Below are positions 1 through 64,000 of a stretch of DNA of 64,000 nucleotides, in pieces. This DNA comes from a virus. The first letter of the stretch is position 1, and each line of letters opens with the position of its first letter. The position numbers and the translations under genes were made by a program. Where the stretch lies: IMG/VR virus record IMGVR_UViG_3300025150_000003, positions 64,001-128,000 of that record; one strand, given 5' to 3'. The notes beneath the pieces were generated by a model. That model had not been told where the DNA came from and did not search any database. It saw nothing but the letters and a program-made list of their open reading frames with translations.

Positions 1-626
1 CAGGTGGCGTGACGCCCCGTCCGATCGTCATTGCTGACCGGAACAAGAACCTGACCCTTCCGGTAGGAACTCCAGGCACCATTCACGTTGGTGCCGAACA
101 CCACGGGGTTGTTCGCCTGGAGAGCTTCGACGACCATATCCACACGGGCCAGGCCCGTCGAGCGGATCTTGTAGAAGGACTCGATCTTCGAGAGGTACGC
201 CTGACGCATGGCGTCCCAACTCGGGGCCTCGAAGATGGCCCGGAAGTCCCACGGATGGGCCATCTCCGGTGGGACCCCGAACCGTCGCATCGCATCGAAA
301 GCGTGCGAGATGTAGGTCCCCTCGTCGATGTGAGTCTCCTTAGGCACCATCAGGTTCCGGGCGAACCAGTAGATGGCCAGACGACTGAGATCCACATGGG
401 CAGCGTGCCCGTACTTCATGATTCGCTTGATCTCGAACGCCTTGCAGGTTGCCTGTGCAACACAGGTGTTCGTGGCCCCTTGGTCATGTCGGGGGCTGGT
501 CCACGGGCGGAGGTCTACGTCCCCAGTGGTCGCTTGGACCATTCTTGCACGCAGCTTGCCCTCGAACCCCCAGTGTTGGGGACTATCGGGCTCTGGACGA
601 AAACCCTTGAGGGTGTACTGAGTCAT
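1..626 (-). CDS. Papain-like (C1 family) cysteine peptidase, 3' end truncated by window edge; absent from the ORF track
   Basis: Manual translation from ATG 626, preceded by AAGGAG: MTQYTLKGFRPEPDSPQHWGF...VDLRPWTSPRHDQGATNTCVAQA...DLSRLAIYWFAR...DEGTYISHAFDAMRRFGVPPE...PVVFGT...TGRHATC. The QG-x4-C nucleophile motif and the GxHA histidine motif are both present, and the frame is open to position 1. Confidence 0.85.
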   Translation of the reverse strand, partial: MTQYTLKGFRPEPDSPQHWGFEGKLRARMVQATTGDVDLRPWTSPRHDQGATNTCVAQATCKAFEIKRIMKYGHAAHVDLSRLAIYWFARNLMVPKETHIDEGTYISHAFDAMRRFGVPPEMAHPWDFRAIFEAPSWDAMRQAYLSKIESFYKIRSTGLARVDMVVEALQANNPVVFGTNVNGAWSSYRKGQVLVPVSNDDRTGRHAT

Positions 627-669
627 GGGGATCTCCTTACGTTGCCTCTGCCCGTGGACCATACCCGGC

Positions 670-1446
670 CTAGACCACCTTCATCCGGGGTTGGGATTTC
701 CGGTAGGTATCCACCGCCCGGATGATGTCCGCGACCAAAGTGTGACGAACCACGTCATCCACACTCATCTCGTAGGACCCCACACCACCGACGTTCTCCA
801 GGATCCGGCTCATCGTGATCAGCCCACTGCCCTCCAGGTCCGTCTGGGAAGCATCCCCAGTGAGCACACAGCGAGACCCCTCACCGATCCTCGTCAGCAT
901 CATCAGGAGCTGATCGAAGGTGCAGTTCTGGGCCTCGTCGAGGAGGATGTAGGCGTTTTCGAGGGTCCTGCCTCGCATGTACGCCAGGGGCACGATCTCG
1001 ATCTTCTCGTTCTTGAGGTGACAGTCCACCCTCCCCTTCGACAGGATCTTGTAGAGGGAGGTGAGCAGCGGTTGCAGGTACGGGGCAACCTTCTCACCAA
1101 GGTCACCCGGCAAGAATCCCAGATGCTCCCCGGCCTCTACTGCGGGTCGAGTCAGGACGATGCGGTCCACCAACCCCTTCTCCAGGGCGTAGACCGCCTC
1201 GTAGACGGCGAGGAAGGTCTTGCCCGTCCCGGCCGGGCCGAGTCCGAACACCAGGTCGTGGGACCGAAGGACATCCTGATACTCGCGTTGCCCCGTGGTC
1301 TTGGGGTGGACAGGGGTCAGTTGACGATGATGCTCGTGAACATCCTGACGCTCTATCTGAGGTTCAGGTCGGCGCTCCTGCCGACCTTGCTTGTTCCCCA
1401 TCCTCTTCTGACTGGTCTGTGGTTTCCGGGCTGCACTTCGCCTCAT
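670..1446 (-). CDS. phoH: PhoH-like ATPase
   Basis: GPAGTGKT, LTRPAVEAGEHLGFLPGDL, PLAYMRGRT, LDEAQN, TGDASQTD and DVVRH motifs. Start placed at ATG 1446 behind AAGGAG (the track starts it at GTG 1473). Confidence 0.95.
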   Translation of the reverse strand: MRRSAARKPQTSQKRMGNKQGRQERRPEPQIERQDVHEHHRQLTPVHPKTTGQREYQDVLRSHDLVFGLGPAGTGKTFLAVYEAVYALEKGLVDRIVLTRPAVEAGEHLGFLPGDLGEKVAPYLQPLLTSLYKILSKGRVDCHLKNEKIEIVPLAYMRGRTLENAYILLDEAQNCTFDQLLMMLTRIGEGSRCVLTGDASQTDLEGSGLITMSRILENVGGVGSYEMSVDDVVRHTLVADIIRAVDTYRKSQPRMKVV

Positions 1447-1487
1447 GAACTCTCCTTGGACTGCGGAGGACACACAGAGCAGAGGAG

Positions 1488-1502
1488 ATAGAGGCAGTAG
1501 CG
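1488..1502 (-). promoter_or_regulatory. Candidate second-class promoter CGNT-N7-CTAT upstream of phoH
   Basis: CGCT-actgcct-CTAT. Confidence 0.45.
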
Positions 1503-1515
1503 AAGATCCCGACCG

Positions 1516-3114
1516 TCAGGGCTTGATCCCCACCAAGAAGGGTTCCCAACCCGGCTTCAGGGCCGTGGCCCACCCATCGAACTTGGCTGCCTCTGAGGTT
1601 GCTGCCGCAGTTAGGGAGTAGCCATCCTTGAGTCCGTTCTTCGCTTTCCCGGTTGCCCCCCCGTAATCCAAAGCGATTCTATCAACAACCTGTGGGTCGA
1701 TGTTGCCCACTTTGCCCACGACCTCTCGCTCGGCACCGAAGTGCTGATCGATAGCCTTGCTCGTGTTCAAATATTTCGGAAAGCCACTGTTTCCAGTGAT
1801 GAATGTCAGCCCCTTACGTCGAGCTACAAAAGCTCCGGTGGGCACCCTGACACACCACACCGTCCCTGTGTGGTGCACCTTTTCAACCTGAACAGCTACC
1901 CTTGCCAGATCGGCAAGGGCTTCCCATGCGCCTCGAACAGCTTGTGTGCCTGATTCGAGGCGAACAACGCCAAGTTCTCCAGCCTGTTGTCCACGGGGTT
2001 GTGGTTCAAGTGATGCACCGTCTCCTGTCGAGAGAGACACCGACCCAACACCTGAGCTACGATCAGTCGGTGTTCCATGATGTACCCATCCTTGCGGGCC
2101 ATCGGGCGGAACTCGGGGGGGCAGCGCAAGTACCGGATCTGTCCGTTCTTGGTGTAGTTGCCCTTTTTCCTGAAGTAGGTCACCCCACCCTTCCAAGCCG
2201 GGTTGCTCGGCCCCGTCATTTTCTTGATCGCAGATGCTCTCCCTTCGGGAGACACCGCCGCAGCCCCCTTGTGCCCGTGCTTCGCCCAGTCCTGACCCCG
2301 ATGCACTCCGTTGCACTTCCGAGAGCAAACTGGCTGGCGTGCCCCCTTCCGAAGCCACGCATCGGGATACCACTTCAGCGTGCCACACACTGTGCAGGCA
2401 ATGAACTGCCCCTTCCGTTCCGCCAGGGGCTTCTTGATCTGCACTCGGATCCGGTTCGCACAGGAACGTCCGCACGTCTGTTGTGACGCTTTGTGGGGGA
2501 TGAACTCCCCACTGCACGCTGGGCACAACCTCGGTTGCTTCCAGCCCCTCCGCTCGGATGAACTCCCAGTGACCCTCTCGTTGGACAAGGCAGCGGTGTC
2601 CGACGGACACGATGTGGTCAGTGCCGTCTCCATAGAGACGGTAGGCTTCTCGGTCGTAGGGGTACTCAAAGGTTTCCTCCACAGACTGCCATGTGAGTTG
2701 GCCGGTCTCGGGATTGAAGCCCAACACCTGCTTTCCGACCTTGGCTCTATGGTAGTGTGCCCACCCCTCTGGGGTCAAGATTTCAGTGTCCTCCGTGAGA
2801 CATCCGTACCCCCAAGCCTCAAGGGACCCTTCCACGGGCAGGACGAACCCTGCCTCCTCCATGGCAGCCGCAAGTCGATGGAATGTGCGGGTGGCCGAGA
2901 ACACCTTGATGATGCCGCCAGAGGGCAGAACGTCAAAGCAGGCTTTCAACCATTCTAGGTGCCAAGCCGCGTTTTCCTGACCAGTGCCTTCTGCATCCCA
3001 ATCCCTTGACATGAAGCCCACCAAGTATGGGGGGTCCGTGACCACAGCCCCGACACCCTTCAAAGTCTTTAGGACCTGGAAGCTGTCACCCAGTCTCAGC
3101 GTGATGGTCGTCAT
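1516..3114 (-). CDS. Beta-class (N4C/N6A) DNA methyltransferase, N-terminal catalytic half, intein-containing
   Basis: LGDS...VVTDPPY...VLPSGG...FHRLAAAMEEAGF...WGYG|intein|SGFPK...GWATALKPGWEPFLVGIKP-stop. No FxGxG motif. The start overlaps the upstream stop (TGATG at 3116-3112). Confidence 0.9.
   Translation of the reverse strand: MTTITLRLGDSFQVLKTLKGVGAVVTDPPYLVGFMSRDWDAEGTGQENAAWHLEWLKACFDVLPSGGIIKVFSATRTFHRLAAAMEEAGFVLPVEGSLEAWGYGCLTEDTEILTPEGWAHYHRAKVGKQVLGFNPETGQLTWQSVEETFEYPYDREAYRLYGDGTDHIVSVGHRCLVQREGHWEFIRAEGLEATEVVPSVQWGVHPPQSVTTDVRTFLCEPDPSADQEAPGGTEGAVHCLHSVWHAEVVSRCVASEGGTPASLLSEVQRSASGSGLGEARAQGGCGGVSRRESICDQENDGAEQPGLEGWGDLLQEKGQLHQERTDPVLALPPRVPPDGPQGWVHHGTPTDRSSGVGSVSLSTGDGASLEPQPRGQQAGELGVVRLESGTQAVRGAWEALADLARVAVQVEKVHHTGTVWCVRVPTGAFVARRKGLTFITGNSGFPKYLNTSKAIDQHFGAEREVVGKVGNIDPQVVDRIALDYGGATGKAKNGLKDGYSLTAAATSEAAKFDGWATALKPGWEPFLVGIKP
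1789..2802 (-). mobile_element. Intein (338 aa) inserted at YG|SGFPK of the methyltransferase
   Basis: Block A CLTEDTEILTPEGW, block B IVSVGHRCLV, blocks F/G TVWCVRVPTGAFVARRKGLTFITGN followed by +1 Ser. Removing it restores the conserved WxYGSGFPK motif. Confidence 0.9.
1896..2669 (-). CDS. Zinc-finger HNH homing endonuclease nested out of frame (+1) inside the intein; true start uncertain (TTG 2669, ATG 2633 or later)
   Basis: Four Cys pairs (CPAC, CGRSC, CTVC, CSRKC), GPSNPAWKGG, DGYIMEHRLIVAQVLGR and ETVHHLNHNPVDNRLENL (HNH_3 type). Codons in this frame are strongly G/C-ending. Confidence 0.88.
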   Translation of the reverse strand: MSTPTTEKPTVSMETALTTSCPSDTAALSNERVTGSSSERRGWKQPRLCPACSGEFIPHKASQQTCGRSCANRIRVQIKKPLAERKGQFIACTVCGTLKWYPDAWLRKGARQPVCSRKCNGVHRGQDWAKHGHKGAAAVSPEGRASAIKKMTGPSNPAWKGGVTYFRKKGNYTKNGQIRYLRCPPEFRPMARKDGYIMEHRLIVAQVLGRCLSRQETVHHLNHNPVDNRLENLALFASNQAHKLFEAHGKPLPIWQG

Positions 3115-4700
3115 CAGTCTTCACCAAACCAGTCGAGGAGGGACACAGTCTTCGGGGGCTCTTTCTTGACCTGGTGATCAGACACGATCTTCGTGTCGTG
3201 TCCCCGGTACTTCGAGGTGCTCCAGTAACGGATACGGGCATCCGCAATGGCGAGATACTCTGGCTCCCGCTCGATGCCCTCGAAATCATGACCTGTGATC
3301 GAACAAGCGATGCCCGTGGTCCCGGAGCCCAGGAAAGGATCCACCACGGCCCCCAGGTCCTTGGGGACATTGGCCAGCAACCTCTTCATGATTTCAATGG
3401 ACTTCACGGTCGGGTGGAAATTACGGACCTTCTTCGCAGTCCGCCCAGCCCCGGCTCGTGGGTTCTGCACCCCTGCCGAACCCTCTTCCCGTTCCACGGC
3501 CTCGTGCCCAGCCTTGGCCGGCAGCTTCGAGCAACCAGCCTCTCGCTCCTTCCTTCCTGCCTTGGCAACGTAGTGGAAGGAGCCAGGACCTTGGACAAGC
3601 AGGATGGCGTCACGGATCTCGAACCCTGCGTCCTCCAACCGAATGGCTCCGGTGTGACCTGTGGGCTGGGTATCGGGAGCGATGAGGAAGACGTGACCAC
3701 CCGGCGGGAGGACTCGCCAGCACTCGGTGATTTGGGACTCCGTGATGGTGTGACTGCCGCTGGTCACGACCAGGCCACAGACCGAGCCGGTCTCCCAGGT
3801 GGAGATGTCCGTCGTGGCGGAGATGACCACGGCTTGCTTGTCAGGAGTTGAGCCCATCGTGCGGAGATACTCGGTGAGGGTGTCTCCCGATGCCTGCTTG
3901 AAGAACCGGGAGGCACCTCCTGTGTCCCGGTGCCCCTCGGTATTTCCTGCTTTCCACCCAAACAAGCCCCCTTGATGGTCACGGCTTGTCCGAAAACTAT
4001 GAGGACGTTCCCCGCTCTGCTCATCCAGGTCTGCTACAGGGCAGTCAGGCTCACAATCCCACTCGGGGTCGGACTCCACCTGCTTGAAGAACCGGGAGGC
4101 ACCGCCGGTGTCCCCGTAGGAGACCATTGGTGTCCCCTCTGGACGATTCTCCTGACCAAAGGCTGCACTCCCATTGCCATCCTGGTCCCGCGAGGACGCC
4201 CTCTTGACCGCTCCCGTGCCCGAAGTGAGGCTCCCGCTCTGTTCATCCAGGTCAGCCACGGGGCAGCCAGACTCACAATCCCAAGCCGCAACCTGTTCCT
4301 TCCCCGTGGAATCCCCGTGTTGATTGCCAGGATGAGAGACACCGCGTAGCATCCCCGTTACGGATTCACCCTCATAGGCATCAGGTACAGTCTTCGATGA
4401 GGGACTGCCTTTGACGATCTTGGTGCCCGCCTGAACACAACCCGGTTTGTGTTGTAGGATGACGTTTGCAGGCCATCTCCCTGAGACCTCCGGGGGAGTG
4501 TCCCCTGCGCCACCCCGCTTGAAACGCCAGTCCTCAGGATTGGGTCGGGGAGTCGGGTCCGAAGCGTATGCCCCACCACCAAGATTGTCTTTGGTGGAGA
4601 GTCGGGTATCCCCGATGTTCAGGGACCCTGTGCCGTACTTGAGGGCGTTCTGCGCAACGGTGCCCTCAAGGGGCTTCCGGGCCATATGGATAACGATCAT
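3114..4700 (-). CDS. Beta-class DNA methyltransferase partner: TRD-like region, degenerate catalytic segment and SAM-binding motif I
   Basis: Begins ARKPLEGTVAQNALKYGTGSLNI...GRWPANV...GGASRFF, then ECWRVLPPGG...LEDAGFEIRD without DPPY, then NFHPTVKS...VVDPFLGSGTTG...GIERE. Start at ATG 4700 overlaps the upstream TGA (ATGA). Confidence 0.88.
   Translation of the reverse strand: MIVIHMARKPLEGTVAQNALKYGTGSLNIGDTRLSTKDNLGGGAYASDPTPRPNPEDWRFKRGGAGDTPPEVSGRWPANVILQHKPGCVQAGTKIVKGSPSSKTVPDAYEGESVTGMLRGVSHPGNQHGDSTGKEQVAAWDCESGCPVADLDEQSGSLTSGTGAVKRASSRDQDGNGSAAFGQENRPEGTPMVSYGDTGGASRFFKQVESDPEWDCEPDCPVADLDEQSGERPHSFRTSRDHQGGLFGWKAGNTEGHRDTGGASRFFKQASGDTLTEYLRTMGSTPDKQAVVISATTDISTWETGSVCGLVVTSGSHTITESQITECWRVLPPGGHVFLIAPDTQPTGHTGAIRLEDAGFEIRDAILLVQGPGSFHYVAKAGRKEREAGCSKLPAKAGHEAVEREEGSAGVQNPRAGAGRTAKKVRNFHPTVKSIEIMKRLLANVPKDLGAVVDPFLGSGTTGIACSITGHDFEGIEREPEYLAIADARIRYWSTSKYRGHDTKIVSDHQVKKEPPKTVSLLDWFGED
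3894..4283 (-). repeat. Internal tandem duplication within the methyltransferase partner gene
   Basis: Two units WDCExxCPVADLDEQSG...DTGGASRFFKQ (4283-4080 and 4061-3894) with near-identical ends and unrelated middles. Confidence 0.85.
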
Positions 4701-5671
4701 TCCGGGCATTGCAGCAGATCCAGGATAGAGTTGTTGTCCGGTTGGAGACAGTGGGGAGAAAACCAGAGAGTCTCAAGGGTGAGGTTCTTGGTTCCCTGCC
4801 CCCCTGCATTGGAGTAGCCCGTGTTGGACTGCCGACTCGTCCCTGCCCAGTTCCACTGAGCCCAGCCCTCGGGTAGGACCCGTCCATCGTCATACCCTGC
4901 TACTGCGATGCGTAGGGCGGGGTCATCCCCGTGCTGTACAGCCCAGTCCCATACGGCTGCCGCAATCCCAGCCTCATCGCTCAGACTTGCCCCCGTGGGA
5001 TAGAGCTGGTCTGTCCCACGTCCATAGGGGGGATCAAGGAACAGAGCGTTGATCTTGGCCGTCTTCAGCCCGGCCCCAAGCAACCGAGTCCAGTCCCCGC
5101 ACACAACCCGAACTTCCCGTAGCCGCTCGGAGAGCATCTGGAAATGATCCAGCGTGATCTTGCCCACCCGCTTGTAGGTCAGGTGTGGAACCGTTCGACG
5201 GACACCTGGTCGGACATCCCCTTTTGGGCGAGCCTGGAAGACCCCGTCAATGGATACCCAGGGTCCCTTGCCGATGCACCAACCTCGGCCAATCCACGAA
5301 AGGGAACCCCACACCCACCAACCTGCGATCTTGGCGTCGTACCAGTGAGGGTCCCCCATCAACCTGTTCAAGATGTTCTCACTCTGGCCCACAAGCCAGA
5401 GATGTCGGGCGTGAAGGTCAGCCTCGTTCACAGGCCACTGAGCCCAACGAAGTACCTCCTCCGGCTCCGCAGCCACGGCTCGAAAGAAATTCGAGATGAA
5501 CCCATCGGCATCGTTGATGGTCTCCATCCCTTTGGGACCGTCGGGACGCATCAGCAACACTGCAGCCGAACCGGCGAAAGGCTCCACGTAGTTGGACACG
5601 GAACCAAACCGTCGCCACACCTCAGGGGCCACAGCATCCTTGTTGCCGAACCGAGAGAACGGGGCTTTCAT
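4697..5671 (-). CDS. Dam/D12-class (alpha) DNA adenine methyltransferase
   Basis: MKAPFSRFGNK, YVEPFAGSAAV, ETINDAD and FLDPPY. Start at ATG 5671 overlaps the helicase stop (TGATG). Confidence 0.9.
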   Translation of the reverse strand: MKAPFSRFGNKDAVAPEVWRRFGSVSNYVEPFAGSAAVLLMRPDGPKGMETINDADGFISNFFRAVAAEPEEVLRWAQWPVNEADLHARHLWLVGQSENILNRLMGDPHWYDAKIAGWWVWGSLSWIGRGWCIGKGPWVSIDGVFQARPKGDVRPGVRRTVPHLTYKRVGKITLDHFQMLSERLREVRVVCGDWTRLLGAGLKTAKINALFLDPPYGRGTDQLYPTGASLSDEAGIAAAVWDWAVQHGDDPALRIAVAGYDDGRVLPEGWAQWNWAGTSRQSNTGYSNAGGQGTKNLTLETLWFSPHCLQPDNNSILDLLQCPE

Positions 5672-8562
5672 CAGTCCGTCTCCAGTTCCTCTTTGGCGGC
5701 CTTGTCCACGGCCGCACCAATCTTGGCGTTCTCCTCGGGAGTCAGCGCCACATCGAAACAGCTCAGAAGCCGACGACAAGGCCACTCCACCCGGGCGATG
5801 AAGGGCAGGAACGCTGCCTGGTCACGAGACTTGAGACAGTTGAACTGCACCCTCGACTGAGCTTTCAACTCATCATCGATCCAGGTTGAGGTCACCACGT
5901 CGGCCGAGTTGTGTGACAGCACAGGCCCCGTTTGGTACTCGTGATCCCCGTCCACTTCCAGATCCATCACGGGCTCATCTCGACCCGTATCTACTACAGA
6001 AACGACCCGCATCACCTGGAAGGTCAACAATCGTCGTAAGAACTGGACTTCAGCACCTCCGATGCCCTTCTCCGATGCGTGTTGCACCAGAAGTTCCACG
6101 GCACTCCGAGGCACCAGCCCCGTCTTACGGACCTTTGCAGGCAGGTTATAAAAGCTCCGAGGGAACGCCCCCTGGACAGACCCCGCAGGATGCACTTGGG
6201 TAAAGGCAGACAAGAACGTGTGAGGTACTGGATACACCTGTTTGCGAGACTCCCGCCCGGATACTTGCTGTGCTTGCTTATCCTCTTGGGAGAACCCAAT
6301 GTCTTGATGAAAACGCTGGGCACTTTCACGAGTCCGCACCCGGAGTAACACTTTCGGGTAGGTTTTCCCGGTCCGGCGCAAGAAAGAGCCCCACTTAGAC
6401 AAGTCCGAGTCAATACCCAGGGCTGTCAACAGCAACTGTACTTGGCGCAGGAAGTCTTCACAGGCCCCCTTCATGTTAATGCCCACGACCCCCTGATTGT
6501 TCACCCATCCGTCTGTATCAAACAATCCCTGCAGGTAAGCACACACAATTTCACGGGGGGCCTGCAAGATGCAGGTGGGGACTTCGACAGCCCGTTTACC
6601 CGCCACCGTCTCAAACCACCGCTTCAGAGGCTGGCTCCACTTCACCAGTTCGAAGGATCCTGACCGAGAAGGGTTCTCTTGAAGGGGCAGGGTATGACCG
6701 AAGGTATGCTCAAAACAGGTATGGAGTCGATCCCGAACAGCCGTCTCTTTCCGGTTCCCCGTCCAACCCAGGCCCCGAGGGTGTGTCTTGCCGTCACCAT
6801 CCCAAGCTCCCAGCAAGTAGGCTAGATCACGAGTAACTTTGGCGGGAGTTTTCAAGGGGATTCCTTGCTGCCCACTCGGTTTTTCACCGGACCCAATGAC
6901 AAGGTCAGGGAGTGCCGGGAACCTGCTGGGCCATGCCTCCTCTTCGCCGAAGGTGCTTGCCACATAGTCCTTACCTGGACTCAAGTTGCTGATGGTCTGC
7001 CAACCCAATTGGCCATCTTGCACCACCCGCACTCGATGGGATGCCGTGCAACCTAGCTTGGACCCCCTGTCCGTTGTCACGTCCCAGATGCGGCGGACAC
7101 CATTGTCGAAAACCTGCTTGATTTGCTTCCAACCGGAACCCGACCACACGGTTTCTCTATATCGGGAAACCTCGTCAATGCGCACAATTCCCCGGCCAGA
7201 ACGGATGAAAGTGCTTGAAACTGCTACACATCGCTCGGCTTCGTTGGCGTAACTCAGGTGAGTCAAATTGTAGCCAGCAACACCGGTCTTCTCCTTCGTC
7301 TTGAGAGCACTCTTGTACCCCTCACGGGAAATTTGGAACAGACCGACGACCGCCATCCCCTGCCCACGGTTGAATCCCAGAGCGAGCTTCTTGAGGTCAC
7401 GGATGACCTCGTTCAGGTTCTCTGTGGTGCTGCTGCGATGCCGACGGGGCGACATGAGCCCGCAGTGGTCCACGAACACCATTGAGAAGGGGTCTTTGCT
7501 GTAGATGACCTCGGCCATGGACCGGAGGTCGTGCATCGTGAAATCGTCCTTGTCGGGGTCGGCAACCTCGATGTGGATCTTCGCGTAGTCCTGACCGAGG
7601 TAGGGGTGGTTCACCACATCCTCCCCATTGAAATCGGGGATCACATAGTCGAAGTAGAAGGCCTTGGCGTTGACATTCCACTCGTGCAGCTTGCCATCCC
7701 GGATGTCCTGGTAGGGCAGTCCTACGTCTTGCTCGGGGTCCGTCTGGATGCCCAGACGCATTCGGATCTCACGGAACTTCGGGTGCATCGAGTGGATGGC
7801 GTAGAGGATGCGCCGGCACTGACCGTAGGGCATCTCCAGGCTGAAGATCAGCACGTTGTGCTTGTAGATCACGGCCTGGTTGTAGGCCCAGTTGAGCATG
7901 AACGTGCTCTTCATCCCGCCGGTGAACGCAGCATGAATCCAAAGCTCGTGTCGCTTGGCCCCGCCGAGGGCATCATCGCACTGCTGGAGGAAACAGAACT
8001 GCCCAATACCGGCGAGAGGGTCTGCCTCGACCCTCTCGTACTCTTCCTTGACCGCAACACCATCCTTGGTGACTTCACCGGAGAGCCTCCCGCCGATGGT
8101 GGGAGCTACAATGTCGTGAGCCTTCTCCATCACATACCGGGCGGAGTGGATTGGCCCCAGGAGGATCTTCTTCTCCTTGCCATCCGCCACCTCCATCCCA
8201 GTGGAGGTGATGATGGACGCCTCCTTGAGCGTCTCAGCCCATACACGCTGCCGACGGTCGTTGGCCTTGTCTTCCAGGACTCGCTGGAAGTCCCCCTTGG
8301 TCCTTGCCTTCAGCCCCTCCAGCACCCGGAGCTGATCTAGGACCGAGTCCTCCTTGGAGTGCTCGAAGTGTGACCTCAGGGTCGCGAGGTTCGGGATGTG
8401 ACTATGAGCCCGGACGAACTCTTGGATGTAGGCCCAGATGGCGTTGTATTCAGGGACCTCGAAACCAAGGGCGGATCCGTTGAGCATCTGATAGTTGCGG
8501 AGCAACAGCTCGGGATTGTCCCCAGCATCCGCAATGAACACTGAGCGAAGCAGAGACTTCAT
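5671..8562 (-). CDS. dnaB: DnaB-like (SF4) replicative helicase with intein
   Basis: Walker A AFTGGMKST, IFSLEM, VFVDH, LFQISR, EAER|SADVV and CLKSRD. Confidence 0.9.
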   Translation of the reverse strand: MKSLLRSVFIADAGDNPELLLRNYQMLNGSALGFEVPEYNAIWAYIQEFVRAHSHIPNLATLRSHFEHSKEDSVLDQLRVLEGLKARTKGDFQRVLEDKANDRRQRVWAETLKEASIITSTGMEVADGKEKKILLGPIHSARYVMEKAHDIVAPTIGGRLSGEVTKDGVAVKEEYERVEADPLAGIGQFCFLQQCDDALGGAKRHELWIHAAFTGGMKSTFMLNWAYNQAVIYKHNVLIFSLEMPYGQCRRILYAIHSMHPKFREIRMRLGIQTDPEQDVGLPYQDIRDGKLHEWNVNAKAFYFDYVIPDFNGEDVVNHPYLGQDYAKIHIEVADPDKDDFTMHDLRSMAEVIYSKDPFSMVFVDHCGLMSPRRHRSSTTENLNEVIRDLKKLALGFNRGQGMAVVGLFQISREGYKSALKTKEKTGVAGYNLTHLSYANEAERCVAVSSTFIRSGRGIVRIDEVSRYRETVWSGSGWKQIKQVFDNGVRRIWDVTTDRGSKLGCTASHRVRVVQDGQLGWQTISNLSPGKDYVASTFGEEEAWPSRFPALPDLVIGSGEKPSGQQGIPLKTPAKVTRDLAYLLGAWDGDGKTHPRGLGWTGNRKETAVRDRLHTCFEHTFGHTLPLQENPSRSGSFELVKWSQPLKRWFETVAGKRAVEVPTCILQAPREIVCAYLQGLFDTDGWVNNQGVVGINMKGACEDFLRQVQLLLTALGIDSDLSKWGSFLRRTGKTYPKVLLRVRTRESAQRFHQDIGFSQEDKQAQQVSGRESRKQVYPVPHTFLSAFTQVHPAGSVQGAFPRSFYNLPAKVRKTGLVPRSAVELLVQHASEKGIGGAEVQFLRRLLTFQVMRVVSVVDTGRDEPVMDLEVDGDHEYQTGPVLSHNSADVVTSTWIDDELKAQSRVQFNCLKSRDQAAFLPFIARVEWPCRRLLSCFDVALTPEENAKIGAAVDKAAKEELETD
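5908..7230 (-). mobile_element. Intein (441 aa) with LAGLIDADG homing endonuclease in the DnaB-like helicase
   Basis: Starts CVAVSSTF, block B CTASHRV, LAYLLGAWDGDG and AYLQGLFDTDG, ends VMDLEV...VLSHN|S. The DNA looks more AT-rich than its flanks. Confidence 0.92.
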
Positions 8563-9806
8563 CGACCACCCTCGTTCTTCCGACCTTTCTTAGCCCACTT
8601 CGCCTGTTTCTGCTTGGCCACCCGCTCTTCCTTTGAGAGCGCTCCCGTCATCCATTTCGGAAGCTCGGCGGCGTTGCCGCCCAGTTCCTCCACGGACGGG
8701 AAGTCCTCAAGTAGATCATCCGGGTTGAAGGTGTCATCTTCGAGCTTGCCCACTCCGTCAGGCACCAGCTTCGGCGTATGAGCCGCAGCCATCAAAGCAT
8801 CCACGCTGAACTCGTCATCATCCTCATCCGGCTCCGGAATCTCCCCCTCGTAGGCTTCCCCATCATCCTCCATGGGCATTGACAAGAAGGTCTTGACCTC
8901 TTCGGGAGGCTGATAGGGAGCCCTGGGAGCCCCCTCTTGAACCATCCCACCCTTACGGCGGGTGTAGGGGGCAGCAGCACCCCCAGAGCCGCTAGTGGGG
9001 CTTGCAGGCGTCACACCGGGCTTCCTGCTGGCTGGGTACTGCTGAGCGGCCGTGGCAGGCTCGTTGCTCACCCTCTCGTCTTCCAGACGAACCCGACGGA
9101 AGCCGTCAAGAATCTCTAGGACCTGTGGGCTGTGACACTTGTGAGAGACGCTGCTCAGGGGAGAGGCATAGGAGTCCACGACCCAGGTGGGTTTCCCCTG
9201 CTGCTCTCGCTCGTTCAATGCCTCCGCAAGCACGTTGGCCATCTCCTTGTTGGCGGCTGCCTTGACCCCCAGCACGATGATGAGCAGATCGAAGGGGACC
9301 ACCAGGTCAACCAGGGTGACAAAGTGCTCTGAGGGTCGGTCCCTCTGTTGACCCTCCCGCTCCAGAAGCACGTCAGAGTCGTACACCGACTTCGCAGTGT
9401 TCAACCACGCGGTCATCAACGTGGCATCAGCGACCACCCGAGCATCCCATTGGGGACCCATACGGAAGGCCACGAACCTGAGGTGCCGGCGAAAATCGAA
9501 AGAGGAGGCCGTGATCCAGAGGCTCTGCTTGGTGCGGCCGAACAAGGGACTAGCGTCCACCGAATCCACGTTGAGAAGGACCTTCCAGACCCGCTTGACG
9601 TTGGCGAGTAGGTCCCGCTTGAAGACACAGGTGCAGTTCTGCGTACCTCCCCCGGGCCACATCACCCCACCACCCACGTCCGCCATGACGGGGATCACTC
9701 CCCTCCCCTTGCAGGTGGGACAGTCCTTGTCCCCGTTGCCTGTGGGGAAATCGAGCAGGGGGTGCTCATAGTGGATGTCCGGCCGCTCTGGCTTCCTGTC
9801 CGTCAT
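8559..9806 (-). CDS. DnaC/DnaI/IstB-like helicase-loader homologue with degenerate Walker motifs and an acidic C-terminal tail
   Basis: N-terminal CPTCKGRG...CTC zinc site. DLLIIVLG...EALNEREQQGKPTWVVDS matches the loader pattern DLLILDDLG...R...PTiiTSN. The gene is coupled to dnaB by an ATGA overlap. Confidence 0.65.
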   Translation of the reverse strand: MTDRKPERPDIHYEHPLLDFPTGNGDKDCPTCKGRGVIPVMADVGGGVMWPGGGTQNCTCVFKRDLLANVKRVWKVLLNVDSVDASPLFGRTKQSLWITASSFDFRRHLRFVAFRMGPQWDARVVADATLMTAWLNTAKSVYDSDVLLEREGQQRDRPSEHFVTLVDLVVPFDLLIIVLGVKAAANKEMANVLAEALNEREQQGKPTWVVDSYASPLSSVSHKCHSPQVLEILDGFRRVRLEDERVSNEPATAAQQYPASRKPGVTPASPTSGSGGAAAPYTRRKGGMVQEGAPRAPYQPPEEVKTFLSMPMEDDGEAYEGEIPEPDEDDDEFSVDALMAAAHTPKLVPDGVGKLEDDTFNPDDLLEDFPSVEELGGNAAELPKWMTGALSKEERVAKQKQAKWAKKGRKNEGGR

Positions 9807-11419
9807 ACTTTTGCATCCGCCTGTAGTGCACCGAAGATGTCGTTGATCTCACTGCTCACGTCGATGCGGTCCTTCCCAGTTCCCTTCGCTGTACCCTTCA
9901 GCCGCTCCCCGAGAACCGCCTCGATGAGTTTCATCTTCGACTCAATGACGTCCATGACCCTCTGGTCGATGGTGCCCTTGCCGCTCTTGAGCTTGGCAAC
10001 GAGGTGCAAGGCGAGAACGTTGTCGTGCAGAGACCCAATGCGGATCATGCGGCCGATGATCTGAATGTAGTCCCCCGCTGACCAGGGCGTGTCGTAGAAG
10101 ATGATGGCCTTTGCTGCTTGGAGGTTGATGGCGTCGCCACCGGCCATCGTGATGCAGATCACTTTGCAGGGGTCATCGACATTCTGGAACCGGTCCTGGG
10201 CCTTCTGCCGTTGGTCTCCAGACTCATCACCTGTGACCCGAACGGGGTCAAGCCCGGCCTTCTTCAGGGCTGGCATCAGGAGGTTGACCATCTTCTTGAA
10301 CCGAGAGAAGACGATAACCTTCTCCCCCGCGAGGTCCCCTTCGGTCAGTAGCTCGATTAGGGCGGTGAGCTTCTCCGAAGAACCTTCACAGCCGATCAGG
10401 TCAGGATGGTTGACGATCTGCTGGCAGTAGGAGATCGCCGTGAGCTTGGTGACCTCCTTTTCCTCTTCCCCCTCGGGCCTCTTTTCCCCCACGGTGAGAA
10501 GGCCCGTAAGAGCCTCTGAATACTTGGCCTCCTGCATCGGAGACATCCCAACCTCGAACACCTCTCGGGTCAGGGTTGGCAACTCGTCTGCCACGTCGTG
10601 CTTGGGTCGGCCCAGGTAGTAGGGTGTGATGAAACCACGGAACTCCTCGACCTTCTCAGGATAGTAGCCCACGATGCGAGGGACTTTGCGACCCTTGCCG
10701 ATGGCCATCATCTCGACGATGCAGTAGTAGCGCATGAAGCTATCGGCAGATCCGAACAAGCCCGGTACGACCACCTGATAGATGCCGTGCCCTTCCATCA
10801 GGTGATTCTTGATGAGCGTGGCGGTCAGAGCCCAGGTCCGATCAGCCATCGTGCTGAGGTGCCGGACCACCTGATGAACCTGGGTCTTCGGATTCTTGAA
10901 CGCGGTGGCCTCGTCCGTCACGAGAATGAAGCCCTCGTCGTTCTGGAGCTTGCGGATGTCGTTCACCACAGCTCGATAGCCCATCACCATCACGGACGGC
11001 TTGTCGCTCTTGCGCCAGGCAGCATAGGCGTCTTCTCGCTGTTGACGACTGCCATTGGCGACGATGACCCGGACACCACGGGTGAACTTGCCAAATTCCT
11101 TAGCCCACTGTGGGGTTGCGGACTTCGTCGTCAGGACCAGCACCTTCCGAGAAGGTTCCTTCTCCCAGATGTAGCACAGAGCTGCGATCGTCTGGAGGGT
11201 CTTCCCGAGGCCAGTATCATCCCCGAGAAGAAACCGCTTCATGAAGATCAAGTGCAGGATGCCTTGCACCTGGTAGTAGCGGATGTTCAACTCACGTTCG
11301 AAACCTGTGAAGTCGGTGAACGTTTTCTTGAGGTGCGGAGTTGCCTTGAGCTTCAGATCGGTCCGCTCACGGATCGTCTGTAGCTTGGCGGCAACCCGCT
11401 GGATACGGTCGTCGGTCAT
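9803..11419 (-). CDS. SNF2-family (SF2) helicase
   Basis: GDDTGLGKT, VTDEAT, LTATL, KVIVFSRF, AGGDAINLQ and QIIGRMIRIG. ATG 11419 with GGAG upstream (the track uses GTG 11449). Confidence 0.92.
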   Translation of the reverse strand: MTDDRIQRVAAKLQTIRERTDLKLKATPHLKKTFTDFTGFERELNIRYYQVQGILHLIFMKRFLLGDDTGLGKTLQTIAALCYIWEKEPSRKVLVLTTKSATPQWAKEFGKFTRGVRVIVANGSRQQREDAYAAWRKSDKPSVMVMGYRAVVNDIRKLQNDEGFILVTDEATAFKNPKTQVHQVVRHLSTMADRTWALTATLIKNHLMEGHGIYQVVVPGLFGSADSFMRYYCIVEMMAIGKGRKVPRIVGYYPEKVEEFRGFITPYYLGRPKHDVADELPTLTREVFEVGMSPMQEAKYSEALTGLLTVGEKRPEGEEEKEVTKLTAISYCQQIVNHPDLIGCEGSSEKLTALIELLTEGDLAGEKVIVFSRFKKMVNLLMPALKKAGLDPVRVTGDESGDQRQKAQDRFQNVDDPCKVICITMAGGDAINLQAAKAIIFYDTPWSAGDYIQIIGRMIRIGSLHDNVLALHLVAKLKSGKGTIDQRVMDVIESKMKLIEAVLGERLKGTAKGTGKDRIDVSSEINDIFGALQADAKV

Positions 11420-11491
11420 AGGTTCTCCGTCGCGTCGGCGTGTTGCCACCCCCTCTATACGCGATCGGCTTCCCCAATGAACCTACCTTGC

Positions 11492-12076
11492 TCAGAGCGG
11501 TAGCAACCGTACCACTCGCCGGAGCAATTCACCGTCTCGGAACATGCTCGACTGGAGGCTGAGCACCTGACGGAAACTCTTCCGCAAGAACTCGAACTCG
11601 TCACCTTTCTTGACCTGACCGTTGGTCAGCTTGGGGACCAACTTCTCCTGGCTCTTCAAGGCCGCCTTGTATGAGGTCAGGAGAGCCGGATACATCGATC
11701 GGAGTGACCAAGTGGCCATGTGGAGGGCAAGGGAGTCCGTAGCGGAGTCCGTGGCAGGGTCGTCAGCCACCTGGAGGGCGCCCCGATAGGCCGGCATCGT
11801 CCCGGTGCGTTCCATGATGAACACCATCAGGTCGAGCGCTGCAAACTCCTTTTGACCCATCCGTGGTAGACCAGCCTTTGTGGCCAACGCCCAGAAGACG
11901 TAGGGCAGCATATTGGGTCCCACACCCAGCCGATTGGCCTCTGTCACGATCTCCCGCACAGCCGCCTTACCCACCTCGGCCAGGTGGGCGTCCAGGCTCT
12001 TCCCAACACCCAACATCAGGATGTCTTCGGAACGGTTAGCCAAGCGGACCATCATCTGTTGCATCGGGGCCTCCAC
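11492..12076 (-). CDS. Hypothetical helical protein
   Basis: 194-aa ORF filling the gap, with the codon bias of its neighbours. No motif recognised. Confidence 0.7.
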   Translation of the reverse strand: MEAPMQQMMVRLANRSEDILMLGVGKSLDAHLAEVGKAAVREIVTEANRLGVGPNMLPYVFWALATKAGLPRMGQKEFAALDLMVFIMERTGTMPAYRGALQVADDPATDSATDSLALHMATWSLRSMYPALLTSYKAALKSQEKLVPKLTNGQVKKGDEFEFLRKSFRQVLSLQSSMFRDGELLRRVVRLLPL

Positions 12077-12088
12077 CTATCCAGCCCC

Positions 12089-12103
12089 ATAGGCACCCTA
12101 CCG
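12089..12103 (-). promoter_or_regulatory. Candidate second-class promoter CGNT-N7-CTAT
   Basis: CGGT-agggtgc-CTAT upstream of 12076. Confidence 0.5.
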
Positions 12104-12589
12104 TGACTTATACCGGGAGTCCAAGAAGTCGAGGAAACCCGGAGGGGGTTGCTTCTTCTGCCTCCGGACCTTGGGCTGGACCTCGGGAATGAGGATAACT
12201 TCAGGCTCGGGGATAGGTTCAGGCTCGGGGATGGGTTCTGGCTCGGGAGTGGGAGTCAGTTTGGGGGCCATCTCGGGCGTGGGGACTGCCAAAGCCTCCT
12301 CAGTATCCTCGAACTCGATTTCTGGCTCGACCTGTGGCTCCTCGTGCCGGGTGACGGAATAGAACGCTGCGTACAACACCTTGTGGGAGCCATCGAGCAA
12401 CCCGTACTTGCTCTTGAGGGGTCGGGTGACGACGTGATCCTTGTGCACCGATGCCACGAAGCGGCCGTGGATGGGGCCATCCAGGTTGAACTCCAACCAG
12501 TCCCCGGGCTGGACGGACTGAGCTATCCCCACACGAGGACGTCCCTTGCCATGGGACTTGGCCCGGAAAATGGTCTGTTTCGTGTCCAT
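12098..12589 (-). CDS. Hypothetical protein with Pro/Glu-rich linker
   Basis: MDTKQTIFRAK start overlaps the upstream stop (TGATG at 12591-12587). Contains PEPEPI repeats and ends GFLDFLDSRYKSR. Confidence 0.75.
   Translation of the reverse strand: MDTKQTIFRAKSHGKGRPRVGIAQSVQPGDWLEFNLDGPIHGRFVASVHKDHVVTRPLKSKYGLLDGSHKVLYAAFYSVTRHEEPQVEPEIEFEDTEEALAVPTPEMAPKLTPTPEPEPIPEPEPIPEPEVILIPEVQPKVRRQKKQPPPGFLDFLDSRYKSR
12201..12250 (-). repeat. 18-bp coding tandem repeat (PEPEPI, about 2.5-3 copies)
   Basis: The unit caggctcggggat(a/g)ggtt repeats in tandem. Confidence 0.8.
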
Positions 12590-13461
12590 CAAAGCCCACT
12601 GATCTGGATGTGAGGATACTCCGCCACGAGGTCGCGAGCACCCTGCTTGGTCAGGTCCAGCACCTTGCCCCCGGCTACGTTCAAAGCGTGCCAGACACCC
12701 TGCCCCTTGGGCACAAGCTGGACGATCTGTCCGTAGGGGCCAGGCACTGCCACCAGGGGTGTGGCCCCTATTCCGATCTGTTGCCGGAGCCACTCAACGA
12801 TTGCGACGAACAGGCCCCTGTCACCGCAGTGGGCATGAAAGACGTGCTCCAGATTCTGTGGCCCTTGCGTCCCCCACCAGGTGGTGACCGAACGAGCCAT
12901 GAACTTGGAGCAGAACAGCGTGAAATCTGACTTGAACGACGAGAAGGCGGACCCCATCCAGGTGGCGGGGTACACGTCGAATACGACTTCGATGACGGAG
13001 CCCTTGATCCGAACCATGACGCGGCCCTTGTCACAGCGCCACTTGTCCCCCAGCTTCATGAGCTGGGGAAGGGTCGGCTGAGAGACCGGGACCACCGGCT
13101 TGGGGGCTGTCACCGGCTGCTGGACAGGCATCATCTTGGCACCCGGCCACGCCGGGGTCGCCTGTGCCACACCCGCGATGGTGGACGGCTGAACCCGGAC
13201 GAACGGGGTGTCCACGTAGATGTAGCCCTTGGCTACCTTCTCGGGGCACTTCTGCTCGACATAGACCCAGTCCTTCACGATGATCTGGGGTTTGCTCCCC
13301 ACACGGCCATAGTGAACCTCGACTGGTTCATGGCGGCTCCGACCCGTACAGAGCCAGAACTTGTGACTGTTGCTGGCAGGGTCGCGCAGTTCCAGCCGGA
13401 AGGTCCAGGCCTTCCCCCGACCCATCAGAGTCCTGGCATCGGTTACGGTCAAAATCGACAT
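12589..13461 (-). CDS. WGR-domain protein
   Basis: LELRDPASNSHKFW...VEVHYGRVGSKPQ...EKVAKGY is the WGR pattern. GGAGG RBS. Confidence 0.8.
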   Translation of the reverse strand: MSILTVTDARTLMGRGKAWTFRLELRDPASNSHKFWLCTGRSRHEPVEVHYGRVGSKPQIIVKDWVYVEQKCPEKVAKGYIYVDTPFVRVQPSTIAGVAQATPAWPGAKMMPVQQPVTAPKPVVPVSQPTLPQLMKLGDKWRCDKGRVMVRIKGSVIEVVFDVYPATWMGSAFSSFKSDFTLFCSKFMARSVTTWWGTQGPQNLEHVFHAHCGDRGLFVAIVEWLRQQIGIGATPLVAVPGPYGQIVQLVPKGQGVWHALNVAGGKVLDLTKQGARDLVAEYPHIQISGL

Positions 13462-13482
13462 GGTGTGCCTCCAGGCATAGTT

Positions 13483-13512
13483 CTACTACGGATCGGGCTC
13501 CGATGTTGAGCC
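13483..13512 (-). promoter_or_regulatory. Candidate early promoter, copy 1
   Basis: GGCTCAAC-atcggagcccgatc-CGTAGTAG, ending 21 nt upstream of ATG 13461. Confidence 0.75.
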
Positions 13513-13853
13513 TAGAACTCTCCGTCGTCGAAGCAGCCATAGTCCTCGTCGGTGCCGAAGCCCGCAGAGGCCAGGGCGCTTGCTGCATCCCCGTCCATGT
13601 CGTCCGTCCAGTTCTCCTCGACGAGGTAGTAGTCATCGCCGTAGAACCGGCTGATGTCCGCGAGGAACCACTGGGGCTCAGCCTTCACCATCTCGGCGAG
13701 GCTGTTGTAGTCGGTGTTCTGTGACCAGTTGGACTCGGTCACCCGAGTCTCCCAGTCGTAACAGGAAGCGATCGAGGCCACGTCAGCCTCCGTCAGACCG
13801 TAGTTGGTCGGCGGGTCTTCGGTGCTCAGTAGGGCTGCCAGTACGTCTTTCAT
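13512..13853 (-). CDS. Small acidic hypothetical protein
   Basis: 113 aa, Asp/Glu-rich, ending DGDAASALASAGFGTDEDYGCFDDGEF. Confidence 0.8.
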   Translation of the reverse strand: MKDVLAALLSTEDPPTNYGLTEADVASIASCYDWETRVTESNWSQNTDYNSLAEMVKAEPQWFLADISRFYGDDYYLVEENWTDDMDGDAASALASAGFGTDEDYGCFDDGEF

Positions 13854-13899
13854 CAGGGACCTCTGTCGTTTCTCACACCACTATCACGGGTGGCTTCAC

Positions 13900-14259
13900 C
13901 TAGAACAGGTGGTAGAAAGAGTGGTTCTGGTTGCCGGTGTAGGCCCTGGCGAAGTCACAGATGACCTGCTGAGCCTGATACCGGGGCTCCGTGTCGCACG
14001 ACCCGTAGATGGTGTTCGAACGGGCGTTGCGGGCCTCAGCATGGACGCCATCGGCAGCCAGGATCGCCTTGTTGAGGTCCTTAGTGGACTTGAAAACCCG
14101 GATGAACTCAGCGAACGACCGCTTGAGAGCCCCCGTGAGTCGGCGAGCCGAGAGGCCACATCCCGACCGGGAGTAGATCTCCCAGTCGAGGGCCGTCACC
14201 GGGATGCGGATGCTGATCTCGGTGCCGAACTGGTTCTGGAAGGTGTGGATCGTGCTCAT
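13900..14259 (-). CDS. Hypothetical protein
   Basis: ATG 14259 (MSTIHTFQNQFG) follows AGGAGG and promoter copy 2. Confidence 0.8.
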   Translation of the reverse strand: MSTIHTFQNQFGTEISIRIPVTALDWEIYSRSGCGLSARRLTGALKRSFAEFIRVFKSTKDLNKAILAADGVHAEARNARSNTIYGSCDTEPRYQAQQVICDFARAYTGNQNHSFYHLF

Positions 14260-14281
14260 GGGGTCCTCCTGTGTTCTGAAC

Positions 14282-14312
14282 CTACTACGGACGAGAACCG
14301 GAAGTTGAGCCC
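14282..14312 (-). promoter_or_regulatory. Candidate early promoter, copy 2 (31-bp exact repeat of copy 3)
   Basis: GGGCTCAAC-ttccggttctcgtc-CGTAGTAG. Confidence 0.8.
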
Positions 14313-14800
14313 TGGATCTCCTGAGCCGCACTCGACCATGCAGCCCTGGTGACCTTGTGGGTTGCCTCGGAGGCCAGCCCCTCCAATGCCGTGACAACTC
14401 GGGCCACGACATCTTCGAGGGTATCACCGTCGAGGGGCTTCATCAGGCGTCGATGATAGTCGATCTCGCCCACGTAGAACTTCGTGTGGCCCGCATCGAA
14501 CTCTCTGCTGGCAGGGGATGCCTTTCGGCTCCGGCCAATGAACCACGGGGGACGGTGGCTGTCGAGCGCTCGACTGACTCGTTTGTGAAGGTCACACAAC
14601 TCCGGGGAGTAGGTGTAGGGCGTCGGCCCACCGGTCTTACGGATGAGGGCACGACCCGAGTAGCAAGACCGAAACGCCTCCGGTGGGGACTTGTACTCGA
14701 CCAGCTCGAAGCCCTGGCTTCGATACTCGATGGCAGTTCGAGCCTCGACCCACATCTCGGTGGGCGGCAAGGTCGTCGTGATGTAGGTGATCTGCGTCAT
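14285..14800 (-). CDS. Hypothetical protein
   Basis: 171 aa with a purine-rich RBS. Its stop codon lies inside promoter copy 2. Confidence 0.7.
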   Translation of the reverse strand: MTQITYITTTLPPTEMWVEARTAIEYRSQGFELVEYKSPPEAFRSCYSGRALIRKTGGPTPYTYSPELCDLHKRVSRALDSHRPPWFIGRSRKASPASREFDAGHTKFYVGEIDYHRRLMKPLDGDTLEDVVARVVTALEGLASEATHKVTRAAWSSAAQEIQGSTSGSRP

Positions 14801-14824
14801 GCTCTCCCTCTCCTGGTTACAGGG

Positions 14825-14855
14825 CTACTACGGACGAGAACCGGAAGTTGAGCCC
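14825..14855 (-). promoter_or_regulatory. Candidate early promoter, copy 3
   Basis: Identical to copy 2 over 31 bp and back-to-back with copy 4. Confidence 0.8.
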
Positions 14856-14867
14856 CACAACTTTTTA

Positions 14868-14898
14868 GGGCTCAACTTCGTGAAGTCCTCCGTAGTAG
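14868..14898 (+). promoter_or_regulatory. Candidate early promoter, copy 4
   Basis: GGGCTCAAC-ttcgtgaagtcctc-CGTAGTAG followed by GGAGGACAAG-ATG. Confidence 0.8.
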
Positions 14899-14923
14899 GT
14901 GCAGAACAGCAACGGAGGACAAG

Positions 14924-14959
14924 ATGAACAACGAAATCAGCGGAGTCCCGGTCGTATGA
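14924..14959 (+). CDS. 11-aa micro-ORF MNNEISGVPVV
   Basis: Strong GGAGG RBS after promoter copy 4. Its stop overlaps the next ATG (ATGA). Confidence 0.45.
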   Translation: MNNEISGVPVV

Positions 14960-15072
14960 CCAACCGATACCGCAACACCACCCCGAGCTTCGAGGACCGA
15001 CACCCGGTCCTCATGGGCAGCCTGTTCGTGGTCTGCATCGCGAGCCTCGGCTACCTGATGATGGCCCTCTGA
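14956..15072 (+). CDS. 38-aa single-pass membrane microprotein
   Basis: MTNRYRNTTPSFEDRHPVLMGSLFVVCIASLGYLMMAL. Almost all codons end in G or C. Below the ORF-track cutoff. Confidence 0.65.
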   Translation: MTNRYRNTTPSFEDRHPVLMGSLFVVCIASLGYLMMAL

Positions 15073-15077
15073 AAAGG

Positions 15078-15107
15078 GGCTCAAAACACACTGCCGCCCC
15101 GTAGTAG
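15078..15107 (+). promoter_or_regulatory. Candidate early promoter, copy 5
   Basis: GGCTCAAA-acacactgccgccc-CGTAGTAG upstream of GGAGGACAAG-ATG 15131. Confidence 0.75.
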
Positions 15108-15130
15108 GGTTGGACAAGATGGAGGACAAG

Positions 15131-16177
15131 ATGAACGCCGCTGAACTCGTGATCAACACCCCCGACCTGGCCCCGACCAAGGCCCGTGGGATGGCCAAGC
15201 TAGCCCCGGCGACCAACTCGTCCGCCGCCCATGCCGCCGCTGATGCCGCTGGCATCATCCGAGAGTGGGGCAAGGTCTACGACCTCACCGCCACCGAGTG
15301 CACCACCTGTGGCTCCCCCCTGCGGGACGCTGTGAGTGTCACCCGGGGCATCGGCCCCGTCTGCTCCGCCCACCACTACGAGATCAACTTCGACATCACG
15401 GCGGACATGGTCGAGGACGCCCTTGGCATCCTGTTCGCCAGCAACCTGGAGACACCGGTCAAGCTCGCGGCCAAGGCTCTCAAGGAGAAGCCCCGTGACC
15501 TCTGCAACATCCTGATCTGGTGGTCCTCGGCCCACCTCGACAACACCGAGGTCGTCCTCGACTGCGCCAGCATCGTGACCGCCCTCGGGTTCGTGACCCT
15601 CGGCGACAAAATGCGCGAGCGGAACACCAACATCATCGTCAGCACGACCGACGACGACTCGGGGGACTTCATCCTCCGCTGCCGTTCCAAGATGAACGTC
15701 CGCAGCAACATGCGGAAGGTCACCGAGGCCAGCAGCGTCGCCCGTGATGGCCGGTTCAAGTACGGCTGGCGGTTCCCGGCGAGCCGCAAGGCCCTCGTCT
15801 GGACCATCCTCGGTGAGGACTTCGGCGACCAGTGGGCGACTGTTCCGGGCAAGGACCTGAAGGCCGCAAGCCAGGTCGTCAAGGTCCCCCCCACCAACTG
15901 GCTCGATGTCCGTTCGGCTTTCCGAGCGACCTACGACCCGCCGAAGCCGGTCGAGCCTGCCAAGCCCCTCATCGTCCGCCCGGGTGACACCCGGGCCACC
16001 ATCGAGGTCTACACCCCATTCCGTCACTTCGGGTTCATCGCCGACTTCAAGGGTGCCATCCCCTACAATCACGGCAAGGGCTACTCCTGGAACCGGGAGA
16101 AGGGCTGCTGGGTCGTCGAGTCCCGGTTCGAGAGCAAGGTCCGCAGCCTCGTGGCTGACCACTTCGGAGACAACTGA
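15131..16177 (+). CDS. Zinc-ribbon (DUF6011-like) protein with C-terminal HARP-like domain
   Basis: CTTCGSPLRDAVSVTRGIGPVC, and TPF...FIADFKGAIP...YSWNREKGCWVV at the C-terminus. Very strong GC3 bias. Confidence 0.75.
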   Translation: MNAAELVINTPDLAPTKARGMAKLAPATNSSAAHAAADAAGIIREWGKVYDLTATECTTCGSPLRDAVSVTRGIGPVCSAHHYEINFDITADMVEDALGILFASNLETPVKLAAKALKEKPRDLCNILIWWSSAHLDNTEVVLDCASIVTALGFVTLGDKMRERNTNIIVSTTDDDSGDFILRCRSKMNVRSNMRKVTEASSVARDGRFKYGWRFPASRKALVWTILGEDFGDQWATVPGKDLKAASQVVKVPPTNWLDVRSAFRATYDPPKPVEPAKPLIVRPGDTRATIEVYTPFRHFGFIADFKGAIPYNHGKGYSWNREKGCWVVESRFESKVRSLVADHFGDN

Positions 16178-16178
16178 G

Positions 16179-16643
16179 ATGCTCACCCTTACCACCAAAG
16201 AAATCGCCGCCGAGTTCCTTGCCCCCTTCGTCGAGGAACAGCACACGGTCTTCTACAAAGCCCCAGGTCGAACCATCGGAAAGGCCTGGGGAGCTGGCCG
16301 CCTCAGCCAACAGGCGTGGGTGCCCGGTGAGATCCGCCGGAAGCTCGACATCTGGGAGTGGAAGGTGCTCCGCAACCCCACCTGGAACCGCAGTGGGGCG
16401 GTCAACACCAAGGAACAGGCCATCAAGGCTCTGACCAAGGAAGCCATCACCGCCCTGCCCCCGGCCTGGGGCTTCAGCCTGGACAACGAATACTTCGCCG
16501 TCCACGCCATCCCCGCCGAGATCGTGAACAGCTCGGAGTTCAACCCGTTCGGACTGCTCTCCCTCCCGGTCAGGGTCCGCGAGGTCATCTGGAACAAACT
16601 CGGGGACAAGATCCCCGCCCACATCAAGCCCCATTGCAGGTAG
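16179..16643 (+). CDS. Hypothetical protein
   Basis: ATG 16179 (MLTLTTKEIAAEF) lies 1 nt after the upstream stop. Strong codon bias. Confidence 0.8.
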   Translation: MLTLTTKEIAAEFLAPFVEEQHTVFYKAPGRTIGKAWGAGRLSQQAWVPGEIRRKLDIWEWKVLRNPTWNRSGAVNTKEQAIKALTKEAITALPPAWGFSLDNEYFAVHAIPAEIVNSSEFNPFGLLSLPVRVREVIWNKLGDKIPAHIKPHCR

Positions 16644-16647
16644 ATCC

Positions 16648-17016
16648 ATGTCATACACGATCGGAACGCTCATCTATGGCGTCACCTCGGACGGAAGGGA
16701 CGCCATTGCGGAGGCTCTGGGAAAAGTTCTCTACCCTCCCACTAACCACCACCCCTTCCGGGTCTCAGACCTGTGCTATGAAGACTTCGAGAACAACGGG
16801 TTTCACCTGAGGTACACCGATGATGGCTACCCCACCTACTGGTGCGGGATCCGTATCGGGGAGATCACCGAGGTGGACAATGTCCGAGTGAGTGACCTCC
16901 CGCAACCCTCGGACGAGCAGAAAACAAGGGCTCGGGAACAGATCGCCAATCTCCTCCCGGCTGTCCAGGCCGTGTGTGGGAAGCCCGATCTCTGGATCAT
17001 CTGGTCACGGTCATGA
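16648..17016 (+). CDS. Hypothetical protein
   Basis: 122 aa, operonic spacing. Confidence 0.75.
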   Translation: MSYTIGTLIYGVTSDGRDAIAEALGKVLYPPTNHHPFRVSDLCYEDFENNGFHLRYTDDGYPTYWCGIRIGEITEVDNVRVSDLPQPSDEQKTRAREQIANLLPAVQAVCGKPDLWIIWSRS

Positions 17017-17043
17017 GACGCACCACCTGGTGGGAGAGCCTCG

Positions 17044-17415
17044 ATGGCTAAGGCCAAAAGCACCACCGATGAGAAGCTCACCCGAGGGTTGGCTCTCATC
17101 GACATCTCGAAGGGGACGTGGCGGACGACCGTCGCAGCAGATCCCAAGTTCATGAAACCGGGTACGATCATCGACTTCCGGCCCAGCCACCCCTCCACGG
17201 GGACCAACACAGGTCCCGATGGAAAGGAACTGGGATGGGACCTCGGATGGACTGTGGTCTCTGCGATCAAGCTCCACTACGGGGTGGTCGAGACGAAGTG
17301 CAGACCAGGTTCAGGAGAGACAGGACCTCCGATCATCACCAAGTACACCCGGCTGTACCAAGAGTTCGATCTGAAACCCATGCTCGAACAACGGAGGAAG
17401 GAACGTGGAATCTGA
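17044..17415 (+). CDS. Hypothetical protein
   Basis: 123 aa, GGGAG RBS. Confidence 0.75.
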   Translation: MAKAKSTTDEKLTRGLALIDISKGTWRTTVAADPKFMKPGTIIDFRPSHPSTGTNTGPDGKELGWDLGWTVVSAIKLHYGVVETKCRPGSGETGPPIITKYTRLYQEFDLKPMLEQRRKERGI

Positions 17416-17593
17416 GAGATCCCGACGTGTGGACATCAAGGCCATCCTGGCCGACCCCGAGCAGCGGAAGCGGCTCATGTTGGGAGCCACCACTTTCCTC
17501 ATCGGAGTGGGTGAGGACTTCAAGATCACAGAGGCCGAGGCCCGTTTCCGAGCCTCGGCCTTGTTTGACACACCGAAGGAAAACCAGGACTAG
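17405..17593 (+). CDS. Small hypothetical protein
   Basis: 62 aa, GTG start overlapping the previous gene. Its stop overlaps the convergent stop at 17590-17593. Confidence 0.6.
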   Translation: MESERSRRVDIKAILADPEQRKRLMLGATTFLIGVGEDFKITEAEARFRASALFDTPKENQD

Positions 17594-18144
17594 CCCTCGA
17601 CGGGCTCCACCCTCGGAGTGCCATCGGTCTTCGTGGCGGTGAACCGCTTGAAGATCAGCTCCCACAGGGCGATGGCGATACCACCCTCCAGTAGACCTGC
17701 CTTGAGGGCATCCCAGATGTTCGCCCCCGTGGCGAGGCCGATGGCAACACAAGCCACGAGGCCCAGGCCTACCGTGACCCACGGCACGTAGTCACGACCG
17801 ATCTTCGCTGCGAGACCCATCCGGTTGAACAGCCACATGAGCATCAGGAGCAGGAACCCAACGAACACGGTCCAGTGACCATTGGTTGCCGCGTCGAGCA
17901 ACTGTCCGATGATCGTGCCAGCCTCCTCATCGGTCGTGGGGACCTTGATCTCGGGTGCGGGATCCACAGGGACCACGACCTCAGTCACGGGCTCCGCGAC
18001 CACGTCCAGAGCCACAGGCTCAGTGACGTCATCGGGAGTCACATCGGAAGTGGTCACCACATCGGCATCCGGCAGGGCGGGACCCTCAGCCAGCGCCGGA
18101 GTGGCAAAAGACAGAACCAGCAGAAGCATCAACAAGAAACGCAT
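17590..18144 (-). CDS. Membrane protein with Sec signal peptide and about 3 transmembrane helices (possibly lysis-related)
   Basis: MRFLLMLLLVLSFATPALA signal, an acidic linker, then hydrophobic segments. GAGGTG RBS. Confidence 0.75.
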   Translation of the reverse strand: MRFLLMLLLVLSFATPALAEGPALPDADVVTTSDVTPDDVTEPVALDVVAEPVTEVVVPVDPAPEIKVPTTDEEAGTIIGQLLDAATNGHWTVFVGFLLLMLMWLFNRMGLAAKIGRDYVPWVTVGLGLVACVAIGLATGANIWDALKAGLLEGGIAIALWELIFKRFTATKTDGTPRVEPVEG

Positions 18145-18157
18145 ACTTCACCTCTTC

Positions 18158-18499
18158 TCAAGAATCCAGCAAGCGCTCGACCAACGCGGCCTTTGTACCC
18201 GAAGCAGGAAGTCCCTTGCTCTCGGCGAGCGCCACCAGATCCGGTTTCTTCATGCCCTCCAGCTCTTCCTGAGAGAGTGGGCTGGAGGGCTCCTGGAGCA
18301 CGATCGCTCCGGGTGTGGGCGGCGAGCTTTCTCTGTAGACCCGTGGCTTCCCAACCTCTCCGAGTCGCAGTTGCAGCTCTTGCCGCTGGGCAAGAGTGAG
18401 GGCCGGGTTGGAGAGGGCCTGCCGAAGTTGCATCCGGTAGGCCTTCTCTGCCTTGGCCCGAGTCTCCAGGGCTACCTGGCGTCGGTTGATGAAAGGCAT
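18158..18499 (-). CDS. SAP-like (helix-extension-helix) domain protein
   Basis: C-terminal LEGMKKPDLVALAESKGLPASGTKAALVERL. Confidence 0.8.
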   Translation of the reverse strand: MPFINRRQVALETRAKAEKAYRMQLRQALSNPALTLAQRQELQLRLGEVGKPRVYRESSPPTPGAIVLQEPSSPLSQEELEGMKKPDLVALAESKGLPASGTKAALVERLLDS

Positions 18500-18501
18500 A
18501 C

Positions 18502-18870
18502 TCAAAGCCCCCCATACTGAGAGTCCGTCGTGCACTTTTCACAATGGCGAAGTTCCCCTCTGAGAGGAACTAGGTGACGACGACCTAGATGATGGTATTG
18601 AGGGACCCGCTCAGCATCATGACCTTCAGAGAAGTGAGCCTTCCTGGCCAGGACGGCGATGTCATGATCGTCTAGGTCACCCGCCACCCAGGCCCGATAC
18701 TCTGCCACCAGGTCCTCCGCCGTCTGCTGCGAGCGGATGTTCAGCGCTGGGGCGTGGGACTTGGCACCGAGCGGCCTGGCAAGGGGATGGCTCCCCTTGG
18801 GCCACAACGAAACGGTGACCATCCCGAGGGCCACCTGAGCCACTTTCTGAAAAAAGCCACGACGGTTCAT
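18502..18870 (-). CDS. Hypothetical protein with twin-arginine-like N-terminus
   Basis: MNRRGFFQKVAQVALGMVTVSLWP. The start overlaps the upstream stop (TGATG). Confidence 0.6.
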   Translation of the reverse strand: MNRRGFFQKVAQVALGMVTVSLWPKGSHPLARPLGAKSHAPALNIRSQQTAEDLVAEYRAWVAGDLDDHDIAVLARKAHFSEGHDAERVPQYHHLGRRHLVPLRGELRHCEKCTTDSQYGGL

Positions 18871-21800
18871 CAGGTTCCTCGCAGAGTCTCAGGGTACACG
18901 GCCAACGTCACCGCTGCCGGGTCGGGGACTGCCCGACTGTACCCACGGAACATCGGGCGACCCATGCAACGGTAGCGATCCGCCGCTGCATAGCCCTCTC
19001 CGTAACCGGAGGGGCTGATGATCCCGTCGAGAGTCATCCCTTCCTGCACCGTCATGCCATTGCCGAGATGGGCGTAGGTCAGGATGACCATCTGGATCTC
19101 ATCCCCGTCGCTGGTCTTCGCCAAGGAACCACCCGCAAAGGCCTCCTCGTAGTAGTTGCGCACCAGCATGGCACGGCAGGCAAGGACACCGCCCTTGACG
19201 ACTGGAGCGGCCGACTTCGGGAAGCTCTCGCTGACCCAGTCAAGAGGCCCACCCGGATTGTCACCCGAGAGAACGTAGGCGGCTCCACCACCACGGTAGA
19301 TGCGGAACTTCTTGGTGGCTCCAACAGGAGCGGTGTCCGTCCAGGCCGCCCACGAGTATGGAGCCACCAGCACATCGGCCATGGCGACCAGTTCACCGGG
19401 AGCCCCCATGAACCTGCTGTACTCCTCACCACCACCCGTGAGGGGCATCAGGGTCTGGATGGGTCGGAGAGGAGCCGGCCACGAGGTCATCGCGGATGAC
19501 GTGTCCCCGAGAGGGTTCTCACTCAGGAAATCATTGTCTTGCACCAGGACGCCCAAGGGCAACCGCTCGGTCATCCCTGCGAGAGCCACCTGGCTCGTGC
19601 CGTTACCAGCATTGACTGGCAAGTCCACCCCACCAAAGAGATTGGTTGCCGTGGTCTGATGGCCTACTGGCGGCTCGTTGCTGAACGGGATACCCAGTCG
19701 GAAGGTGCTTGTGAGGAGCAACCCGGGGTCTGTTCCTATCGTTGCACCAAATTTCTCACGACCCACCTCGATCCGAACCCCGTTGCCCTCAGCACCTGTG
19801 GGCACGGCTTCAATGGTCACCTTGGGAGTGCCATCATTGTAAGCCGTCACCGTGCGTTGGAGCTTGGTGTTCGCGTTGATGCACGTCACCAACCCATCGG
19901 CCGTTTTCTTGTTCGACGGTGAATTCTTAACCAATCGAATGTCGAACACAGCCGCCGACAGGTCCACATCATAGGCTGCGAGGTTGGTTTCGTGCAGCAC
20001 CGCGACGTCGAGATTGATCGAGGCCGGCGTGAGTGTGAGAGCACCCGTCGTCTGGTTACGGAACGTGATGATGATGGTGTCCGGGGCAACGACACGTCCA
20101 TCAACCACGAAACCCGTCAGCATCGTAGCAATGTCGGGGGGATTGACCACCACCACATCCCCAACCTGGGCTCCGGTAAAAGCCTTGGCGACTTCTGTCA
20201 CGGAACCCGCTCCCACCGACCCTATCTCAGCTTGGGTGACGTTGATGGTCTTGATCGGCTGAAGATCAGAGAGTTGGTCGAAAGGAATTGCCGGATAGAC
20301 ATTCCGAGCCCTGACCGTGACGAATCCAGGGGTCGTCACGGTTGCATCAAACAGTGCTGCAACCGGTGTGGTTAGTGGGTTCAGAATGACCCCGTCACCA
20401 ATGGCGGCGAAGGTCATCGGCACGTTCACGGATGCTATGCCCCCAGCGGACACGATCCCCAGGTTCACCACTTCTTGTGCCAGCACAGTCTCGGTGATGT
20501 CTGAGAACTCATCCTCCTGGAAGATGTCGTCGGGATCCACCCCGGCAAGCACCAGTGTGGCACCGAAGACTGCGGTAGACCCGTAAAGCGTCACCACGGA
20601 ACCATCCAGCAAGATGAACCGGACATAGAAGGCGTCGTCGTAGGTGTGGGCCTGTACCATCGACTGAGCACTCAGGATCTCCACCGTAGCCCGAGCACGG
20701 CTTGAGTTCTCTTTCTGACCCTCAGTGAACGACCGCACCTGGATGCGCCAGTCGTTCGAGGTGGATTCCAGAGGCATCCGCGTCGCCGAGAGAAGGTCAG
20801 CCTGAATGTTCCCCACGTCAAGAGACGTACCGGGGAACAGTGCCCCGCTGATCTTGCCGGTCCCGAGAGTGGTGTAGAAGTCCATCGAGGCCAGGACCTC
20901 GAAAGCTCTCTCGTTGGCCATCTGAGGCATGAAATCACCGGCCGAATCGAACTGCTGCACCGCCGTTCGAAGCAGGTTCGCCTGGCTCGGGGAGAGCCGA
21001 CCATACCGGTTCTCGTAGTCCGCCGTCTGACGGGTGTCCCCATCCCGGCTCATGAAAGGGTCACCTTGGTAGACCGTGCGGTTGTAGGCCGAGTAGAGGC
21101 GATCATTCACCCCTGCAGGGCTGGGGATGCACATGGGCACGTTCTCGAACTCGGCATCGTCCCCATCAACGTTCTGGTTGAAGCTACCATCACGGTCACG
21201 CATCAGTACGATGTTACAGGTGTCAATGAATCCCTTGGCGAAGAAGAACACCGTGCACTCAACCACATAGTCAAAGTCCTCGAAAACCGACACATTCTCC
21301 ACGTAGGTGGGGACACGGGTCAGATCGAGAACGTTGCTCGGGATGATGTAGGTGTGGTCTCCCGTCTCCTCGGTCAGGTCCTTCGCCCCATCCCGTAGGA
21401 TGAACAAGGACTGCTGATCTGCGTCCTCCCGTAGGAGATTGATCGCAGGGTTCAACTCCATCTCGTAACGATTCGACTTGAAAGCCGTACCGCCCTTGGC
21501 CACGTAGTCGTCGAACTCATAGACCCCGTAGAGGCGAGCGATGCCCATGTAGGGTGGCATCTGGATGCCTTTCAACCCACGACCCAGGTCCGACGAGTTG
21601 ACCGCCGCCAGGGCTGCAATCACGTCACGGGTGTTCTGACCTGCCAACGGGTTGAGGTCTGTGGTCTTGCGAGCCCCGTAGGCCCCTACAGCCTTCGGGC
21701 CATAGGTGGCATTCGTGCTCGCGTAAGCGATCTCCGAAGCCCTGGTCACGAGGAACAGGGAGTTGACCTCGGAGCCACCCGCGTTGCGCTCCCCACCGAT

Positions 21801-24800
21801 GAAATTGAACACCGGGTTGGTCACGTCCGTGACATCGGTGAACAGGTGGTTGATGCCAGGCATGAATCCGGCAGATGTGGGCACCGTCCCAGCATTGAGC
21901 TGCCGGTAAGGAATGTCCTGGCGACCGAACCGAGGCATGAACTCAGGTGGGATCTCCACACCCATCTTCTTACCGGTGTTGGCCGTACCAGTCAGGATCG
22001 TGAGAGTGTCCTTGTTGACCGTGCTCGGGTAATCATAGCTGCCAAGCAGACAATCCGCCACTGGCCAGGTCAGAGCCTGAAGGGTCATGTCCCGGTTACG
22101 GAACGGCCGGAAGAGGACGGTCTTGGACCCTCGGTCCACGAAACACTCGTGCTCCCGGTCCTGCTCGGTGAACCCCACCACGGCCCCACCATAGGCGGGA
22201 GCATCCGGGGCGTGCCAACCGAGACCCGAGAGCCGGTTCCATGTCTGGATGTGAACCGTGGGCCAGTAGGTTTCATCCGTAGCAGTGCCGACTGGGAATG
22301 TCGTGTCGATGCCCGATGGAGCCCGACGCAGATAGGTGCCCAGAGTCTCTTCGGATCCACCCCGCATTGCGAAACGCACGAACTCATCAGGTACACGAGT
22401 CGTTGCCGACCGACCAGGATGGTAGAGCAGGGTGGTTGAAAGGACCATTTTACTGGGAGAGTAGTAGGGACCAATCCCACTTTCCCGCACAAGAAACAAC
22501 CCGGGTTCCAGGTTGTTCAATGCCCAGGGAGAGCCATCATAACCCTCACCACCAATGTCCGTCAGCACCACCATGAAGTCTGCCACCCGACCGGGGTAGG
22601 ACGAGACGTCATCAGCGTTGTGGTACTGGGACCGGAAGTCCACCGTGATCTCGTTGCCTGAGCCCGTGGCTGACCAGGTTGTAAAGTCCGCCGACAATGG
22701 CTCCAACACCAGCATCCCTGCCGCTGAACCTGAATGCTCGGTGTACCCGGCAGTGCCCGCCCCGATGACCCGGAAGGCCCCATTGTTGTTGCGCCCCGTG
22801 GGGTCCCCAAATGTCACGATGTAGACTTCGGAGGAGGCACCTGAGATGTCCTGGCCGTTGTTCGTCAGCATCCCGTACAGGGTACGCTCACCCCTGAGCA
22901 GGGGCTCAGATACCGCCGTGGGGTCGTTCTGGAAGACCCCACTCAGGTCCTTGTGATAGAACACCCCATCAGTGTCGAAGTCGATACCCTTACCAGTCAG
23001 GTCAAGGTAATGCCGTGTGATCCCATAGCCACCAACATCAGCCACCGACGTAAGGTTCGAGACATTGACAGCCGGGATGCGGAGGGTGGACTTCAGCAAT
23101 CCGCCAAGCACGATGAATGGGCTCTCAAAACGGGACTCCCGCCAGGGATACATTGGACCGGGGTAGCCAGCACGGTCCACATCGGGCAATGCTGCGGGAG
23201 GAGCCGTGGTCAGGTACTCATCAAGAAACCTGAGCGTGACAGGGTGCTGGTTACCGTTGTTCGAGTTGGCGACGGGGTAGCCGGACTTCCAGAACTCCTG
23301 AGGAGTCACGAACCGGACGTCCTCAACACCACTGTCTCGGAACGTCCCCCGAGCACCACCTACGCCAGTGGAGCCACCGATGAAAAGGTGAACCGAGGAG
23401 CCGTTGTACCACCCAGCGGATAGACCACCGGTGTTCAAGAACCCAATGGGCTTGAGGTCTGCCCCCACATCCCACTGCACGTTGGCGTCGAACCCGGTAT
23501 TGGTGAACCCCACCAGCCCGGTGGCGTCCCGAGTGGCGGTCTCGTCGAGCAACAGAGTCACATCCGGCTGGATGGTGGCTGCGTCCGACCAGATGGTGCG
23601 GATCCCGTCAGGGCCATCTACAGGATCGGTCTGGTTGGGATGATCCACACCCCCGGCGTACATCTCACAGACCTCATGAACGACAGGGCCTTCGGTGACA
23701 CCAGGATTTGACTCCTTCCAGGCCGTCCGCAGGGTGCCCTTGGCCAGTGCTGCTACGTTGTGGGTCAGCAGCCGAGTGTAGTCCCAGTCGCCCGGGTTCA
23801 CAGCCCGCCGCAGGTCCAACACATCCTGTGAGGCGATCTCATCGGCGTACAGTCCGTCAGGACGAGTGTTGAACTGAGTGATGAGAGCACCCGTCAGGTG
23901 CCCCACCGCTGCCGTGCCCCACCGTCCCCGCCCACCGGCTGGGATGGTGATGGTCCCACCAAGCAGGTCCACCGCCGAGATGCCAACGATCTCATCGTCG
24001 ATACGGAGAAACACACCCGAGAGGACGTGGGCAGTGTCTTCCAACCCACAACCGTTGAGGTTCGTGACCGCGATCGTGAAGTTTGCCAGCTTGCCATCAT
24101 CCGGCCCCAGCATGGCTCCCAGCTCTGCCTGGAGCAGAGGCACCACTCCGGCCAGGGTGGACACACCTGGTGTGCGGAGGGTGGCCCCGTTCTGCTCTGC
24201 GTTGCCGGCTGCCTTGGCAGAGATGTAAGTCTGGCTGTTGCGGCGGAACACCGCACAGATCGGGATCGCGTAGGTGTAGCCGTCGATGGTTCCCAGTGCG
24301 TTATTCGGGTCTCCATCCCCAGCACGCCACAGGGACGTGTCCCCGAGGGACTCCCGCATATTGACCCACGTCATCCCTGCCACAGGGGCAGTGGTGTTGG
24401 CTCCCTGGCCAAGAATGTTGGGGTCCCCGAGCCCGTCCGGGTGGACGGCCAGGTTCACGCCAGCGCCACCCCCCAGGCCGGAGCCATAGACGCGGAGGCG
24501 GTACTGAACTTGAACCCGCTTGGTCGTCTCGGATCCCACGGTGGGATCTTCAAGATCGTCGGTGAGGTTCGTGCCTCCGTGCTTGACGTTGCCGTACTTC
24601 CAGATGGTCGCGACAGTGGGCTTGTTCAGGGTCGAGGGGTTCGGCTGCACCGTGGAGGACCAGGCCTCCAGGAACACGAAGTCGGTACGAGCATCAGATC
24701 CCGGCGGGGGGTAGAGCTTGATGACGTTGTGGACAGCAGCGGCCTCGGTGATGTCCGTCCCGGCGACCGGAATGATCCAGCCGTTGACGTTGGCCCACAC

Positions 24801-25097
24801 GATCGGCTGAGTCTCGTTCGCATCAAGAGACCCCGTGGCACCTCGCGGCACGCCAAGGTGGAAGTGGTTGGCCCACAGCTTGTTGAACTTGAAATCGAGC
24901 TGTGCCCTGGTGGGGTCCATCAAGAACCCAGACGGCATCAGACCTGCGACATACTGCCGCAGGCGCTCCTGCTCGGAGGCGGACATCAGGTTCAGCTCGG
25001 CATCCAGCGGAGGCTTGCCCTTCTGCCAAATGACGGCGGCCCAGGCCCGATCGATCGGGCTCATGGTGCGTGAAATGCCGGTTCCGTAGTCAAGCAT
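18870..25097 (-). CDS. Large virion (baseplate/tail-fibre-associated) protein, paralogue of 28965-32621
   Basis: 2075 aa, beta-rich. Motifs WQKGKPPLDAELN, RTDFVFLEAW, ETTKRVQVQYRLRV, DGYTYAIPI and RPDGLYAD...DLR. Confidence 0.75.
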   Translation of the reverse strand: MLDYGTGISRTMSPIDRAWAAVIWQKGKPPLDAELNLMSASEQERLRQYVAGLMPSGFLMDPTRAQLDFKFNKLWANHFHLGVPRGATGSLDANETQPIVWANVNGWIIPVAGTDITEAAAVHNVIKLYPPPGSDARTDFVFLEAWSSTVQPNPSTLNKPTVATIWKYGNVKHGGTNLTDDLEDPTVGSETTKRVQVQYRLRVYGSGLGGGAGVNLAVHPDGLGDPNILGQGANTTAPVAGMTWVNMRESLGDTSLWRAGDGDPNNALGTIDGYTYAIPICAVFRRNSQTYISAKAAGNAEQNGATLRTPGVSTLAGVVPLLQAELGAMLGPDDGKLANFTIAVTNLNGCGLEDTAHVLSGVFLRIDDEIVGISAVDLLGGTITIPAGGRGRWGTAAVGHLTGALITQFNTRPDGLYADEIASQDVLDLRRAVNPGDWDYTRLLTHNVAALAKGTLRTAWKESNPGVTEGPVVHEVCEMYAGGVDHPNQTDPVDGPDGIRTIWSDAATIQPDVTLLLDETATRDATGLVGFTNTGFDANVQWDVGADLKPIGFLNTGGLSAGWYNGSSVHLFIGGSTGVGGARGTFRDSGVEDVRFVTPQEFWKSGYPVANSNNGNQHPVTLRFLDEYLTTAPPAALPDVDRAGYPGPMYPWRESRFESPFIVLGGLLKSTLRIPAVNVSNLTSVADVGGYGITRHYLDLTGKGIDFDTDGVFYHKDLSGVFQNDPTAVSEPLLRGERTLYGMLTNNGQDISGASSEVYIVTFGDPTGRNNNGAFRVIGAGTAGYTEHSGSAAGMLVLEPLSADFTTWSATGSGNEITVDFRSQYHNADDVSSYPGRVADFMVVLTDIGGEGYDGSPWALNNLEPGLFLVRESGIGPYYSPSKMVLSTTLLYHPGRSATTRVPDEFVRFAMRGGSEETLGTYLRRAPSGIDTTFPVGTATDETYWPTVHIQTWNRLSGLGWHAPDAPAYGGAVVGFTEQDREHECFVDRGSKTVLFRPFRNRDMTLQALTWPVADCLLGSYDYPSTVNKDTLTILTGTANTGKKMGVEIPPEFMPRFGRQDIPYRQLNAGTVPTSAGFMPGINHLFTDVTDVTNPVFNFIGGERNAGGSEVNSLFLVTRASEIAYASTNATYGPKAVGAYGARKTTDLNPLAGQNTRDVIAALAAVNSSDLGRGLKGIQMPPYMGIARLYGVYEFDDYVAKGGTAFKSNRYEMELNPAINLLREDADQQSLFILRDGAKDLTEETGDHTYIIPSNVLDLTRVPTYVENVSVFEDFDYVVECTVFFFAKGFIDTCNIVLMRDRDGSFNQNVDGDDAEFENVPMCIPSPAGVNDRLYSAYNRTVYQGDPFMSRDGDTRQTADYENRYGRLSPSQANLLRTAVQQFDSAGDFMPQMANERAFEVLASMDFYTTLGTGKISGALFPGTSLDVGNIQADLLSATRMPLESTSNDWRIQVRSFTEGQKENSSRARATVEILSAQSMVQAHTYDDAFYVRFILLDGSVVTLYGSTAVFGATLVLAGVDPDDIFQEDEFSDITETVLAQEVVNLGIVSAGGIASVNVPMTFAAIGDGVILNPLTTPVAALFDATVTTPGFVTVRARNVYPAIPFDQLSDLQPIKTINVTQAEIGSVGAGSVTEVAKAFTGAQVGDVVVVNPPDIATMLTGFVVDGRVVAPDTIIITFRNQTTGALTLTPASINLDVAVLHETNLAAYDVDLSAAVFDIRLVKNSPSNKKTADGLVTCINANTKLQRTVTAYNDGTPKVTIEAVPTGAEGNGVRIEVGREKFGATIGTDPGLLLTSTFRLGIPFSNEPPVGHQTTATNLFGGVDLPVNAGNGTSQVALAGMTERLPLGVLVQDNDFLSENPLGDTSSAMTSWPAPLRPIQTLMPLTGGGEEYSRFMGAPGELVAMADVLVAPYSWAAWTDTAPVGATKKFRIYRGGGAAYVLSGDNPGGPLDWVSESFPKSAAPVVKGGVLACRAMLVRNYYEEAFAGGSLAKTSDGDEIQMVILTYAHLGNGMTVQEGMTLDGIISPSGYGEGYAAADRYRCMGRPMFRGYSRAVPDPAAVTLAVYPETLRGT

Positions 25098-25110
25098 GTT
25101 CAGTCCGCCT

Positions 25111-25932
25111 TCAGAACAGCAGCGCGAAGCTGGCCAAGAACATCTTACTGGTCGTGTCGTTGCGGAACGCCAGTCTTACTGAGGTCGTCTTGCTCGCGTA
25201 GAAGACAGGCTCCAACAAGTTGACCTCAGTCCAGGTAGTCCCGTTATCGGGGGTCAGGTAGACGGTGAGACCCACAGGTTCTTGGTCCGTCTCCTTCAAC
25301 TGTCGTAGAGCCGGACTATTGACCCCGGCGTACAACCCCTCGTCTGCTGCGATGTCTTCGGTGACGTTGAAATCGTAGAGTTTCCAGTAGACTGCGAACT
25401 CATCAGCCCCAACCGTGTCCCCAGTGCAATTGAGGGTGTACAGGCTGAGATCGATCTCATTGGTGATGATGAGGCCAGGCCTCACCGGTGTCATCGTGTC
25501 ATTCTGAGCCAGGATGGCCGTGTGGGTGGGCATCTGACCATCAGCCGGTGCTGCCGCAACCTCACGCCCGGTCTGGAAGCGGGGGAAGAACAGGTCAACC
25601 CCATCCGTGAGCCAAAAACTCTGATCCAGCACCAACTCGGCGACGTGGTCGGAAGTGAGCAGCGGGTTGAAGTACACGTTGCCGTACTGCGGATACAGAG
25701 CGAGCAGGTGAGCGTACCCCTTGCTCGCCACGTCCCCGCCATCGATCTCCCCTGCCCCATCGAGCACATAGTCGGTGAGGGTGATCGGGAACTCCACATC
25801 CAAGGGCAGAGGGATGGCGTACTTCCCGTTGATGGACACAGCCCCATCGGACCCAATCACGGGGTCGGCCTGTGCCTGGATGATCGCGGGGGCACCAGCC
25901 AGATGGCTTCGTAGGTCTACGAGGAGCCTCAT
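25111..25932 (-). CDS. Putative virion structural protein
   Basis: 273 aa, acidic and beta-rich, inside the tail operon. Confidence 0.7.
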   Translation of the reverse strand: MRLLVDLRSHLAGAPAIIQAQADPVIGSDGAVSINGKYAIPLPLDVEFPITLTDYVLDGAGEIDGGDVASKGYAHLLALYPQYGNVYFNPLLTSDHVAELVLDQSFWLTDGVDLFFPRFQTGREVAAAPADGQMPTHTAILAQNDTMTPVRPGLIITNEIDLSLYTLNCTGDTVGADEFAVYWKLYDFNVTEDIAADEGLYAGVNSPALRQLKETDQEPVGLTVYLTPDNGTTWTEVNLLEPVFYASKTTSVRLAFRNDTTSKMFLASFALLF

Positions 25933-25935
25933 GGG

Positions 25936-28900
25936 CTAGTCCTCCACGTTGTTGGAGTTGGCGGTGGCTGTACCGGGGGCAACGTTGAACACAGTGGCCA
26001 AGTTGTCTACCTTGTTGCCCACGGCCACCTGACCCACCGTGGGAGCAGCAGCAGGAACCGCACTGTTGATGGAGGCCGTCCGGTTACCCACGATAACACC
26101 TGTATTGGTGGCTGCGGCTCCCGCGTTTACCAGAAGGTCACCGGTGATCAGGTTACCCACGACCACGTAATTGTCTGATCCTGTGAGGTCCACAGAGGCC
26201 GCAGCCCCCACGGAGGTCCCCACCCAGTTCCCCTGGAACACCACCTGGTCGGAGTTGTTCAAGGTAACGGCACCCGCACACCTGTTGCCTTGGACGGTCG
26301 TGCGAAGAACAGCCTGGATCGACAAAGTGTCCAAGCAAAAGTTGCCCGTAAAGGTGCCGTTGTCCATCCCCCCAAAGGAGGTAGCTGCATCGAAGTGGTT
26401 GTTGCTGATGACGGGTTGGGAACAAACCGAAGGCAGAGTCCACGTCACGGCCCCCGTGAAGTGATTGCTCGTGATCTCGTAGACGAAATCCCCCGCCCCG
26501 CCCTCGAATGCCACGGCCCCAACGACATCATTCCCACGGATCACGATAGAAGTGCAGCCCGAGGTCGTGAATGTCCCCTGGACTTGATTATCGAGGAACT
26601 TGCATTTGCTGGAACTGGACAGCACAGCATCTCCAGCAACATGGTTCCCCGAGAACAGGCAGTAGTCTCCCTGACCGAACAGGGAGAAGCTCATGACGTT
26701 GTTCTCACAAACGCTCGACCCCCCCAAGAAGTTGAGGGAGTAGATGTTGGGAGAACCTGACTCCTTCTCCTTGCCACCAATCACGTTGCCCCGAATGGTG
26801 CTGTACTGACCCTCGAACCAGATCCCACCACCATCGGCCCCGTCGTTTTGAACCACGTTGTCACAGACGACGAAGTTCTGAGCGCCGGCACCCCCACCAT
26901 CGGTGAAATGCAAGGTCGTGACCGACACCTGATTCTTGCAGAAGATGGTTCCCACACCGTCGATTTCCAGCATCAACCCAGCAGCGGACTGTGTGAGATG
27001 GTTCCCAAGGAAGCTGTTGTAGTTGCCCGCGAGAGTAATGTCTGCCTGAATTCCGATCTGGCAGCCCTCGAAGCGGTTGCGCTCAGCATCCACCCCCGAG
27101 TCCTGGAAACCATTAAGGAAATAGCAACCAATGAACGAGCAATCGCTCCCGAGCGTCACCCGTCCGTTGAAAGCAACTGTGACCGCGCCGAAGGTGACGT
27201 TGCTGAAGAAGTTGAAGGACCCCACAAGGATGGGGTCGTTGCCGAGGAACTGGTCTCCTTCATAGGACCCGTACTGTCCTGTAGCGACCAGGCTCTCGAA
27301 CCAGTTCGAGTTGGTCTGAACCTGATCTCCATTCACGATCAGGTAGCCACCAACTGTTGCACGATTGAAGGACACCACGGAGTAGTCCCCTACTCCAATG
27401 TTGTAGTCCACCTCGTTTCCGAGGATCTCGGCTCCGATACCCTGACTGTCAATCGCCAGATCATTGAGCACACCACCTGAGAGTGTGACCTTGTTGTGGA
27501 GGACCTTCGCGTAGGTGCCCGTGGTTGTGACACCCATCTTCGGAGCTGCCAGGGTGTAGACCGAAACCAACCTGCTGTTCTGCAAACTGCTATAGGGACA
27601 TCCCAGGTAGACGCCTTGCTCATCCGTGTCTGAGATGGTGCAGTTGTCGATCAGAATTGGACCCAACCCATCTGCAAAGACCCCGGTATCCCCACCTGTC
27701 AGGATGGTGTCCCGCACTGTCCAACCGATACACTGGCCAGCATGGATGATCCCGTAGGGCGTCATCAGGCCCAGAGCGGGACCCGGGGCATCCGTACTCT
27801 TGCGGGCGGTGAAGTTACAGTGCTCGATGAGCACGCGATCTGATGTGTCTACCGCACTGTCCACATAGATCGCGGTGTCGGTCAGATCCAGAGCGGTGCA
27901 ATTCCGAAACAGGAGGTTGCTCACCCCGAACGTGGGGCCGAAGCCACCAGGGTGGAACAAGAAACTGTGGGCCGGTCCAGCCAGGGTGAGGTTCTCGAAG
28001 ACGATGTTCGATGCGAGCCCACTGTCCACCACGAACAGGTTCCGGTTGGTGGTGGAACCGAGGTCAGGAGCAGCCTGGTCATCAAACCGGAAAGCCACAT
28101 CCCGGATAATCCAGTCCGAGCACCCATTCAAGTTGAACAGAGAGGGTGCGTCACCCCTCCAGGTGACCTCGTAGGAGGTGCCTACAGATCCATCCCCACG
28201 CCGACCAGCCCCCTCGATGATGAGGCCGCTGATGGCGAAGTTCATCGGGAGCTTGGTGATGTCCTCTTCCGTCGGGCCGATGATCTTGATGCGGCGGAAC
28301 TGGCCGTTCGAGACGTTCGTCGTCCGAGCGACGAACTCCACGGCATCCGCCAGCTCGTTGAAGTGAGCGTCCCCCGGCTGGTCATGGCCTGTGTATGCCC
28401 CCACTGTGATGTCGAGTCGCTTGTCTACGTCCACCAAAGGCTGGCGGAGATCGTAGTAGGCTAGGACAATCCCGAAACCATCCGGGGTGTACTCCCCGAC
28501 CAAGACATCGTTGGAAAGAGGTAGAGGAAGGGCGTTGGTGTAAGCGTACACCGGGCAGTAGGGATCCGTCCCGTCGATATAGACGTAGCCCTCAACTCCC
28601 AGGGTGGCATCCACCTGGAAGCTCTGGGCCGGCAGCACGGTGCGGACACCGGCGATGAGGACGGTCAGCTCAGCAAAGTCGAGGATGTCGTCTATGCCGA
28701 GGGGGGCCGTGGTCATCTCCCCACCCCGGATGACCCAAGAGGAGAACAGGTCCGCAAAGAGCTTCTCGTGGTCTGCTGTACGAGGGTCTGTGTGGTGGGC
28801 AAGAGAGTCCAGCAGGGACGCCCCCGGGACGCCCGGTAGGGCACCCTTGTCGATCTCCCCGACATTCGGCCCTGGGCCAACCAGCCCCGGCCCAATCAAC

Positions 28901-28980
28901 CCAGGACGTACCGTCGTGGCATCGGGGGCCATCTTGCCAGGACCAGTGTTCAGGGTCCCAGGGTTCAGGATCCGAGGCAT
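25936..28980 (-). CDS. Right-handed parallel beta-helix (pectin-lyase-like) tailspike or receptor-binding protein
   Basis: 1014 aa with many I-x-x-N/GN-x-V/I rung motifs over the C-terminal two thirds. Confidence 0.8.
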   Translation of the reverse strand: MPRILNPGTLNTGPGKMAPDATTVRPGLIGPGLVGPGPNVGEIDKGALPGVPGASLLDSLAHHTDPRTADHEKLFADLFSSWVIRGGEMTTAPLGIDDILDFAELTVLIAGVRTVLPAQSFQVDATLGVEGYVYIDGTDPYCPVYAYTNALPLPLSNDVLVGEYTPDGFGIVLAYYDLRQPLVDVDKRLDITVGAYTGHDQPGDAHFNELADAVEFVARTTNVSNGQFRRIKIIGPTEEDITKLPMNFAISGLIIEGAGRRGDGSVGTSYEVTWRGDAPSLFNLNGCSDWIIRDVAFRFDDQAAPDLGSTTNRNLFVVDSGLASNIVFENLTLAGPAHSFLFHPGGFGPTFGVSNLLFRNCTALDLTDTAIYVDSAVDTSDRVLIEHCNFTARKSTDAPGPALGLMTPYGIIHAGQCIGWTVRDTILTGGDTGVFADGLGPILIDNCTISDTDEQGVYLGCPYSSLQNSRLVSVYTLAAPKMGVTTTGTYAKVLHNKVTLSGGVLNDLAIDSQGIGAEILGNEVDYNIGVGDYSVVSFNRATVGGYLIVNGDQVQTNSNWFESLVATGQYGSYEGDQFLGNDPILVGSFNFFSNVTFGAVTVAFNGRVTLGSDCSFIGCYFLNGFQDSGVDAERNRFEGCQIGIQADITLAGNYNSFLGNHLTQSAAGLMLEIDGVGTIFCKNQVSVTTLHFTDGGGAGAQNFVVCDNVVQNDGADGGGIWFEGQYSTIRGNVIGGKEKESGSPNIYSLNFLGGSSVCENNVMSFSLFGQGDYCLFSGNHVAGDAVLSSSSKCKFLDNQVQGTFTTSGCTSIVIRGNDVVGAVAFEGGAGDFVYEITSNHFTGAVTWTLPSVCSQPVISNNHFDAATSFGGMDNGTFTGNFCLDTLSIQAVLRTTVQGNRCAGAVTLNNSDQVVFQGNWVGTSVGAAASVDLTGSDNYVVVGNLITGDLLVNAGAAATNTGVIVGNRTASINSAVPAAAPTVGQVAVGNKVDNLATVFNVAPGTATANSNNVED

Positions 28981-31900
28981 GTACGACCTCCCACGGTCAG
29001 CAGCAGATTGCGGGTCCGGTAAACTGCCGCCAGGGTCCGGTTGTCCGCAATGGGGTCCACGAACCGGACGTTGTTCTCAGCGTCCAGCTCAGCAAACCGA
29101 GAGAGAACCACAAGGAGCAGCTCCGACTTGCGGAAGAGCAGGCCCCCGTCCACCCCAGGTACATCCGCCACAGCCCGAGCCAAGAAAGGCACGAAGCTCT
29201 TGTGTCGGGTTGCCCCGGACAAGGGTTGAGCCATCACGGTGGGTCGGTAGGCCGTATCATCGGCGAACGGGTAGTAGGCCCGGAACTCCGCATCCTGCCG
29301 GGGCTTCTCGGTGGCCCCTGCCCCACCGAGACTCAGGATGTCCTGCACGTCCTGCTGCACGAAAGCGTGCAGGTTGAGCAGGCCTGTAGAGGCATCGAAG
29401 TCGGCGACCGCAACCTCGGCTGTCGCCGCAAAGAACCATTCCTCGGTGGTGTCAGTCCCGTCGTTCAACGGAATCTGATCCAGAGGAGCGTTGTACGGGA
29501 AGGACTTGTCGCAGCCACCCATGCCGAGCTGGCCTGTCCAGACACTTGGGCTGGTCAGCAGAGGCTCCACCTGAAGGGTGGTGGGCAACGTCCCAGTTCC
29601 CGTCGAGGTGATGTCACCTTCCTTGGTCCCTGCCGTCTGCGGGGAGTTCGAGCGGAAGTAGTATGAGATCTGGTAGCCCGCACCGTTCACCCCGTAGTTC
29701 GGAATGGGGTCCTGAGCGAAGTAGGTGATGGTGCACAGCGTGTGACCCACACCGGAAAGGAGACCGGTGAGGGCCGTATCCAGCTCGATGATTCGGCTGG
29801 AGGAGCCCAACTCAGAATTCGCCACGTCCACAGTCATGGGCGACACAATGGGGGTGTCCTCTACAGACAAACCAAGCCCAGCCCCATTGCTCCAGACCCG
29901 CCGAGGGAATCGTAGAGTGTCCCGGTCGAGGGACACGATCTGCTCCACCGTGGTTGTACCAACAGGGTCTCCCGCCAGAGGAGCACCGTGGGCGATGGTG
30001 TCGTTGGCGATGTATTCGCTCTGGATCTCCCGGTAGGCCAGACGATAGCGGGCAGGGAGCAACAGTTCATAGTCCGCCGGACGCTGGAGGATGTCATTCT
30101 CGACCAGTGGGCCGGGTCCCGTCACCGTCAGCACGTCATCCGAGTAGACGGTGACGTCAGGATCCACCTCGAAGTCTACGGTGTCCGTCGTCCCCTCACC
30201 CACTGGATAGGTGATCTCCACCTCCAAGAAGATGCGACGAGGAGAACCATAGTCCGCCGGAGCAGCCAAGACACCCGAACCCGCCATCTTGTGCTCGATG
30301 TTGGGTCCAGCGATGGGTTGCCCCTCAGTGGTCAGGGTGTCATTGGCATCCAAGGTCAGTTCAAGATGCGTGGTCCCCAACCCCTTGATGATCCCGAACT
30401 GCACATTTTGGTTGGTTACCTGGTCATAGTGGCCGTCATCGTGCCACGCATTGAGCACGTCCGTGATGACCGTGCCCGTCGGTGCGAGCGCCAAGAAATT
30501 CTGGTCGGGCATCCCGACACCCGAGCCTCCACCACCGTCACCCGCCCCGTTGCGGCTGTCGAACAGGCCACCCAGCGTCGTTGCGTTCAGGAACTCCAGG
30601 TCCAGATGGAGTACGTCGCCCTCGTACCAGGTCGTCGCTGAGGCAACGTCCTTGGTCACATACTTGCCTGGGTTGTTCGTGCCCGGCAGGACAGCCACCC
30701 CATCCCGGTCGCCAGGCCAGTACCCAATCACCACCCGTTCTACGACGGGCTGGGCTCCAAAGCGACGAGCAATGTGGTCGTAACTGCGTACCAGTACGCC
30801 TCGGTCAGTGCTCTCGCCAGAGCCGGGTGCCCCGCCACCTTCTGCTATAGTGCGGCCGATCTCATTGCAGATCAGGTAGCGAGTCGAGACGTCACCCGAG
30901 GCTCCACCAAGAACCTGCTTGCTGGCGGTATCCACCGACCAGGTCCGTAGGCTGCCGTCCAGGAGACTCTGCACCTGGTACTGCAACTCGGTGGCCAGAT
31001 CGATGCCAGAGGGGACAACGTGACGCCGGAGATCGAGCAGGTTCTCCTGTGTGATGACATCGCAGAAGTGTCCATCAGGTCGGTCCGAAGCCCCTGCGGG
31101 AACTGCTCCCAGCACCCCAACGAACCCTGCGTGGTCGTACACCGGGGCGCCATTGGTGTTCGCCACTGGGTCAAACCCCAGGATGGCGGCCAACACGTCG
31201 CTGGCATCGTTGTGGCGATGCACGAACGCGATGGGGATGGCGTAGACGAACCCGTCGATGGCCCCAAGGGCCTGAGCAGCCGCCTCGGATCCGTCACCAG
31301 CCACGTACAGCCCATCGTCCTTCCACCCGAAATCCACTGCCGACGTATCGAGCCAGGTACTGGCCCCATCCGCAGGGACGAAGGGGAAGGACAAGGTGTC
31401 CACGCCGTTGCCTGTCCAGACAGGCACCGCACGGTTGCCTTGGGCGAACACAGCGGCATCGAGGGGTCCACCACCAGCAATGCGGCTGGAGAATCCATCG
31501 GGGTTGACTTTGTAGTTGATCGCCTCGGAATCGTCCGTGACTCGGACCCGGTACTGAAGCTGGATGCGCTGACTCGTCTCCGTGTTGGCAACTGGGTCAA
31601 AGATCTCATCGTCGAGCCACACAGGCGACGGGGAGAGCACGTTGCCGTGCCGGAAAATCTGACCCTGTGACGTAGTCGGCTTGTTCGGGCGGTCCTCACC
31701 ACCGGTGAACAGAGCCCCCGAGACAGTCATGCACCCCACCGTCCCCACGGTGACAGACAAGGTGATGAAGTTGCCTGTGAACAAGAGGGCAGAGCCCGCT
31801 CCGGGCTCTACCGCCGTCAAGTTCACGTCACTGCCAGAATCCACCGCTGTCACGATGGTGGCGAAGGAGTTGCCCACGTCGTTGATGGCCGTCGCGATGT

Positions 31901-32621
31901 TCGTGGCCGTTGCGGTCTCTGTACCACCGATCACGAACTCATCAACTCCAGGAGGACCCACTGCGATGGCCGTCAACGGCAGAGAGTTGATGGAGATGAT
32001 GTCGCCCGGCACGATGTCGCCGACGGAAATGACCTGCACCTGTGCGGTTGCAGGTAGGGATGGGGCAACGAGGGCTCGCCAGACTTCGAGGAACACGAAG
32101 TCCGTCCGTTTCACGGTGGCGTTGGTGCCATCATAGATCTTCGCTGGGGACAGGCCGATCAGGTTGAACCCTGCCACCTGGGTGTTGGTGAACTCCACCA
32201 CCACGGGGTAGCCGGCCACCACCGCTTCCAGCCGTGGAAGCACCAGCGAGCTGGTCAGTGTGTTGTCTGCATGGATGAGAGGAATGCCCAGGGGAATGTC
32301 CACCAAGGCGGAGTCATCCGTGATGCCTACAGGAGCTGTTTCGGTGCCCCAGTCGCAGTAGGCATCCTGGTGTGTCCGACCTCGGAGCCAACCAGAACCA
32401 GTATCCCAACGACGAAGGAGATAGTTCTCCATCCATTGGGCGGCCTGGTGAAGGTTCAGCTCGCAGTCGAGCACTGGCTTCCCAGACTCGGAGATCACGG
32501 CGAGGAACGACCGCTCCCCTGTCCCGGCCGACCTGGATACCGTGTTCGGTACTCGCAGGCCAACCGGCGTCGGGGCGATCTGAATCCCGTCGAAATATTC
32601 GGAATGGTCCTTGACCGCCAC
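28965..32621 (-). CDS. Virion (baseplate/tail-fibre-associated) protein, paralogue of 18870-25097
   Basis: 1218 aa. Motifs ESGKPVLDCELN, RTDFVFLEVW, ETSQRIQLQYRVRV, DGFVYAIPI and RPDGHFCD...DLR. Confidence 0.75.
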   Translation of the reverse strand: MAVKDHSEYFDGIQIAPTPVGLRVPNTVSRSAGTGERSFLAVISESGKPVLDCELNLHQAAQWMENYLLRRWDTGSGWLRGRTHQDAYCDWGTETAPVGITDDSALVDIPLGIPLIHADNTLTSSLVLPRLEAVVAGYPVVVEFTNTQVAGFNLIGLSPAKIYDGTNATVKRTDFVFLEVWRALVAPSLPATAQVQVISVGDIVPGDIISINSLPLTAIAVGPPGVDEFVIGGTETATATNIATAINDVGNSFATIVTAVDSGSDVNLTAVEPGAGSALLFTGNFITLSVTVGTVGCMTVSGALFTGGEDRPNKPTTSQGQIFRHGNVLSPSPVWLDDEIFDPVANTETSQRIQLQYRVRVTDDSEAINYKVNPDGFSSRIAGGGPLDAAVFAQGNRAVPVWTGNGVDTLSFPFVPADGASTWLDTSAVDFGWKDDGLYVAGDGSEAAAQALGAIDGFVYAIPIAFVHRHNDASDVLAAILGFDPVANTNGAPVYDHAGFVGVLGAVPAGASDRPDGHFCDVITQENLLDLRRHVVPSGIDLATELQYQVQSLLDGSLRTWSVDTASKQVLGGASGDVSTRYLICNEIGRTIAEGGGAPGSGESTDRGVLVRSYDHIARRFGAQPVVERVVIGYWPGDRDGVAVLPGTNNPGKYVTKDVASATTWYEGDVLHLDLEFLNATTLGGLFDSRNGAGDGGGGSGVGMPDQNFLALAPTGTVITDVLNAWHDDGHYDQVTNQNVQFGIIKGLGTTHLELTLDANDTLTTEGQPIAGPNIEHKMAGSGVLAAPADYGSPRRIFLEVEITYPVGEGTTDTVDFEVDPDVTVYSDDVLTVTGPGPLVENDILQRPADYELLLPARYRLAYREIQSEYIANDTIAHGAPLAGDPVGTTTVEQIVSLDRDTLRFPRRVWSNGAGLGLSVEDTPIVSPMTVDVANSELGSSSRIIELDTALTGLLSGVGHTLCTITYFAQDPIPNYGVNGAGYQISYYFRSNSPQTAGTKEGDITSTGTGTLPTTLQVEPLLTSPSVWTGQLGMGGCDKSFPYNAPLDQIPLNDGTDTTEEWFFAATAEVAVADFDASTGLLNLHAFVQQDVQDILSLGGAGATEKPRQDAEFRAYYPFADDTAYRPTVMAQPLSGATRHKSFVPFLARAVADVPGVDGGLLFRKSELLLVVLSRFAELDAENNVRFVDPIADNRTLAAVYRTRNLLLTVGGRTCLGS

Positions 32622-32631
32622 AGGGCGCCTC

Positions 32632-33267
32632 CTAGAAGCTCAAGCGCCAGGTGATGGCAAGAATCGCTGTCGCGGGCTTCGAGACGACGGAAAATGTTAG
32701 GTAATTCGCCATCAGGTCGAACCCGTCCACGTCGATGGAGGGGTCGTAGTCCGAGGGGCCATTGACGATGGGGTTCGTGATAGCCGGGTTGAGCGAGGCG
32801 GGCACCAGCAGGCCCATCTCGTTGAGAGCACCCACGGCCTCTGACTCACCGTAGCTCGTCGTGAAGTCCACGATGTTGGTTCGGTACGCAACAGCGACGC
32901 CTGCCGCTGTGCGGTAGGTCGTAGACGAGAAGGCCTTGCGGGCGATCTCCGTGTTGAGCCTCCGCTGAGTGTTCTGCGGAGCATCCGGTGAAAGCACTGC
33001 TCCCGTTGCCCCCGTCCCCACGGCAAGCATCTTCAGCCCACCCGTCAGGTCGCCCTTGAAATGGGCCGCCGCTGCGATGCCTGCATCGAGGGTGATGATG
33101 TTGTCCCTCTCCCAATAAACGAGCTGCTCACCCGTCTTGGCGTCCTTCATGTCGAAGATGAAGGTGCCCTTGGGGCCGGGACCTTGCTCTGGATACAACA
33201 TTCCCAGCCCCATCTTGAACTGCTGGTAGGCCGCTTGCAGCCGCATTCTGTCTTGTAGGAGCGCCAT
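32632..33267 (-). CDS. Baseplate/tail-fibre attachment (tail-collar-like) protein
   Basis: NIIT...LAVGTG...LNTEIARK...EAVGALNEMGL...ITWRLSF pattern typical of myophage fibre N-terminal domains. Confidence 0.7.
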   Translation of the reverse strand: MALLQDRMRLQAAYQQFKMGLGMLYPEQGPGPKGTFIFDMKDAKTGEQLVYWERDNIITLDAGIAAAAHFKGDLTGGLKMLAVGTGATGAVLSPDAPQNTQRRLNTEIARKAFSSTTYRTAAGVAVAYRTNIVDFTTSYGESEAVGALNEMGLLVPASLNPAITNPIVNGPSDYDPSIDVDGFDLMANYLTFSVVSKPATAILAITWRLSF

Positions 33268-33335
33268 CAGTTCACCTCAAGGGAGCGTTCGGAACAGGCT
33301 TGGGGGCACAGGTCCATCCTACCCCTCTCAACCGC

Positions 33336-33350
33336 ATAGCCGAGATAACG
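33336..33350 (-). promoter_or_regulatory. Candidate second-class promoter CGNT-N7-CTAT
   Basis: CGTT-atctcgg-CTAT in the gap upstream of 33267. Confidence 0.5.
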
Positions 33351-33392
33351 TGATGAGAAATCAAGTTGATTTTCCAAAGAGCCAGCCCGTGC

Positions 33393-33740
33393 TCAGATGG
33401 TTTCCCACAACGTGAAGTGTGTTGCCGTGAACCCACCGACATCCACGTTGCCATTCGTGTCACCATTCACCACCAGCTCGATGCCGCTGTAAGCGACCGA
33501 GATGGCGATCCTGGATCCTGCTTGCTCATTGGCCCCTGTCTTTCCGGGGTCCGCAGTGCAGAACGCAAGGTGTGTTGCCCTCCCGTACCAGTGCGTGATC
33601 ATGTCCAGCAACCCAGCATCAGGGGTGCCCGCATCAACGGGGGAGACCAACACTTCGCCATCTGCAAGAAAGGGAAGGTCCCCTGCTGGGATGACTTTCG
33701 GTGCAGAGAGGGCATGGCCTCCCAGGTATGTATCAGCCAT
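33393..33740 (-). CDS. Hypothetical protein (possible fibre accessory)
   Basis: 115 aa, starting 10 nt after the upstream stop. Confidence 0.65.
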   Translation of the reverse strand: MADTYLGGHALSAPKVIPAGDLPFLADGEVLVSPVDAGTPDAGLLDMITHWYGRATHLAFCTADPGKTGANEQAGSRIAISVAYSGIELVVNGDTNGNVDVGGFTATHFTLWETI

Positions 33741-33750
33741 GTTCTCAATC

Positions 33751-34790
33751 CTATGGAGAAAGAACGGCGAAGTTCGTCCCGCCGCTCAATTTGTTGTTGG
33801 TGACGGCAGAGAAGGTTCCACCGATGACCACCCGACCGCTCCCCGGACGAACCACAAAACACTCGACCTTCTGAGCATAGGTGGAGGTGTAACCACAGTC
33901 CGGGTCCCAGGCGTCTGGGGCACCCGTGATGGGGTCCAATCGAGCAATACGGTTACGAGTAGTCACCCCCCCAAAGGTATGGCAATACCCACTAATGTAG
34001 ACCCCTGCGGCATCCGGCACCAAGTGTAACGGTGTAGCATCTGCATCCGGATCCCAGGAGTCCGCCAATCCTGTAACGGCATCGATCCGAGCCACCCGGT
34101 TCCTGAATACTGCGCCAATCGCGGCGAAGTCCCCGATGACGTAGATCCCAGCGGGGTCCACTATGATCCGGCGAGTTGAATAACTCGAATTGGGGTTCCA
34201 CCCATCGGCCAACCCTGTAGTGGGACTCAGCCGAGCAATGCGACTACGGGATGCTCCTCCGATGGTCGTGAACGATCCAACCGTATAGATGCCAGCGGCA
34301 TCGACAACAATGTGCGAGACGGTCTGACTTGCATTGGGATTCCAAGCGTCGGCGAGTCCTGTTACGGGGTCAATCCGGGCGATGTAGTTGCGAGCGGCTC
34401 CACCCGCATTCGCAAAGAAACCTCCCAGATAGATGCCGTTCCCATCCTCTGCAACGGAATTGACCCCAAAGCTGTCGGTGCCTGGGTCCCAGCTATCAGC
34501 GAGTCCCGTAACAGGGTCTAGCCGAGCGATGTTCGACCGTGCGGCTCCACCAATAGTGGTGTATCGACCACCGACATAGACCCCATCCACACCGACATAG
34601 ACACAATAGACGTTTTGATCACAATTGGGGTCCCAGGCGGTCACCAATCCGTTGCTGTCCAGGTGACACACCCGGTTGCGGGCGTAGGTTCCGACGGAAT
34701 CGGTGACGGAGGTGAAAGCTCCCCCCACGTAGTAGCCACCCGATCCATCGGGAGCCATAGCGGAGCTGCTACCGTTGAACGACGGGGCCA
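33751..34790 (-). repeat. About 49-aa tandem repeats (about 7 blades) forming a predicted beta-propeller
   Basis: The unit VYVGGxFTTIGGAARxxIARLDPVTGLADxWxP recurs about every 145-150 bp. Confidence 0.85.
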
Positions 34791-37700
34791 CGAAGAAGTC
34801 AGGATACACAGCATCCACAGTGGGGGATGCCAACCCGAAGTCCGGGCTGATGGGACCCGGTATGATCGCCACCGGGATGTGGACCTCAACAGGAGCCAGG
34901 CCAAAGTCTGGGCTGATGGGGTCCGGTATGACCGGATAGGCCAAGTAGAAATCTGAGAGCTTGTCCGACATCGCCCCGGAGTTGTCCTCGACCAGCGGGA
35001 CCTCGATCCCACCCGAGGTCACTCCAGAGAGCTTCAGGTTGATGTTGGCCTGCTGCTCCACTCCCTGCCCAGGAATCAACCGACGCTTGCTGGGGTAGAG
35101 GTGGGCCGATCCCGGTCCCAGAGTCCCCCCACCGAGCCCGTAGGAGCCACCAGAGGCAAACAGTAGACCGCCCGAGGGGTCATAGGACGCATCCTTGGGA
35201 GTCACCACCTTCTGCCAGAACTGCGTGCCCTCAAAGGCAAAGACCTCGGCCCCGACTGCTCGGCCGACTTTGTCCCCCGTGGCGAAGTGGTTCGCCATGA
35301 ACCCTGCCCCACCAAGAGGATCCCCAGTCCCAGTCAGGGAGTAGATGTCCTCGCCTTCATCAGTGGCCAGGCCCGAGAACCCCAGACCAGGACCACCTTC
35401 ACAGATCGCTGCAAGAAGCCCCGGAGACCCACCATTAGTGACCTCGATGAACTCCAAGTCCTCGTAGTGGGTCCCGGCCACATCACTGTAGGTGAGCACC
35501 CCGTCCACCACGGTGGCTACGGCATTGCCAACCTGACTCTTCGGAATCGGTGGTGTCCCCTCGTTGAGGAGGGTGACGCCATCGAGCAAAGGTTGAAGGG
35601 CCAGGTAGGTGTTCGTCACCGGCTTACCCGGCAAGAACATCACCGTGACGTTGGCGTGCTCAGCCGAGAACTCCCGAACCGCCCCGGTCAGAGGATCCGG
35701 CTGAAGGGTGAGGAGCTGGGCGAGGGGGTCGAACTTCCAGTAGTCGCTCGTCCAGATCGTGGACCCGTCGATGACCTTGTACACGCTCTTGGCGTAGAGG
35801 TGCGTGGGCATCAAACTCAGACGTGTTGTGTCCATCGTCTGGATGATGACCGTTTCCAACGCACGGTCCTGTCCCAGCTCGCCACTCGCGATGACGTTGA
35901 ACTGGTTGAGGACCATATGCTCCGGGGCAATGCGGTCTTCGGTCGGGTGCTTGAAGAGCTGGTAACGGACCCAGTCCCAGCGGGACTGAGAGAGGTTCTG
36001 AGAGTTGATAGACCCCCAAGTGATCAACCCCAGATTGTTGCCAGGGCTGCGTGGGAGGTCTCGGTACTCGACGTTGATCCAGCCGGCAGAAGGCCCTATG
36101 TCAGAATCACCCGCCGAATACCAAGGCGGATCCACCCCGGGGACCAGAGGGATGTCCGGCCGGAGGATGGTAACACCCCACGTCGGGTCACGATAGGCTT
36201 GCAACTCAATGTCTGACCGCCAGTCCCACCACTCGATCGCTGGCCCTGTAGCCCACGAGTTGGGGGCTGTCGTGACGTCCGTGCGGGGCAACTCGTAGTT
36301 GTTGATGTCAGTGAGATCCAAGGGCTCACTGATGCCCCGCACGACGCCAAGGGTCCGTACCAGGTCAGCAGGGGCCTGAGCGTGAACGTGGACGTAATGC
36401 CACTCTACGCTCGCCGTGAGGTTGGGGTCATACAGGTTGGCGAGGTCACGCCCAGAGCAGCCGAAGAAGGCCTGAGTGTTGTTGACGCCTCCTGTGAAAA
36501 GAGTGAATGCCACCGCAGGGGCCTGAACCACATCGTCGATGACCAGGGTCACCGTATCCAGCACACGATCGGCCAGCACACGGTAGGTGTGTACCTCTCC
36601 CGTCCAGTCGAAAGGGTACGCCTGAACCACGGCCCCAGAAGCAGTACGAAGACGTACCTCCTCGTTGCCCGAGGTCCCACCAATCTCCACCTGCACCACG
36701 GCATAGGGGCTAGTAGTCCCTACCATCTGGCAACCGAACACGATGCCCGTGTCCCCAGCAACATTGGGTGTCACGGCCACTACTTCGAGCTTGGCTTCCA
36801 GTATCCGGCCTTCATCTTCCTGGATGATGGTCTCCCCACCAGCTCCCCAGGTCAGGAAAGCCTCCCAACGCCCTCGGTTGTCCTCGTCCTGCTGCGTGAC
36901 GAACTGAGCCCCTTCGTGCAACCCAGTCAGGGTGGAGCCCGTCTCGGCAGCCCAGTCCATCTGCTCCGGCGGCACGAGCCCGGCCATGCTCACCTGTGGC
37001 AGGGTCACCAGGCTCCGGTAGAGAGTCGGATCCGCCGAGAAGTTCTCCCGCACGAGCAGGGCACGAACCCGGACCACACGGTTAGTGTCGTCGAGGTCGA
37101 TCCCGACACACCCTGAACCATCCGTGGCCGTGTCGATATGGAACGTGGCCTGCAAGTCCAGAATGGAGTCCGGGGCAAAGAAGGGCTCCACCCGGGTGTA
37201 ACCCAACCCCATCAGCACGGCGTCATCCGTGGAGGTCGCCTTGAGGAGCAAGGAGCCCGCGTCCACAGTGGTGTCCCCGAACATCGTCGATGGCCACCAG
37301 GCCCCACCATCCGCTGTGGAGTTGTCATCCGGCAGAACAGCCATCTCGGTGTTCACAGAGACGGAATGTCCCTTCAAGAACACCTGGTCCGGGATGAGGC
37401 CGTAGCGCAGGAACGACCAGGTTGCACGGCTTGTCGCCTGACGACTCAGGGAACCCCAGAAGACCTGACCCACGATCTCCCGTGGAAGGAGCAGAGTCGT
37501 CTGCGAAGCCGGGGGCAGGGCAGGGACGTTGCCGTCGATGGTCGCGACCACCCCGGCCGTCTCACCAGAGATCCGCAACTCCGCAAGCTGCTGGCTGTTG
37601 TCCAGGTCGATGCGATAGGTAAATGGCTTGGTGCTCGCCCGCGTCTCGAACACCATCTCGGTGTACTTGTTCCCGAAGGTGTCCCAGGGAGAGGGCAGCG

Positions 37701-40296
37701 CCGGGGTGAACTCGACCGTCGTCGTCCCATTGCTCTGAGCAGTGACGGACGTTGCGGTGTACACCCCGATCTGGGTTCCTTCCATCCTCTGGAACCGGGA
37801 ACCCACGATGAATCCAGTGGGCACCTGCACGGTGGGAAAAGCACCCATCGTCTGAGAGGAGGCCGTCAGGATGGCTCTGGGGCCAATGTCCCAGGCAGAC
37901 CACTCATGAAGCCGCTTCGGGTTGAGCAAAAGCCCAACGTGCTCAACCCCATTCACCCGCAGAATGCCACAGAAGTAAAGGTATCGGTTGTCATGCAGAC
38001 CAAAGCCAACCCCGGTGAACACCCCTTCCGTCGTAGGGGTGTCAGGCAGACCGCCTGGATTGGGATGACCCGAATCGAATAGGACAGAGTCAACCTGGAA
38101 TCGAGCCACCAGGTTGATGCTCGATGGGTAGGTGAGGTCGAGCCCTCGATGATAGGTCGTCGCCGACGTGCTGGGAACCTCACCCAGGAGGGGATCGATG
38201 ATGGTGTAGGTCCCAAGGTCCAGGCCCGTGTCGGAATCGTGGTCCACCCCACCGTAGTCTGTGCCGTCCAGAGCCCAAGCGGGCACTGCAACTACAGGCT
38301 TGACCAGTCCTTCGTAAGCGGCATTGACGCCCCCTACAAAGCGCTCGAACCCAGGCACGGAGACACGGCCTGGAGCCTGGTTGAGCAACAGAGTCGTGGG
38401 GCTGTTGATCAGGGCCGAGTAGGCCCGCTCAAAACCCAGGTAGCGGTGGCCAATGTAGAGAGGCTTCACCCGCTCGATTGGCCCCAGCACGATGTTCATC
38501 GGGAACCGACTAGTGTCCACCGCCCCCTTCGGGAAAGCAGGCAGAGTCTGGACGGTATCACCGTGTGCTGCGGGGTCGTGGTGACCGTGGCGGCAGTCGA
38601 ACTTGTTCAACACCAAGCCTGGTGTGTTCAGCCCAGCCATCTCCATAATGGGGGACTTGAACCAGACGTAGTCCACCAGCACTTCCACCGTGCCCGGTGG
38701 GGTCAGAGCCAGTGGGACTGCCAGAACGATCTCACCGATGTATGGGTTGACCGAGGCTACTGTGACCTCAAGGCCGTCCACCCACACCGTGACATCCTGC
38801 TTAGTAGCAGGAGTCGCATCTCCCCAGTTCTTGACCAGAGGGCCTCGCTGGGTGAGGAGACGGTCCCTGGTCAGCACACCGCCGCCGTCCTCCACGAAGA
38901 ACAGACTGGCATCCTCTCCCGTGACCTGATGAGGTTCTTGCACCCCGAGTCGATCCACAGAGACGGTGAACTGCTGCCCTGTCGTGGCGACCTTCATTCG
39001 ACGATCAAGGCGGAGCAAGCAGAGAGCGACCCGCACTCGGGTTCCAGGTCCGGCGGCTTCACCAACTGGCCCACCGTCATTGCCCTGAACCCACTTGAGC
39101 CGGTAGGTCCCAGCATTAGGGCCAGTGGTGAACGTCAGAGCCTCACCCTCAACGGCCAAGCTCCAGTCTTGGTCCGCATCCTCGATCACATCTCCGGTGA
39201 CCGTAGCAAATCCCGATAGGTTGCCCGGAACCGTCGTGTATGCCCTCGCGGTGGCATCTGTACCCACAGGAAACGCAAGTACATCTTCGACCCGGTAACG
39301 GCCCACCTGCCGCCAATCTGTAGAGGCACCTGTACCTTCCAGACCACCAATGTGGATTGAGTTGGGTCCTGATAGGACCACCAAATCGGCACCAACGGAG
39401 ATCTGGTCGAACTCCACGGTGGTGTCACTGAACAGAGTCCGGTCGGTCCAGGTGATCCCCGCCGCTCCCGAGACTTGTTTGGTCCCGCAGCAGAACTTGC
39501 GGAAGTCCTCGTAGTAGTAACTCGACAGATCCCAAGAGGAGGATGCGGAAAAGAACTGCCCGAAGACTTCTGTGAACAGGTGCCGGTACTCATACAAGGT
39601 GTGGGCGGGCTTCAAAGCCCGCATCACGATACGGACGTTCTCCTGAAGGACATAGGGGTCCTCAGGAAACCGCTCCAGCCCCGTGTCGGGATCCGTGTGC
39701 GAGACATTGATCTCGAACTCGAATTGGTCATCCAGCCCCCATGCCGAACCAGGCTGGATCTCCCATCGCCCCGTTGTGACGTTCCAGACCTTCTTCGTAG
39801 TGCTCCGAGCTGCAAGGGCCTTTTCGATGACCGTGAACGTGGCTGCCGACAGAAGCTCAAGCCCACCCTCGATGGTGGACTTCGTTGCCCCCTGGAGCAG
39901 AAGCTGAACCATCCGCTTGAGGAACTCTCGATAGGTCAGGTCGCCTTTGAGAGTCGGGAAACCATCCGTGGTGGCATCCGGGAAGACCAGGCTACCAAGG
40001 AGCTGGAACAGGAACTCGCCGCGAACGTAGTCGTAGTCGGAGTCCGCGAAGGCTTCCTGTGCGGTGATCTGGAAGTCCGCGATGGCCTCCGCCGCCGCTT
40101 GGAACTGGATAGTGTAGAAGGGACCCTGAACCTGCGAGACGTAGTTCGAGGGTAGGAGCTGGAGGAAGACAGACATGATGCTGTCCACCTGCTCCCGCCG
40201 GGTCTTGATACGGCCCTGCCCGCTTCCCCCCACTGGGGAAGGGTTCTGCACCAGCAAGCTCGGAAGCAGATTCTTGTCAGCGGGCTTGTCGGCCAT
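33751..40296 (-). CDS. Baseplate wedge (gpI/gp7-like) protein with long extension and C-terminal beta-propeller
   Basis: 2181 aa, located after baseplate J. Contains YREFLKRMVQLLLQGAT...ALKPAHTLY and about 7 C-terminal repeats GG-F...RxxIARLDPxTG...WDP. Confidence 0.75.
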   Translation of the reverse strand: MADKPADKNLLPSLLVQNPSPVGGSGQGRIKTRREQVDSIMSVFLQLLPSNYVSQVQGPFYTIQFQAAAEAIADFQITAQEAFADSDYDYVRGEFLFQLLGSLVFPDATTDGFPTLKGDLTYREFLKRMVQLLLQGATKSTIEGGLELLSAATFTVIEKALAARSTTKKVWNVTTGRWEIQPGSAWGLDDQFEFEINVSHTDPDTGLERFPEDPYVLQENVRIVMRALKPAHTLYEYRHLFTEVFGQFFSASSSWDLSSYYYEDFRKFCCGTKQVSGAAGITWTDRTLFSDTTVEFDQISVGADLVVLSGPNSIHIGGLEGTGASTDWRQVGRYRVEDVLAFPVGTDATARAYTTVPGNLSGFATVTGDVIEDADQDWSLAVEGEALTFTTGPNAGTYRLKWVQGNDGGPVGEAAGPGTRVRVALCLLRLDRRMKVATTGQQFTVSVDRLGVQEPHQVTGEDASLFFVEDGGGVLTRDRLLTQRGPLVKNWGDATPATKQDVTVWVDGLEVTVASVNPYIGEIVLAVPLALTPPGTVEVLVDYVWFKSPIMEMAGLNTPGLVLNKFDCRHGHHDPAAHGDTVQTLPAFPKGAVDTSRFPMNIVLGPIERVKPLYIGHRYLGFERAYSALINSPTTLLLNQAPGRVSVPGFERFVGGVNAAYEGLVKPVVAVPAWALDGTDYGGVDHDSDTGLDLGTYTIIDPLLGEVPSTSATTYHRGLDLTYPSSINLVARFQVDSVLFDSGHPNPGGLPDTPTTEGVFTGVGFGLHDNRYLYFCGILRVNGVEHVGLLLNPKRLHEWSAWDIGPRAILTASSQTMGAFPTVQVPTGFIVGSRFQRMEGTQIGVYTATSVTAQSNGTTTVEFTPALPSPWDTFGNKYTEMVFETRASTKPFTYRIDLDNSQQLAELRISGETAGVVATIDGNVPALPPASQTTLLLPREIVGQVFWGSLSRQATSRATWSFLRYGLIPDQVFLKGHSVSVNTEMAVLPDDNSTADGGAWWPSTMFGDTTVDAGSLLLKATSTDDAVLMGLGYTRVEPFFAPDSILDLQATFHIDTATDGSGCVGIDLDDTNRVVRVRALLVRENFSADPTLYRSLVTLPQVSMAGLVPPEQMDWAAETGSTLTGLHEGAQFVTQQDEDNRGRWEAFLTWGAGGETIIQEDEGRILEAKLEVVAVTPNVAGDTGIVFGCQMVGTTSPYAVVQVEIGGTSGNEEVRLRTASGAVVQAYPFDWTGEVHTYRVLADRVLDTVTLVIDDVVQAPAVAFTLFTGGVNNTQAFFGCSGRDLANLYDPNLTASVEWHYVHVHAQAPADLVRTLGVVRGISEPLDLTDINNYELPRTDVTTAPNSWATGPAIEWWDWRSDIELQAYRDPTWGVTILRPDIPLVPGVDPPWYSAGDSDIGPSAGWINVEYRDLPRSPGNNLGLITWGSINSQNLSQSRWDWVRYQLFKHPTEDRIAPEHMVLNQFNVIASGELGQDRALETVIIQTMDTTRLSLMPTHLYAKSVYKVIDGSTIWTSDYWKFDPLAQLLTLQPDPLTGAVREFSAEHANVTVMFLPGKPVTNTYLALQPLLDGVTLLNEGTPPIPKSQVGNAVATVVDGVLTYSDVAGTHYEDLEFIEVTNGGSPGLLAAICEGGPGLGFSGLATDEGEDIYSLTGTGDPLGGAGFMANHFATGDKVGRAVGAEVFAFEGTQFWQKVVTPKDASYDPSGGLLFASGGSYGLGGGTLGPGSAHLYPSKRRLIPGQGVEQQANINLKLSGVTSGGIEVPLVEDNSGAMSDKLSDFYLAYPVIPDPISPDFGLAPVEVHIPVAIIPGPISPDFGLASPTVDAVYPDFFVAPSFNGSSSAMAPDGSGGYYVGGAFTSVTDSVGTYARNRVCHLDSNGLVTAWDPNCDQNVYCVYVGVDGVYVGGRYTTIGGAARSNIARLDPVTGLADSWDPGTDSFGVNSVAEDGNGIYLGGFFANAGGAARNYIARIDPVTGLADAWNPNASQTVSHIVVDAAGIYTVGSFTTIGGASRSRIARLSPTTGLADGWNPNSSYSTRRIIVDPAGIYVIGDFAAIGAVFRNRVARIDAVTGLADSWDPDADATPLHLVPDAAGVYISGYCHTFGGVTTRNRIARLDPITGAPDAWDPDCGYTSTYAQKVECFVVRPGSGRVVIGGTFSAVTNNKLSGGTNFAVLSP

Positions 40297-40547
40297 CAGC
40301 CCTTCTCCATCCGAGTGTAGGTGGACTCAACCGTCCCCCACTCGTCCTGCCAGGAACGTACCCTGGAAAGGAAATCCTCCTGGGTGTAGTCCAACTCGGT
40401 ACAGCGGCTTGGACAACCCCGTAGGAGAGGATGGGACCATACCCTCTTGTGCACGTCGTCGATGAGGAGAGGACGTTCGATCTGTCGGCCTTCGGCATCA
40501 AAGACCCGGATCTTCTCGTTCTTGATGGCTTCACGGTCGTAGATCAT
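40296..40547 (-). CDS. Small hypothetical protein
   Basis: 83 aa, TGATG-coupled on both sides. Confidence 0.7.
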   Translation of the reverse strand: MIYDREAIKNEKIRVFDAEGRQIERPLLIDDVHKRVWSHPLLRGCPSRCTELDYTQEDFLSRVRSWQDEWGTVESTYTRMEKG

Positions 40548-43500
40548 CAGCTCACCTGGTCGTACACGAAGTTCAGGTTCCCGAGCACCAAGTGCTCGAT
40601 AGGGCCTGGTTCGATGTTCTTGACCCCTGTATCCCCCATCACGACGTAGGTGACGGCATAGTCATGCAGTGTCGGGGTGTCCAGTGGAACCCCACCCGGC
40701 ACGAAACTCACCAAGACACGATTGCTGGTGAGCATCTTGCGAATCCGCAGGATCTCGGCAGCCCGCTTGTCCACGTCACTGGGAAGAACGTAGCTCGCTT
40801 CGATGGTCGTGTTGTCCGAGTAGCCTGGGATGTTCAGGCCATCCCCGCCGATGATGAAGCAACCACCAGCGGAAGCCCTCAACGGGAATCCGTTGATGTT
40901 CGGGGGGATCTCGTGATGAACGAGAGATGCCTCATCCTGGAACACCCCTCGGAACTCCTTGCGCTCACCACCGGCATCAGAGGTTGCGGAATCCAAGGCG
41001 TTCTTGATGAGGTACACGTTGGTCGTGGCCGAAGACCAACCGTCCACACGGAAAGAATCCCCGTCAGTGTCCGTGGTGATGACCTCACGGACAACCTGAG
41101 CGGAGTCACCCCGGACCATCTTGACCAGCGGGGTCACCACGTAATCCACCCCAGTCACCGCATCGAGTGCACGAATCACATCCGACTGACGAACTGGGGT
41201 GCCCAGCCCGAAGTTCCCGAACAGCCGAGCCAGTGCCGTGCGAACATTGCTGTCCACAGTCCGTTCACTGGTGTTGGGCTGGAGGACGATCGTGGCCGAA
41301 AGGTCCACCGGGACCTCTACAGCCCACTTCGCGATGACATCCGCTGTGATGTGGGAATCGTTGTCAACCGTATCCTGAACGGCTGAGACAACTGCGTTGA
41401 CCAGATACTCCACGATGAAGTTCTCATCATGGGAGTAGTCCACAAGAACGGTCTGCCCCTCTACGATGCGACTGGCATCCGTGAGCTGGATGCCCAAGGG
41501 AGTGGTCTCATCCCCGTAGATGATGGTGAAATCCCGCTGGGGGTCCGTCGAGAGAGGCCCGTTGTACTCAATGGTTCGGTCGAAGTTCCAGACCCTCACT
41601 GTCAGGTGGTTGGCCCCAAGGTTGTCGAGGTACTCGATGCCAGTGAGCATCGAGTGGCTCTCCCCTGTCACCGTCAGAGGTGTTGATGACGGGATGGTGG
41701 CCCCACTGGTCAGTGGTTCCGTCACCTGTACATAGTCCCCAGCCATCGTGGAGCGCCCCAGTACCAAGGGATCCGAAGCCCGGTAGAGGTCGTAGATGCC
41801 CTCTGCAAGAAGACCTGTCTGCTCCCCCTCGAACCGAGACACTGAGATGACGGGCTGTCGGGTGAGCACGAACTTGTTGCTGGTCCGGTAGCGGTAACTG
41901 CCCCGGAACTCATCGGTCAGGGCATGGACGGTGGGGTCGTTGTAGTCCGTCGAGAGCTGGATCTCGTTGTAGGCGACGTACTCCACGTCGGTCAGGTCAA
42001 ACAGAGCACTCTTGGTGACGTTCTCGAACACCAGGTCAAGCGTGGGAAGGTCAAGCATCTCGATGAGCGGGTTGTCTGCACTCAGCGCTGGGTCGATGGC
42101 CCGGAACCGCAACGTAGCCAGATCCCCGACCGGCTCGAACTGCTGATGATCCCGTGTCTCGAAGGCGAAAGCGAAGACGTCGGTCACCCGGGCCTGTGAC
42201 TCCCCCCGCAAGTAGATGTCCACTTTACCACCCACGTGCCGCCCGGTCTCATTCCGGTCGCGCATCATTAGGCGATGGCCTGCATGGATGACGCTCACCT
42301 GAGCGACACCAGGGGTGTTTGTGGCATTGTTGACGTAGCCCTGAAGGGTCCCCGAGTCCACAGCGGCCAGGACTCGCAAAGCCCGCAAGGCGAGGTCACG
42401 ATTGGACTCACGGTCTGTACCCCCGAACGTCGGGGACTCATTCGTGACCCGAACGTTGAGGTCGTTGTTGCGGATGACGGTGATCTGCCCACCCGCCAGG
42501 TTCCCAGCAGAACCTGCGAAGTCCGCCTGGATGAAGGCTCGGCCGATGTACCGGCCCGTCTTCGGGTTGTAGTTCCGACCGACCCCCGTGGGGGAGATCA
42601 GTGCTGTGGACGTTGTGCGGAACGTGGCCTGCCCTGCCGAGAGGAGAGTACCGATGCTCTTGGTGATGGAAGCCGTGGGCTTGTCCACGACGTAGAAGGT
42701 CACCTCACCACGGGCTCGCTTCCCGCCCTCTCGGATAACCCCGTGGTTGCTAGCGAGTTTATCGAAAGCGTTGTCGATGATCGTCTGTACTTGGTCATCG
42801 CTCGTTAGGTGGAAAGCCTCCCGCAGAGCCGTCTTGTAGCTTGACTGACTCACCGCTACAGGGAATCCCGACAACGTGGGGTCGTCGATGAGCAGCAAAG
42901 TGGCGAAGCTCTGAGCGTTATGCAGGAAATCGACGATGAACCGAATCCGGTCGGCCTCGGTGGCGAAGGGGTCGATGAACGTATCCCGCAAGGCCGAACC
43001 GGGGTCCACACGGACTTGAGGCTGGCTCCTGTAGATGGATAGTACAGCCTTGCGGACCATCTGCTGCCGGGTCACCTGGGGGAAAGAACCCACCGTCGGC
43101 ATGATCCGCAACGGTGCCCCCACCACCTCAGGAGAGAAGAAGCTCTCGTACTCCACACCGTCAATGAGATGAACGGCGGTGGCAACATAGTACAAGGGTG
43201 TATTCTCGGGCACCGTTGACAACTCAGAGTGGGGCAGAGCCGGGTAGGTGCTACTCAGAGTGGCCTGACGGTCATGCTCGAAAGTGTACCTACGGGTCTC
43301 CCGTACACTCTTGATGGTGGTCTCCACCCGGAGCCGGTCGGTCGTCTCAGGGATGTTCAGCAGCTCGTCGAAGCTGACCCCCAACTCGACGTCGTTCTGG
43401 TCTTCCTGTGACCCCCGCATACGAAAGTACATCGGGTCAGCCACATGAAACCCCTCGGAATCGAGAACGACATTGCTGTCCACGACCAGGGATGCCAGAT

Positions 43501-44041
43501 CTGTCTCCGCTTCCACCACCTCACCAGAGATGACCATCGAGGGGTTGAGCCGGAAGTACCCTACATCCCCGCCACCTGGCTGGGAGCTAGCATAGAAGTG
43601 GTAGCCGACGACGTTCTCGTTGTCCTCAATACCCTCAGCCGTGATCTTGACGGTTGCGTTGAACCGCTCCAGATAGATGCCGGTCGGAGAAGCAACCAAG
43701 GCCCCAATGTCTGCCTCAGTGGAGAGGTGAGCATCCAGTACCGCCAACTGCGTGGCGGAGCCATTCGTGAGGATGGCTTTCACCCGAATGTTGTTCCCAC
43801 CAGCAAGAAGCTGGAGTCCATCTGGGTACGCGGAGGGGTTGGGGACCGTGAACGTTGTCCCCTCGAAAGTGATCAGGTTGGGGTCGCTGGTGAAAGCGGC
43901 CCCTCGGATCGACACCTGCATGTCCACTGTGTCCGCTGGCGTCGTTCCTGTGAAGAACTGCTGTGAGACCGTGGTGGACAGAAAGTAGTTCTGCCGCAGA
44001 ACGTTGTCGGGACCATTGAACTGAGGGTAACTCGCCATCAC
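40547..44041 (-). CDS. Baseplate J-like (gp6/gpJ) protein with N-terminal extension
   Basis: PGSALRDTFIDP, ARGEVTF, GSAGNLAGGQI, VTNESPTFGGTDRESNRDL, GGKVDIY and VRQSDVIRALDAVTGVDYV. Confidence 0.9.
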   Translation of the reverse strand: MMASYPQFNGPDNVLRQNYFLSTTVSQQFFTGTTPADTVDMQVSIRGAAFTSDPNLITFEGTTFTVPNPSAYPDGLQLLAGGNNIRVKAILTNGSATQLAVLDAHLSTEADIGALVASPTGIYLERFNATVKITAEGIEDNENVVGYHFYASSQPGGGDVGYFRLNPSMVISGEVVEAETDLASLVVDSNVVLDSEGFHVADPMYFRMRGSQEDQNDVELGVSFDELLNIPETTDRLRVETTIKSVRETRRYTFEHDRQATLSSTYPALPHSELSTVPENTPLYYVATAVHLIDGVEYESFFSPEVVGAPLRIMPTVGSFPQVTRQQMVRKAVLSIYRSQPQVRVDPGSALRDTFIDPFATEADRIRFIVDFLHNAQSFATLLLIDDPTLSGFPVAVSQSSYKTALREAFHLTSDDQVQTIIDNAFDKLASNHGVIREGGKRARGEVTFYVVDKPTASITKSIGTLLSAGQATFRTTSTALISPTGVGRNYNPKTGRYIGRAFIQADFAGSAGNLAGGQITVIRNNDLNVRVTNESPTFGGTDRESNRDLALRALRVLAAVDSGTLQGYVNNATNTPGVAQVSVIHAGHRLMMRDRNETGRHVGGKVDIYLRGESQARVTDVFAFAFETRDHQQFEPVGDLATLRFRAIDPALSADNPLIEMLDLPTLDLVFENVTKSALFDLTDVEYVAYNEIQLSTDYNDPTVHALTDEFRGSYRYRTSNKFVLTRQPVISVSRFEGEQTGLLAEGIYDLYRASDPLVLGRSTMAGDYVQVTEPLTSGATIPSSTPLTVTGESHSMLTGIEYLDNLGANHLTVRVWNFDRTIEYNGPLSTDPQRDFTIIYGDETTPLGIQLTDASRIVEGQTVLVDYSHDENFIVEYLVNAVVSAVQDTVDNDSHITADVIAKWAVEVPVDLSATIVLQPNTSERTVDSNVRTALARLFGNFGLGTPVRQSDVIRALDAVTGVDYVVTPLVKMVRGDSAQVVREVITTDTDGDSFRVDGWSSATTNVYLIKNALDSATSDAGGERKEFRGVFQDEASLVHHEIPPNINGFPLRASAGGCFIIGGDGLNIPGYSDNTTIEASYVLPSDVDKRAAEILRIRKMLTSNRVLVSFVPGGVPLDTPTLHDYAVTYVVMGDTGVKNIEPGPIEHLVLGNLNFVYDQVS

Positions 44042-45213
44042 TGGCCTCCAGTCAGGCGGTTGCGGTCATTCACCGCAAGGCCCCACAGTTGCTCTGTCCC
44101 CAGCCCCGCAGCTTCCGTGCCGAGCATCAGACCATTTCGCCCCATCAGGGCTACAACTTCAGGAACCGAGAATACGATGTTCAACTCGATGGGTTGCCCC
44201 GAGGAGTTCTGGACCGTCACCTCAATGAGGTAGGTCGTCGGGTCTTGAGCGTGTCGTTTCACGTTGACGGCGAGCACAGCGTAGAGCCGTTCCTTGAACG
44301 ACATCTGCTGGTACTTGGCCTGGTCAGCCTGAAGGGACTGCAACTGACCCAGTGCTTTCCGCACATCCTCGCTCAGCACTGAGGCCACGCCCGAGAGAGC
44401 CTTGGTTCCGATGCGCTGCCGCAGCGTGGTGCCGTACCACGGATAGAACGGGTTGGATCCACGATCTGTCAGCAGAATCTTGAGGGCCGCCTGGTAGAGC
44501 AGATCCTCATTCTGGATGATGATCATGTTGCCGCTCTCATCGAACCTGTAGTCGTTCTCGATGAAGCTGGCTTGGCACCGCAGGCACCGCTGCACTGGGA
44601 CCGAGTAGGTCACCTTGAGCATCGGGTTGGACCGGAGGGGCTTGCGGAATCGGACAAACTGATTGGTGATAGTATCCGGGCGGAGGTACAGGTCCCATCC
44701 GGGGTAGACCTCACGCCCGTAGGCCGCCCACGGTCGGTCAGAAACACCCGGTTGACCGAAACCCAAGCCCCCGGCCACCGACCCTGTCACCTTCACGAAG
44801 GCCGAGGGACCAACGGTGTTGGGGTCCACCAACACCAGGTATCCATTGTCGTTGCGGACTTCCACGTGGGTCCAGCCTGCGATCTGTACTCGGCGAATCA
44901 CCTGGTCTGTCGTCAACCGGATGAGAACTCGGTTCCCGAAGTCCAGTGTCTCAGAACCCCCGGTCGTCTCGACCGTGAAAATGCTCTCGTTCGGGATGAT
45001 GTCAAAAGGTCCTGACACCGAGCTAGAGAGCACCGCTGCCGAGTAGACGCCCTGACGAGGGATGAGGAAATCATCGTTGGCCAGCACACGTACCTGACCA
45101 AGGGCGGCAATAGGCTGCCGAGGGTCAAGAGACCTCCGGTCCTCCCCCAAGGGCACCACTTCCTCCACCGTCAGGTGTGGACATGGCCAGGCAAGTTGGA
45201 ACTCGATGGACAT
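44038..45213 (-). CDS. gp25/gpW-like baseplate wedge protein with N-terminal extension
   Basis: C-terminal LYQAALKILLTDRGSNPFYPWYGTTL...IG. Directly upstream of baseplate J. Confidence 0.8.
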   Translation of the reverse strand: MSIEFQLAWPCPHLTVEEVVPLGEDRRSLDPRQPIAALGQVRVLANDDFLIPRQGVYSAAVLSSSVSGPFDIIPNESIFTVETTGGSETLDFGNRVLIRLTTDQVIRRVQIAGWTHVEVRNDNGYLVLVDPNTVGPSAFVKVTGSVAGGLGFGQPGVSDRPWAAYGREVYPGWDLYLRPDTITNQFVRFRKPLRSNPMLKVTYSVPVQRCLRCQASFIENDYRFDESGNMIIIQNEDLLYQAALKILLTDRGSNPFYPWYGTTLRQRIGTKALSGVASVLSEDVRKALGQLQSLQADQAKYQQMSFKERLYAVLAVNVKRHAQDPTTYLIEVTVQNSSGQPIELNIVFSVPEVVALMGRNGLMLGTEAAGLGTEQLWGLAVNDRNRLTGGQ

Positions 45214-45244
45214 CGCTCTCCTCGGTCCTCCTCTTCTGCGGGGT

Positions 45245-45259
45245 ATAGGCCCGAAACCG
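45245..45259 (-). promoter_or_regulatory. Candidate second-class promoter CGNT-N7-CTAT
   Basis: CGGT-ttcgggc-CTAT upstream of 45213. Confidence 0.5.
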
Positions 45260-46162
45260 TCAGCCCATCAGCCCCATACCATCACCGGGCTCATCCTCCA
45301 GCGCGAACCGCAAGAATCCCAGGGTGGGACTGGGCTGGAATCCTGTAGGGAGGCCCGAATCACTCACATCATAGAGCAGGCTGTACATCTCGGCGATCAC
45401 GACCTGAACAAGCCGGTTGGGGTCGAACTTGGCCTCGTCCAGGGTGGGCATGTCCACCAGCAACCCTCCGAAGGCCTCCATCAACGTCTCTTGCCGTTCG
45501 AGACGAAGTTGCTCCCAGCAGTCCGAGAGCTTGATGATCTGCCACTCCTTGTCCTGCAACCTGGACTTGATCTCCTTGTTCGCCCACTTCCGGGTGTCGT
45601 GCAGCACCCGAGTTACCGTGCTGTTGTCCCAGGCACCACGGTCCAGACGCCCACCCATTCGGCCGGGGATGTAGCCTGGATGGTCAATCATCCCACCTCG
45701 ATAGCCCTCATAGCCGGTCATCTTCGGGTAGTTGCTACCTTCCTCAGCCGACTCTGGCAGAGGGTCGTTGTACTGCACCGACTTCGCACCAGGAGCACCA
45801 CCACCAGGATAGGCCTGCTGCACGGCGAGGGAGCCACCCTCCTCGGGTGACATCCCCGTGGTGTCCGGATGCAAGAACCCACAGATGTTGAGCGGGTTTC
45901 CCCCAGTCGCGATGTAGGCCTGCACCAGCCGGCAAAGGCTAGAACCCGCCGTCACCTTGAACCCTGTCCGGCGATAGGTCGCCTTGGTGCTAGACCCCTC
46001 ATCGACCTGAGCGTAGTCAATGGTCACGAACCCAATACGAGTCATCTCCGCTGTCAACGTTGCAATCCGAGCGACCACGTCACGGCGCTCCCGAAGGAGC
46101 CACTGTGTGATGGCCCGGAAGTAACCCACTGAGAACACACTGCTTTTGCTGAACGACGGCAT
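45260..46162 (-). CDS. Hypothetical protein (tail module)
   Basis: 300 aa, GGAGG RBS. Confidence 0.75.
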   Translation of the reverse strand: MPSFSKSSVFSVGYFRAITQWLLRERRDVVARIATLTAEMTRIGFVTIDYAQVDEGSSTKATYRRTGFKVTAGSSLCRLVQAYIATGGNPLNICGFLHPDTTGMSPEEGGSLAVQQAYPGGGAPGAKSVQYNDPLPESAEEGSNYPKMTGYEGYRGGMIDHPGYIPGRMGGRLDRGAWDNSTVTRVLHDTRKWANKEIKSRLQDKEWQIIKLSDCWEQLRLERQETLMEAFGGLLVDMPTLDEAKFDPNRLVQVVIAEMYSLLYDVSDSGLPTGFQPSPTLGFLRFALEDEPGDGMGLMG

Positions 46163-46172
46163 AACCTACCTC

Positions 46173-49100
46173 CTACAGCACATCCGGCTCGTTTGTTGGG
46201 GCTGCACCAGCGGCAGGTTGAACCTGCTCGATGCCAATGGCATCAGGAGCCCGAACCAACGTGGTCATTGCCCCAGGATCCGGCTCCTGCCCACCAGCCA
46301 AATCGATGAGGTCGAAAATGAACGAAGGCCCCACAGGAAAAACCAAAGCGATTCCTCCCCCATAGGCCCTGGGCACGTCCGAGGGCTTGTTCTGCGCAGA
46401 CACCAGGTCAGACACCAGACCATCCGTCCCATCGGAGAGCACCACCAACCCACTGAACTCAGGCAGGGCAAAGCTGAAACTCAGGAGCGACTGGATGAGG
46501 GAGTTGATGCGCCGGATGAGCTGCTGAAGGTCCGTGATGATGCCCTGCAAGAACCCGATGTACTTGACGATGACATCCGCCATTGACCGGGTGGCTTCGG
46601 ACAACGCCAGGACCCAATTCTCCAGGCCGTTGAGGAACCCCTCCAGCTCGGGGAAACTGTCAAACAACCGCAACGCGACCCACTCACCATCCTGTGGGGA
46701 CCTCGTGAACGCCGCCGAAGCAATGTTCAGAGCAATGGCAGCTTGCTGATACAACACCCCCTCTTGGTACTCACGGAAGAGGCCCCTCAAGTAGATGGCG
46801 GCTCCCAGTGAAGAACCCCCCTTCTTGTAGTCAATCAGATCCGTAGCCCCGGAGTAGAACACAGGAGTCATGTCCCCCGAGGTTGAGACTCGACCCTTGG
46901 CCCGCTCGCTCATTTCCTTCAGGTATACCTGCCACGCAGGTGGTATCAGCAGCTTGCCATCCTTGTCCGTGAACTTGTCGTAGATGATCTCCAGAGACCG
47001 AGGAGCAAGTCGCTTTTTCAGTTTCACTACGAGGGGGTTTTCCTGGGAGTAGGTGATCTCCAACCCACCACCGGACCACTCGACATACTCCCCTTCCCGC
47101 AGGCGAAGGACTTGCAACTCTGACAGCCCGGCTGCGGTCAGAGACGGATTGGGGAAAAACAGCTCCTCTGCGGCCTCAGCACTGATTCCCATCGACAGAA
47201 CGTTCGGAGCCAGCCCGAACTCAGCCATCCCGGTGATCTGCTTGTCCGGGTCCAATGCCTGGAACAATGGCAGTCGTGGATTCTGGCCGATGGCCATCAC
47301 AGCCTTCTCATAGTCCCGCTGAATCAACGAATCCTGCACCCCCAGCAGCGTGTGCCAGTCCACCGTCCGCAGAGCCTCGGTGGCCGCGACTACAGCCTTC
47401 TCCGCCCCGGGCATCGGACCGGTCCTCTCGTAGATGTCGAGAGCCATTTGCTGGATTTGGCTGTACAGGTCAGCTCGCCACTTCTGAGGCGACTGGCTGG
47501 GTCTCTCCAGTACGGTCAGATCGGGGAACATCGTGCGGAGCAATGCTCGGGAGTCTTCCAGACCCGTAGCCTGGAGAGCAAATTGGCTCCCAGCCCACTT
47601 ACCGTCCTTGTACCCCTGGGCCACCAACTCGGATTTTTGGCCCAACTCATCCAGCAGCGGCAAGTCCGACCGACTCAGGACCAGAAGAAGCAGTGCCGTC
47701 TGCAAAGCTACCAGATAGTCCTGGGTGTTGGCATTGGCGAACGTGATCTTCCGAGGGGCCGAGGGCATTCCTACAGCGGCCTCCCCCGACTTCATGCCGA
47801 CGACAAAGGGCTCACCCGAGGTAGCTGCCTGATTCTTCACGGCGGTAGCCGTGAACTCCCACTGAGGCAGCTTCTTGCCCGTGGCGATCTCTTTGCCTAC
47901 AGCCCAGACCCGGACGTAGTAGTTCACCGCTGGACTCTCGACCAGCCCGGCTACAGGAAGGATCTCCCCATTTACCCGCTCGAACCGAGAGTCATAGGGC
48001 ATGTCCTCCAGAGCCAGCACTGCGCCATATTCCCCGGCGAACCACTGGGCCAGAGCTACGTCGGACTCGATCAGGAACGTCCGCTGGAAACGGAAGAAAT
48101 GCCCCTTGCCATCACCAGGCACCCCTAGCGCCGAAGGAACTGCGGCCCCATCTCGGAGCAGCAGCTCCAAAGGAACCACCTCATTCGAGGCAGGATCCAG
48201 CATTCCGTAAACCTGGCAGGCACTATCTTTCGCGACCTGGGTCTCCGGGTCGATGTTCTTGTTGTACTCCAGACCGGAGCCGTTGAAAGAAAGCATCTCC
48301 GCGCCGCCATGCAGCACGATGGACTGGTGATCCATCCCCAGGACGGAACCGTACTCCCGGGGCTGAACCTTCTTGTTGGCGTCACCATCCGCCGGCTTCT
48401 TGTCCGTGTTCTGCTTGGGTCGGCCGTACTTCAGTGCAAGGCCCTGCTCCAAAGTTGAAACGGTCACAAGGTAGCCAGACGGGCCGAGGATGGGCAACGG
48501 GTTGAAAGGGCTCTTCTGCGAGGCCGGTTGAGTCGTCCAGGTGACTCGGCACTGACTCGGGGGTGTACCTCCTCCTGCCTTCAAGGAAGCACTGAGACCC
48601 TGGAACTGAAACGCTGCAGGCACTGCCGCTATGGCCTGGGTCCCATACAAGGTGTCCTTGATGGTCGGGATAGGCATCCGGCTCGTGTCCGGGAAGAAGC
48701 TCACCCCGAGCATCTTGAGGAAAGTGATGATGAAGTTGATCAACCTCTCGAAGTCCGAAGGGTCCACCGACAGGTAGCAGAAGAATCCCGCAACCTTCGT
48801 CTGTCCGGACACGTCTGGCCTGGTCGGATCCGTGCGGTCCGTGAGACGAGCGATCATCCTCCGCTCGTAGGCAAGATAGCCGCCCCGAAGATCCTCTGGA
48901 GGCCATCCCAACAGTGCCCAATCCCCCGTGAGATAGAGCCCCACTTGTCTCAGGTCCCTGAGGATGGCACTGACTTCCGCGACGATGACCTCGATGAGGC
49001 TGGATAGCGGGTCGATGTACCCCTTGATGAACGCCTTGGCGAACTCCAAGGCGAGGTTGGCCACCTCCAACAGGGCGACCAGCACCTCGGCGAAGTTGTT

Positions 49101-49181
49101 GACGGCATCCCGAATCCCCTCAAGGTAGTCAGGGATTGCGAAGGTGGCGGTGCCCCACTGGCCTCGGACCTTGTCGGGCAT
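46173..49181 (-). CDS. Large hypothetical virion protein with amphipathic helical N- and C-terminal regions
   Basis: 1002 aa, TGATG-coupled. Confidence 0.75.
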   Translation of the reverse strand: MPDKVRGQWGTATFAIPDYLEGIRDAVNNFAEVLVALLEVANLALEFAKAFIKGYIDPLSSLIEVIVAEVSAILRDLRQVGLYLTGDWALLGWPPEDLRGGYLAYERRMIARLTDRTDPTRPDVSGQTKVAGFFCYLSVDPSDFERLINFIITFLKMLGVSFFPDTSRMPIPTIKDTLYGTQAIAAVPAAFQFQGLSASLKAGGGTPPSQCRVTWTTQPASQKSPFNPLPILGPSGYLVTVSTLEQGLALKYGRPKQNTDKKPADGDANKKVQPREYGSVLGMDHQSIVLHGGAEMLSFNGSGLEYNKNIDPETQVAKDSACQVYGMLDPASNEVVPLELLLRDGAAVPSALGVPGDGKGHFFRFQRTFLIESDVALAQWFAGEYGAVLALEDMPYDSRFERVNGEILPVAGLVESPAVNYYVRVWAVGKEIATGKKLPQWEFTATAVKNQAATSGEPFVVGMKSGEAAVGMPSAPRKITFANANTQDYLVALQTALLLLVLSRSDLPLLDELGQKSELVAQGYKDGKWAGSQFALQATGLEDSRALLRTMFPDLTVLERPSQSPQKWRADLYSQIQQMALDIYERTGPMPGAEKAVVAATEALRTVDWHTLLGVQDSLIQRDYEKAVMAIGQNPRLPLFQALDPDKQITGMAEFGLAPNVLSMGISAEAAEELFFPNPSLTAAGLSELQVLRLREGEYVEWSGGGLEITYSQENPLVVKLKKRLAPRSLEIIYDKFTDKDGKLLIPPAWQVYLKEMSERAKGRVSTSGDMTPVFYSGATDLIDYKKGGSSLGAAIYLRGLFREYQEGVLYQQAAIALNIASAAFTRSPQDGEWVALRLFDSFPELEGFLNGLENWVLALSEATRSMADVIVKYIGFLQGIITDLQQLIRRINSLIQSLLSFSFALPEFSGLVVLSDGTDGLVSDLVSAQNKPSDVPRAYGGGIALVFPVGPSFIFDLIDLAGGQEPDPGAMTTLVRAPDAIGIEQVQPAAGAAPTNEPDVL

Positions 49182-49423
49182 CAGCTACCCCCACCGAACC
49201 GAAGCCGGATGATCTTCTCCTCCAGCACCCGGACCTCCGCCTCCTTTTCCTGCACCGCCACCTCAAGCAAGGCGTTGAGCTTCCCAAGGTTGCCTGCCAG
49301 CCGCAGCGCAAACCCAGGAGTCTTCGGGCCGTGGCCCCCCAGCTCTCCCCACTGCCCGAGATCAATGCCCGCAGCCTTCAGCCGCTCCTGCACATCCGCC
49401 AGCTCGTCAGCTTGGTTGCTCAC
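49181..49423 (-). CDS. Small coiled-coil protein
   Basis: 80 aa, overlapping both neighbours, with heptad pattern LNALLEVAVQEKEAEVRVLEEKI. Confidence 0.75.
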   Translation of the reverse strand: MSNQADELADVQERLKAAGIDLGQWGELGGHGPKTPGFALRLAGNLGKLNALLEVAVQEKEAEVRVLEEKIIRLRFGGGS

Positions 49424-52400
49424 CCTGTCACCCCTTCGGCGGTCTGCTCCAGAAGCAGTGTTCTCTGGCGGTCTTCCAGCCTGGCCGGGAGAGCCTCATC
49501 AAAGGCCTGCACACGGGCCAGGGTTCCAATGTACCGGTGTGTCCGGTAAGCCAACCAGGTGTACCGGATAGCCCGAAGGCGATCACGGACATCGAGGATG
49601 AGCCCCAGCTCATCAGGAAGAACGGGGCGAACCTCTGAACCTCCTGTTACCTGGTCCGTATAGGCCGTGTAGGGACCACCCACATCAGGGAACGACGGAT
49701 CCAAAGCCGTGAACTCCGTCATCCCAAAGGGATTGGTGGCATCCGGCTTCAACGTGTCCAACCGTCGGTCAAGAATCCAGAACCGTCGGTCCAGCAACGA
49801 AAGACAGTCGCTGGTGTTGATGAAGGGCGAGTAGTCGGCCTCTCCCACCAACGTCGTGACCAACCGGTTGGGGAACAACCCACTGCCCGAGTCAGGGTCA
49901 AAAGGAGCCCCCAGGTCCAGAACGTGCTCTTGGTCCTGCCAGTCCCAGTAGTAGCCGCCCTTGGTCCCCTTCATCACCGACCGGAACATCTCGATGAGCG
50001 AGAGCATCCGCTCCCGCATCATCAGCACGGCGTCCACGATCTCTGCACTGAACATCGCGTTCGGACGGATGATGCGGTAGCTGAACGGCCGCAGCGAGTG
50101 CTTGTCGAGAACCGTATCCAGAGAATCGGTGTACGACCAAACGCCTGGGCTGATCTCGGTGGCCTTGCGTGTAGGCCGCAAGTCGTTCTGACCCTCCCCA
50201 GTGTTCGGGGCAGGGTCAGACAGCTCTGAGAGACCCACCGTCGGATAGATGGCGTACATCAGGTCCGTCTGTGTGGTGGCCATCAGCACGTCAGCACCCA
50301 AGGTGCCTGCAAAACTGTGCACGGGGTCCAGTGTGAGGTTCGTAGCCTCCACAGACTGCACCCGATAGAAGCCCCGGTTGTCGTCCAGGCTCGACACCTG
50401 ACCCACGACATGGGGGCTCGGGTTGACCCCTGCTGTACGACCTGGAACGCTGGTATCCCCGAACGGACGGCTGCCCCGCTCGTCCACCACAGGAATCAGG
50501 CCCATCGGGTCAATGATAACGATGTCCCCCGCACGGACCCCCAAAGCTACGAAGTCCGGGGGTGATGCTGAGTCATCGTAGAGCAGGTTGGCGATGCTCG
50601 TCCAATCCCCAGGTGCTGCCACCTCGGGCACGTAGCCGCCTACCCAGTTGCTTGGATCAACGTCGCTCTGGTCTGCTACCGTCTCGTGAATGACCTGGTC
50701 GGTGATGAGATCCAGGAGCTGCTCATTGCTCTGCTCGTGAGGAACAGGGGCCTGACGCAACCAGACCTCGAAGCGACGACCAATCACACTGGCCTGAGTC
50801 AGCGTGGCGAACCCCGGAGCCCGGAGTTTCAGCACAGCATCAGAGACGACCTCGGAAACGACAGCTTCTTCCAGCACCACTCCAGCATCATCGAGCAGGC
50901 GGAGGATGTCTCCCGGGTGGATGTTCACGTCCTCGGAAGTGAAAGGTCCCAGGTTCGTACCCTGGTACAGCACCCCATCGTTGTCGCTCCACACGTCAGG
51001 AACACGGGGGAAAGGTGTCCCGACGTTCCAGTTCATCTCGAAGTTCAGAGCCGTCAGGGTCCCCACCTGTTGTTCGTTCCGACTGAAATCGGTGACGACA
51101 CCTCGACGAATCTCGTAGGCGTACTGCAAAGGATGAAACGCATCGTTGACGCCGTTCTGCTGGCCGTGCCACCGCCGGCACCGCCGAACCTCGAAATGCA
51201 CATCCTCGGCTGCTGTGGGGTTACGCATCCCAATCGTCCCTGCCGTCAGGGACCGGGAAGCATCCACCACCTTGGGGTCGCTCGCTGGATCCAGGTTGAG
51301 TGTGACCCTCGGCGTCGAGGGCTCTACGAACACCCCGCCTTTGGCCCAGAAGTCCGTGACAGCCAAAGAACCTGGCAGCAGACACGCCACCCCGGCACCA
51401 CCACTGAGGGTGTTGGGGTCGTTGAGCGTTGTGGCCTGGATATTGTCCAGATTGAGGCTGAGCAGGTAGGGCACATCCTCGTAGACAATCTCCTCCCCCG
51501 TCGGGTCAAAGACCTCACTGCCATACACCGGGCTTTTAGCCACCGCTGCCTCACCAGCAGCGGGAGCCAACCCTCTCACGATCTCCAAGGCACCAAACGT
51601 GAGGGCCACGGAACCATAGCGGCTGAACGTGAGGGTATTGACCCCATAGGCAGCCCCCGCGTTGTAGCCCACCACCGAGGAGTCATCAGGGAGACTGTTC
51701 CCACGGATCTGGATGGGGATCTGCTGGATTCCAGTCCCACCGCCCGAGTTGTCGTGCCACCCAATTTGAAGGCCAACCAGATCGGCCACCAAATCAACAA
51801 CTGGATCTACCACAGCAGAATCGTCGGCCCACTTGAAAGAGCCTCCCACCAAGCTCAGGCCAGAGACATCCTTCGCGGTGTACTCCACGCTGAACAAGGC
51901 AGCCTTGTATTCGGCTGCAACTGTGGTGTTGAGGTCCCCCAACTGGACATAGACCTTACCTGATGCGGGCAAGATCGTGGTGCTATCAAGTTCCAGGCGC
52001 AAGACAAATGGATCAAAATCGAAAGAAACCACCCGAGGGAACAGAGACGTGATGAACCCCCCACCACTCTTCAATGTAGCCCCAGCCACAGGCTTGTAGA
52101 GGTTGGGTCCTACAGTGGGCTCCACGGCATACCGGACGATGTACGTCCCTGCCTTCTCCGTTGCGGAGGACGGCAGGGCACTACCTGAACGGTCAATGTA
52201 GACCAGGTCCCCCTTCACCACCCGACCGACATCACCGCTCAAAGCAACGGGCACGACCGTGTGGATCTGGTTTCCCTCCGCGATGCCATTCCCCACCAGG
52301 ATGGGTACACCATCCGTGTCCAGTGACTGAGACGCCACCAGAGCTGCCGTGATGTTGGAACCCGTGATGGGTGTGTTCAGGAACTCGAAGGCCATCACAC

Positions 52401-55400
52401 GAAGGGAGCCTTCCTCAGCCGGGGACGGGGCAGGATTCCAGGTGCCCTCCAGGTTGGTGAGAGAACCCTCCCGACTCACGAACTCCAAGGGACCGGCTGC
52501 CACATCGTTGGCTGTGGAGTACGCCCCGAGCCCCAACCAGACCTGCTTGACCCGGAGCTGCGTCTGGTAGACGTGGGTTGCTCCCACTCCATTGTCGTGC
52601 TCGAACCCACGAGGACGTGCCCCCGTGAAGTCGATGACCTCGTGGAACGTGAGACGATCCGAGTCGATGTAGGCCGAGTCGCTGAACCCTGGCGTGCTGG
52701 TATCCACATCCAGAGAAAACTCCCAACCGTACCTGCTGATCTTCCGGTCATTCGGGCCAGCGGGATCCAGGTGGTCGTGAGGCAGGAACCATTGAACCTC
52801 CGTCCCCACAGTGGGCGTGAACGGAATCTGGCCCGACCAACCAGTCAGAATGATGTGGCGGTTCTCGGCTACAGTTGCAGGAGCGGGCTCCCCACCCACC
52901 GCGTCGAACCCACCAAAGGTCACACCCGCATGAACAACCCAACCGGTGTCATTGCCCTGATAATCCGTGACCCGTGCGAATCCAGACCGAATCCAGATGG
53001 TGAGGAAAACCCGGCCGTCCTTCATGTCCGCGACGGAAACCGCTCCGGCGGGACCGTTCAACACGGTGTCGTCGGGACGGGAGATCAAGTTGACCTTGAC
53101 GATGTTGTCGGCCGAGGCCGCTAGGATGGTGTTGAGGTTGCCCGTGTTGATGGCATTCCCGTCGTTCAGACCAAGACCAAGACCGATAGCCATATCTTGG
53201 AACGAGATGACCGTGGTGGCCCCCGCGATGTCGTCGAACAACCGCACCCCCAGAGGATTGGTAACCTGGGGGTTCACCGGGTAGTTACCCGGCGTCGTAT
53301 GGACGTAATAGTTGTCGAGAACGTACTGCACCGGTGAGCCCTGACTCACCTGAGTCGCGAACCGTGGAGGCTCGATCCAGGACCAGTCGTCTCCGCCCAC
53401 GTTCGCATTGGTCAACCGACCCACCGAAAGGATCCCCTGCCATCCCAGAGGAGCACCCGGGTCTACCTGCACCAGCAGTAGATCCCCTTCCTGCCCCGGA
53501 GCAACGCCATAGGTCGCCGCCGGATCCGTCTTGGTCTGGGTCATCAGGGTCGCAGGCTCCTGATAGAATCCCCCGAGTGCAACAGCCGCAGCCAGAACCT
53601 CACCATCAGTGAATAGGATCTCGTCCGGGTAATAGCCGCCAGCAACAGGATCCGCTGCCATCAGTGGACCCAGGACGTTGGTGATTTCGTCAAACCGGTC
53701 CAACTCAGTGTTCGTCCCGTCCATGTACGGGATCTGAAGGTCCCCAGCATCATCGAAAGGCTGCCCGAGCAACGCCGGGGTATTGAGCGGGAGCTGGTCG
53801 ATGTTGGCGAAGTCCACCGAGCCTTCCAGATGGCTCATCGGAATAGGAGACTTCTGGCCCGTGATCTCCTTGATGGGGAACAGGAAAGGATCCGCCCAGG
53901 AAGGCAAAGATAGGTCGATGACCCGACCGCTCGTGTCCACGGTGATGTCCACCCCCTGCCGGAGTGTGGGCATCATCAAGGCTGCCTGCTGCATCACCTC
54001 CATCGTCGGGGACTGTGTTGTCGGATCCGAGATGGGGTTCGCGGCGTCAGGAGGCAGGACGTAGATGGTGTCGGCCCGCTCGATGGGGAACAGATGTGCT
54101 GGTGTACCAGTGTTCGCCGTAGTCCCTACCAACAGGTCGTTGGGGTTGGTGATGGCAACACCGAGCCGATTCTTGAACGTCAGTACACACCCGTGCAGCA
54201 CCTCATCCACGAGCACACTGGTGTAGAGTTTGAGCCCGAAAAGGCTGTACTCCTCAGGGAACAACGCCGCGAGGAACTGACCATCCGGCTTGCCCCAGCC
54301 GATCTTCTGACCGGACTCGAATCCGGGCAGGGCCATCTGAGGGTCACCAGCCTCAGCATCCGGGATGTCCCCAGCAACGTCCTGGGACATGAAACGACTC
54401 ACATCCGGGTATCCCGTTGCGGGGTCCGCCGGAAGCTCCGACAGGGGCACCATCGAAACGACACAGCAGGGTTGTGTGACCGCCGGGGAACCTGAGAACA
54501 GGGCATCAGCAAGAAGTCCGTCCGGGTAGTAGCCGAAGACCCGAGTGCGGGGAAGACGTAGCCGGATGAGACTCTCGGAGACGTTCGTGATGTCGCCGAG
54601 GACCGGGTTAGCCACCTGGCCGATCTGAGTCCCGTATGTGCTCTCCTTCTCTCCAGTCTCAGGGTTGATGGTGCCCCACGAGTAAACACCCACGTCCCCA
54701 ACCGTCAGGTCAGCCCCGATGCCCGGCAACAGGGTGAACAGCACCCGAGCGGACGTGGGGAACAACCTGGAGTACCTGTGAGCCCCACCCATCCGGTCAA
54801 ACACCCCCTTCGACTCCAAGGTGAAGTAGGGAGTGGAGTTGGTTGGGATGAGCTTCGGCTTGGAAGCTCCCAACAGCAGGATGTCATCCACGTCGTTACG
54901 GACCAACAACTTCTGGTGGTCCATCATCTTGCGGAGACGTGACACCCCGAGAGGAGCCCCAGCCAATCGGAAATCGGAGATGGTGGCCACCTCTGGTTTC
55001 ACCAAGGGGTCCGCCTCAAGGAACGTGATGTCCCGCGTGGGATCACCCTCGTTGAAGACCAGGTCCCAGACGTTCGAGGGGTTCAGCAGGCCCGTGATGG
55101 CATCTTCATAGCCTGGTGGGGTGTAGTCCTGCCCCCGACCAATCCAGAACCTGAACTTCCCATCCCGGTCACCGATGAACTTGCCGTCGATGCACTCCAG
55201 CACCTGCTCGAACGCCACTACGGAGTCGTTGTAGAACCCCAACAGTGCCCTGGCTGCCCGGTCCTTGTCGAGGAGGTCCCGACGTTCCGAGGGGATACCG
55301 AGGTTGCCCTTGTCCCAGTTGTCGTCACCCGCAGGGACCGTCAACCGGGGACCTCCCGAGGACTGGCCCTGCTTCATCTCTCGGACAGCCTGTGTAACGG

Positions 55401-58400
55401 CCTCGCCGAGGTAACTGCGCAGGGGAAGAGCCCGGTAGTAAAGGGAATCGGGACTACTGAACGTGTAGGTCGCGGTGAGAGTCCCACCCAGGTAGCCATT
55501 GCTAGCACTCGGGAGGACATTGTGCTTGTACTTGGCGAACCATCGGGGGAACTGCACCGAACCACCCGAGAAGAAGGGCTCCATCACCCGGATCTTCGTG
55601 TGGGAGAGCAGGAGCTTCTGACCCGATCCGAGCGGAGCCTGCAAAGGCTCTGTCAGGAGCACCACTCCAGTCTCAGGGTCGATCTGGAACTCAGTCCCCT
55701 CGGCCAACGTCCGGCCGGGTTGCTCCACCCCACGGGACACCTCACCGAAGAGAACCAATTCGACACCCTCGGCAGCCACATAGGGACCGATGCCTACAAT
55801 CTGTCGGGTGTCCGGCGGGTACACCGGCCGATAGGAGAGCCGCACCGTCGTGCCCTGAGAGGTCACAGCCACACGGAAAGGGGACGTAAACGTGATCTTC
55901 GTCCTGGTGCCATCCTCGCTCAGCGTCGCCTCGGCGATGGTGAATGGCATCCCGCCAATCTCCATGATGTGGCCAGGCACCGCGAAAGTCGAGAGGTCTC
56001 CGAGGAACGTGATGCTGCTCTGCTTGGCGTTGACGGGCTCGAACGGGAAGGCCGTTGTGGGCACCTCCTGCATGAACCCAGCAGGGGCCGTTGTAGCAAT
56101 GGGGGCAAGACCATCAGGGTCAAGCACCGGCGTGATCGGACTCGATGTCACCAGGGTAAGCACGTCGTTACCAGGCGACCGGGAGCCCACCTCGCTGGAG
56201 GTGGGGGGATAGATGTCCACCCGAGTGGTGTCAGGGTCTGGGAAGTAGGTCAAGGCTGTGAGGTAGAAGCACTCAGCCCCAATGCGGAGCATCTGGCCAA
56301 CCTCGAAGTCCGCGAGGCGGTTCCCTCGAAGCCCGAAGTTGTCCCGGCCCGCTGGGATGTAGAACGGTGGCCGGTAGACCGGGCTCTGAGAAGTCGTGTA
56401 CGCCCTCTCCCCACCCAGAGCATCGAACACCGAGTAGGTCGCCACCGGAGTAGCCCAAGCGGGAAGATCTCGGTTGAAAGTCAGCCGCATCCCCAGCAGG
56501 TTCCCAGGCTGATCCGTGGTGAAGTCCTCCACACCAAAGTTCTGCTGCTTCGGACCAACGAAAACCAAGGGCTCCACACGGGTGTCGATGACGTGCTCAC
56601 CAAGGGGGTCAATCTGGAACTCGTGGTCGGTCAGCCGGGTTGTGGTCTCACGCCGAGCGAACACCGGGAGGAACTCGATGATGGTGTCATCCACCCCACC
56701 GACTCGCCGACCTTCCACTGTGGCCAGCCAGTATTCCATCTCGACCAGGCAGCCCTTGGTCAAGGGCTTGCGGAAGCTCACCGCCCCCACCATCGGGGAC
56801 ACCGACACATCGGATCCAGGCACCATCTGCTCGACGAAGTAAAGCTGCTTCCCCGCATGTGTAACGGCATCCGCTGCCGAAATGCGGACATGGCCCGTCT
56901 TCGGATCATACTCGGCATCCCCTGCCAGCAGATTCGCTGCATCACGCAGCTCTTCCACATAGAGAACATCGCTCGAAGCCAGATCCGTGAGCAGGGTGGA
57001 GTTGAACTTCAGCTCCCCCTTGGGATGTAGGAATCCATCCCCATCCATCCAGTCAGCCGTCAGGTACTCCACCCCCACAGGGTCAACCGTGAACGCCGCC
57101 ACTGCCAGTGGCGAGAACATCTCCGTGCCCACCCAGAGGGAAAAAACTCCCTCGCTCACATGCACTGTGTAAGGCAGAAACAGGGTGTCGTTGGCTACGT
57201 CCCCCATGGATCTGAGCCCGATCGGGTAGAGCGCCGCTGTGACCCCCGTCCCCGAATGCACGGCACCAAACCGCAAACTCACCGAGCGACCACTCGCGTT
57301 GGCGTCCTCGACACCAGCCGTGTAGTCCTGGCCCGCGACTACCCCAATCGGGGACAGGACACGGATCTGGAAAGGCTCATCAGGAAGGTGGTTGAACGGC
57401 TTGTAAACCTGGTCGGCTACGACGGCTGGGTCATAAACACTGTCTGGATAACCCGAGAATGCCTCCCACGGAGTGGCCCGGTCAGGATCCGCGATGAACG
57501 GGGGTGTGACCTCACAGTGGGTGTTGTCCGTCACCGACGTGATGACATAGGAACCCTGTGCAGGACCCGAGGAGAGCTTAATACGGTCCCCGGCCTTGAG
57601 GGTGATGAGGAACAGCCCCTGAGCGTCCGTGAAAGTCGTGCCACCGTTCTGGTAGGACCCCTGCCCGCCAGAAGCTACGGAGGCCCCGTAGCGGGTGGTG
57701 AGCTGAATCGTGCCCGAGAGGCCTTGATCCGGGAGGAGGTAGTCCACCCCCTGCTGCTGGACCACGAACCGTCCCCCATCCTCTGCCGCCAAGAACGCCC
57801 CATTGATGCCTGGAGCGTTCAACAGCGTTGCAGGGACCACACTGGGATTCCCAAGGTTGATGGTCGTGGTGCGCTGTGTCACAGCGTTGGACGACAGAGA
57901 CTCCCCCAACCAGGCGAACTTGCCCTCAGGGAACCGGTGCTCGATCTCCTCGTAGTGACCCAACCGCTTGTCGATGATGCGCAGTTCATCGCCCTGGGAA
58001 GCCACGGTCTGAAGGTTGAAAAACACTCCCTCATCGTAGCCCGCGATGTCCTCCACCGGGGCGAAGTCGAGGAAGGTGAAAGGTGACTGCTGAACGGATT
58101 CCGCGAGGACCACGTCCTCCAAACGGTACTGCGCGATGTAGTCTGCGTCCGGCTTGCTGCGGTCCAGGTTCAACAGGCTGCGAGAGAGCCCCACCGAGAT
58201 GCCAGCATCGGACAACCAGTTGGGCTTGCCAGCCTCCGCCACCCAACCCGGCAAGAATCCCAGAGCTGCGGTGCCCGTCAGGTCCTTGGGGTCACCCCAA
58301 CCGATCTCCACCAGGCCACTGTCGGGGTCCACCGCTTCCAGTACCACCCGGTCCCCGGAGGCCCGGCAAATGCCCGTACCAGCCTGGGCCACGATACGAG

Positions 58401-60564
58401 CCTGGATGGAGGTGGCCACCTCCCCAGCGTCGAAGAACTCATTGTCGGGGAGAACTGCCAGCAACAGGCTCGAAGGCCAGTCATGAGCAACCCCGTCGAT
58501 GGAGAAGTAGAGCACCTCGGTGCCATCGAACCTGAATACGAGACGGCTCTTGGAGGCGATGGACGCTTTCTCGGTGTACGTCGAAGGATTCAAGGATGCC
58601 TGGAGGAAGTAGACCACCTCACCGGCAAACCGCTTCCGTGAGTCCGAGCCGAGCTGCACAACCGAGTGTAGAACCCCACCCTTGAGCCCGATAGGGACAG
58701 GCTCACGCGAGATGTACCCTGTCCCCCCTGGGACTGAATGTGGATAGGTGGGCAGGTCACTGATGCGATCCACCACCACGACCTCGGTGACAGACCCACC
58801 CTTTGCGAACAGGATGAGGTCACCCACCCCGTCGGAAATCTGACGGATGAGGCCGAGAGACTGAGGAGCGATGCCACCCCCAATGGGAGGAAGGCTATCC
58901 CCACCAGGTCGAATGGGGTCATCTACCAAAGCGGGGTTCACACCTTCGGGATCCGGGATGGCTCCCGTCCCATCGGGCATGTGCAACACACCAGAAAGCC
59001 CCAGACCCCGGAACACCTCGTCGGAACCGGCCAGGTCTTCCGGCCACGGAAGAGCATCCGGCAGGTACATGGGCTCGACCGGATGCAACGTCATCGTGAT
59101 GCCATCCGATTGCACAAGGGGACGGGGTCCCTTGAGGGGTTGCGGAATAGCGTTGAGGGCGACCCCATCGTAGTAGATCCGTGCCCCGAGGAAGTGCTTG
59201 TTGAAAGCCCCCAAGTTCCCCGAGTCGGCCTTGGCCACATCGGCTGATGAGAGCTTCACCCGCCCCGTGGTCAGGGCAACAGCACAAGAACCCTCGGCCG
59301 GAGCCCGCAGAGCCAACTCGGCCTCGTCAATGACCAGCTCCACATCCAAGGGAGTCCGGTTATTGATGCGGATGAAAGGGTGATCCGTGGGGCCAGGCAC
59401 CGGGGAGATGAACAGGTCATCCTGAATGTCCCCCACGTAGCCATCGGCGTCAGCAGAGAACCCTCGGTAGACGTACCAGAGGTTCTTGCCCGCGTTCTTC
59501 TCGACGAAAGCAGGGTTGAACTGAAGAATCCCATTCGTCTGCCCCACGATCCCTGAGCGGCGGCTTGCTTCAAAAGGATAGGCGCTCTCCGCATCCACAT
59601 CGGAAACCACCACCACACCAGTGAACCCATCCGGGTCAGATGTGCCCACAGGGCTACTCAGGGCACCTGCTGAGGAGCCCAGACGGAGCATAGCGTAGCC
59701 GTCCAGCACCAAAGCACTGCCAGGCAGCACAGAGCCTACAGGGAGGTTGCTGAAGGGTGGGGAGAGCTTGTAGGTGGTGTCGAACAGAAGTGCACCCAGG
59801 TTCACTGGGCCTGACCCCTTGTAGGGCATCCACCGCTGGAAGGTGTTGTTCCAGCCGAACCGCGTCTCGTAGCGGTCATTCCTCGTCCACCAGAATTTCT
59901 GGGCGGCCAACGTGTACCGAACGGCCACGACTCGGTCACCACGGTCAGATGACAGGCTGCCATCGAACAACGTCGCCAGGTCGCTGGCTACCAATCCGGT
60001 ACTGGGTGCCTCGTAGACGTTGTAGTTGTTGAGGGTGACAACTCCGCCCGCCTGGCCAGCCACATCGGGCTTGACGACGTAATAGGGGTTGGAGCCTTGG
60101 CGTCCCAGGTCAGGATCCTGTGTGTCCACCCAACCGCCATCACTGTGAGCCACGTCCCCCCGAGCAATCACCAGGTGGGTGATGAGCCCCACCCGGCGAC
60201 CACCATCGTCCGTCACAATGACCTTGAGTGTACCGTCGCTGAACGTCCCCACCGCCAGACTGCCCACAGGCAGGCGGCCTGTGCCTTCCTCGGACCACCA
60301 AGATGAGTCATCGATCAGGGCGAGATGAGAGGAGAACGCCGCCCACACCAGGTACTCATGTGGAGAGGTGCCAGGTGCTTGAAGCACCGCAGCCCGATAC
60401 TGGTCCCCCGCGTAGTCCGCAATGACCGGCTGAGCCGCAGTGCGAGTCCCAGGGGGGATACGCACATCCCGCACGACACCGTTGGTGGGGTCACCGGATG
60501 TGGCAGAGTTCCCAGGGGCGACCCGAGGAGCACGAAGAACATGGCCTGTGAAGTCAAAACCCAT
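49420..60564 (-). CDS. Giant (3714 aa) putative virion/baseplate-associated protein
   Basis: 11.1-kb uninterrupted ORF, acidic and Gly/Pro/Val-rich, within the baseplate operon. Confidence 0.8.
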   Translation of the reverse strand: MGFDFTGHVLRAPRVAPGNSATSGDPTNGVVRDVRIPPGTRTAAQPVIADYAGDQYRAAVLQAPGTSPHEYLVWAAFSSHLALIDDSSWWSEEGTGRLPVGSLAVGTFSDGTLKVIVTDDGGRRVGLITHLVIARGDVAHSDGGWVDTQDPDLGRQGSNPYYVVKPDVAGQAGGVVTLNNYNVYEAPSTGLVASDLATLFDGSLSSDRGDRVVAVRYTLAAQKFWWTRNDRYETRFGWNNTFQRWMPYKGSGPVNLGALLFDTTYKLSPPFSNLPVGSVLPGSALVLDGYAMLRLGSSAGALSSPVGTSDPDGFTGVVVVSDVDAESAYPFEASRRSGIVGQTNGILQFNPAFVEKNAGKNLWYVYRGFSADADGYVGDIQDDLFISPVPGPTDHPFIRINNRTPLDVELVIDEAELALRAPAEGSCAVALTTGRVKLSSADVAKADSGNLGAFNKHFLGARIYYDGVALNAIPQPLKGPRPLVQSDGITMTLHPVEPMYLPDALPWPEDLAGSDEVFRGLGLSGVLHMPDGTGAIPDPEGVNPALVDDPIRPGGDSLPPIGGGIAPQSLGLIRQISDGVGDLILFAKGGSVTEVVVVDRISDLPTYPHSVPGGTGYISREPVPIGLKGGVLHSVVQLGSDSRKRFAGEVVYFLQASLNPSTYTEKASIASKSRLVFRFDGTEVLYFSIDGVAHDWPSSLLLAVLPDNEFFDAGEVATSIQARIVAQAGTGICRASGDRVVLEAVDPDSGLVEIGWGDPKDLTGTAALGFLPGWVAEAGKPNWLSDAGISVGLSRSLLNLDRSKPDADYIAQYRLEDVVLAESVQQSPFTFLDFAPVEDIAGYDEGVFFNLQTVASQGDELRIIDKRLGHYEEIEHRFPEGKFAWLGESLSSNAVTQRTTTINLGNPSVVPATLLNAPGINGAFLAAEDGGRFVVQQQGVDYLLPDQGLSGTIQLTTRYGASVASGGQGSYQNGGTTFTDAQGLFLITLKAGDRIKLSSGPAQGSYVITSVTDNTHCEVTPPFIADPDRATPWEAFSGYPDSVYDPAVVADQVYKPFNHLPDEPFQIRVLSPIGVVAGQDYTAGVEDANASGRSVSLRFGAVHSGTGVTAALYPIGLRSMGDVANDTLFLPYTVHVSEGVFSLWVGTEMFSPLAVAAFTVDPVGVEYLTADWMDGDGFLHPKGELKFNSTLLTDLASSDVLYVEELRDAANLLAGDAEYDPKTGHVRISAADAVTHAGKQLYFVEQMVPGSDVSVSPMVGAVSFRKPLTKGCLVEMEYWLATVEGRRVGGVDDTIIEFLPVFARRETTTRLTDHEFQIDPLGEHVIDTRVEPLVFVGPKQQNFGVEDFTTDQPGNLLGMRLTFNRDLPAWATPVATYSVFDALGGERAYTTSQSPVYRPPFYIPAGRDNFGLRGNRLADFEVGQMLRIGAECFYLTALTYFPDPDTTRVDIYPPTSSEVGSRSPGNDVLTLVTSSPITPVLDPDGLAPIATTAPAGFMQEVPTTAFPFEPVNAKQSSITFLGDLSTFAVPGHIMEIGGMPFTIAEATLSEDGTRTKITFTSPFRVAVTSQGTTVRLSYRPVYPPDTRQIVGIGPYVAAEGVELVLFGEVSRGVEQPGRTLAEGTEFQIDPETGVVLLTEPLQAPLGSGQKLLLSHTKIRVMEPFFSGGSVQFPRWFAKYKHNVLPSASNGYLGGTLTATYTFSSPDSLYYRALPLRSYLGEAVTQAVREMKQGQSSGGPRLTVPAGDDNWDKGNLGIPSERRDLLDKDRAARALLGFYNDSVVAFEQVLECIDGKFIGDRDGKFRFWIGRGQDYTPPGYEDAITGLLNPSNVWDLVFNEGDPTRDITFLEADPLVKPEVATISDFRLAGAPLGVSRLRKMMDHQKLLVRNDVDDILLLGASKPKLIPTNSTPYFTLESKGVFDRMGGAHRYSRLFPTSARVLFTLLPGIGADLTVGDVGVYSWGTINPETGEKESTYGTQIGQVANPVLGDITNVSESLIRLRLPRTRVFGYYPDGLLADALFSGSPAVTQPCCVVSMVPLSELPADPATGYPDVSRFMSQDVAGDIPDAEAGDPQMALPGFESGQKIGWGKPDGQFLAALFPEEYSLFGLKLYTSVLVDEVLHGCVLTFKNRLGVAITNPNDLLVGTTANTGTPAHLFPIERADTIYVLPPDAANPISDPTTQSPTMEVMQQAALMMPTLRQGVDITVDTSGRVIDLSLPSWADPFLFPIKEITGQKSPIPMSHLEGSVDFANIDQLPLNTPALLGQPFDDAGDLQIPYMDGTNTELDRFDEITNVLGPLMAADPVAGGYYPDEILFTDGEVLAAAVALGGFYQEPATLMTQTKTDPAATYGVAPGQEGDLLLVQVDPGAPLGWQGILSVGRLTNANVGGDDWSWIEPPRFATQVSQGSPVQYVLDNYYVHTTPGNYPVNPQVTNPLGVRLFDDIAGATTVISFQDMAIGLGLGLNDGNAINTGNLNTILAASADNIVKVNLISRPDDTVLNGPAGAVSVADMKDGRVFLTIWIRSGFARVTDYQGNDTGWVVHAGVTFGGFDAVGGEPAPATVAENRHIILTGWSGQIPFTPTVGTEVQWFLPHDHLDPAGPNDRKISRYGWEFSLDVDTSTPGFSDSAYIDSDRLTFHEVIDFTGARPRGFEHDNGVGATHVYQTQLRVKQVWLGLGAYSTANDVAAGPLEFVSREGSLTNLEGTWNPAPSPAEEGSLRVMAFEFLNTPITGSNITAALVASQSLDTDGVPILVGNGIAEGNQIHTVVPVALSGDVGRVVKGDLVYIDRSGSALPSSATEKAGTYIVRYAVEPTVGPNLYKPVAGATLKSGGGFITSLFPRVVSFDFDPFVLRLELDSTTILPASGKVYVQLGDLNTTVAAEYKAALFSVEYTAKDVSGLSLVGGSFKWADDSAVVDPVVDLVADLVGLQIGWHDNSGGGTGIQQIPIQIRGNSLPDDSSVVGYNAGAAYGVNTLTFSRYGSVALTFGALEIVRGLAPAAGEAAVAKSPVYGSEVFDPTGEEIVYEDVPYLLSLNLDNIQATTLNDPNTLSGGAGVACLLPGSLAVTDFWAKGGVFVEPSTPRVTLNLDPASDPKVVDASRSLTAGTIGMRNPTAAEDVHFEVRRCRRWHGQQNGVNDAFHPLQYAYEIRRGVVTDFSRNEQQVGTLTALNFEMNWNVGTPFPRVPDVWSDNDGVLYQGTNLGPFTSEDVNIHPGDILRLLDDAGVVLEEAVVSEVVSDAVLKLRAPGFATLTQASVIGRRFEVWLRQAPVPHEQSNEQLLDLITDQVIHETVADQSDVDPSNWVGGYVPEVAAPGDWTSIANLLYDDSASPPDFVALGVRAGDIVIIDPMGLIPVVDERGSRPFGDTSVPGRTAGVNPSPHVVGQVSSLDDNRGFYRVQSVEATNLTLDPVHSFAGTLGADVLMATTQTDLMYAIYPTVGLSELSDPAPNTGEGQNDLRPTRKATEISPGVWSYTDSLDTVLDKHSLRPFSYRIIRPNAMFSAEIVDAVLMMRERMLSLIEMFRSVMKGTKGGYYWDWQDQEHVLDLGAPFDPDSGSGLFPNRLVTTLVGEADYSPFINTSDCLSLLDRRFWILDRRLDTLKPDATNPFGMTEFTALDPSFPDVGGPYTAYTDQVTGGSEVRPVLPDELGLILDVRDRLRAIRYTWLAYRTHRYIGTLARVQAFDEALPARLEDRQRTLLLEQTAEGVTG

Positions 60565-60565
60565 A

Positions 60566-61156
60566 CTAGACCATCACCGACGTGGACGCCCCGGAGGCGG
60601 GAGCAATACTTGGAGAACCTACCACAGTACCCGTCCCAGTCGCCGTCAGCAGCAAGCTGGCGATGCCGGTAGACAGACCCTTGGCAAGCTGCGGGGAGGC
60701 AGCCCCTGACCCCAGGAGACCCTGAAGCGTGGGGAGAAGAAGGAGCAGGAGTCCCGTGGCATCAGCTCGTGTCACCTTGGACACGTCCTGTCCCACTCCG
60801 ACCCCGGTCACCCCCCCAGCATAGTTGGCCCAGCTTGAGATGGTCTTGGGGACTGCCAACCCGATGACCGTCCCCAGAGCCACCCCCAAAGGACCCACCA
60901 TCCCTGCCGAGGAGAGCCCCGCAATAACCAGAGGTGGGTTGGGCAGCAAGAACATCCGTGTGCTTGGTACGGCCAGGGCTCCTGCTCCAGCCGTACCCAC
61001 GGCGAGCCCTTGGAGCATCACCGAAGGACCCCAAGTTGCCAGAGCCGACGCCACCGCCCATGCCAACTGGTCAAACGAGAAGCCCCCAAACGGGAAAGAG
61101 GTGGCTGCTCGAAAAGAAGCCAGGTCGTTGTAGTAGATCTGGGGCGTCAGGGCCAT
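60566..61156 (-). CDS. Gly/Ala/Leu-rich hydrophobic protein following the spike gene
   Basis: ATG 61156 (MALTPQ) overlaps the spike stop (TGATG). Very few charged residues. Confidence 0.75.
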   Translation of the reverse strand: MALTPQIYYNDLASFRAATSFPFGGFSFDQLAWAVASALATWGPSVMLQGLAVGTAGAGALAVPSTRMFLLPNPPLVIAGLSSAGMVGPLGVALGTVIGLAVPKTISSWANYAGGVTGVGVGQDVSKVTRADATGLLLLLLPTLQGLLGSGAASPQLAKGLSTGIASLLLTATGTGTVVGSPSIAPASGASTSVMV

Positions 61157-63579
61157 CAGGGTGTCACCACGACCGTTTTGGCTCCCAAACCCCATGTTGC
61201 AAAGGGGAGGTTGGTGAACGGCTCACGGGAACCTGCGCAGATGACGGGGCCGATGTCCAGGCCGTTGCCTGGGGAAGCCAACGTGATGACCGTCCCTGAC
61301 CGGATGGAGACCGGGCCATTGGACTCAATCTGCACCGCCACCAAACCTTTCATGACAGCGGCCCCCGCCGTCGCGTTGAGCTTGACGTTGCCCACCAGAG
61401 CATCAGCGGTGATACCCCCAGCTCCGATCTCGACGGAGTTCTGAAACGCCCGTGCTTTCCAGGTCCCGACCTCTGTCTCATAGGTCATGTTGCCAATGAG
61501 GATGCTGGTCTTGTGGTTGCCGAGCTTGAACGTCTCCTCACGGTCACCCATCTCATAGGTGACCTCCTCACAGACCACACCAGGGAAGTTCGGGGTGTAG
61601 CTCCGCTCGTGCAGAGCACCGTTGGTTGGGAGGAGATTCTTGGGGCCGGTGAAGTTGTCCACCCGCTTCCCGGTCACCGTGGACTTGTAGTCCTCCGTCG
61701 AGGAATGGATCTGCTTGGCCGATGTGATCTCCACCAGGTCATGGCCAATGGCCCGGACCACCTTGGCGTTCTCCTCGATCTCCTGCCCCTTGACGAGAAT
61801 CTTCTTCTCTGCCCGGAGACGAAGATTGGTCCGAGCATGGATGTCCACACTGGGGGTGGAACCACCCTCCCCACCCTGCGTACCTTGCAGCCGCTCCATC
61901 ACGGCTTCTTCATCCCGAGTGGGGCCACCACCATAGATGACCACAGGACCCAACTCACTACGGAGCCGGAGGCTGTCCTTGCTCAGGGTGCCCAGACGGA
62001 TGCCACCCTTGAGTTGCAGATCCAGCCCGCCGCCCATGGCCAAGCGCATCCCACCTGCAATGGCAGCATTCACCCCGTAGCCCGAGGTGTGGCCTGAGAT
62101 GCTGATGTTGACTTCCCCACGCTTGTTGACCGACCACCAGGTGGGAGGCATGTCCCCTTTCACAGGGGTCAACTTGAACAAGGTAGCAGCGTGCTGTCCC
62201 AGAGGTGTGCCACCACTCTGACCTGGAGCTGCAATCCGAGCAGGGAACATGCGGGGGCTCAGGCCCCCCATGCCATCGAACACCTGGGTGACCATCGGGA
62301 GGCCATACTGAGGGCGGCCTAGTTGCGTGAAAGGGTCATTCCCCACAACCGAGCCGAGCACCCACTCGATGAAGGGTTGGTTGCCACTGACCCCCGGTGT
62401 GCTCTGATCACTGTCTGGCAACCGCTCAGCGTCGAAACCATCCGTTTGCTCCGTCACGGGCAAACGACCATCCGAAGTGTGGGACACCTCAATTCGATGC
62501 TCGGTCAGGATAGAGGCACCAGGCAGCAACGTGGCGTTGTCTTGAGACCCCGGACCGATACGATAGAGGTTCTTGCCACCGTAGACCGCGTCGTTGAGGT
62601 GCCTGGAGTCGTAGGCAACGCCTTCCTCGTCGATGTATCCACCCGTGTGCAGGAACACGTAGGGATCCAGGTGCTTCGGGTAGGAGTAGACCGCTCCCGA
62701 AAGGTCCCCCTCTGGCCCGAAATTGCGAGCCAGCATCGGGTCAGGGGTCAGGTGGTTGTTGGGGTAGTTCTCGCTCAGAGGCAGGTCATTCTCGTGCAGC
62801 GGAGCCCCTGCGTAGGCCTGAATAGCCCCATCCCACGTGTGCCCATCGCTGAACATCGTCGTCGGCAGGCGAAGGGCATCCCGCTGCACCATTCCGGCAT
62901 AGGTTCGACTACCGGCAAGGGCAGTGAACTGCTGAAGTGCTCGGGTGACCACTGCCTGATCGGCATCCCGGAGTAGGATCTGGTTGCCACGACGGTTGGT
63001 CAGGAGCACATCCTCGTCGAGGACCAGGTCTGACCCCTGCGAACTGGAGGCCACGATGTTGCCCGGCTGGATGTGACGGAGCTTGTGGCGGATACGGTCG
63101 AAAATCCCGTGGATCTCCTCCTTGCTCCGACTCGTCCCGCCATCGTGCTCATCCTCGGTGAAGTTCGAGAGAGTCAGCCAATCCCGACCTGGCCACACAC
63201 CAGGCAGAACCCAAGTCAAGATGACCGGCGTGGCGGACCCACCCCACTTCTCCGAGGATTCCTGAGGCAACCAGCCAATGACGCAGTAGTCTCCGACCTC
63301 AGGCATCGCACCCAGGAAATGCCGTGTCCCTGCCCCGGGGTAGGTCAGAGGAACAGGCACCCGCTCGAACTCCTGCTCGGTGCCAATCACCGTGCGGAGG
63401 GTGACGTAGTGCTCCTCGTAGTCGATGGCGACCACGCGAGCCACACCCAGCCCCATGTTGCCACCCCGATCGGGGTTCATCTCATCAAGCTGCTTCTTCT
63501 TCGCGAAAGGTTGATTCTTGAGGTCTCCGCGATGCACACGCCCCAGGGTGTTCCAAGCTCGACCGAGTTCATCAGGCAT
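61156..63579 (-). CDS. Baseplate central spike (gp5/gpV/VgrG-like)
   Basis: OB-fold ARVVAIDYEEHYVTL...AMPEVGDYCVIGW and C-terminal short beta-strand repeats. Confidence 0.75.
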   Translation of the reverse strand: MPDELGRAWNTLGRVHRGDLKNQPFAKKKQLDEMNPDRGGNMGLGVARVVAIDYEEHYVTLRTVIGTEQEFERVPVPLTYPGAGTRHFLGAMPEVGDYCVIGWLPQESSEKWGGSATPVILTWVLPGVWPGRDWLTLSNFTEDEHDGGTSRSKEEIHGIFDRIRHKLRHIQPGNIVASSSQGSDLVLDEDVLLTNRRGNQILLRDADQAVVTRALQQFTALAGSRTYAGMVQRDALRLPTTMFSDGHTWDGAIQAYAGAPLHENDLPLSENYPNNHLTPDPMLARNFGPEGDLSGAVYSYPKHLDPYVFLHTGGYIDEEGVAYDSRHLNDAVYGGKNLYRIGPGSQDNATLLPGASILTEHRIEVSHTSDGRLPVTEQTDGFDAERLPDSDQSTPGVSGNQPFIEWVLGSVVGNDPFTQLGRPQYGLPMVTQVFDGMGGLSPRMFPARIAAPGQSGGTPLGQHAATLFKLTPVKGDMPPTWWSVNKRGEVNISISGHTSGYGVNAAIAGGMRLAMGGGLDLQLKGGIRLGTLSKDSLRLRSELGPVVIYGGGPTRDEEAVMERLQGTQGGEGGSTPSVDIHARTNLRLRAEKKILVKGQEIEENAKVVRAIGHDLVEITSAKQIHSSTEDYKSTVTGKRVDNFTGPKNLLPTNGALHERSYTPNFPGVVCEEVTYEMGDREETFKLGNHKTSILIGNMTYETEVGTWKARAFQNSVEIGAGGITADALVGNVKLNATAGAAVMKGLVAVQIESNGPVSIRSGTVITLASPGNGLDIGPVICAGSREPFTNLPFATWGLGAKTVVVTP

Positions 63580-64000
63580 TAGTTATCCTCCCCAGTGAGT
63601 TCCCCAACCCGTCGCTCGAACTCGGCACTAGCCGCCGAAAGAGCACTATCACTAGGCCCCGTGGAGTCGGTGAACGCATCGGCCAACTGCTTGACGATGA
63701 AGCTCCCTCCCCGGTCCATCACCTGCCCTCGAAGAGCCTGCTGCTGTTGCTGCCACCCGGAAGCGGCCTGTGCAGCCGTGTGAGCCACCCATCTGGACCC
63801 CTCATCCGCAGGGTCCTCACCCAGCCCCTCGTGCTGCGGAGAGCCTCCCTGTGAGAACTGGAGGAAGTCCTCTTGCCCGAAGGCCACCAGGTGGATGTCG
63901 GCCTCCGCTGCCTTGCAATCGCAAACGTGGCCAGCCTGCTGAAGATTCATGTCGGCGAGAGAGTAGGCCGCGTTGATGACTGGGATCTTCTGGATCCCAT
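63579..64000 (-). CDS. C-terminal part of a gene starting beyond the window
   Basis: The frame is open to the edge (...GIQKIPVINAAYSLADMNLQQ...), and the stop TAA overlaps the spike ATG. Confidence 0.7.
   Translation of the reverse strand, partial: GIQKIPVINAAYSLADMNLQQAGHVCDCKAAEADIHLVAFGQEDFLQFSQGGSPQHEGLGEDPADEGSRWVAHTAAQAASGWQQQQQALRGQVMDRGGSFIVKQLADAFTDSTGPSDSALSAASAEFERRVGELTGEDN

Follow-up and report, generated by a model that had tools for sequence, protein, structure and literature searches.

The 64,000-nucleotide stretch of viral DNA analysed here (the window) carries, on the minus strand between positions 1516 and 3114, what is most probably a composite selfish element (probability about 0.8), namely a bona fide intein within a phage DNA-methyltransferase gene together with a separate, overprinted zinc-ribbon HNH_3 homing-endonuclease gene situated between the two splicing lobes of that intein. 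Comparison with related loci indicates that this layout is real, conserved and mobile. The features are as follows.

1516–3114, minus strand: host gene of 532 codons, the intein counted in, for the N-terminal half of an N6/N4 DNA methyltransferase with its DPPY motif (ORF list, Pfam, PHROG, homologues)
2803–3114, minus strand: N-extein, amino acids 1–104, with WGYG at its end (alignment A1)
1789–2802, minus strand: intein of 338 host-frame codons, from Cys1 to Asn338, then Ser+1 (invariant splicing residues, shared site)
2503–2802, minus strand: predicted N-terminal Hint (splicing) lobe, intein residues 1–100 (beta-rich, pLDDT 85–97; host-frame pN/pS 0.0–0.7)
1909–2502, minus strand: in-frame "filler", intein residues 101–298, a stop-free read-through of the HNH gene (pLDDT 36–59; host-frame pN/pS 1.1–2.6; stop avoidance)
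1789–1908, minus strand: intein residues 299–338, the predicted C-terminal Hint lobe with blocks F and G (pLDDT 89–97; host-frame pN/pS 0.00–0.30)
1516–1788, minus strand: C-extein (SGFPKYLNTSKAID ... EPFLVGIKP) and stop codon (alignment A1)
1896–2669, minus strand: +1-frame ORF for an HNH homing endonuclease, 257 codons, start TTG 2669, stop TAG 1896–1898 (Pfam, PHROG, AF2 model, structure match, pN/pS)
1932–2015, minus strand: HNH catalytic core, HNH residues 219–246, VHHLNHNPVDNRLENL...NQAHKLFE (residues invariant in the family)
2676–2680, minus strand: GGAGG resembling a Shine-Dalgarno sequence, 6 nt before TTG 2669 (duplex energy; shared with the relative L004)
2749–2778, minus strand: within the intein, a weak match to a sigma-70-like promoter (TTGACC-18-TACCAT), some 80 nt before TTG 2669 (9 of 12 positions; a lead only)

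The host methyltransferase gene and its intein

In profile searches the host ORF matched Pfam N6_N4_Mtase over residues 23–91 (7e-8), and its PHROG match is likewise a DNA methyltransferase. Protein databases contain hundreds of homologues, and mycobacteriophage methylase genes match the block F/G and C-extein region by blastn. Within the host protein the intein extends from Cys105 (codon 2800–2802) to Asn442 (codon 1789–1791), followed by Ser443, and breaks the conserved motif WGYG|SGFPK into WGYG|C...ITGN|S; related methylases lacking the intein read ...Y(G/S)(S/T/Q)GFPKS at the same site. An earlier interpretation of this DNA, made from the letters alone (the sequence-only reading), had placed an intein with complete splicing ends at 1789–2802 in the methyltransferase frame, and both its coordinates and its motifs (CLTEDTEILT, SVGH and VWCVRV...ITGN|S, all in the host frame) proved correct. 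The spliced host product is predicted to be 194 aa long. A DnaB intein with in-frame LAGLIDADG motifs, also seen in the sequence-only reading, is present nearby at 5671–8562.

Alignment of 54 intein alleles showed Cys1, His69 (block B), Cys317 (block F) and the triplet Thr336-Gly337-Asn338 to be invariant. Most features of class 1 inteins are found: the position-1 nucleophile is Cys105 of the host protein, the block B motif T/S-x-x-H is represented by S-V-G-H (with Ser66 in at least 90% of the 54 alleles), and the terminal Asn is followed by one of the expected residues Ser, Thr or Cys (N442|S443, GN|SGFPK in all loci). The exception is the penultimate His of block G, whose place is taken by the invariant Gly337. 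This His is not obligatory, since Gly, Lys or Ser have been reported at the penultimate position of mycobacteriophage inteins, and one phage intein that carries Gly there has been tested for splicing (Kelley et al. 2016, PMC5050341). The signature of class 3 (WCT triplet, without a position-1 nucleophile) is present only in part, as B:12 is Cys and not Trp and Cys1 is invariant; the class 3 residues Cys F:4 (C317) and Thr G:5 (T336) are nonetheless invariant among the intein alleles, and the top structural match of the intein model, 6zgq, is itself a class 3 intein.

The AF2 model of the host-frame product contains confidently predicted beta structure in intein residues 1–100 and 299–338, and the two lobes together are predicted to form a Hint fold. 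VIA-align superimposed them on 6zgq with Z 20.5 and rmsd 1.7 over 141 residues and on the NpuDnaB intein with Z 16.3, while 30 chains (inteins and related Hint domains) reached Z >= 8 against the intein model. The approximately 198 residues between the lobes have pLDDT values of 36–59 and no secondary structure in the same model, and are predicted to be a disordered linker, in keeping with the stop-free filler recognized in the sequence-only reading. Searches of the host frame with Pfam intein/Hint models returned none at E<=0.1, and the only NCBIfam match was weak (an intein-containing radical SAM protein, E 0.086, residues 102–189).

The poor response of intein profile HMMs and the absent penultimate His would also be expected if the insertion did not splice and were tolerated as a loop of the methyltransferase, like the ShiLan domain; related out-of-frame HNH genes do occur in intein-less methylases (L005–L028; ShiLan, PMC11855218). 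This explanation is very improbable against a complete predicted Hint fold (Z 20.5), the invariance of Cys1, the block-B His, the terminal Asn and the +1 Ser, and strong purifying selection on both lobes. The conserved YG|SGFPK motif would probably not tolerate 338 extra residues, and penultimate Gly is documented in splicing phage inteins (PMC5050341).

The overprinted HNH endonuclease

The sequence-only reading had described an apparently intact zinc-finger HNH endonuclease in the +1 frame at 1896–2669. This ORF encodes zinc-ribbon modules followed by an HNH_3 core, scores 32.9 bits against Pfam HNH_3 (PF13392; cut-off 24.8; 5e-8) and matches ten PHROG HNH families (best 2e-17). The catalytic His and the metal-binding Asn/His residues are intact: H220, N228, N232, N239 and H242 do not vary among 66 sequences, the window copy being one of them. 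The AF2 model of the HNH frame has a mean pLDDT of 84.7, with residues 41–257 mostly well predicted, the core confidently, and residues 1–40 poorly. Among solved structures compared by VIA, I-HmuI ranked first with a weak score (Z 5.2), and ranks 2, 5, 6 and 7 were other His-Me nucleases; Foldseek found nothing significant in the PDB for the whole model, and the HNH alignment profile matched no PDB sequence. A second HNH copy was looked for in the element's own genome and none was found. Along the region of about 2500–1915, the host-frame pattern of GC content by codon position gives way to an HNH-frame pattern.

Maintenance of two reading frames

The family comprises at least 56 distinct alleles on viral contigs of 32–64% GC, in addition to hundreds of database proteins. 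In 73 of 73 ORFs from related viral loci that match the HNH profile, the HNH frame is +1, with none in frame 0 or +2, and the host frame is open in all 80 methylase-intein loci fetched; the junction pattern missed 11 loci, all of which were found on inspection to have an open host frame and the same intein. Openness of both frames among homologues was one of the comparisons that the sequence-only reading had proposed. Another was the depletion of T-ending codons before AA, AG or GA, and among the 56 distinct alleles a T-ending HNH codon precedes an AA/AG/GA codon in 0 of 3206 contexts, versus 2007 of 8200 (24.5%) elsewhere. Synonymous shuffling of the window HNH gene produced a mean of 5.6 host-frame stops and left the host frame open in 0.1% of trials; across the family, 2–18 host-frame stops were expected per allele. 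Stops in the third frame occur at the expected number, both in the family and in the window HNH region (6 stops). In the free-standing relatives L015 and L023 the corresponding frame is closed. This pattern indicates that selection holds the host frame free of stops.

Amino-acid selection is frame-specific: in the two splicing lobes it falls on the host-frame protein, and between them on the HNH-frame protein. The Hint lobes are under purifying selection in the host frame (pN/pS 0.0–0.7), whereas in the middle region pN/pS is 0.13–0.45 in the HNH frame versus 1.1–2.6 in the host frame, in agreement with the constraint on the HNH frame anticipated by the sequence-only reading. HNH residues 1–40 show constraint in the host frame and not in the +1 frame.

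Taken from a metagenome-derived viral contig, the arrangement could in principle be an artefact, the HNH being an in-frame intein domain displaced by two compensating indels. Single frameshifted records do exist, since the database protein P0121, a variant of L071, has an HNH frame that continues into the C-terminal intein lobe. The artefact is effectively refuted, however, because errors in one contig cannot yield codon-level stop avoidance and frame-specific pN/pS; the 73 related loci with the HNH in +1 were assembled independently, and alignments with hundreds of database proteins extend across the filler. A collection of 5.8 billion protein clusters (proteins of 451–2000 residues) yielded only 2 in-frame HNH-methylase fusions, one being the frameshifted P0121 and the other a non-intein fusion.

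Proposed translation of the HNH endonuclease

The sequence-only reading had noted that no clear ribosome-binding site precedes ATG 2633, which is correct; TTG 2669, located 12 codons upstream in the same frame, does have one, in the form of GGAGG with a 6-nt spacer. The duplex of this GGAGG with the anti-Shine-Dalgarno sequence has an energy of -9.3 kcal/mol, more favourable than the 1st percentile (-8.9) computed over every +1-frame position of the family, and L004 has the same GGAGG..TTG arrangement. TTG is a weak start codon, and it is nevertheless the likely start of the window HNH. Other alleles have an ATG with AAGGAG or GAGGAGG two codons downstream of the aligned TTG position; the start codon position varies across the family: about 40 of 56 alleles have a start either where the alignment places it or two codons further on, with a strong Shine-Dalgarno sequence at the aligned start site in only 12 of 56.

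Of the two routes offered by the sequence-only reading, internal initiation and +1 frameshifting, the former is better supported. Programmed +1 ribosomal frameshifting from the intein frame would give a fusion of N-extein, N-terminal Hint lobe and HNH. Shine-Dalgarno-like elements stimulate +1 shifting in prfB, and here a strong one precedes the frame junction by a few nucleotides; from intein nt 28 onwards, well before the first good start codon, the +1 frame has no stop, and the start is not fixed among alleles. Such shifting is nonetheless quite unlikely. A slippery codon with a stop or hungry codon was looked for at 2667–2680 and in relatives, and none is present or conserved; many alleles have a canonical ATG 8–10 nt after AAGGAG or GAGGAGG, and in several of them read-in from further upstream is ruled out because an in-frame stop immediately precedes the ATG. 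Residues 1–40, poorly predicted and constrained in the host frame rather than in +1, also argue against a fusion. Two sigma-70-like sites occur in the region versus 0.3 expected; a separate HNH transcript from the match at 2749–2778 was considered and set aside, that match being too weak to count as evidence.

For the composite element with internal initiation, the following cycle may be proposed. Ribosomes translating the methyltransferase would read the HNH gene in the wrong frame and produce the roughly 198-residue disordered linker; the Hint lobes would still associate, and intein and linker would be spliced out to leave the 194-aa methyltransferase half. The HNH protein would be made separately, most likely from TTG 2669 behind GGAGG, and would cut or nick intein-less alleles, whose repair would copy the whole element in. 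The junk in-frame linker and overprinted HNH postulated by the sequence-only reading are supported by the predicted Hint fold, the predicted disorder of the linker, frame-specific selection, open host frames and horizontal movement.

Relation to known systems

The sequence-only reading overrated the novelty of this arrangement, as inteins with out-of-frame endonucleases had already been reported in 2025 and 2026. The element type was first described in 2025, and the window element is a further example rather than a new type, with the features that characterize it: an endonuclease ORF between the lobes on the same strand in another frame, a stop-free host frame, and an in-frame middle predicted to be unstructured. 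The non-canonical inteins of actinobacteriophages whose homing endonuclease has a frame of its own (Gosselin, Arsenault & Gogarten, bioRxiv 10.1101/2025.01.02.630785) share with it a full intein, a disordered in-frame middle, a same-strand endonuclease in another frame, an open host frame and evidence of continued transfer. Their out-of-frame enzyme is endonuclease VII-like and in frame 3, whereas that of the window is a zinc-ribbon HNH_3 in +1; their hosts are DNA polymerase, minor capsid, terminase and thymidylate synthase genes rather than a methyltransferase. HNH domains were exclusively in frame in that survey, while here, in uncultured phages of 32–64% GC, the HNH is out of frame. The cyanobacterial dnaX intein with an out-of-frame LAGLIDADG (Phillips, DeSimone & Gogarten, bioRxiv 10.64898/2026.09.14.751524) is similar in its overlapping splicing and homing frames, frame-dependent dN/dS, disordered in-frame middle and Shine-Dalgarno motifs upstream of the nested ORF, and differs in having a LAGLIDADG enzyme in ORF +2 of a bacterial chromosomal gene instead of an HNH in +1 of a phage gene.

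The out-of-frame HNH in a phage methylase insertion lacking splicing motifs, which the sequence-only reading had mentioned, is the ShiLan domain, concealed in gp65, a mycobacteriophage DNA methylase (Arsenault, Gosselin & Gogarten 2025, PMC11855218). Both genes belong to the same methyltransferase family, the window gene being linked by blastn to Starcevich gp66 and Lilac gp101; both host frames stay open, and the zinc-ribbon architectures of the two HNH proteins are distantly homologous (28% identity, E 4e-10). The ShiLan insertion has no splicing motifs and is thought to remain in the protein, whereas the window element has complete splice junctions; the ShiLan HNH is in frame 3 at another site, between two EP..V.KP motifs, and that of the window is in +1 inside the intein. 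Classification of the window element as a ShiLan domain was rejected on its splice junctions, predicted Hint fold, site and frame.

LAGLIDADG inteins are known from mycobacteriophage methyltransferases as DNMT-1/2 (Kelley et al. 2016, PMC5050341). Those of Starcevich gp66 and Lilac gp101 occupy the identical site (W.YG|C ... ITGN|SGFPK) with homologous splicing blocks and are allelic to the window intein, although they carry LAGLIDADG as an endonuclease domain read in frame. Fractured genes whose halves bear split inteins and are separated by a free-standing endonuclease gene (Dassa et al. 2009, PMC2677866) resemble the window element in having the endonuclease gene apart from the intein polypeptide and lodged at its endonuclease-insertion point; there the host is split into two trans-splicing ORFs, while here one continuous ORF is preserved by stop avoidance.

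Mobility and stages of a probable homing cycle

The inteins of L054 and L059 are 99–100% identical, with exteins only 50–90% identical, and the pairs L050/L054 and L068/L069 show a similar contrast, which indicates that the element has been transferred horizontally, and recently. Other stages are represented by mini-inteins (P0014, P0026), partial HNH deletions (P0010, P0015), a LAGLIDADG allele at the same site (L116, Starcevich, Lilac) and empty sites among related methylases; near-identical inteins in divergent methylase genes and HNH deletions in close relatives fit a homing cycle. Since close relatives have lost the HNH wholly or partly, and the window HNH starts with TTG, the window copy might be a recently inactivated relic, the element now being no more than a splicing intein and its junk linker. 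This is unlikely, as the copy retains every residue invariant in 66 family members, its 257-codon frame is uninterrupted, and its HNH-frame pN/pS against the nearest relative, L004, is 0.34.

Related HNH genes are also out of frame in methylases without any intein (L005–L028), and both harbours, the intein and the methylase zinc-ribbon loop, are no more than about 15 codons away from one conserved SGFPKS motif. In the intein harbour the read-through product would be spliced away, and in the zinc-ribbon loop it would stay in the methylase. A zinc-ribbon HNH lineage specialised for +1-frame life in methylase genes, switching between these harbours with the nearby SGFPKS perhaps as nuclease target, is a tentative and somewhat doubtful proposal; the HNH tree has too few columns to settle how often the harbour type changed. 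If true, ShiLan-type insertions and inteins with an out-of-frame HNH would be two outcomes of the invasion of one free-standing homing-endonuclease lineage, and the methylase intein family would be a living example of "splicing first, endonuclease later".

Implications

Gene callers give only the long ORF, so nested nucleases go unseen and the inteins look decayed. The recent claim that homing endonucleases ride in inteins as separate overprinted genes is strengthened by a large, old family, in which the signal of selection against stops in the read-through frame is unusually clean. LAGLIDADG inteins, mini-inteins and empty alleles at the same methyltransferase site provide a natural series for endonuclease gain and loss in inteins, and the family can be used to test the mode of translation of a nested out-of-frame gene and the length of disordered linker that an intein tolerates.

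Organization of the methyltransferase locus

The window derives from a 169-kb viral record with a completeness of about 32% (CheckV). In the following list, the host frame is the reading frame of the methyltransferase and its intein, and the HNH frame is the +1 frame of the same DNA:

1516-3114, minus strand: methyltransferase ORF of 532 aa, N-terminal DPPY half of an N6/N4 DNA methyltransferase (Pfam N6_N4_Mtase and PHROG methyltransferase families)
1789-2802, minus strand: intein of 338 codons in the host frame, directly after WGYG
2669 to 1896, minus strand: HNH ORF, open in the +1 frame, with zinc-ribbon modules followed by an HNH_3 core
3114-4709, minus strand: upstream methyltransferase ORF, overlapping ORF 1516-3114 by ATGA, starting with MPGMIVIHMARKPLEGTV... 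and containing a TRD and a SAM motif (DPFLGSGTT)
5671-8562, minus strand: DnaB helicase gene with a conventional intein bearing in-frame LAGLIDADG motifs (LAYLLGAWDGDGK, LQGLFDTDGW); NCBIfam matches are intein-containing proteins

Past WGYG, the host frame reads CLTEDTEILT ... SVGH ... VWCVRVPTGAFVARRKGLTFITGN/SGFPK (slash, predicted splice junction), with the splicing residues Cys1, block-B His, terminal Asn and Ser at +1; curated intein profiles gave no score against the host frame of this gene. The intein family (alignment A2) is characterized by invariant cysteines at intein position 1 and block F position 4, Thr G:5 and an invariant penultimate Gly. Of the three 'WCT' hallmarks of class 3 inteins, two (Cys F:4 and Thr G:5) thus occur alongside the invariant Cys1, and the top structural match of the intein is a class 3 intein, 6zgq. 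The +1 frame matches HNH_3 of Pfam with 32.9 bits (cut-off 24.8) and PHROG HNH families down to 2e-17. GC content by codon position shifts phase across approximately 2500-1915, where the GC3 signature of the genome lies in the HNH frame, not in the host frame. Since ORF, splice motifs, HNH profiles and GC3 phase all agree, the sequence-only reading of an out-of-frame HNH inside a methyltransferase intein proved right in every checkable detail (ORFs, motifs, profile matches and GC phase), and the DnaB intein with in-frame LAGLIDADG that it placed nearby is present. Sequences and structural models support the interpretation of a composite element, in which the methylase intein would be combined with a separate overprinted HNH.

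The methyltransferase is divided between two ORFs over 1516-4709 (minus strand), with its halves in swapped order. The downstream half (1516-3114) ends with ...ALKPGWEPFLVGIKP and a stop codon, and the gene is split at the position where ShiLan is inserted in Starcevich gp66, between EPVCVAVKP and FEPIVVARKP; the close relatives P0001 and P0003 likewise terminate at ...KP. ORF 3114-4709 harbors an internal duplication (WDCESGCPVADLDEQSG ... DTGGASRFFKQ recurs as WDCEPDCPVADLDEQSG ... DTGGASRFFKQ) and a second segment resembling the N-half (VLPPGGHVFLIAP...GFEIRDAILLV).

Predicted structures

In the host-frame model, intein residues 1-100 and 299-338 form confident beta structure, and the intervening residues 101-298 (the filler) have pLDDT values of 36-59 and no secondary structure. 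The ordered part resembles the AceL NrdHF intein (6zgq; Z 20.5, rmsd 1.7 over 141 residues) and the NpuDnaB mini-intein (Z 16.3), and 30 chains, all inteins or related Hint domains, reach Z ≥ 8. The HNH-frame model has a mean pLDDT of 84.7, being poor only in the first ~40 residues with short dips elsewhere. Its structural ranking is headed by I-HmuI, an HNH homing endonuclease, followed by I-PpoI, GVE2 HNH, Gme HNH and McrA; these scores are low (Z ≤ 5.2), and the HNH assignment is therefore based on sequence profiles and invariant catalytic residues. The predictions agree with an intein in the host frame and a mostly well-predicted protein in the +1 frame.

Conservation of the two frames

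Among 5.8 billion protein clusters searched, hundreds of methyltransferases align with the full 532-aa protein, filler included; the filler words LGEARAQ, EQPxMEG and GSQAVR, conserved among methyltransferase homologues, are shadows of conserved HNH motifs. Two IMG/VR scans yielded 4 and 80 loci with an intein at the methylase site of the window. An HNH-core profile matched 73 ORFs cut from the inteins of these loci, all of them (73/73) in the +1 frame, with no match in frame 0, frame +2 or the opposite strand of the same inteins. Eleven loci missed by the junction pattern, having variant junction residues, contain the same intein with an open host frame; no ascertainment bias is involved.

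For a stop to appear in the host frame, an HNH codon ending in T must be followed by one that begins with AA, AG or GA. Among 56 distinct alleles, T-ending codons occupy 0 of 3206 such contexts, compared with 24.5% of codons elsewhere. After synonymous shuffling, each allele is predicted to have 2-18 stops in the host frame (5.6 in the case of the window), and for most alleles this frame stayed open in ≤0.1% of trials. The third frame has as many stops as expected, so stop trinucleotides are not generally avoided. In the free-standing relatives L015 and L023 the frame corresponding to the host frame is closed. In-frame HNH-methylase fusions are nearly absent among database proteins of 451-2000 residues in the 5.8-billion-cluster collection (two records, one being a frameshifted variant of viral locus L071). 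Judged from these comparisons, the layout of the window is not an artefact and is more than chance.

P0121, a single database protein, begins in the HNH frame, after which it continues with the intein's C-terminal lobe and the C-extein of an L071-like gene; a true frameshift allele and a sequencing error are the two explanations.

Frame-wise pN/pS was compared in 13 allele pairs. Substitutions in the splicing lobes fall at host third positions, with host-frame pN/pS of 0.0-0.7 (N lobe) and 0.00-0.30 (C lobe), and +1-frame values ≥1 for most pairs. The middle of the intein shows the reverse, with 0.13-0.45 in the HNH frame (0.34 between the window and its nearest relative, L004) and 1.1-2.6 in the host frame. 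In the stretch shared by the HNH ORF and the N lobe (intein residues 45-100), it is chiefly the host frame that is constrained.

Probable translation of the HNH

ATG 2633 lacks a ribosome-binding site, as the sequence-only reading had stated. Twelve codons upstream, TTG 2669 is preceded by GGAGG with a 6-nt spacer, and the anti-SD duplex predicted there (-9.3 kcal/mol) is stronger than the 1st-percentile value for all +1-frame positions of the family. GGAGG..TTG is likewise present in L004, and about 40 of 56 alleles have a start codon at the aligned position or two codons downstream. Many low-GC alleles have an ATG 8-10 nt past AAGGAG or GAGGAGG; in some of them an in-frame stop lies immediately upstream. 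Of the two routes initially proposed, +1 ribosomal frameshifting becomes a minor rival, as no conserved slippery or pause site was found in the intein alleles; together with the SD and start-codon pattern, this makes internal initiation the best supported, by which the HNH would be made separately from the methyltransferase. A possible promoter, suggested by a weak sigma-70-like match at 2778-2749, is no more than a lead.

Relation to known elements

The sequence-only reading was right to mention an out-of-frame HNH in a phage methylase without splicing motifs; it is the ShiLan domain of a mycobacteriophage methylase (PMC11855218). The methylases that harbour ShiLan and the window intein are of one family, and the ShiLan-type HNH of Starcevich is distantly homologous to the window HNH (E 4e-10), but it occupies a different site and is in frame 3, whereas the window HNH is at +1 within an intein. 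Actinobacteriophage inteins with separate-frame endonucleases, either endonuclease VII-like in frame 3 or antisense LAGLIDADG or VSR-like, were described in a 2025 preprint (10.1101/2025.01.02.630785); there, unlike in the window, every HNH is in frame, and methylases are not among the hosts given. In a 2026 preprint, a dnaX intein of cyanobacteria is reported to contain a LAGLIDADG ORF at +2 and to show frame-dependent dN/dS (10.64898/2026.09.14.751524). Inteins with an out-of-frame endonuclease are therefore a recently described kind of element, of which the window is a further example; the HNH_3/+1/methylase-intein family is undescribed in the literature searched.

Mobility and alternative harbours

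The inteins of loci L054 and L059 share 99-100% identity over about 900 nt, in contrast to 50-90% in the exteins. In this comparison (L054 1783-2814), the near-identical stretch begins with the intein and stops ~110 nt short of its end, just ahead of the C-terminal splicing lobe, which is divergent (pS 0.78), as are both exteins; a boundary of recombination or co-conversion thus lies where the HNH ORF ends. The same contrast between intein and exteins is seen in L050/L054 and L068/L069; at the sequence level it is a signature of recent horizontal transfer. Among proteins close to that of the window, P0014 and P0026 have lost the HNH and P0010 and P0015 retain only its 3' part, all with the host frame kept, and are by their sequences mini-inteins and decay intermediates. 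At an identical insertion site, locus L116 (1501-2973) has an intein with an in-frame LAGLIDADG domain and exteins near those of the window (WGYG/C..., SGFPKYLNTSKAIDQ), and the mycobacteriophage proteins Starcevich gp66 and Lilac gp101 carry an in-frame LAGLIDADG intein at exactly this site. In more distant methylases this site is empty and reads Y(G/S)(S/T/Q)GFPKS.

Related HNH genes are nested at +1 in a long ORF in 26 of 28 viral loci, four of which have inteins like that of the window. In ~20 loci without an intein (L005-L014, L016-L022, L024-L028), the HNH is nested at +1 in a methylase, within a CxC...CxxC zinc-ribbon loop a few codons past GFPKSxN, and the read-through must therefore remain in the enzyme; the arrangement resembles ShiLan, although site and frame differ. 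In a tree from a short HNH alignment, the HNHs carried by inteins fall essentially into a single group (97/88 support) and the non-intein and free-standing forms into the other, with two non-intein genes inside the intein group, which suggests, but does not prove, that the HNH switches between intein and non-intein harbours.

Follow-up and report, generated by a model that had tools for sequence, protein, structure and literature searches.

Overlapping phage genes with the complementary halves of a proposed two-subunit beta-class amino DNA methyltransferase

The phage beta-class N6/N4 amino-methyltransferases (PF01555), such as gp61 of Mycobacterium phage Tripl3t (QBI97213) and the product of a 543-aa ORF in the uncultured huge phage LR745208, are single-chain enzymes with a catalytic half (N), a target-recognition region (T) and a SAM-binding half (C). 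The C5 methyltransferases of the phages SPR and phi3T are multispecific and have tandem target-recognition domains. In M.AquI and M.EcoHK31I, both cytosine-5 methyltransferases, the conserved motifs are divided over two polypeptides and both polypeptides are needed (PMC3404938). Beta-class enzymes are generally dimers with a division of labour, and in METTL3-METTL14 and the ciliate MTA1-MTA9 an active beta-class subunit is paired with a degenerate one (PMC7544214). A partial search of the literature gave neither a description nor a published name for a split amino-methyltransferase of the kind reported here.

The window, that is the whole stretch of 64,000 nucleotides that was analysed, comes from a large uncultured phage and contains two overlapping genes, A and B, whose products are probably the two subunits of one beta-class amino DNA methyltransferase, proposed to form only when the two interlock. 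The features of the gene pair are as follows.

3114-4709, minus strand: gene A, 531 aa, an ORF call with its first ATG at 4709
4074-4709, minus strand: T module, residues 1-212 of A, aligning to residues 210-420 of the single-chain LR745208 protein (L003) with invariant columns
3882-4073, minus strand: T', residues 213-276 of A, a second, incomplete copy of the final third of T (WDCEPDCPVADLDEQSG...GGASRFFKQ)
3582-3881, minus strand: N*, residues 277-376 of A, a catalytic-half copy that lacks motif IV
3210-3581, minus strand: C half, residues 377-500 of A, with Pfam and NCBIfam matches
3117-3209, minus strand: C-terminal tail of A, ending in the acidic L-x-D-x-F-G motif of the family (alignment)
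1516-3114, minus strand: gene B, an ORF call, 532-aa precursor of the DPPY catalytic half with an intein inside
2803-3114, minus strand: N-extein, residues 1-104 of B, on positions 2-112 of the B-family profile
1789-2802, minus strand: intein, residues 105-442 of B, starting with CLTEDTEIL and ending with FITGN, followed by Ser+1
1896-2669, minus strand: HNH endonuclease ORF nested in the intein, frame +1 with respect to gene B (PF13392 HNH_3, E 5e-8)
1519-1788, minus strand: C-extein, residues 443-532 of B, on positions 112-205 of the B-family profile

The only methyltransferase family detected in A and B is PF01555 (N6_N4_Mtase). Both proteins score above its curated cut-off of 26.7 bits, each covering one end of the profile only: A with 52.6 bits on positions 159-219 of 221 (motif I end) and B with 33.1 bits on positions 3-73 (DPPY end). 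Motif IV, VVTDPPY, is present in B and absent from A, while motif X (HPTVK) and motif I (DPFLGSGTT) are found in A only. The initial annotation, with two ORFs of which neither encodes both motif IV and motif I, thus agrees with the Pfam result. The order IV - TRD - I does not occur in one polypeptide; the genes give TRD - (dead IV) - I and then IV. Gene A had rightly been placed upstream on the minus strand, but its start is the first ATG at 4709 and not 4700. The TGATG coupling of the genes is a one-base overlap in which the stop of A and the ATG of B lie in ...GAC TGATG ACG.... The record covers about 32% of the genome, and other methyltransferase parts may be located elsewhere.

Aligned to the single-chain LR745208 relative, B covers residues 1-109 and 133-221 and A covers residues 210-435 and 433-518, with the internal dead half of A on residues 77-117. 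The two alignments jointly span the single-chain homologue, and the content of the two proteins is therefore complementary. The break between the genes had been described as exact, which does not hold. B terminates in ALKPGWEPFLVGIKP, and its last 12 residues (KPGWEPFLVGIKP) and the first 12 residues of A (PGMIVIHMARKP) both align to residues 210-221 of the single-chain enzyme; the strand at this position therefore occurs twice. A simple fission of an N-T-C gene at the ARKP strand is ruled out by the doubled strand and by the presence of N*.

Gene A encodes the scaffold, recognition and SAM-binding subunit, with the layout T-T'-N*-C, and full-length homologues were found. The T module starts with the strand MIVIHMARKP, followed by the target-recognition region with GTGSLNI, GRWPAN, CxxGCPVADLDEQSG and GGASRFFKQ. 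T' is 48% identical over 73 aa to residues 140-212 of A, with repeats of 51 and 39 nt at the DNA level (88-92% identity); it is an insertion in the alignment with 25 homologues and gave the second match when the phage's own genome was searched. N* reads GLVVTSG at the position of DPPY, followed by ECWRVLPPGGH and PTGHTGAIRLEDAGFEIRD, and matches the N half of Tripl3t gp61 with 50% identity over 48 aa (E 8e-11). This copy had been regarded as decayed. The absence of DPPY is common to 26 of 26 aligned homologues, but decay does not describe a module that is kept in all A-type homologues and has a core, PTGHTG...EDAGFEIRD, that few parts of the family surpass in conservation. N* is not a variant active site either, as no A-type protein has (D/N/S)PP(Y/F/W) there. 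The C half contains FHYVAKAGRKERE, motifs X and I, and motif II (GIERE), and matches M.RsrI, CcrM and M.BceJIV structurally (residues 376-508 of the A model). PDB sequence matches of A were restricted to the C half, and the T region had no match among solved structures.

The presence of an intein in B was corroborated. The N-extein includes the LRLGD strand, VVTDPPY and ...LEAWGYG, the C-extein reads SGFPKYLNTSKAID ... TALKPGWEPFLVGIKP, and uninterrupted homologues read ...AWxYGSGFPK... at the intein site. The exteins, 65% and 44% identical to the intein-free B protein P0242, exactly abut on the intein-free B profile, and the predicted spliced product is 194 aa. As read from the sequence, the catalytic half would depend on splicing of the intein. 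The intein consists of a mini-intein core, 66% and 57% identical to the L007 mini-intein, which has the same insertion site, and an insert of about 180 codons. The splice residues Cys105 (Cys1), Asn442 and Ser443 (+1) are in place and the SVGH block is present.

It is unlikely that the family design is real while the copy of this phage is inactive, with a B intein that no longer splices and no functional catalytic half. The matches to known inteins are weak (PF14890, E 0.21; NF038136, E 0.086; and, to a related mini-intein, the AceL NrdHF intein 6zgq, E 0.14), none being significant among the Pfam and NCBIfam intein profiles and PDB sequences, and the middle of the intein, the insert, is an off-frame reading of the HNH gene. 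The terminal Asn is preceded by Gly and not His; this G-N-S ending is, however, shared with the L007 mini-intein and the inteins of L008 and L011. Both exteins show good conservation, and the 532-codon frame is fully open despite the overlap with the HNH frame; no other off-frame open run on the same strand in the window is as long (292 codons, the median being 85). The same off-frame HNH layout occurs in LR756508, and this recurrence argues for maintenance of the dual-frame arrangement. Pfam gave no match for two further long off-frame open runs of the window.

The reading of A and B as interlocking subunits is favoured by the distribution of the two genes among relatives, which were drawn from protein databases. 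The A layout, recognised by the absence of DPPY, by ARKP near residue 7-12 and by N* before HPTVK and DPFxGSG, was found in 126 of the 232 relatives retrieved (at least 126 database clusters). Stand-alone B proteins number 50, with lengths of 88-280 aa; the 30 aligned ones all terminate at TALKPxWEPFxVGxKP, and DPPY is at least 90% conserved. An A protein that starts at ARKP and contains N* is found together with a separate B in one genome here, and the search for the arrangement in related phages that had been suggested initially showed a B gene at most 4 kb from A at all seven loci inspected (the window, the P0009 locus, L005/L006, L007, L008, L009 and L010). These loci share a SNF2-DnaB neighbourhood, and the L005/L006 locus has two B genes. 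The number of tandem T modules varies between one and three in relatives of A (P0003, P0004, P0012) and is one and a third in the A of the window. The locus had no megablast match among 50,697 phage records, and a pattern scan of IMG/VR with gene A gave no confirmed relative.

Natural fusions occur in both motif orders. Three single chains (P0176, P0174 and P0230) have the order N-T-N*-C, of which P0176 is located at the same syntenic place as A, while P0158 has the order T-N*-C-N and P0177 the order N*-C-N. A quick tree, midpoint-rooted and in effect unrooted, shows fusions of both orders scattered among the split forms, and thereby repeated fusion or fission without its direction. Judged from these sequences, the family displays stages of a permutation, since fused forms exist in both motif orders. 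The stages may be N-T-C as the canonical form, N-T-N*-C after duplication, [T-N*-C]+[N] after the split and, after re-fusion, T-N*-C-N with motif I before motif IV. The suggestion of a frozen intermediate is in this way partly retained: the permutation stages agree with it, but a widespread and conserved layout is not a rare frozen state.

The complex of a cognate, intein-free pair from a relative (P0015, its A about 53% identical to that of the window, and P0242, to which the exteins are 65% and 44% identical) was predicted together with SAM. The prediction had an ipSAE of 0.89, compared with 0.02 for the best of three controls, a value that indicates fold compatibility over binding, since split-gene halves tend to pass through their likeness to solved single-chain methyltransferases. 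The run used custom alignments and a ligand, neither of which was part of the calibration of the tool. Among solved complexes, 58 of 80 attain this ipSAE mark, and among mismatched pairs 2 of 110. At least 94% of the contacts agreed between runs, with a partner pLDDT of at least 85. The contacts with the lowest error are those of residues 355-362 of A (VVDPFLGSG) with residues 27-29 of B, just before DPPY, of A 377-381 with B 5-9, and of A 88-92 (WPANV) with B 146-150 (LKPGW). In the predicted complex of the relative, the strand of B that precedes DPPY (beta4) adjoins the motif I strand of A. An AlphaFold2 model of the natural fusion P0158 (pLDDT 76.9, pTM 0.80) agrees with this division of the fold: residues 293-546, C followed by N, match whole class-I methyltransferase domains (best match Trm11, 6zxv_B; Z 17.5, rmsd 3.1, 177 aligned) and N* falls outside. 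The model of A alone is mediocre (mean pLDDT 68.5), with much of T disordered, and is of little use for T; it gave half-domain matches only (best Z 8.7, 84 aligned).

These models bear on whether A could be independent of B, with N* and C folding in cis into a dead SAM-binding protein with a DNA-binding or regulatory role and B having another partner or none, which we consider very improbable. Every fold element except the catalytic loops is present within A, N* is strongly conserved, and at L007-L010 the B gene is not adjacent to A. In the model of A alone, however, N* and C were matched separately and no methyltransferase match extended across both; C pairs with the live N in the fusion model, and the predicted complex has beta4 of B beside the motif I strand of A. 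B is moreover half a fold without a SAM site, its catalytic residues are invariant, and A-B fusions occur. That the gene pair is debris of a recent rearrangement, or a mis-assembly, of a normal single-chain methyltransferase gene is hardly credible, for although a related huge phage has such a gene directly after dnaB and the genes stand in the reverse order of the motifs, the cut is at identical residues in many independent metagenome assemblies (JGI, ENA, Logan), both frames are intact and the motif residues are invariant family-wide. Recent decay or mis-assembly, named beforehand as grounds for rejecting the two-subunit enzyme, is contradicted by the relatives; their sequences show the two-gene layout to be widespread and conserved and not to be decaying.

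Conservation of the split, co-location of A and B, natural fusions, the complex prediction and the fold model of the fusion together favour the obligate heteromer proposed initially. In this heteromer, spliced B would give the Rossmann strands beta3 to beta7 and the catalytic DPPY loop, and A would give the SAM-binding strands beta1-beta2 (motifs X, I and II), slotting between beta3 and beta4 of B, with the SAM pocket of A then facing the catalytic loop of B. The T module of A would contact the conserved ALKPGWEP segment of B, like in the single-chain relatives. The catalytically dead N* is predicted to pack as a scaffold on the outer helix and strand of B, the placement of N* and of the first strand of A being taken from contact lists, and may take the place that the second protomer has in the usual beta-class homodimer. 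The enzyme would serve to mark the DNA of the phage itself. The target is probably N6-adenine, of which we take the presence of DPPY, and not SPPY, in B to be a hint.

In some relatives there are as many as three T modules and two B genes, which suggests that the design could give one core several specificities. It is conceivable, though tentative, that the phage family keeps the stages of the permutation side by side and that the split form is retained as a kit, with a SAM-binding hub and exchangeable N halves and T modules giving several specificities, and with N* hard-wiring the division of labour of the dimer.

Annotation and the assessment of phage anti-restriction treat DNA methyltransferases as single-chain enzymes, and a large clade with the Rossmann fold divided over two or more genes would then be missed or called broken. 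If the subunits assemble, they would represent natural fragment complementation in a class-I methyltransferase, with the boundary between beta2 and beta3 as the point of division, and the family would give living examples of the circular permutation long discussed for the alpha, beta and gamma classes. Split methyltransferases with interchangeable recognition modules could be engineered on the model of the pair, which is also relevant to the question of how the very large genomes of huge phages are protected against many restriction systems.

Compared with the described systems, A and B are closest to the single-chain phage enzymes, with which they share DPPY, YGSGFPKS, ALKPxxEPIxxARKP, GRWPxN, GGASRFF, HPTVKP and DPFxGSGTT, and the LR745208 gene is in the same position, after dnaB. 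Those enzymes are one N-T-C chain without N*, whereas here N is separate, a dead N copy is located between T and C, and the strand preceding ARKP is present in both proteins. The likeness to M.AquI and M.EcoHK31I is one of principle only: they are of the C5 family, the C5 alpha/beta division of motifs is not found here, and they are isolated cases that are cut within or after the variable region and have no pseudo-half, whereas A and B belong to a large clade. The tandem T modules in relatives of A resemble the arrangement in the SPR and phi3T enzymes, which belong to a different family, and a specificity for each T module is presumed. METTL3-METTL14 and MTA1-MTA9 have, like A and B, a catalytically eroded paralogous domain beside an active one; their partners are each full folds, whereas here a dead half-fold is fused to the SAM-binding half that is predicted to complete the other chain.

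The source IMG/VR record is 169 kb long and by estimate about one third complete; the window comprises its bases 64001-128000. At the left window end the minus-strand gene order is dnaB, D12 methyltransferase, gene A, gene B and phoH:

5671-8562, minus: DnaB helicase gene with a LAGLIDADG intein (PF14528, E 1.6e-14; PF14890, E 1e-6)
4697-5785, minus: D12-class Dam-like methyltransferase gene (FAGSAAV ... LDPPYG)
3114-4709, minus: gene A, 531 aa
1516-3114, minus: gene B, 532 aa
670-1473, minus: phoH

The TGA of gene A and the ATG of gene B share one base, and the overlap given in the initial annotation holds. The D12 methyltransferase gene, between dnaB and gene A, overlaps the start of gene A by 13 nt; it looks like an insertion particular to the window phage, since gene A follows dnaB directly or nearly directly in the relatives inspected. 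Inteins are also present in dnaB of the related loci L008 and L009, and the dnaB genes of L005, L007 and L010 are intein-free (about 520 aa).

Genes A and B hold complementary halves of a beta-class methyltransferase, as first described. Of the 221 positions of the Pfam profile PF01555, gene A matches only 159-219 and gene B only 3-73. The A protein begins with MPGMIVIHMARKPLEGTVAQN and carries HPTVK and DPFLGSGTT, with DPPY absent; the B protein holds VVTDPPY and ends with ALKPGWEPFLVGIKP. Both belong to PF01555 by motifs, and the defining IV-TRD-I order is not found in one chain. Their parts are:

A residues 1-212: T, DNA-recognition module
A residues 213-276: T', partial repeat of the last third of T (48% identity over 73 aa; DNA repeats 88-92% identity)
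A residues 277-376: N*, a copy of the catalytic half N, with GLVVTSG in the place of DPPY, then ECWRVLPPGGH and PTGHTGAIRLEDAGFEIRD
A residues 377-500: C, SAM-binding half
B residues 1-104 and 443-532: exteins
B residues 105-442 (window 1789-2802, minus): intein, first residue Cys, last Asn, then Ser

The exteins match the profile of intein-free B proteins at 2-112 and 112-205, abutting exactly. L007 has a mini-intein inserted at this site, to which the B intein shows 66% and 57% identity; intein profiles match the B intein only weakly. Within the intein an HNH endonuclease (PF13392, E 5e-8) is encoded at 1896-2669 (minus) in the +1 frame relative to gene B, whose own frame is open throughout; the L007 mini-intein lacks this insert of about 180 codons. 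No other off-frame open run on the same strand of the window is as long as this overlap of 292 codons (median 85). The second longest, 284 codons in the +1 frame at 30872-31726, lies in a 1218-aa ORF (28965-32639, minus), and neither frame there has a Pfam match. The huge phage LR756508 (L011) has a single-chain methyltransferase with an intein at the equivalent site and an HNH ORF, 38% identical, also in the +1 frame (coordinates 1918-4269 and 2291-3175).

Among named relatives the closest is a 543-aa ORF, without annotation, in huge phage LR745208; it is an ordinary single chain directly after the dnaB of that phage. Gene B aligns to residues 1-109 and 133-221 of this ORF and gene A to residues 210-435 and 433-518, with a further piece at 77-117. 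Residues 210-221 are matched twice, by the final strand of B and by the initial strand of A, so this element is present in duplicate and has not been cut. The initial annotation was thus right about the split and wrong in placing a clean break there.

The N* copy had been called decayed, yet it is not eroding: in the alignment of homologues few stretches of the family are as well conserved. Its identity to the N half of the canonical Tripl3t gp61 is 50% over 48 aa (E 8e-11); the B-type N half is less similar, at 35% over 37 aa (E 0.005). A-type proteins also have a conserved acidic C-terminal tail, roughly S-L-x-D-x-F-G (window 3117-3209, minus), which takes part in no predicted contact with B.

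Among 5.8 billion proteins searched, many full-length gene A homologues were found. When 232 fetched relatives were sorted by their motifs, 126 had the A layout and 23 were canonical single chains, and smaller forms (N*-C alone or T alone) also occurred; the A-type proteins have zero to three T modules, and some have inteins in C. With an intein-free B protein as query, 50 stand-alone B-type proteins of 88-280 aa were found, and all 30 that were aligned end, within a few residues, at TALKPxWEPFxVGxKP. By these counts and by its recurrence in relatives, the two-gene arrangement is not a decaying rearrangement, the alternative considered at the outset. B lies at most 4 kb from A in 7/7 loci with sufficient flank, adjoining it in the window, the locus of protein P0009 and L005/L006 (two B genes), and standing a few genes downstream in L007-L010. 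In L012 a gene with N*-C only is followed directly by a B gene. A neighbourhood of SNF2 helicase and DnaB is common to the loci.

Long A-type homologues (700-900 aa; P0016, P0051, P0071, P0079, P0090 and others) have inteins between N* and motif I, with Hint_2, LAGLIDADG_3 or Intein_splicing domains. As inteins occur in many A-type proteins of other phages, both subunits are frequent hosts of inteins. The B genes of L009 (7424-7575) and L008 (8419-8600) are interrupted directly after DPPYG by a Gly codon, a stop, a gap of 5 or 11 nt and GGA, after which LEFMGK(E/D)WD follows normally. The pattern is like that of gene-60-type translational bypassing; the frame could also be restored by a -1 shift. 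Of about 55 B-type database proteins, at least 10 begin with M(G/N/S)K(D/E)WD.

Natural fusions are of two kinds. P0176, P0174 and P0230 have the order N-T-N*-C in one chain and retain the duplicated strand in both copies, P0176 occupying the syntenic position of gene A; P0158 is T-N*-C-N and P0177 N*-C-N. A quick maximum-likelihood tree covered 126 rows of the N*-C region (midpoint root only to draw it; the careful search did not finish). In this tree the fused forms are dispersed among the split forms, and the well-supported branches require no fewer than three separate changes in the N-T-N*-C state. Fusion and fission have thus occurred repeatedly in the family, in a direction that the midpoint root does not fix.

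The complex was predicted for the cognate intein-free pair of L010, P0015 (431 aa) and P0242 (160 aa), with family alignments and SAM. The score was 0.89, against 0.02 for the best of three controls, with contact agreement of at least 94% and partner pLDDT of at least 85. This mark was reached by 58/80 solved complexes and 2/110 mismatched pairs, counts that hold only roughly because the run had its own alignments and a ligand. Likeness to solved single-chain enzymes can be enough for the two halves of a split gene to score well in such a prediction, and the score is taken as modelling evidence that both chains fit a single fold, not as proof that they bind. The contacts of lowest error join A 355-362 (VVDPFLGSG, strand beta1 and motif I) with B 27-29 in the strand preceding DPPY, A 377-381 (beta2) with B 5-9 (first strand), A 88-92 (WPANV of T) with B 146-150 (LKPGW), and A 248-285 (N* helix and strand, FHYVAKA) with B 85, 97-109 and 150. 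The predicted contacts correspond to the class-I sheet order 3-2-1-4, A supplying strands 1-2 and B strands 3-7.

As an independent check, the natural fusion P0158 was modelled with AlphaFold2 from an alignment with A-type and B-type rows whose placement was checked; the model has mean pLDDT 76.9 and pTM 0.80. Its residues 293-546 (C then N) match whole methyltransferase domains (Z at least 8 for 988/1000 chains; best Trm11 6zxv_B, Z 17.5, rmsd 3.1, 177 aligned). Residues 209-297, the N* part, fall outside this domain. When A was modelled by itself (pLDDT 68.5), only half-domain matches were obtained (best Z 8.7, 84 aligned), N* and C being matched separately. From these models, C would be completed by the live N half and not by N*.

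The reading as a heteromeric enzyme, proposed in the initial annotation, is supported in silico. Spliced B and A would form one catalytic domain by fold complementation, bearing T, with N* as a scaffold at the outer face of B. Homodimers with a division of labour are typical of beta-class enzymes (PMC7544214), so N* may be what is left of a second protomer. Relatives with several T modules and B genes hint at a combinatorial specificity.

The literature search found no paper on a beta-class enzyme with its Rossmann fold divided between genes. Heterodimers of an active and a degenerate subunit are known in METTL3-METTL14 and MTA1-MTA9 (PMC7544214). Natural two-polypeptide methyltransferases have been reported for the C5 family, M.AquI and M.EcoHK31I (PMC3404938), whereas A and B belong to PF01555.
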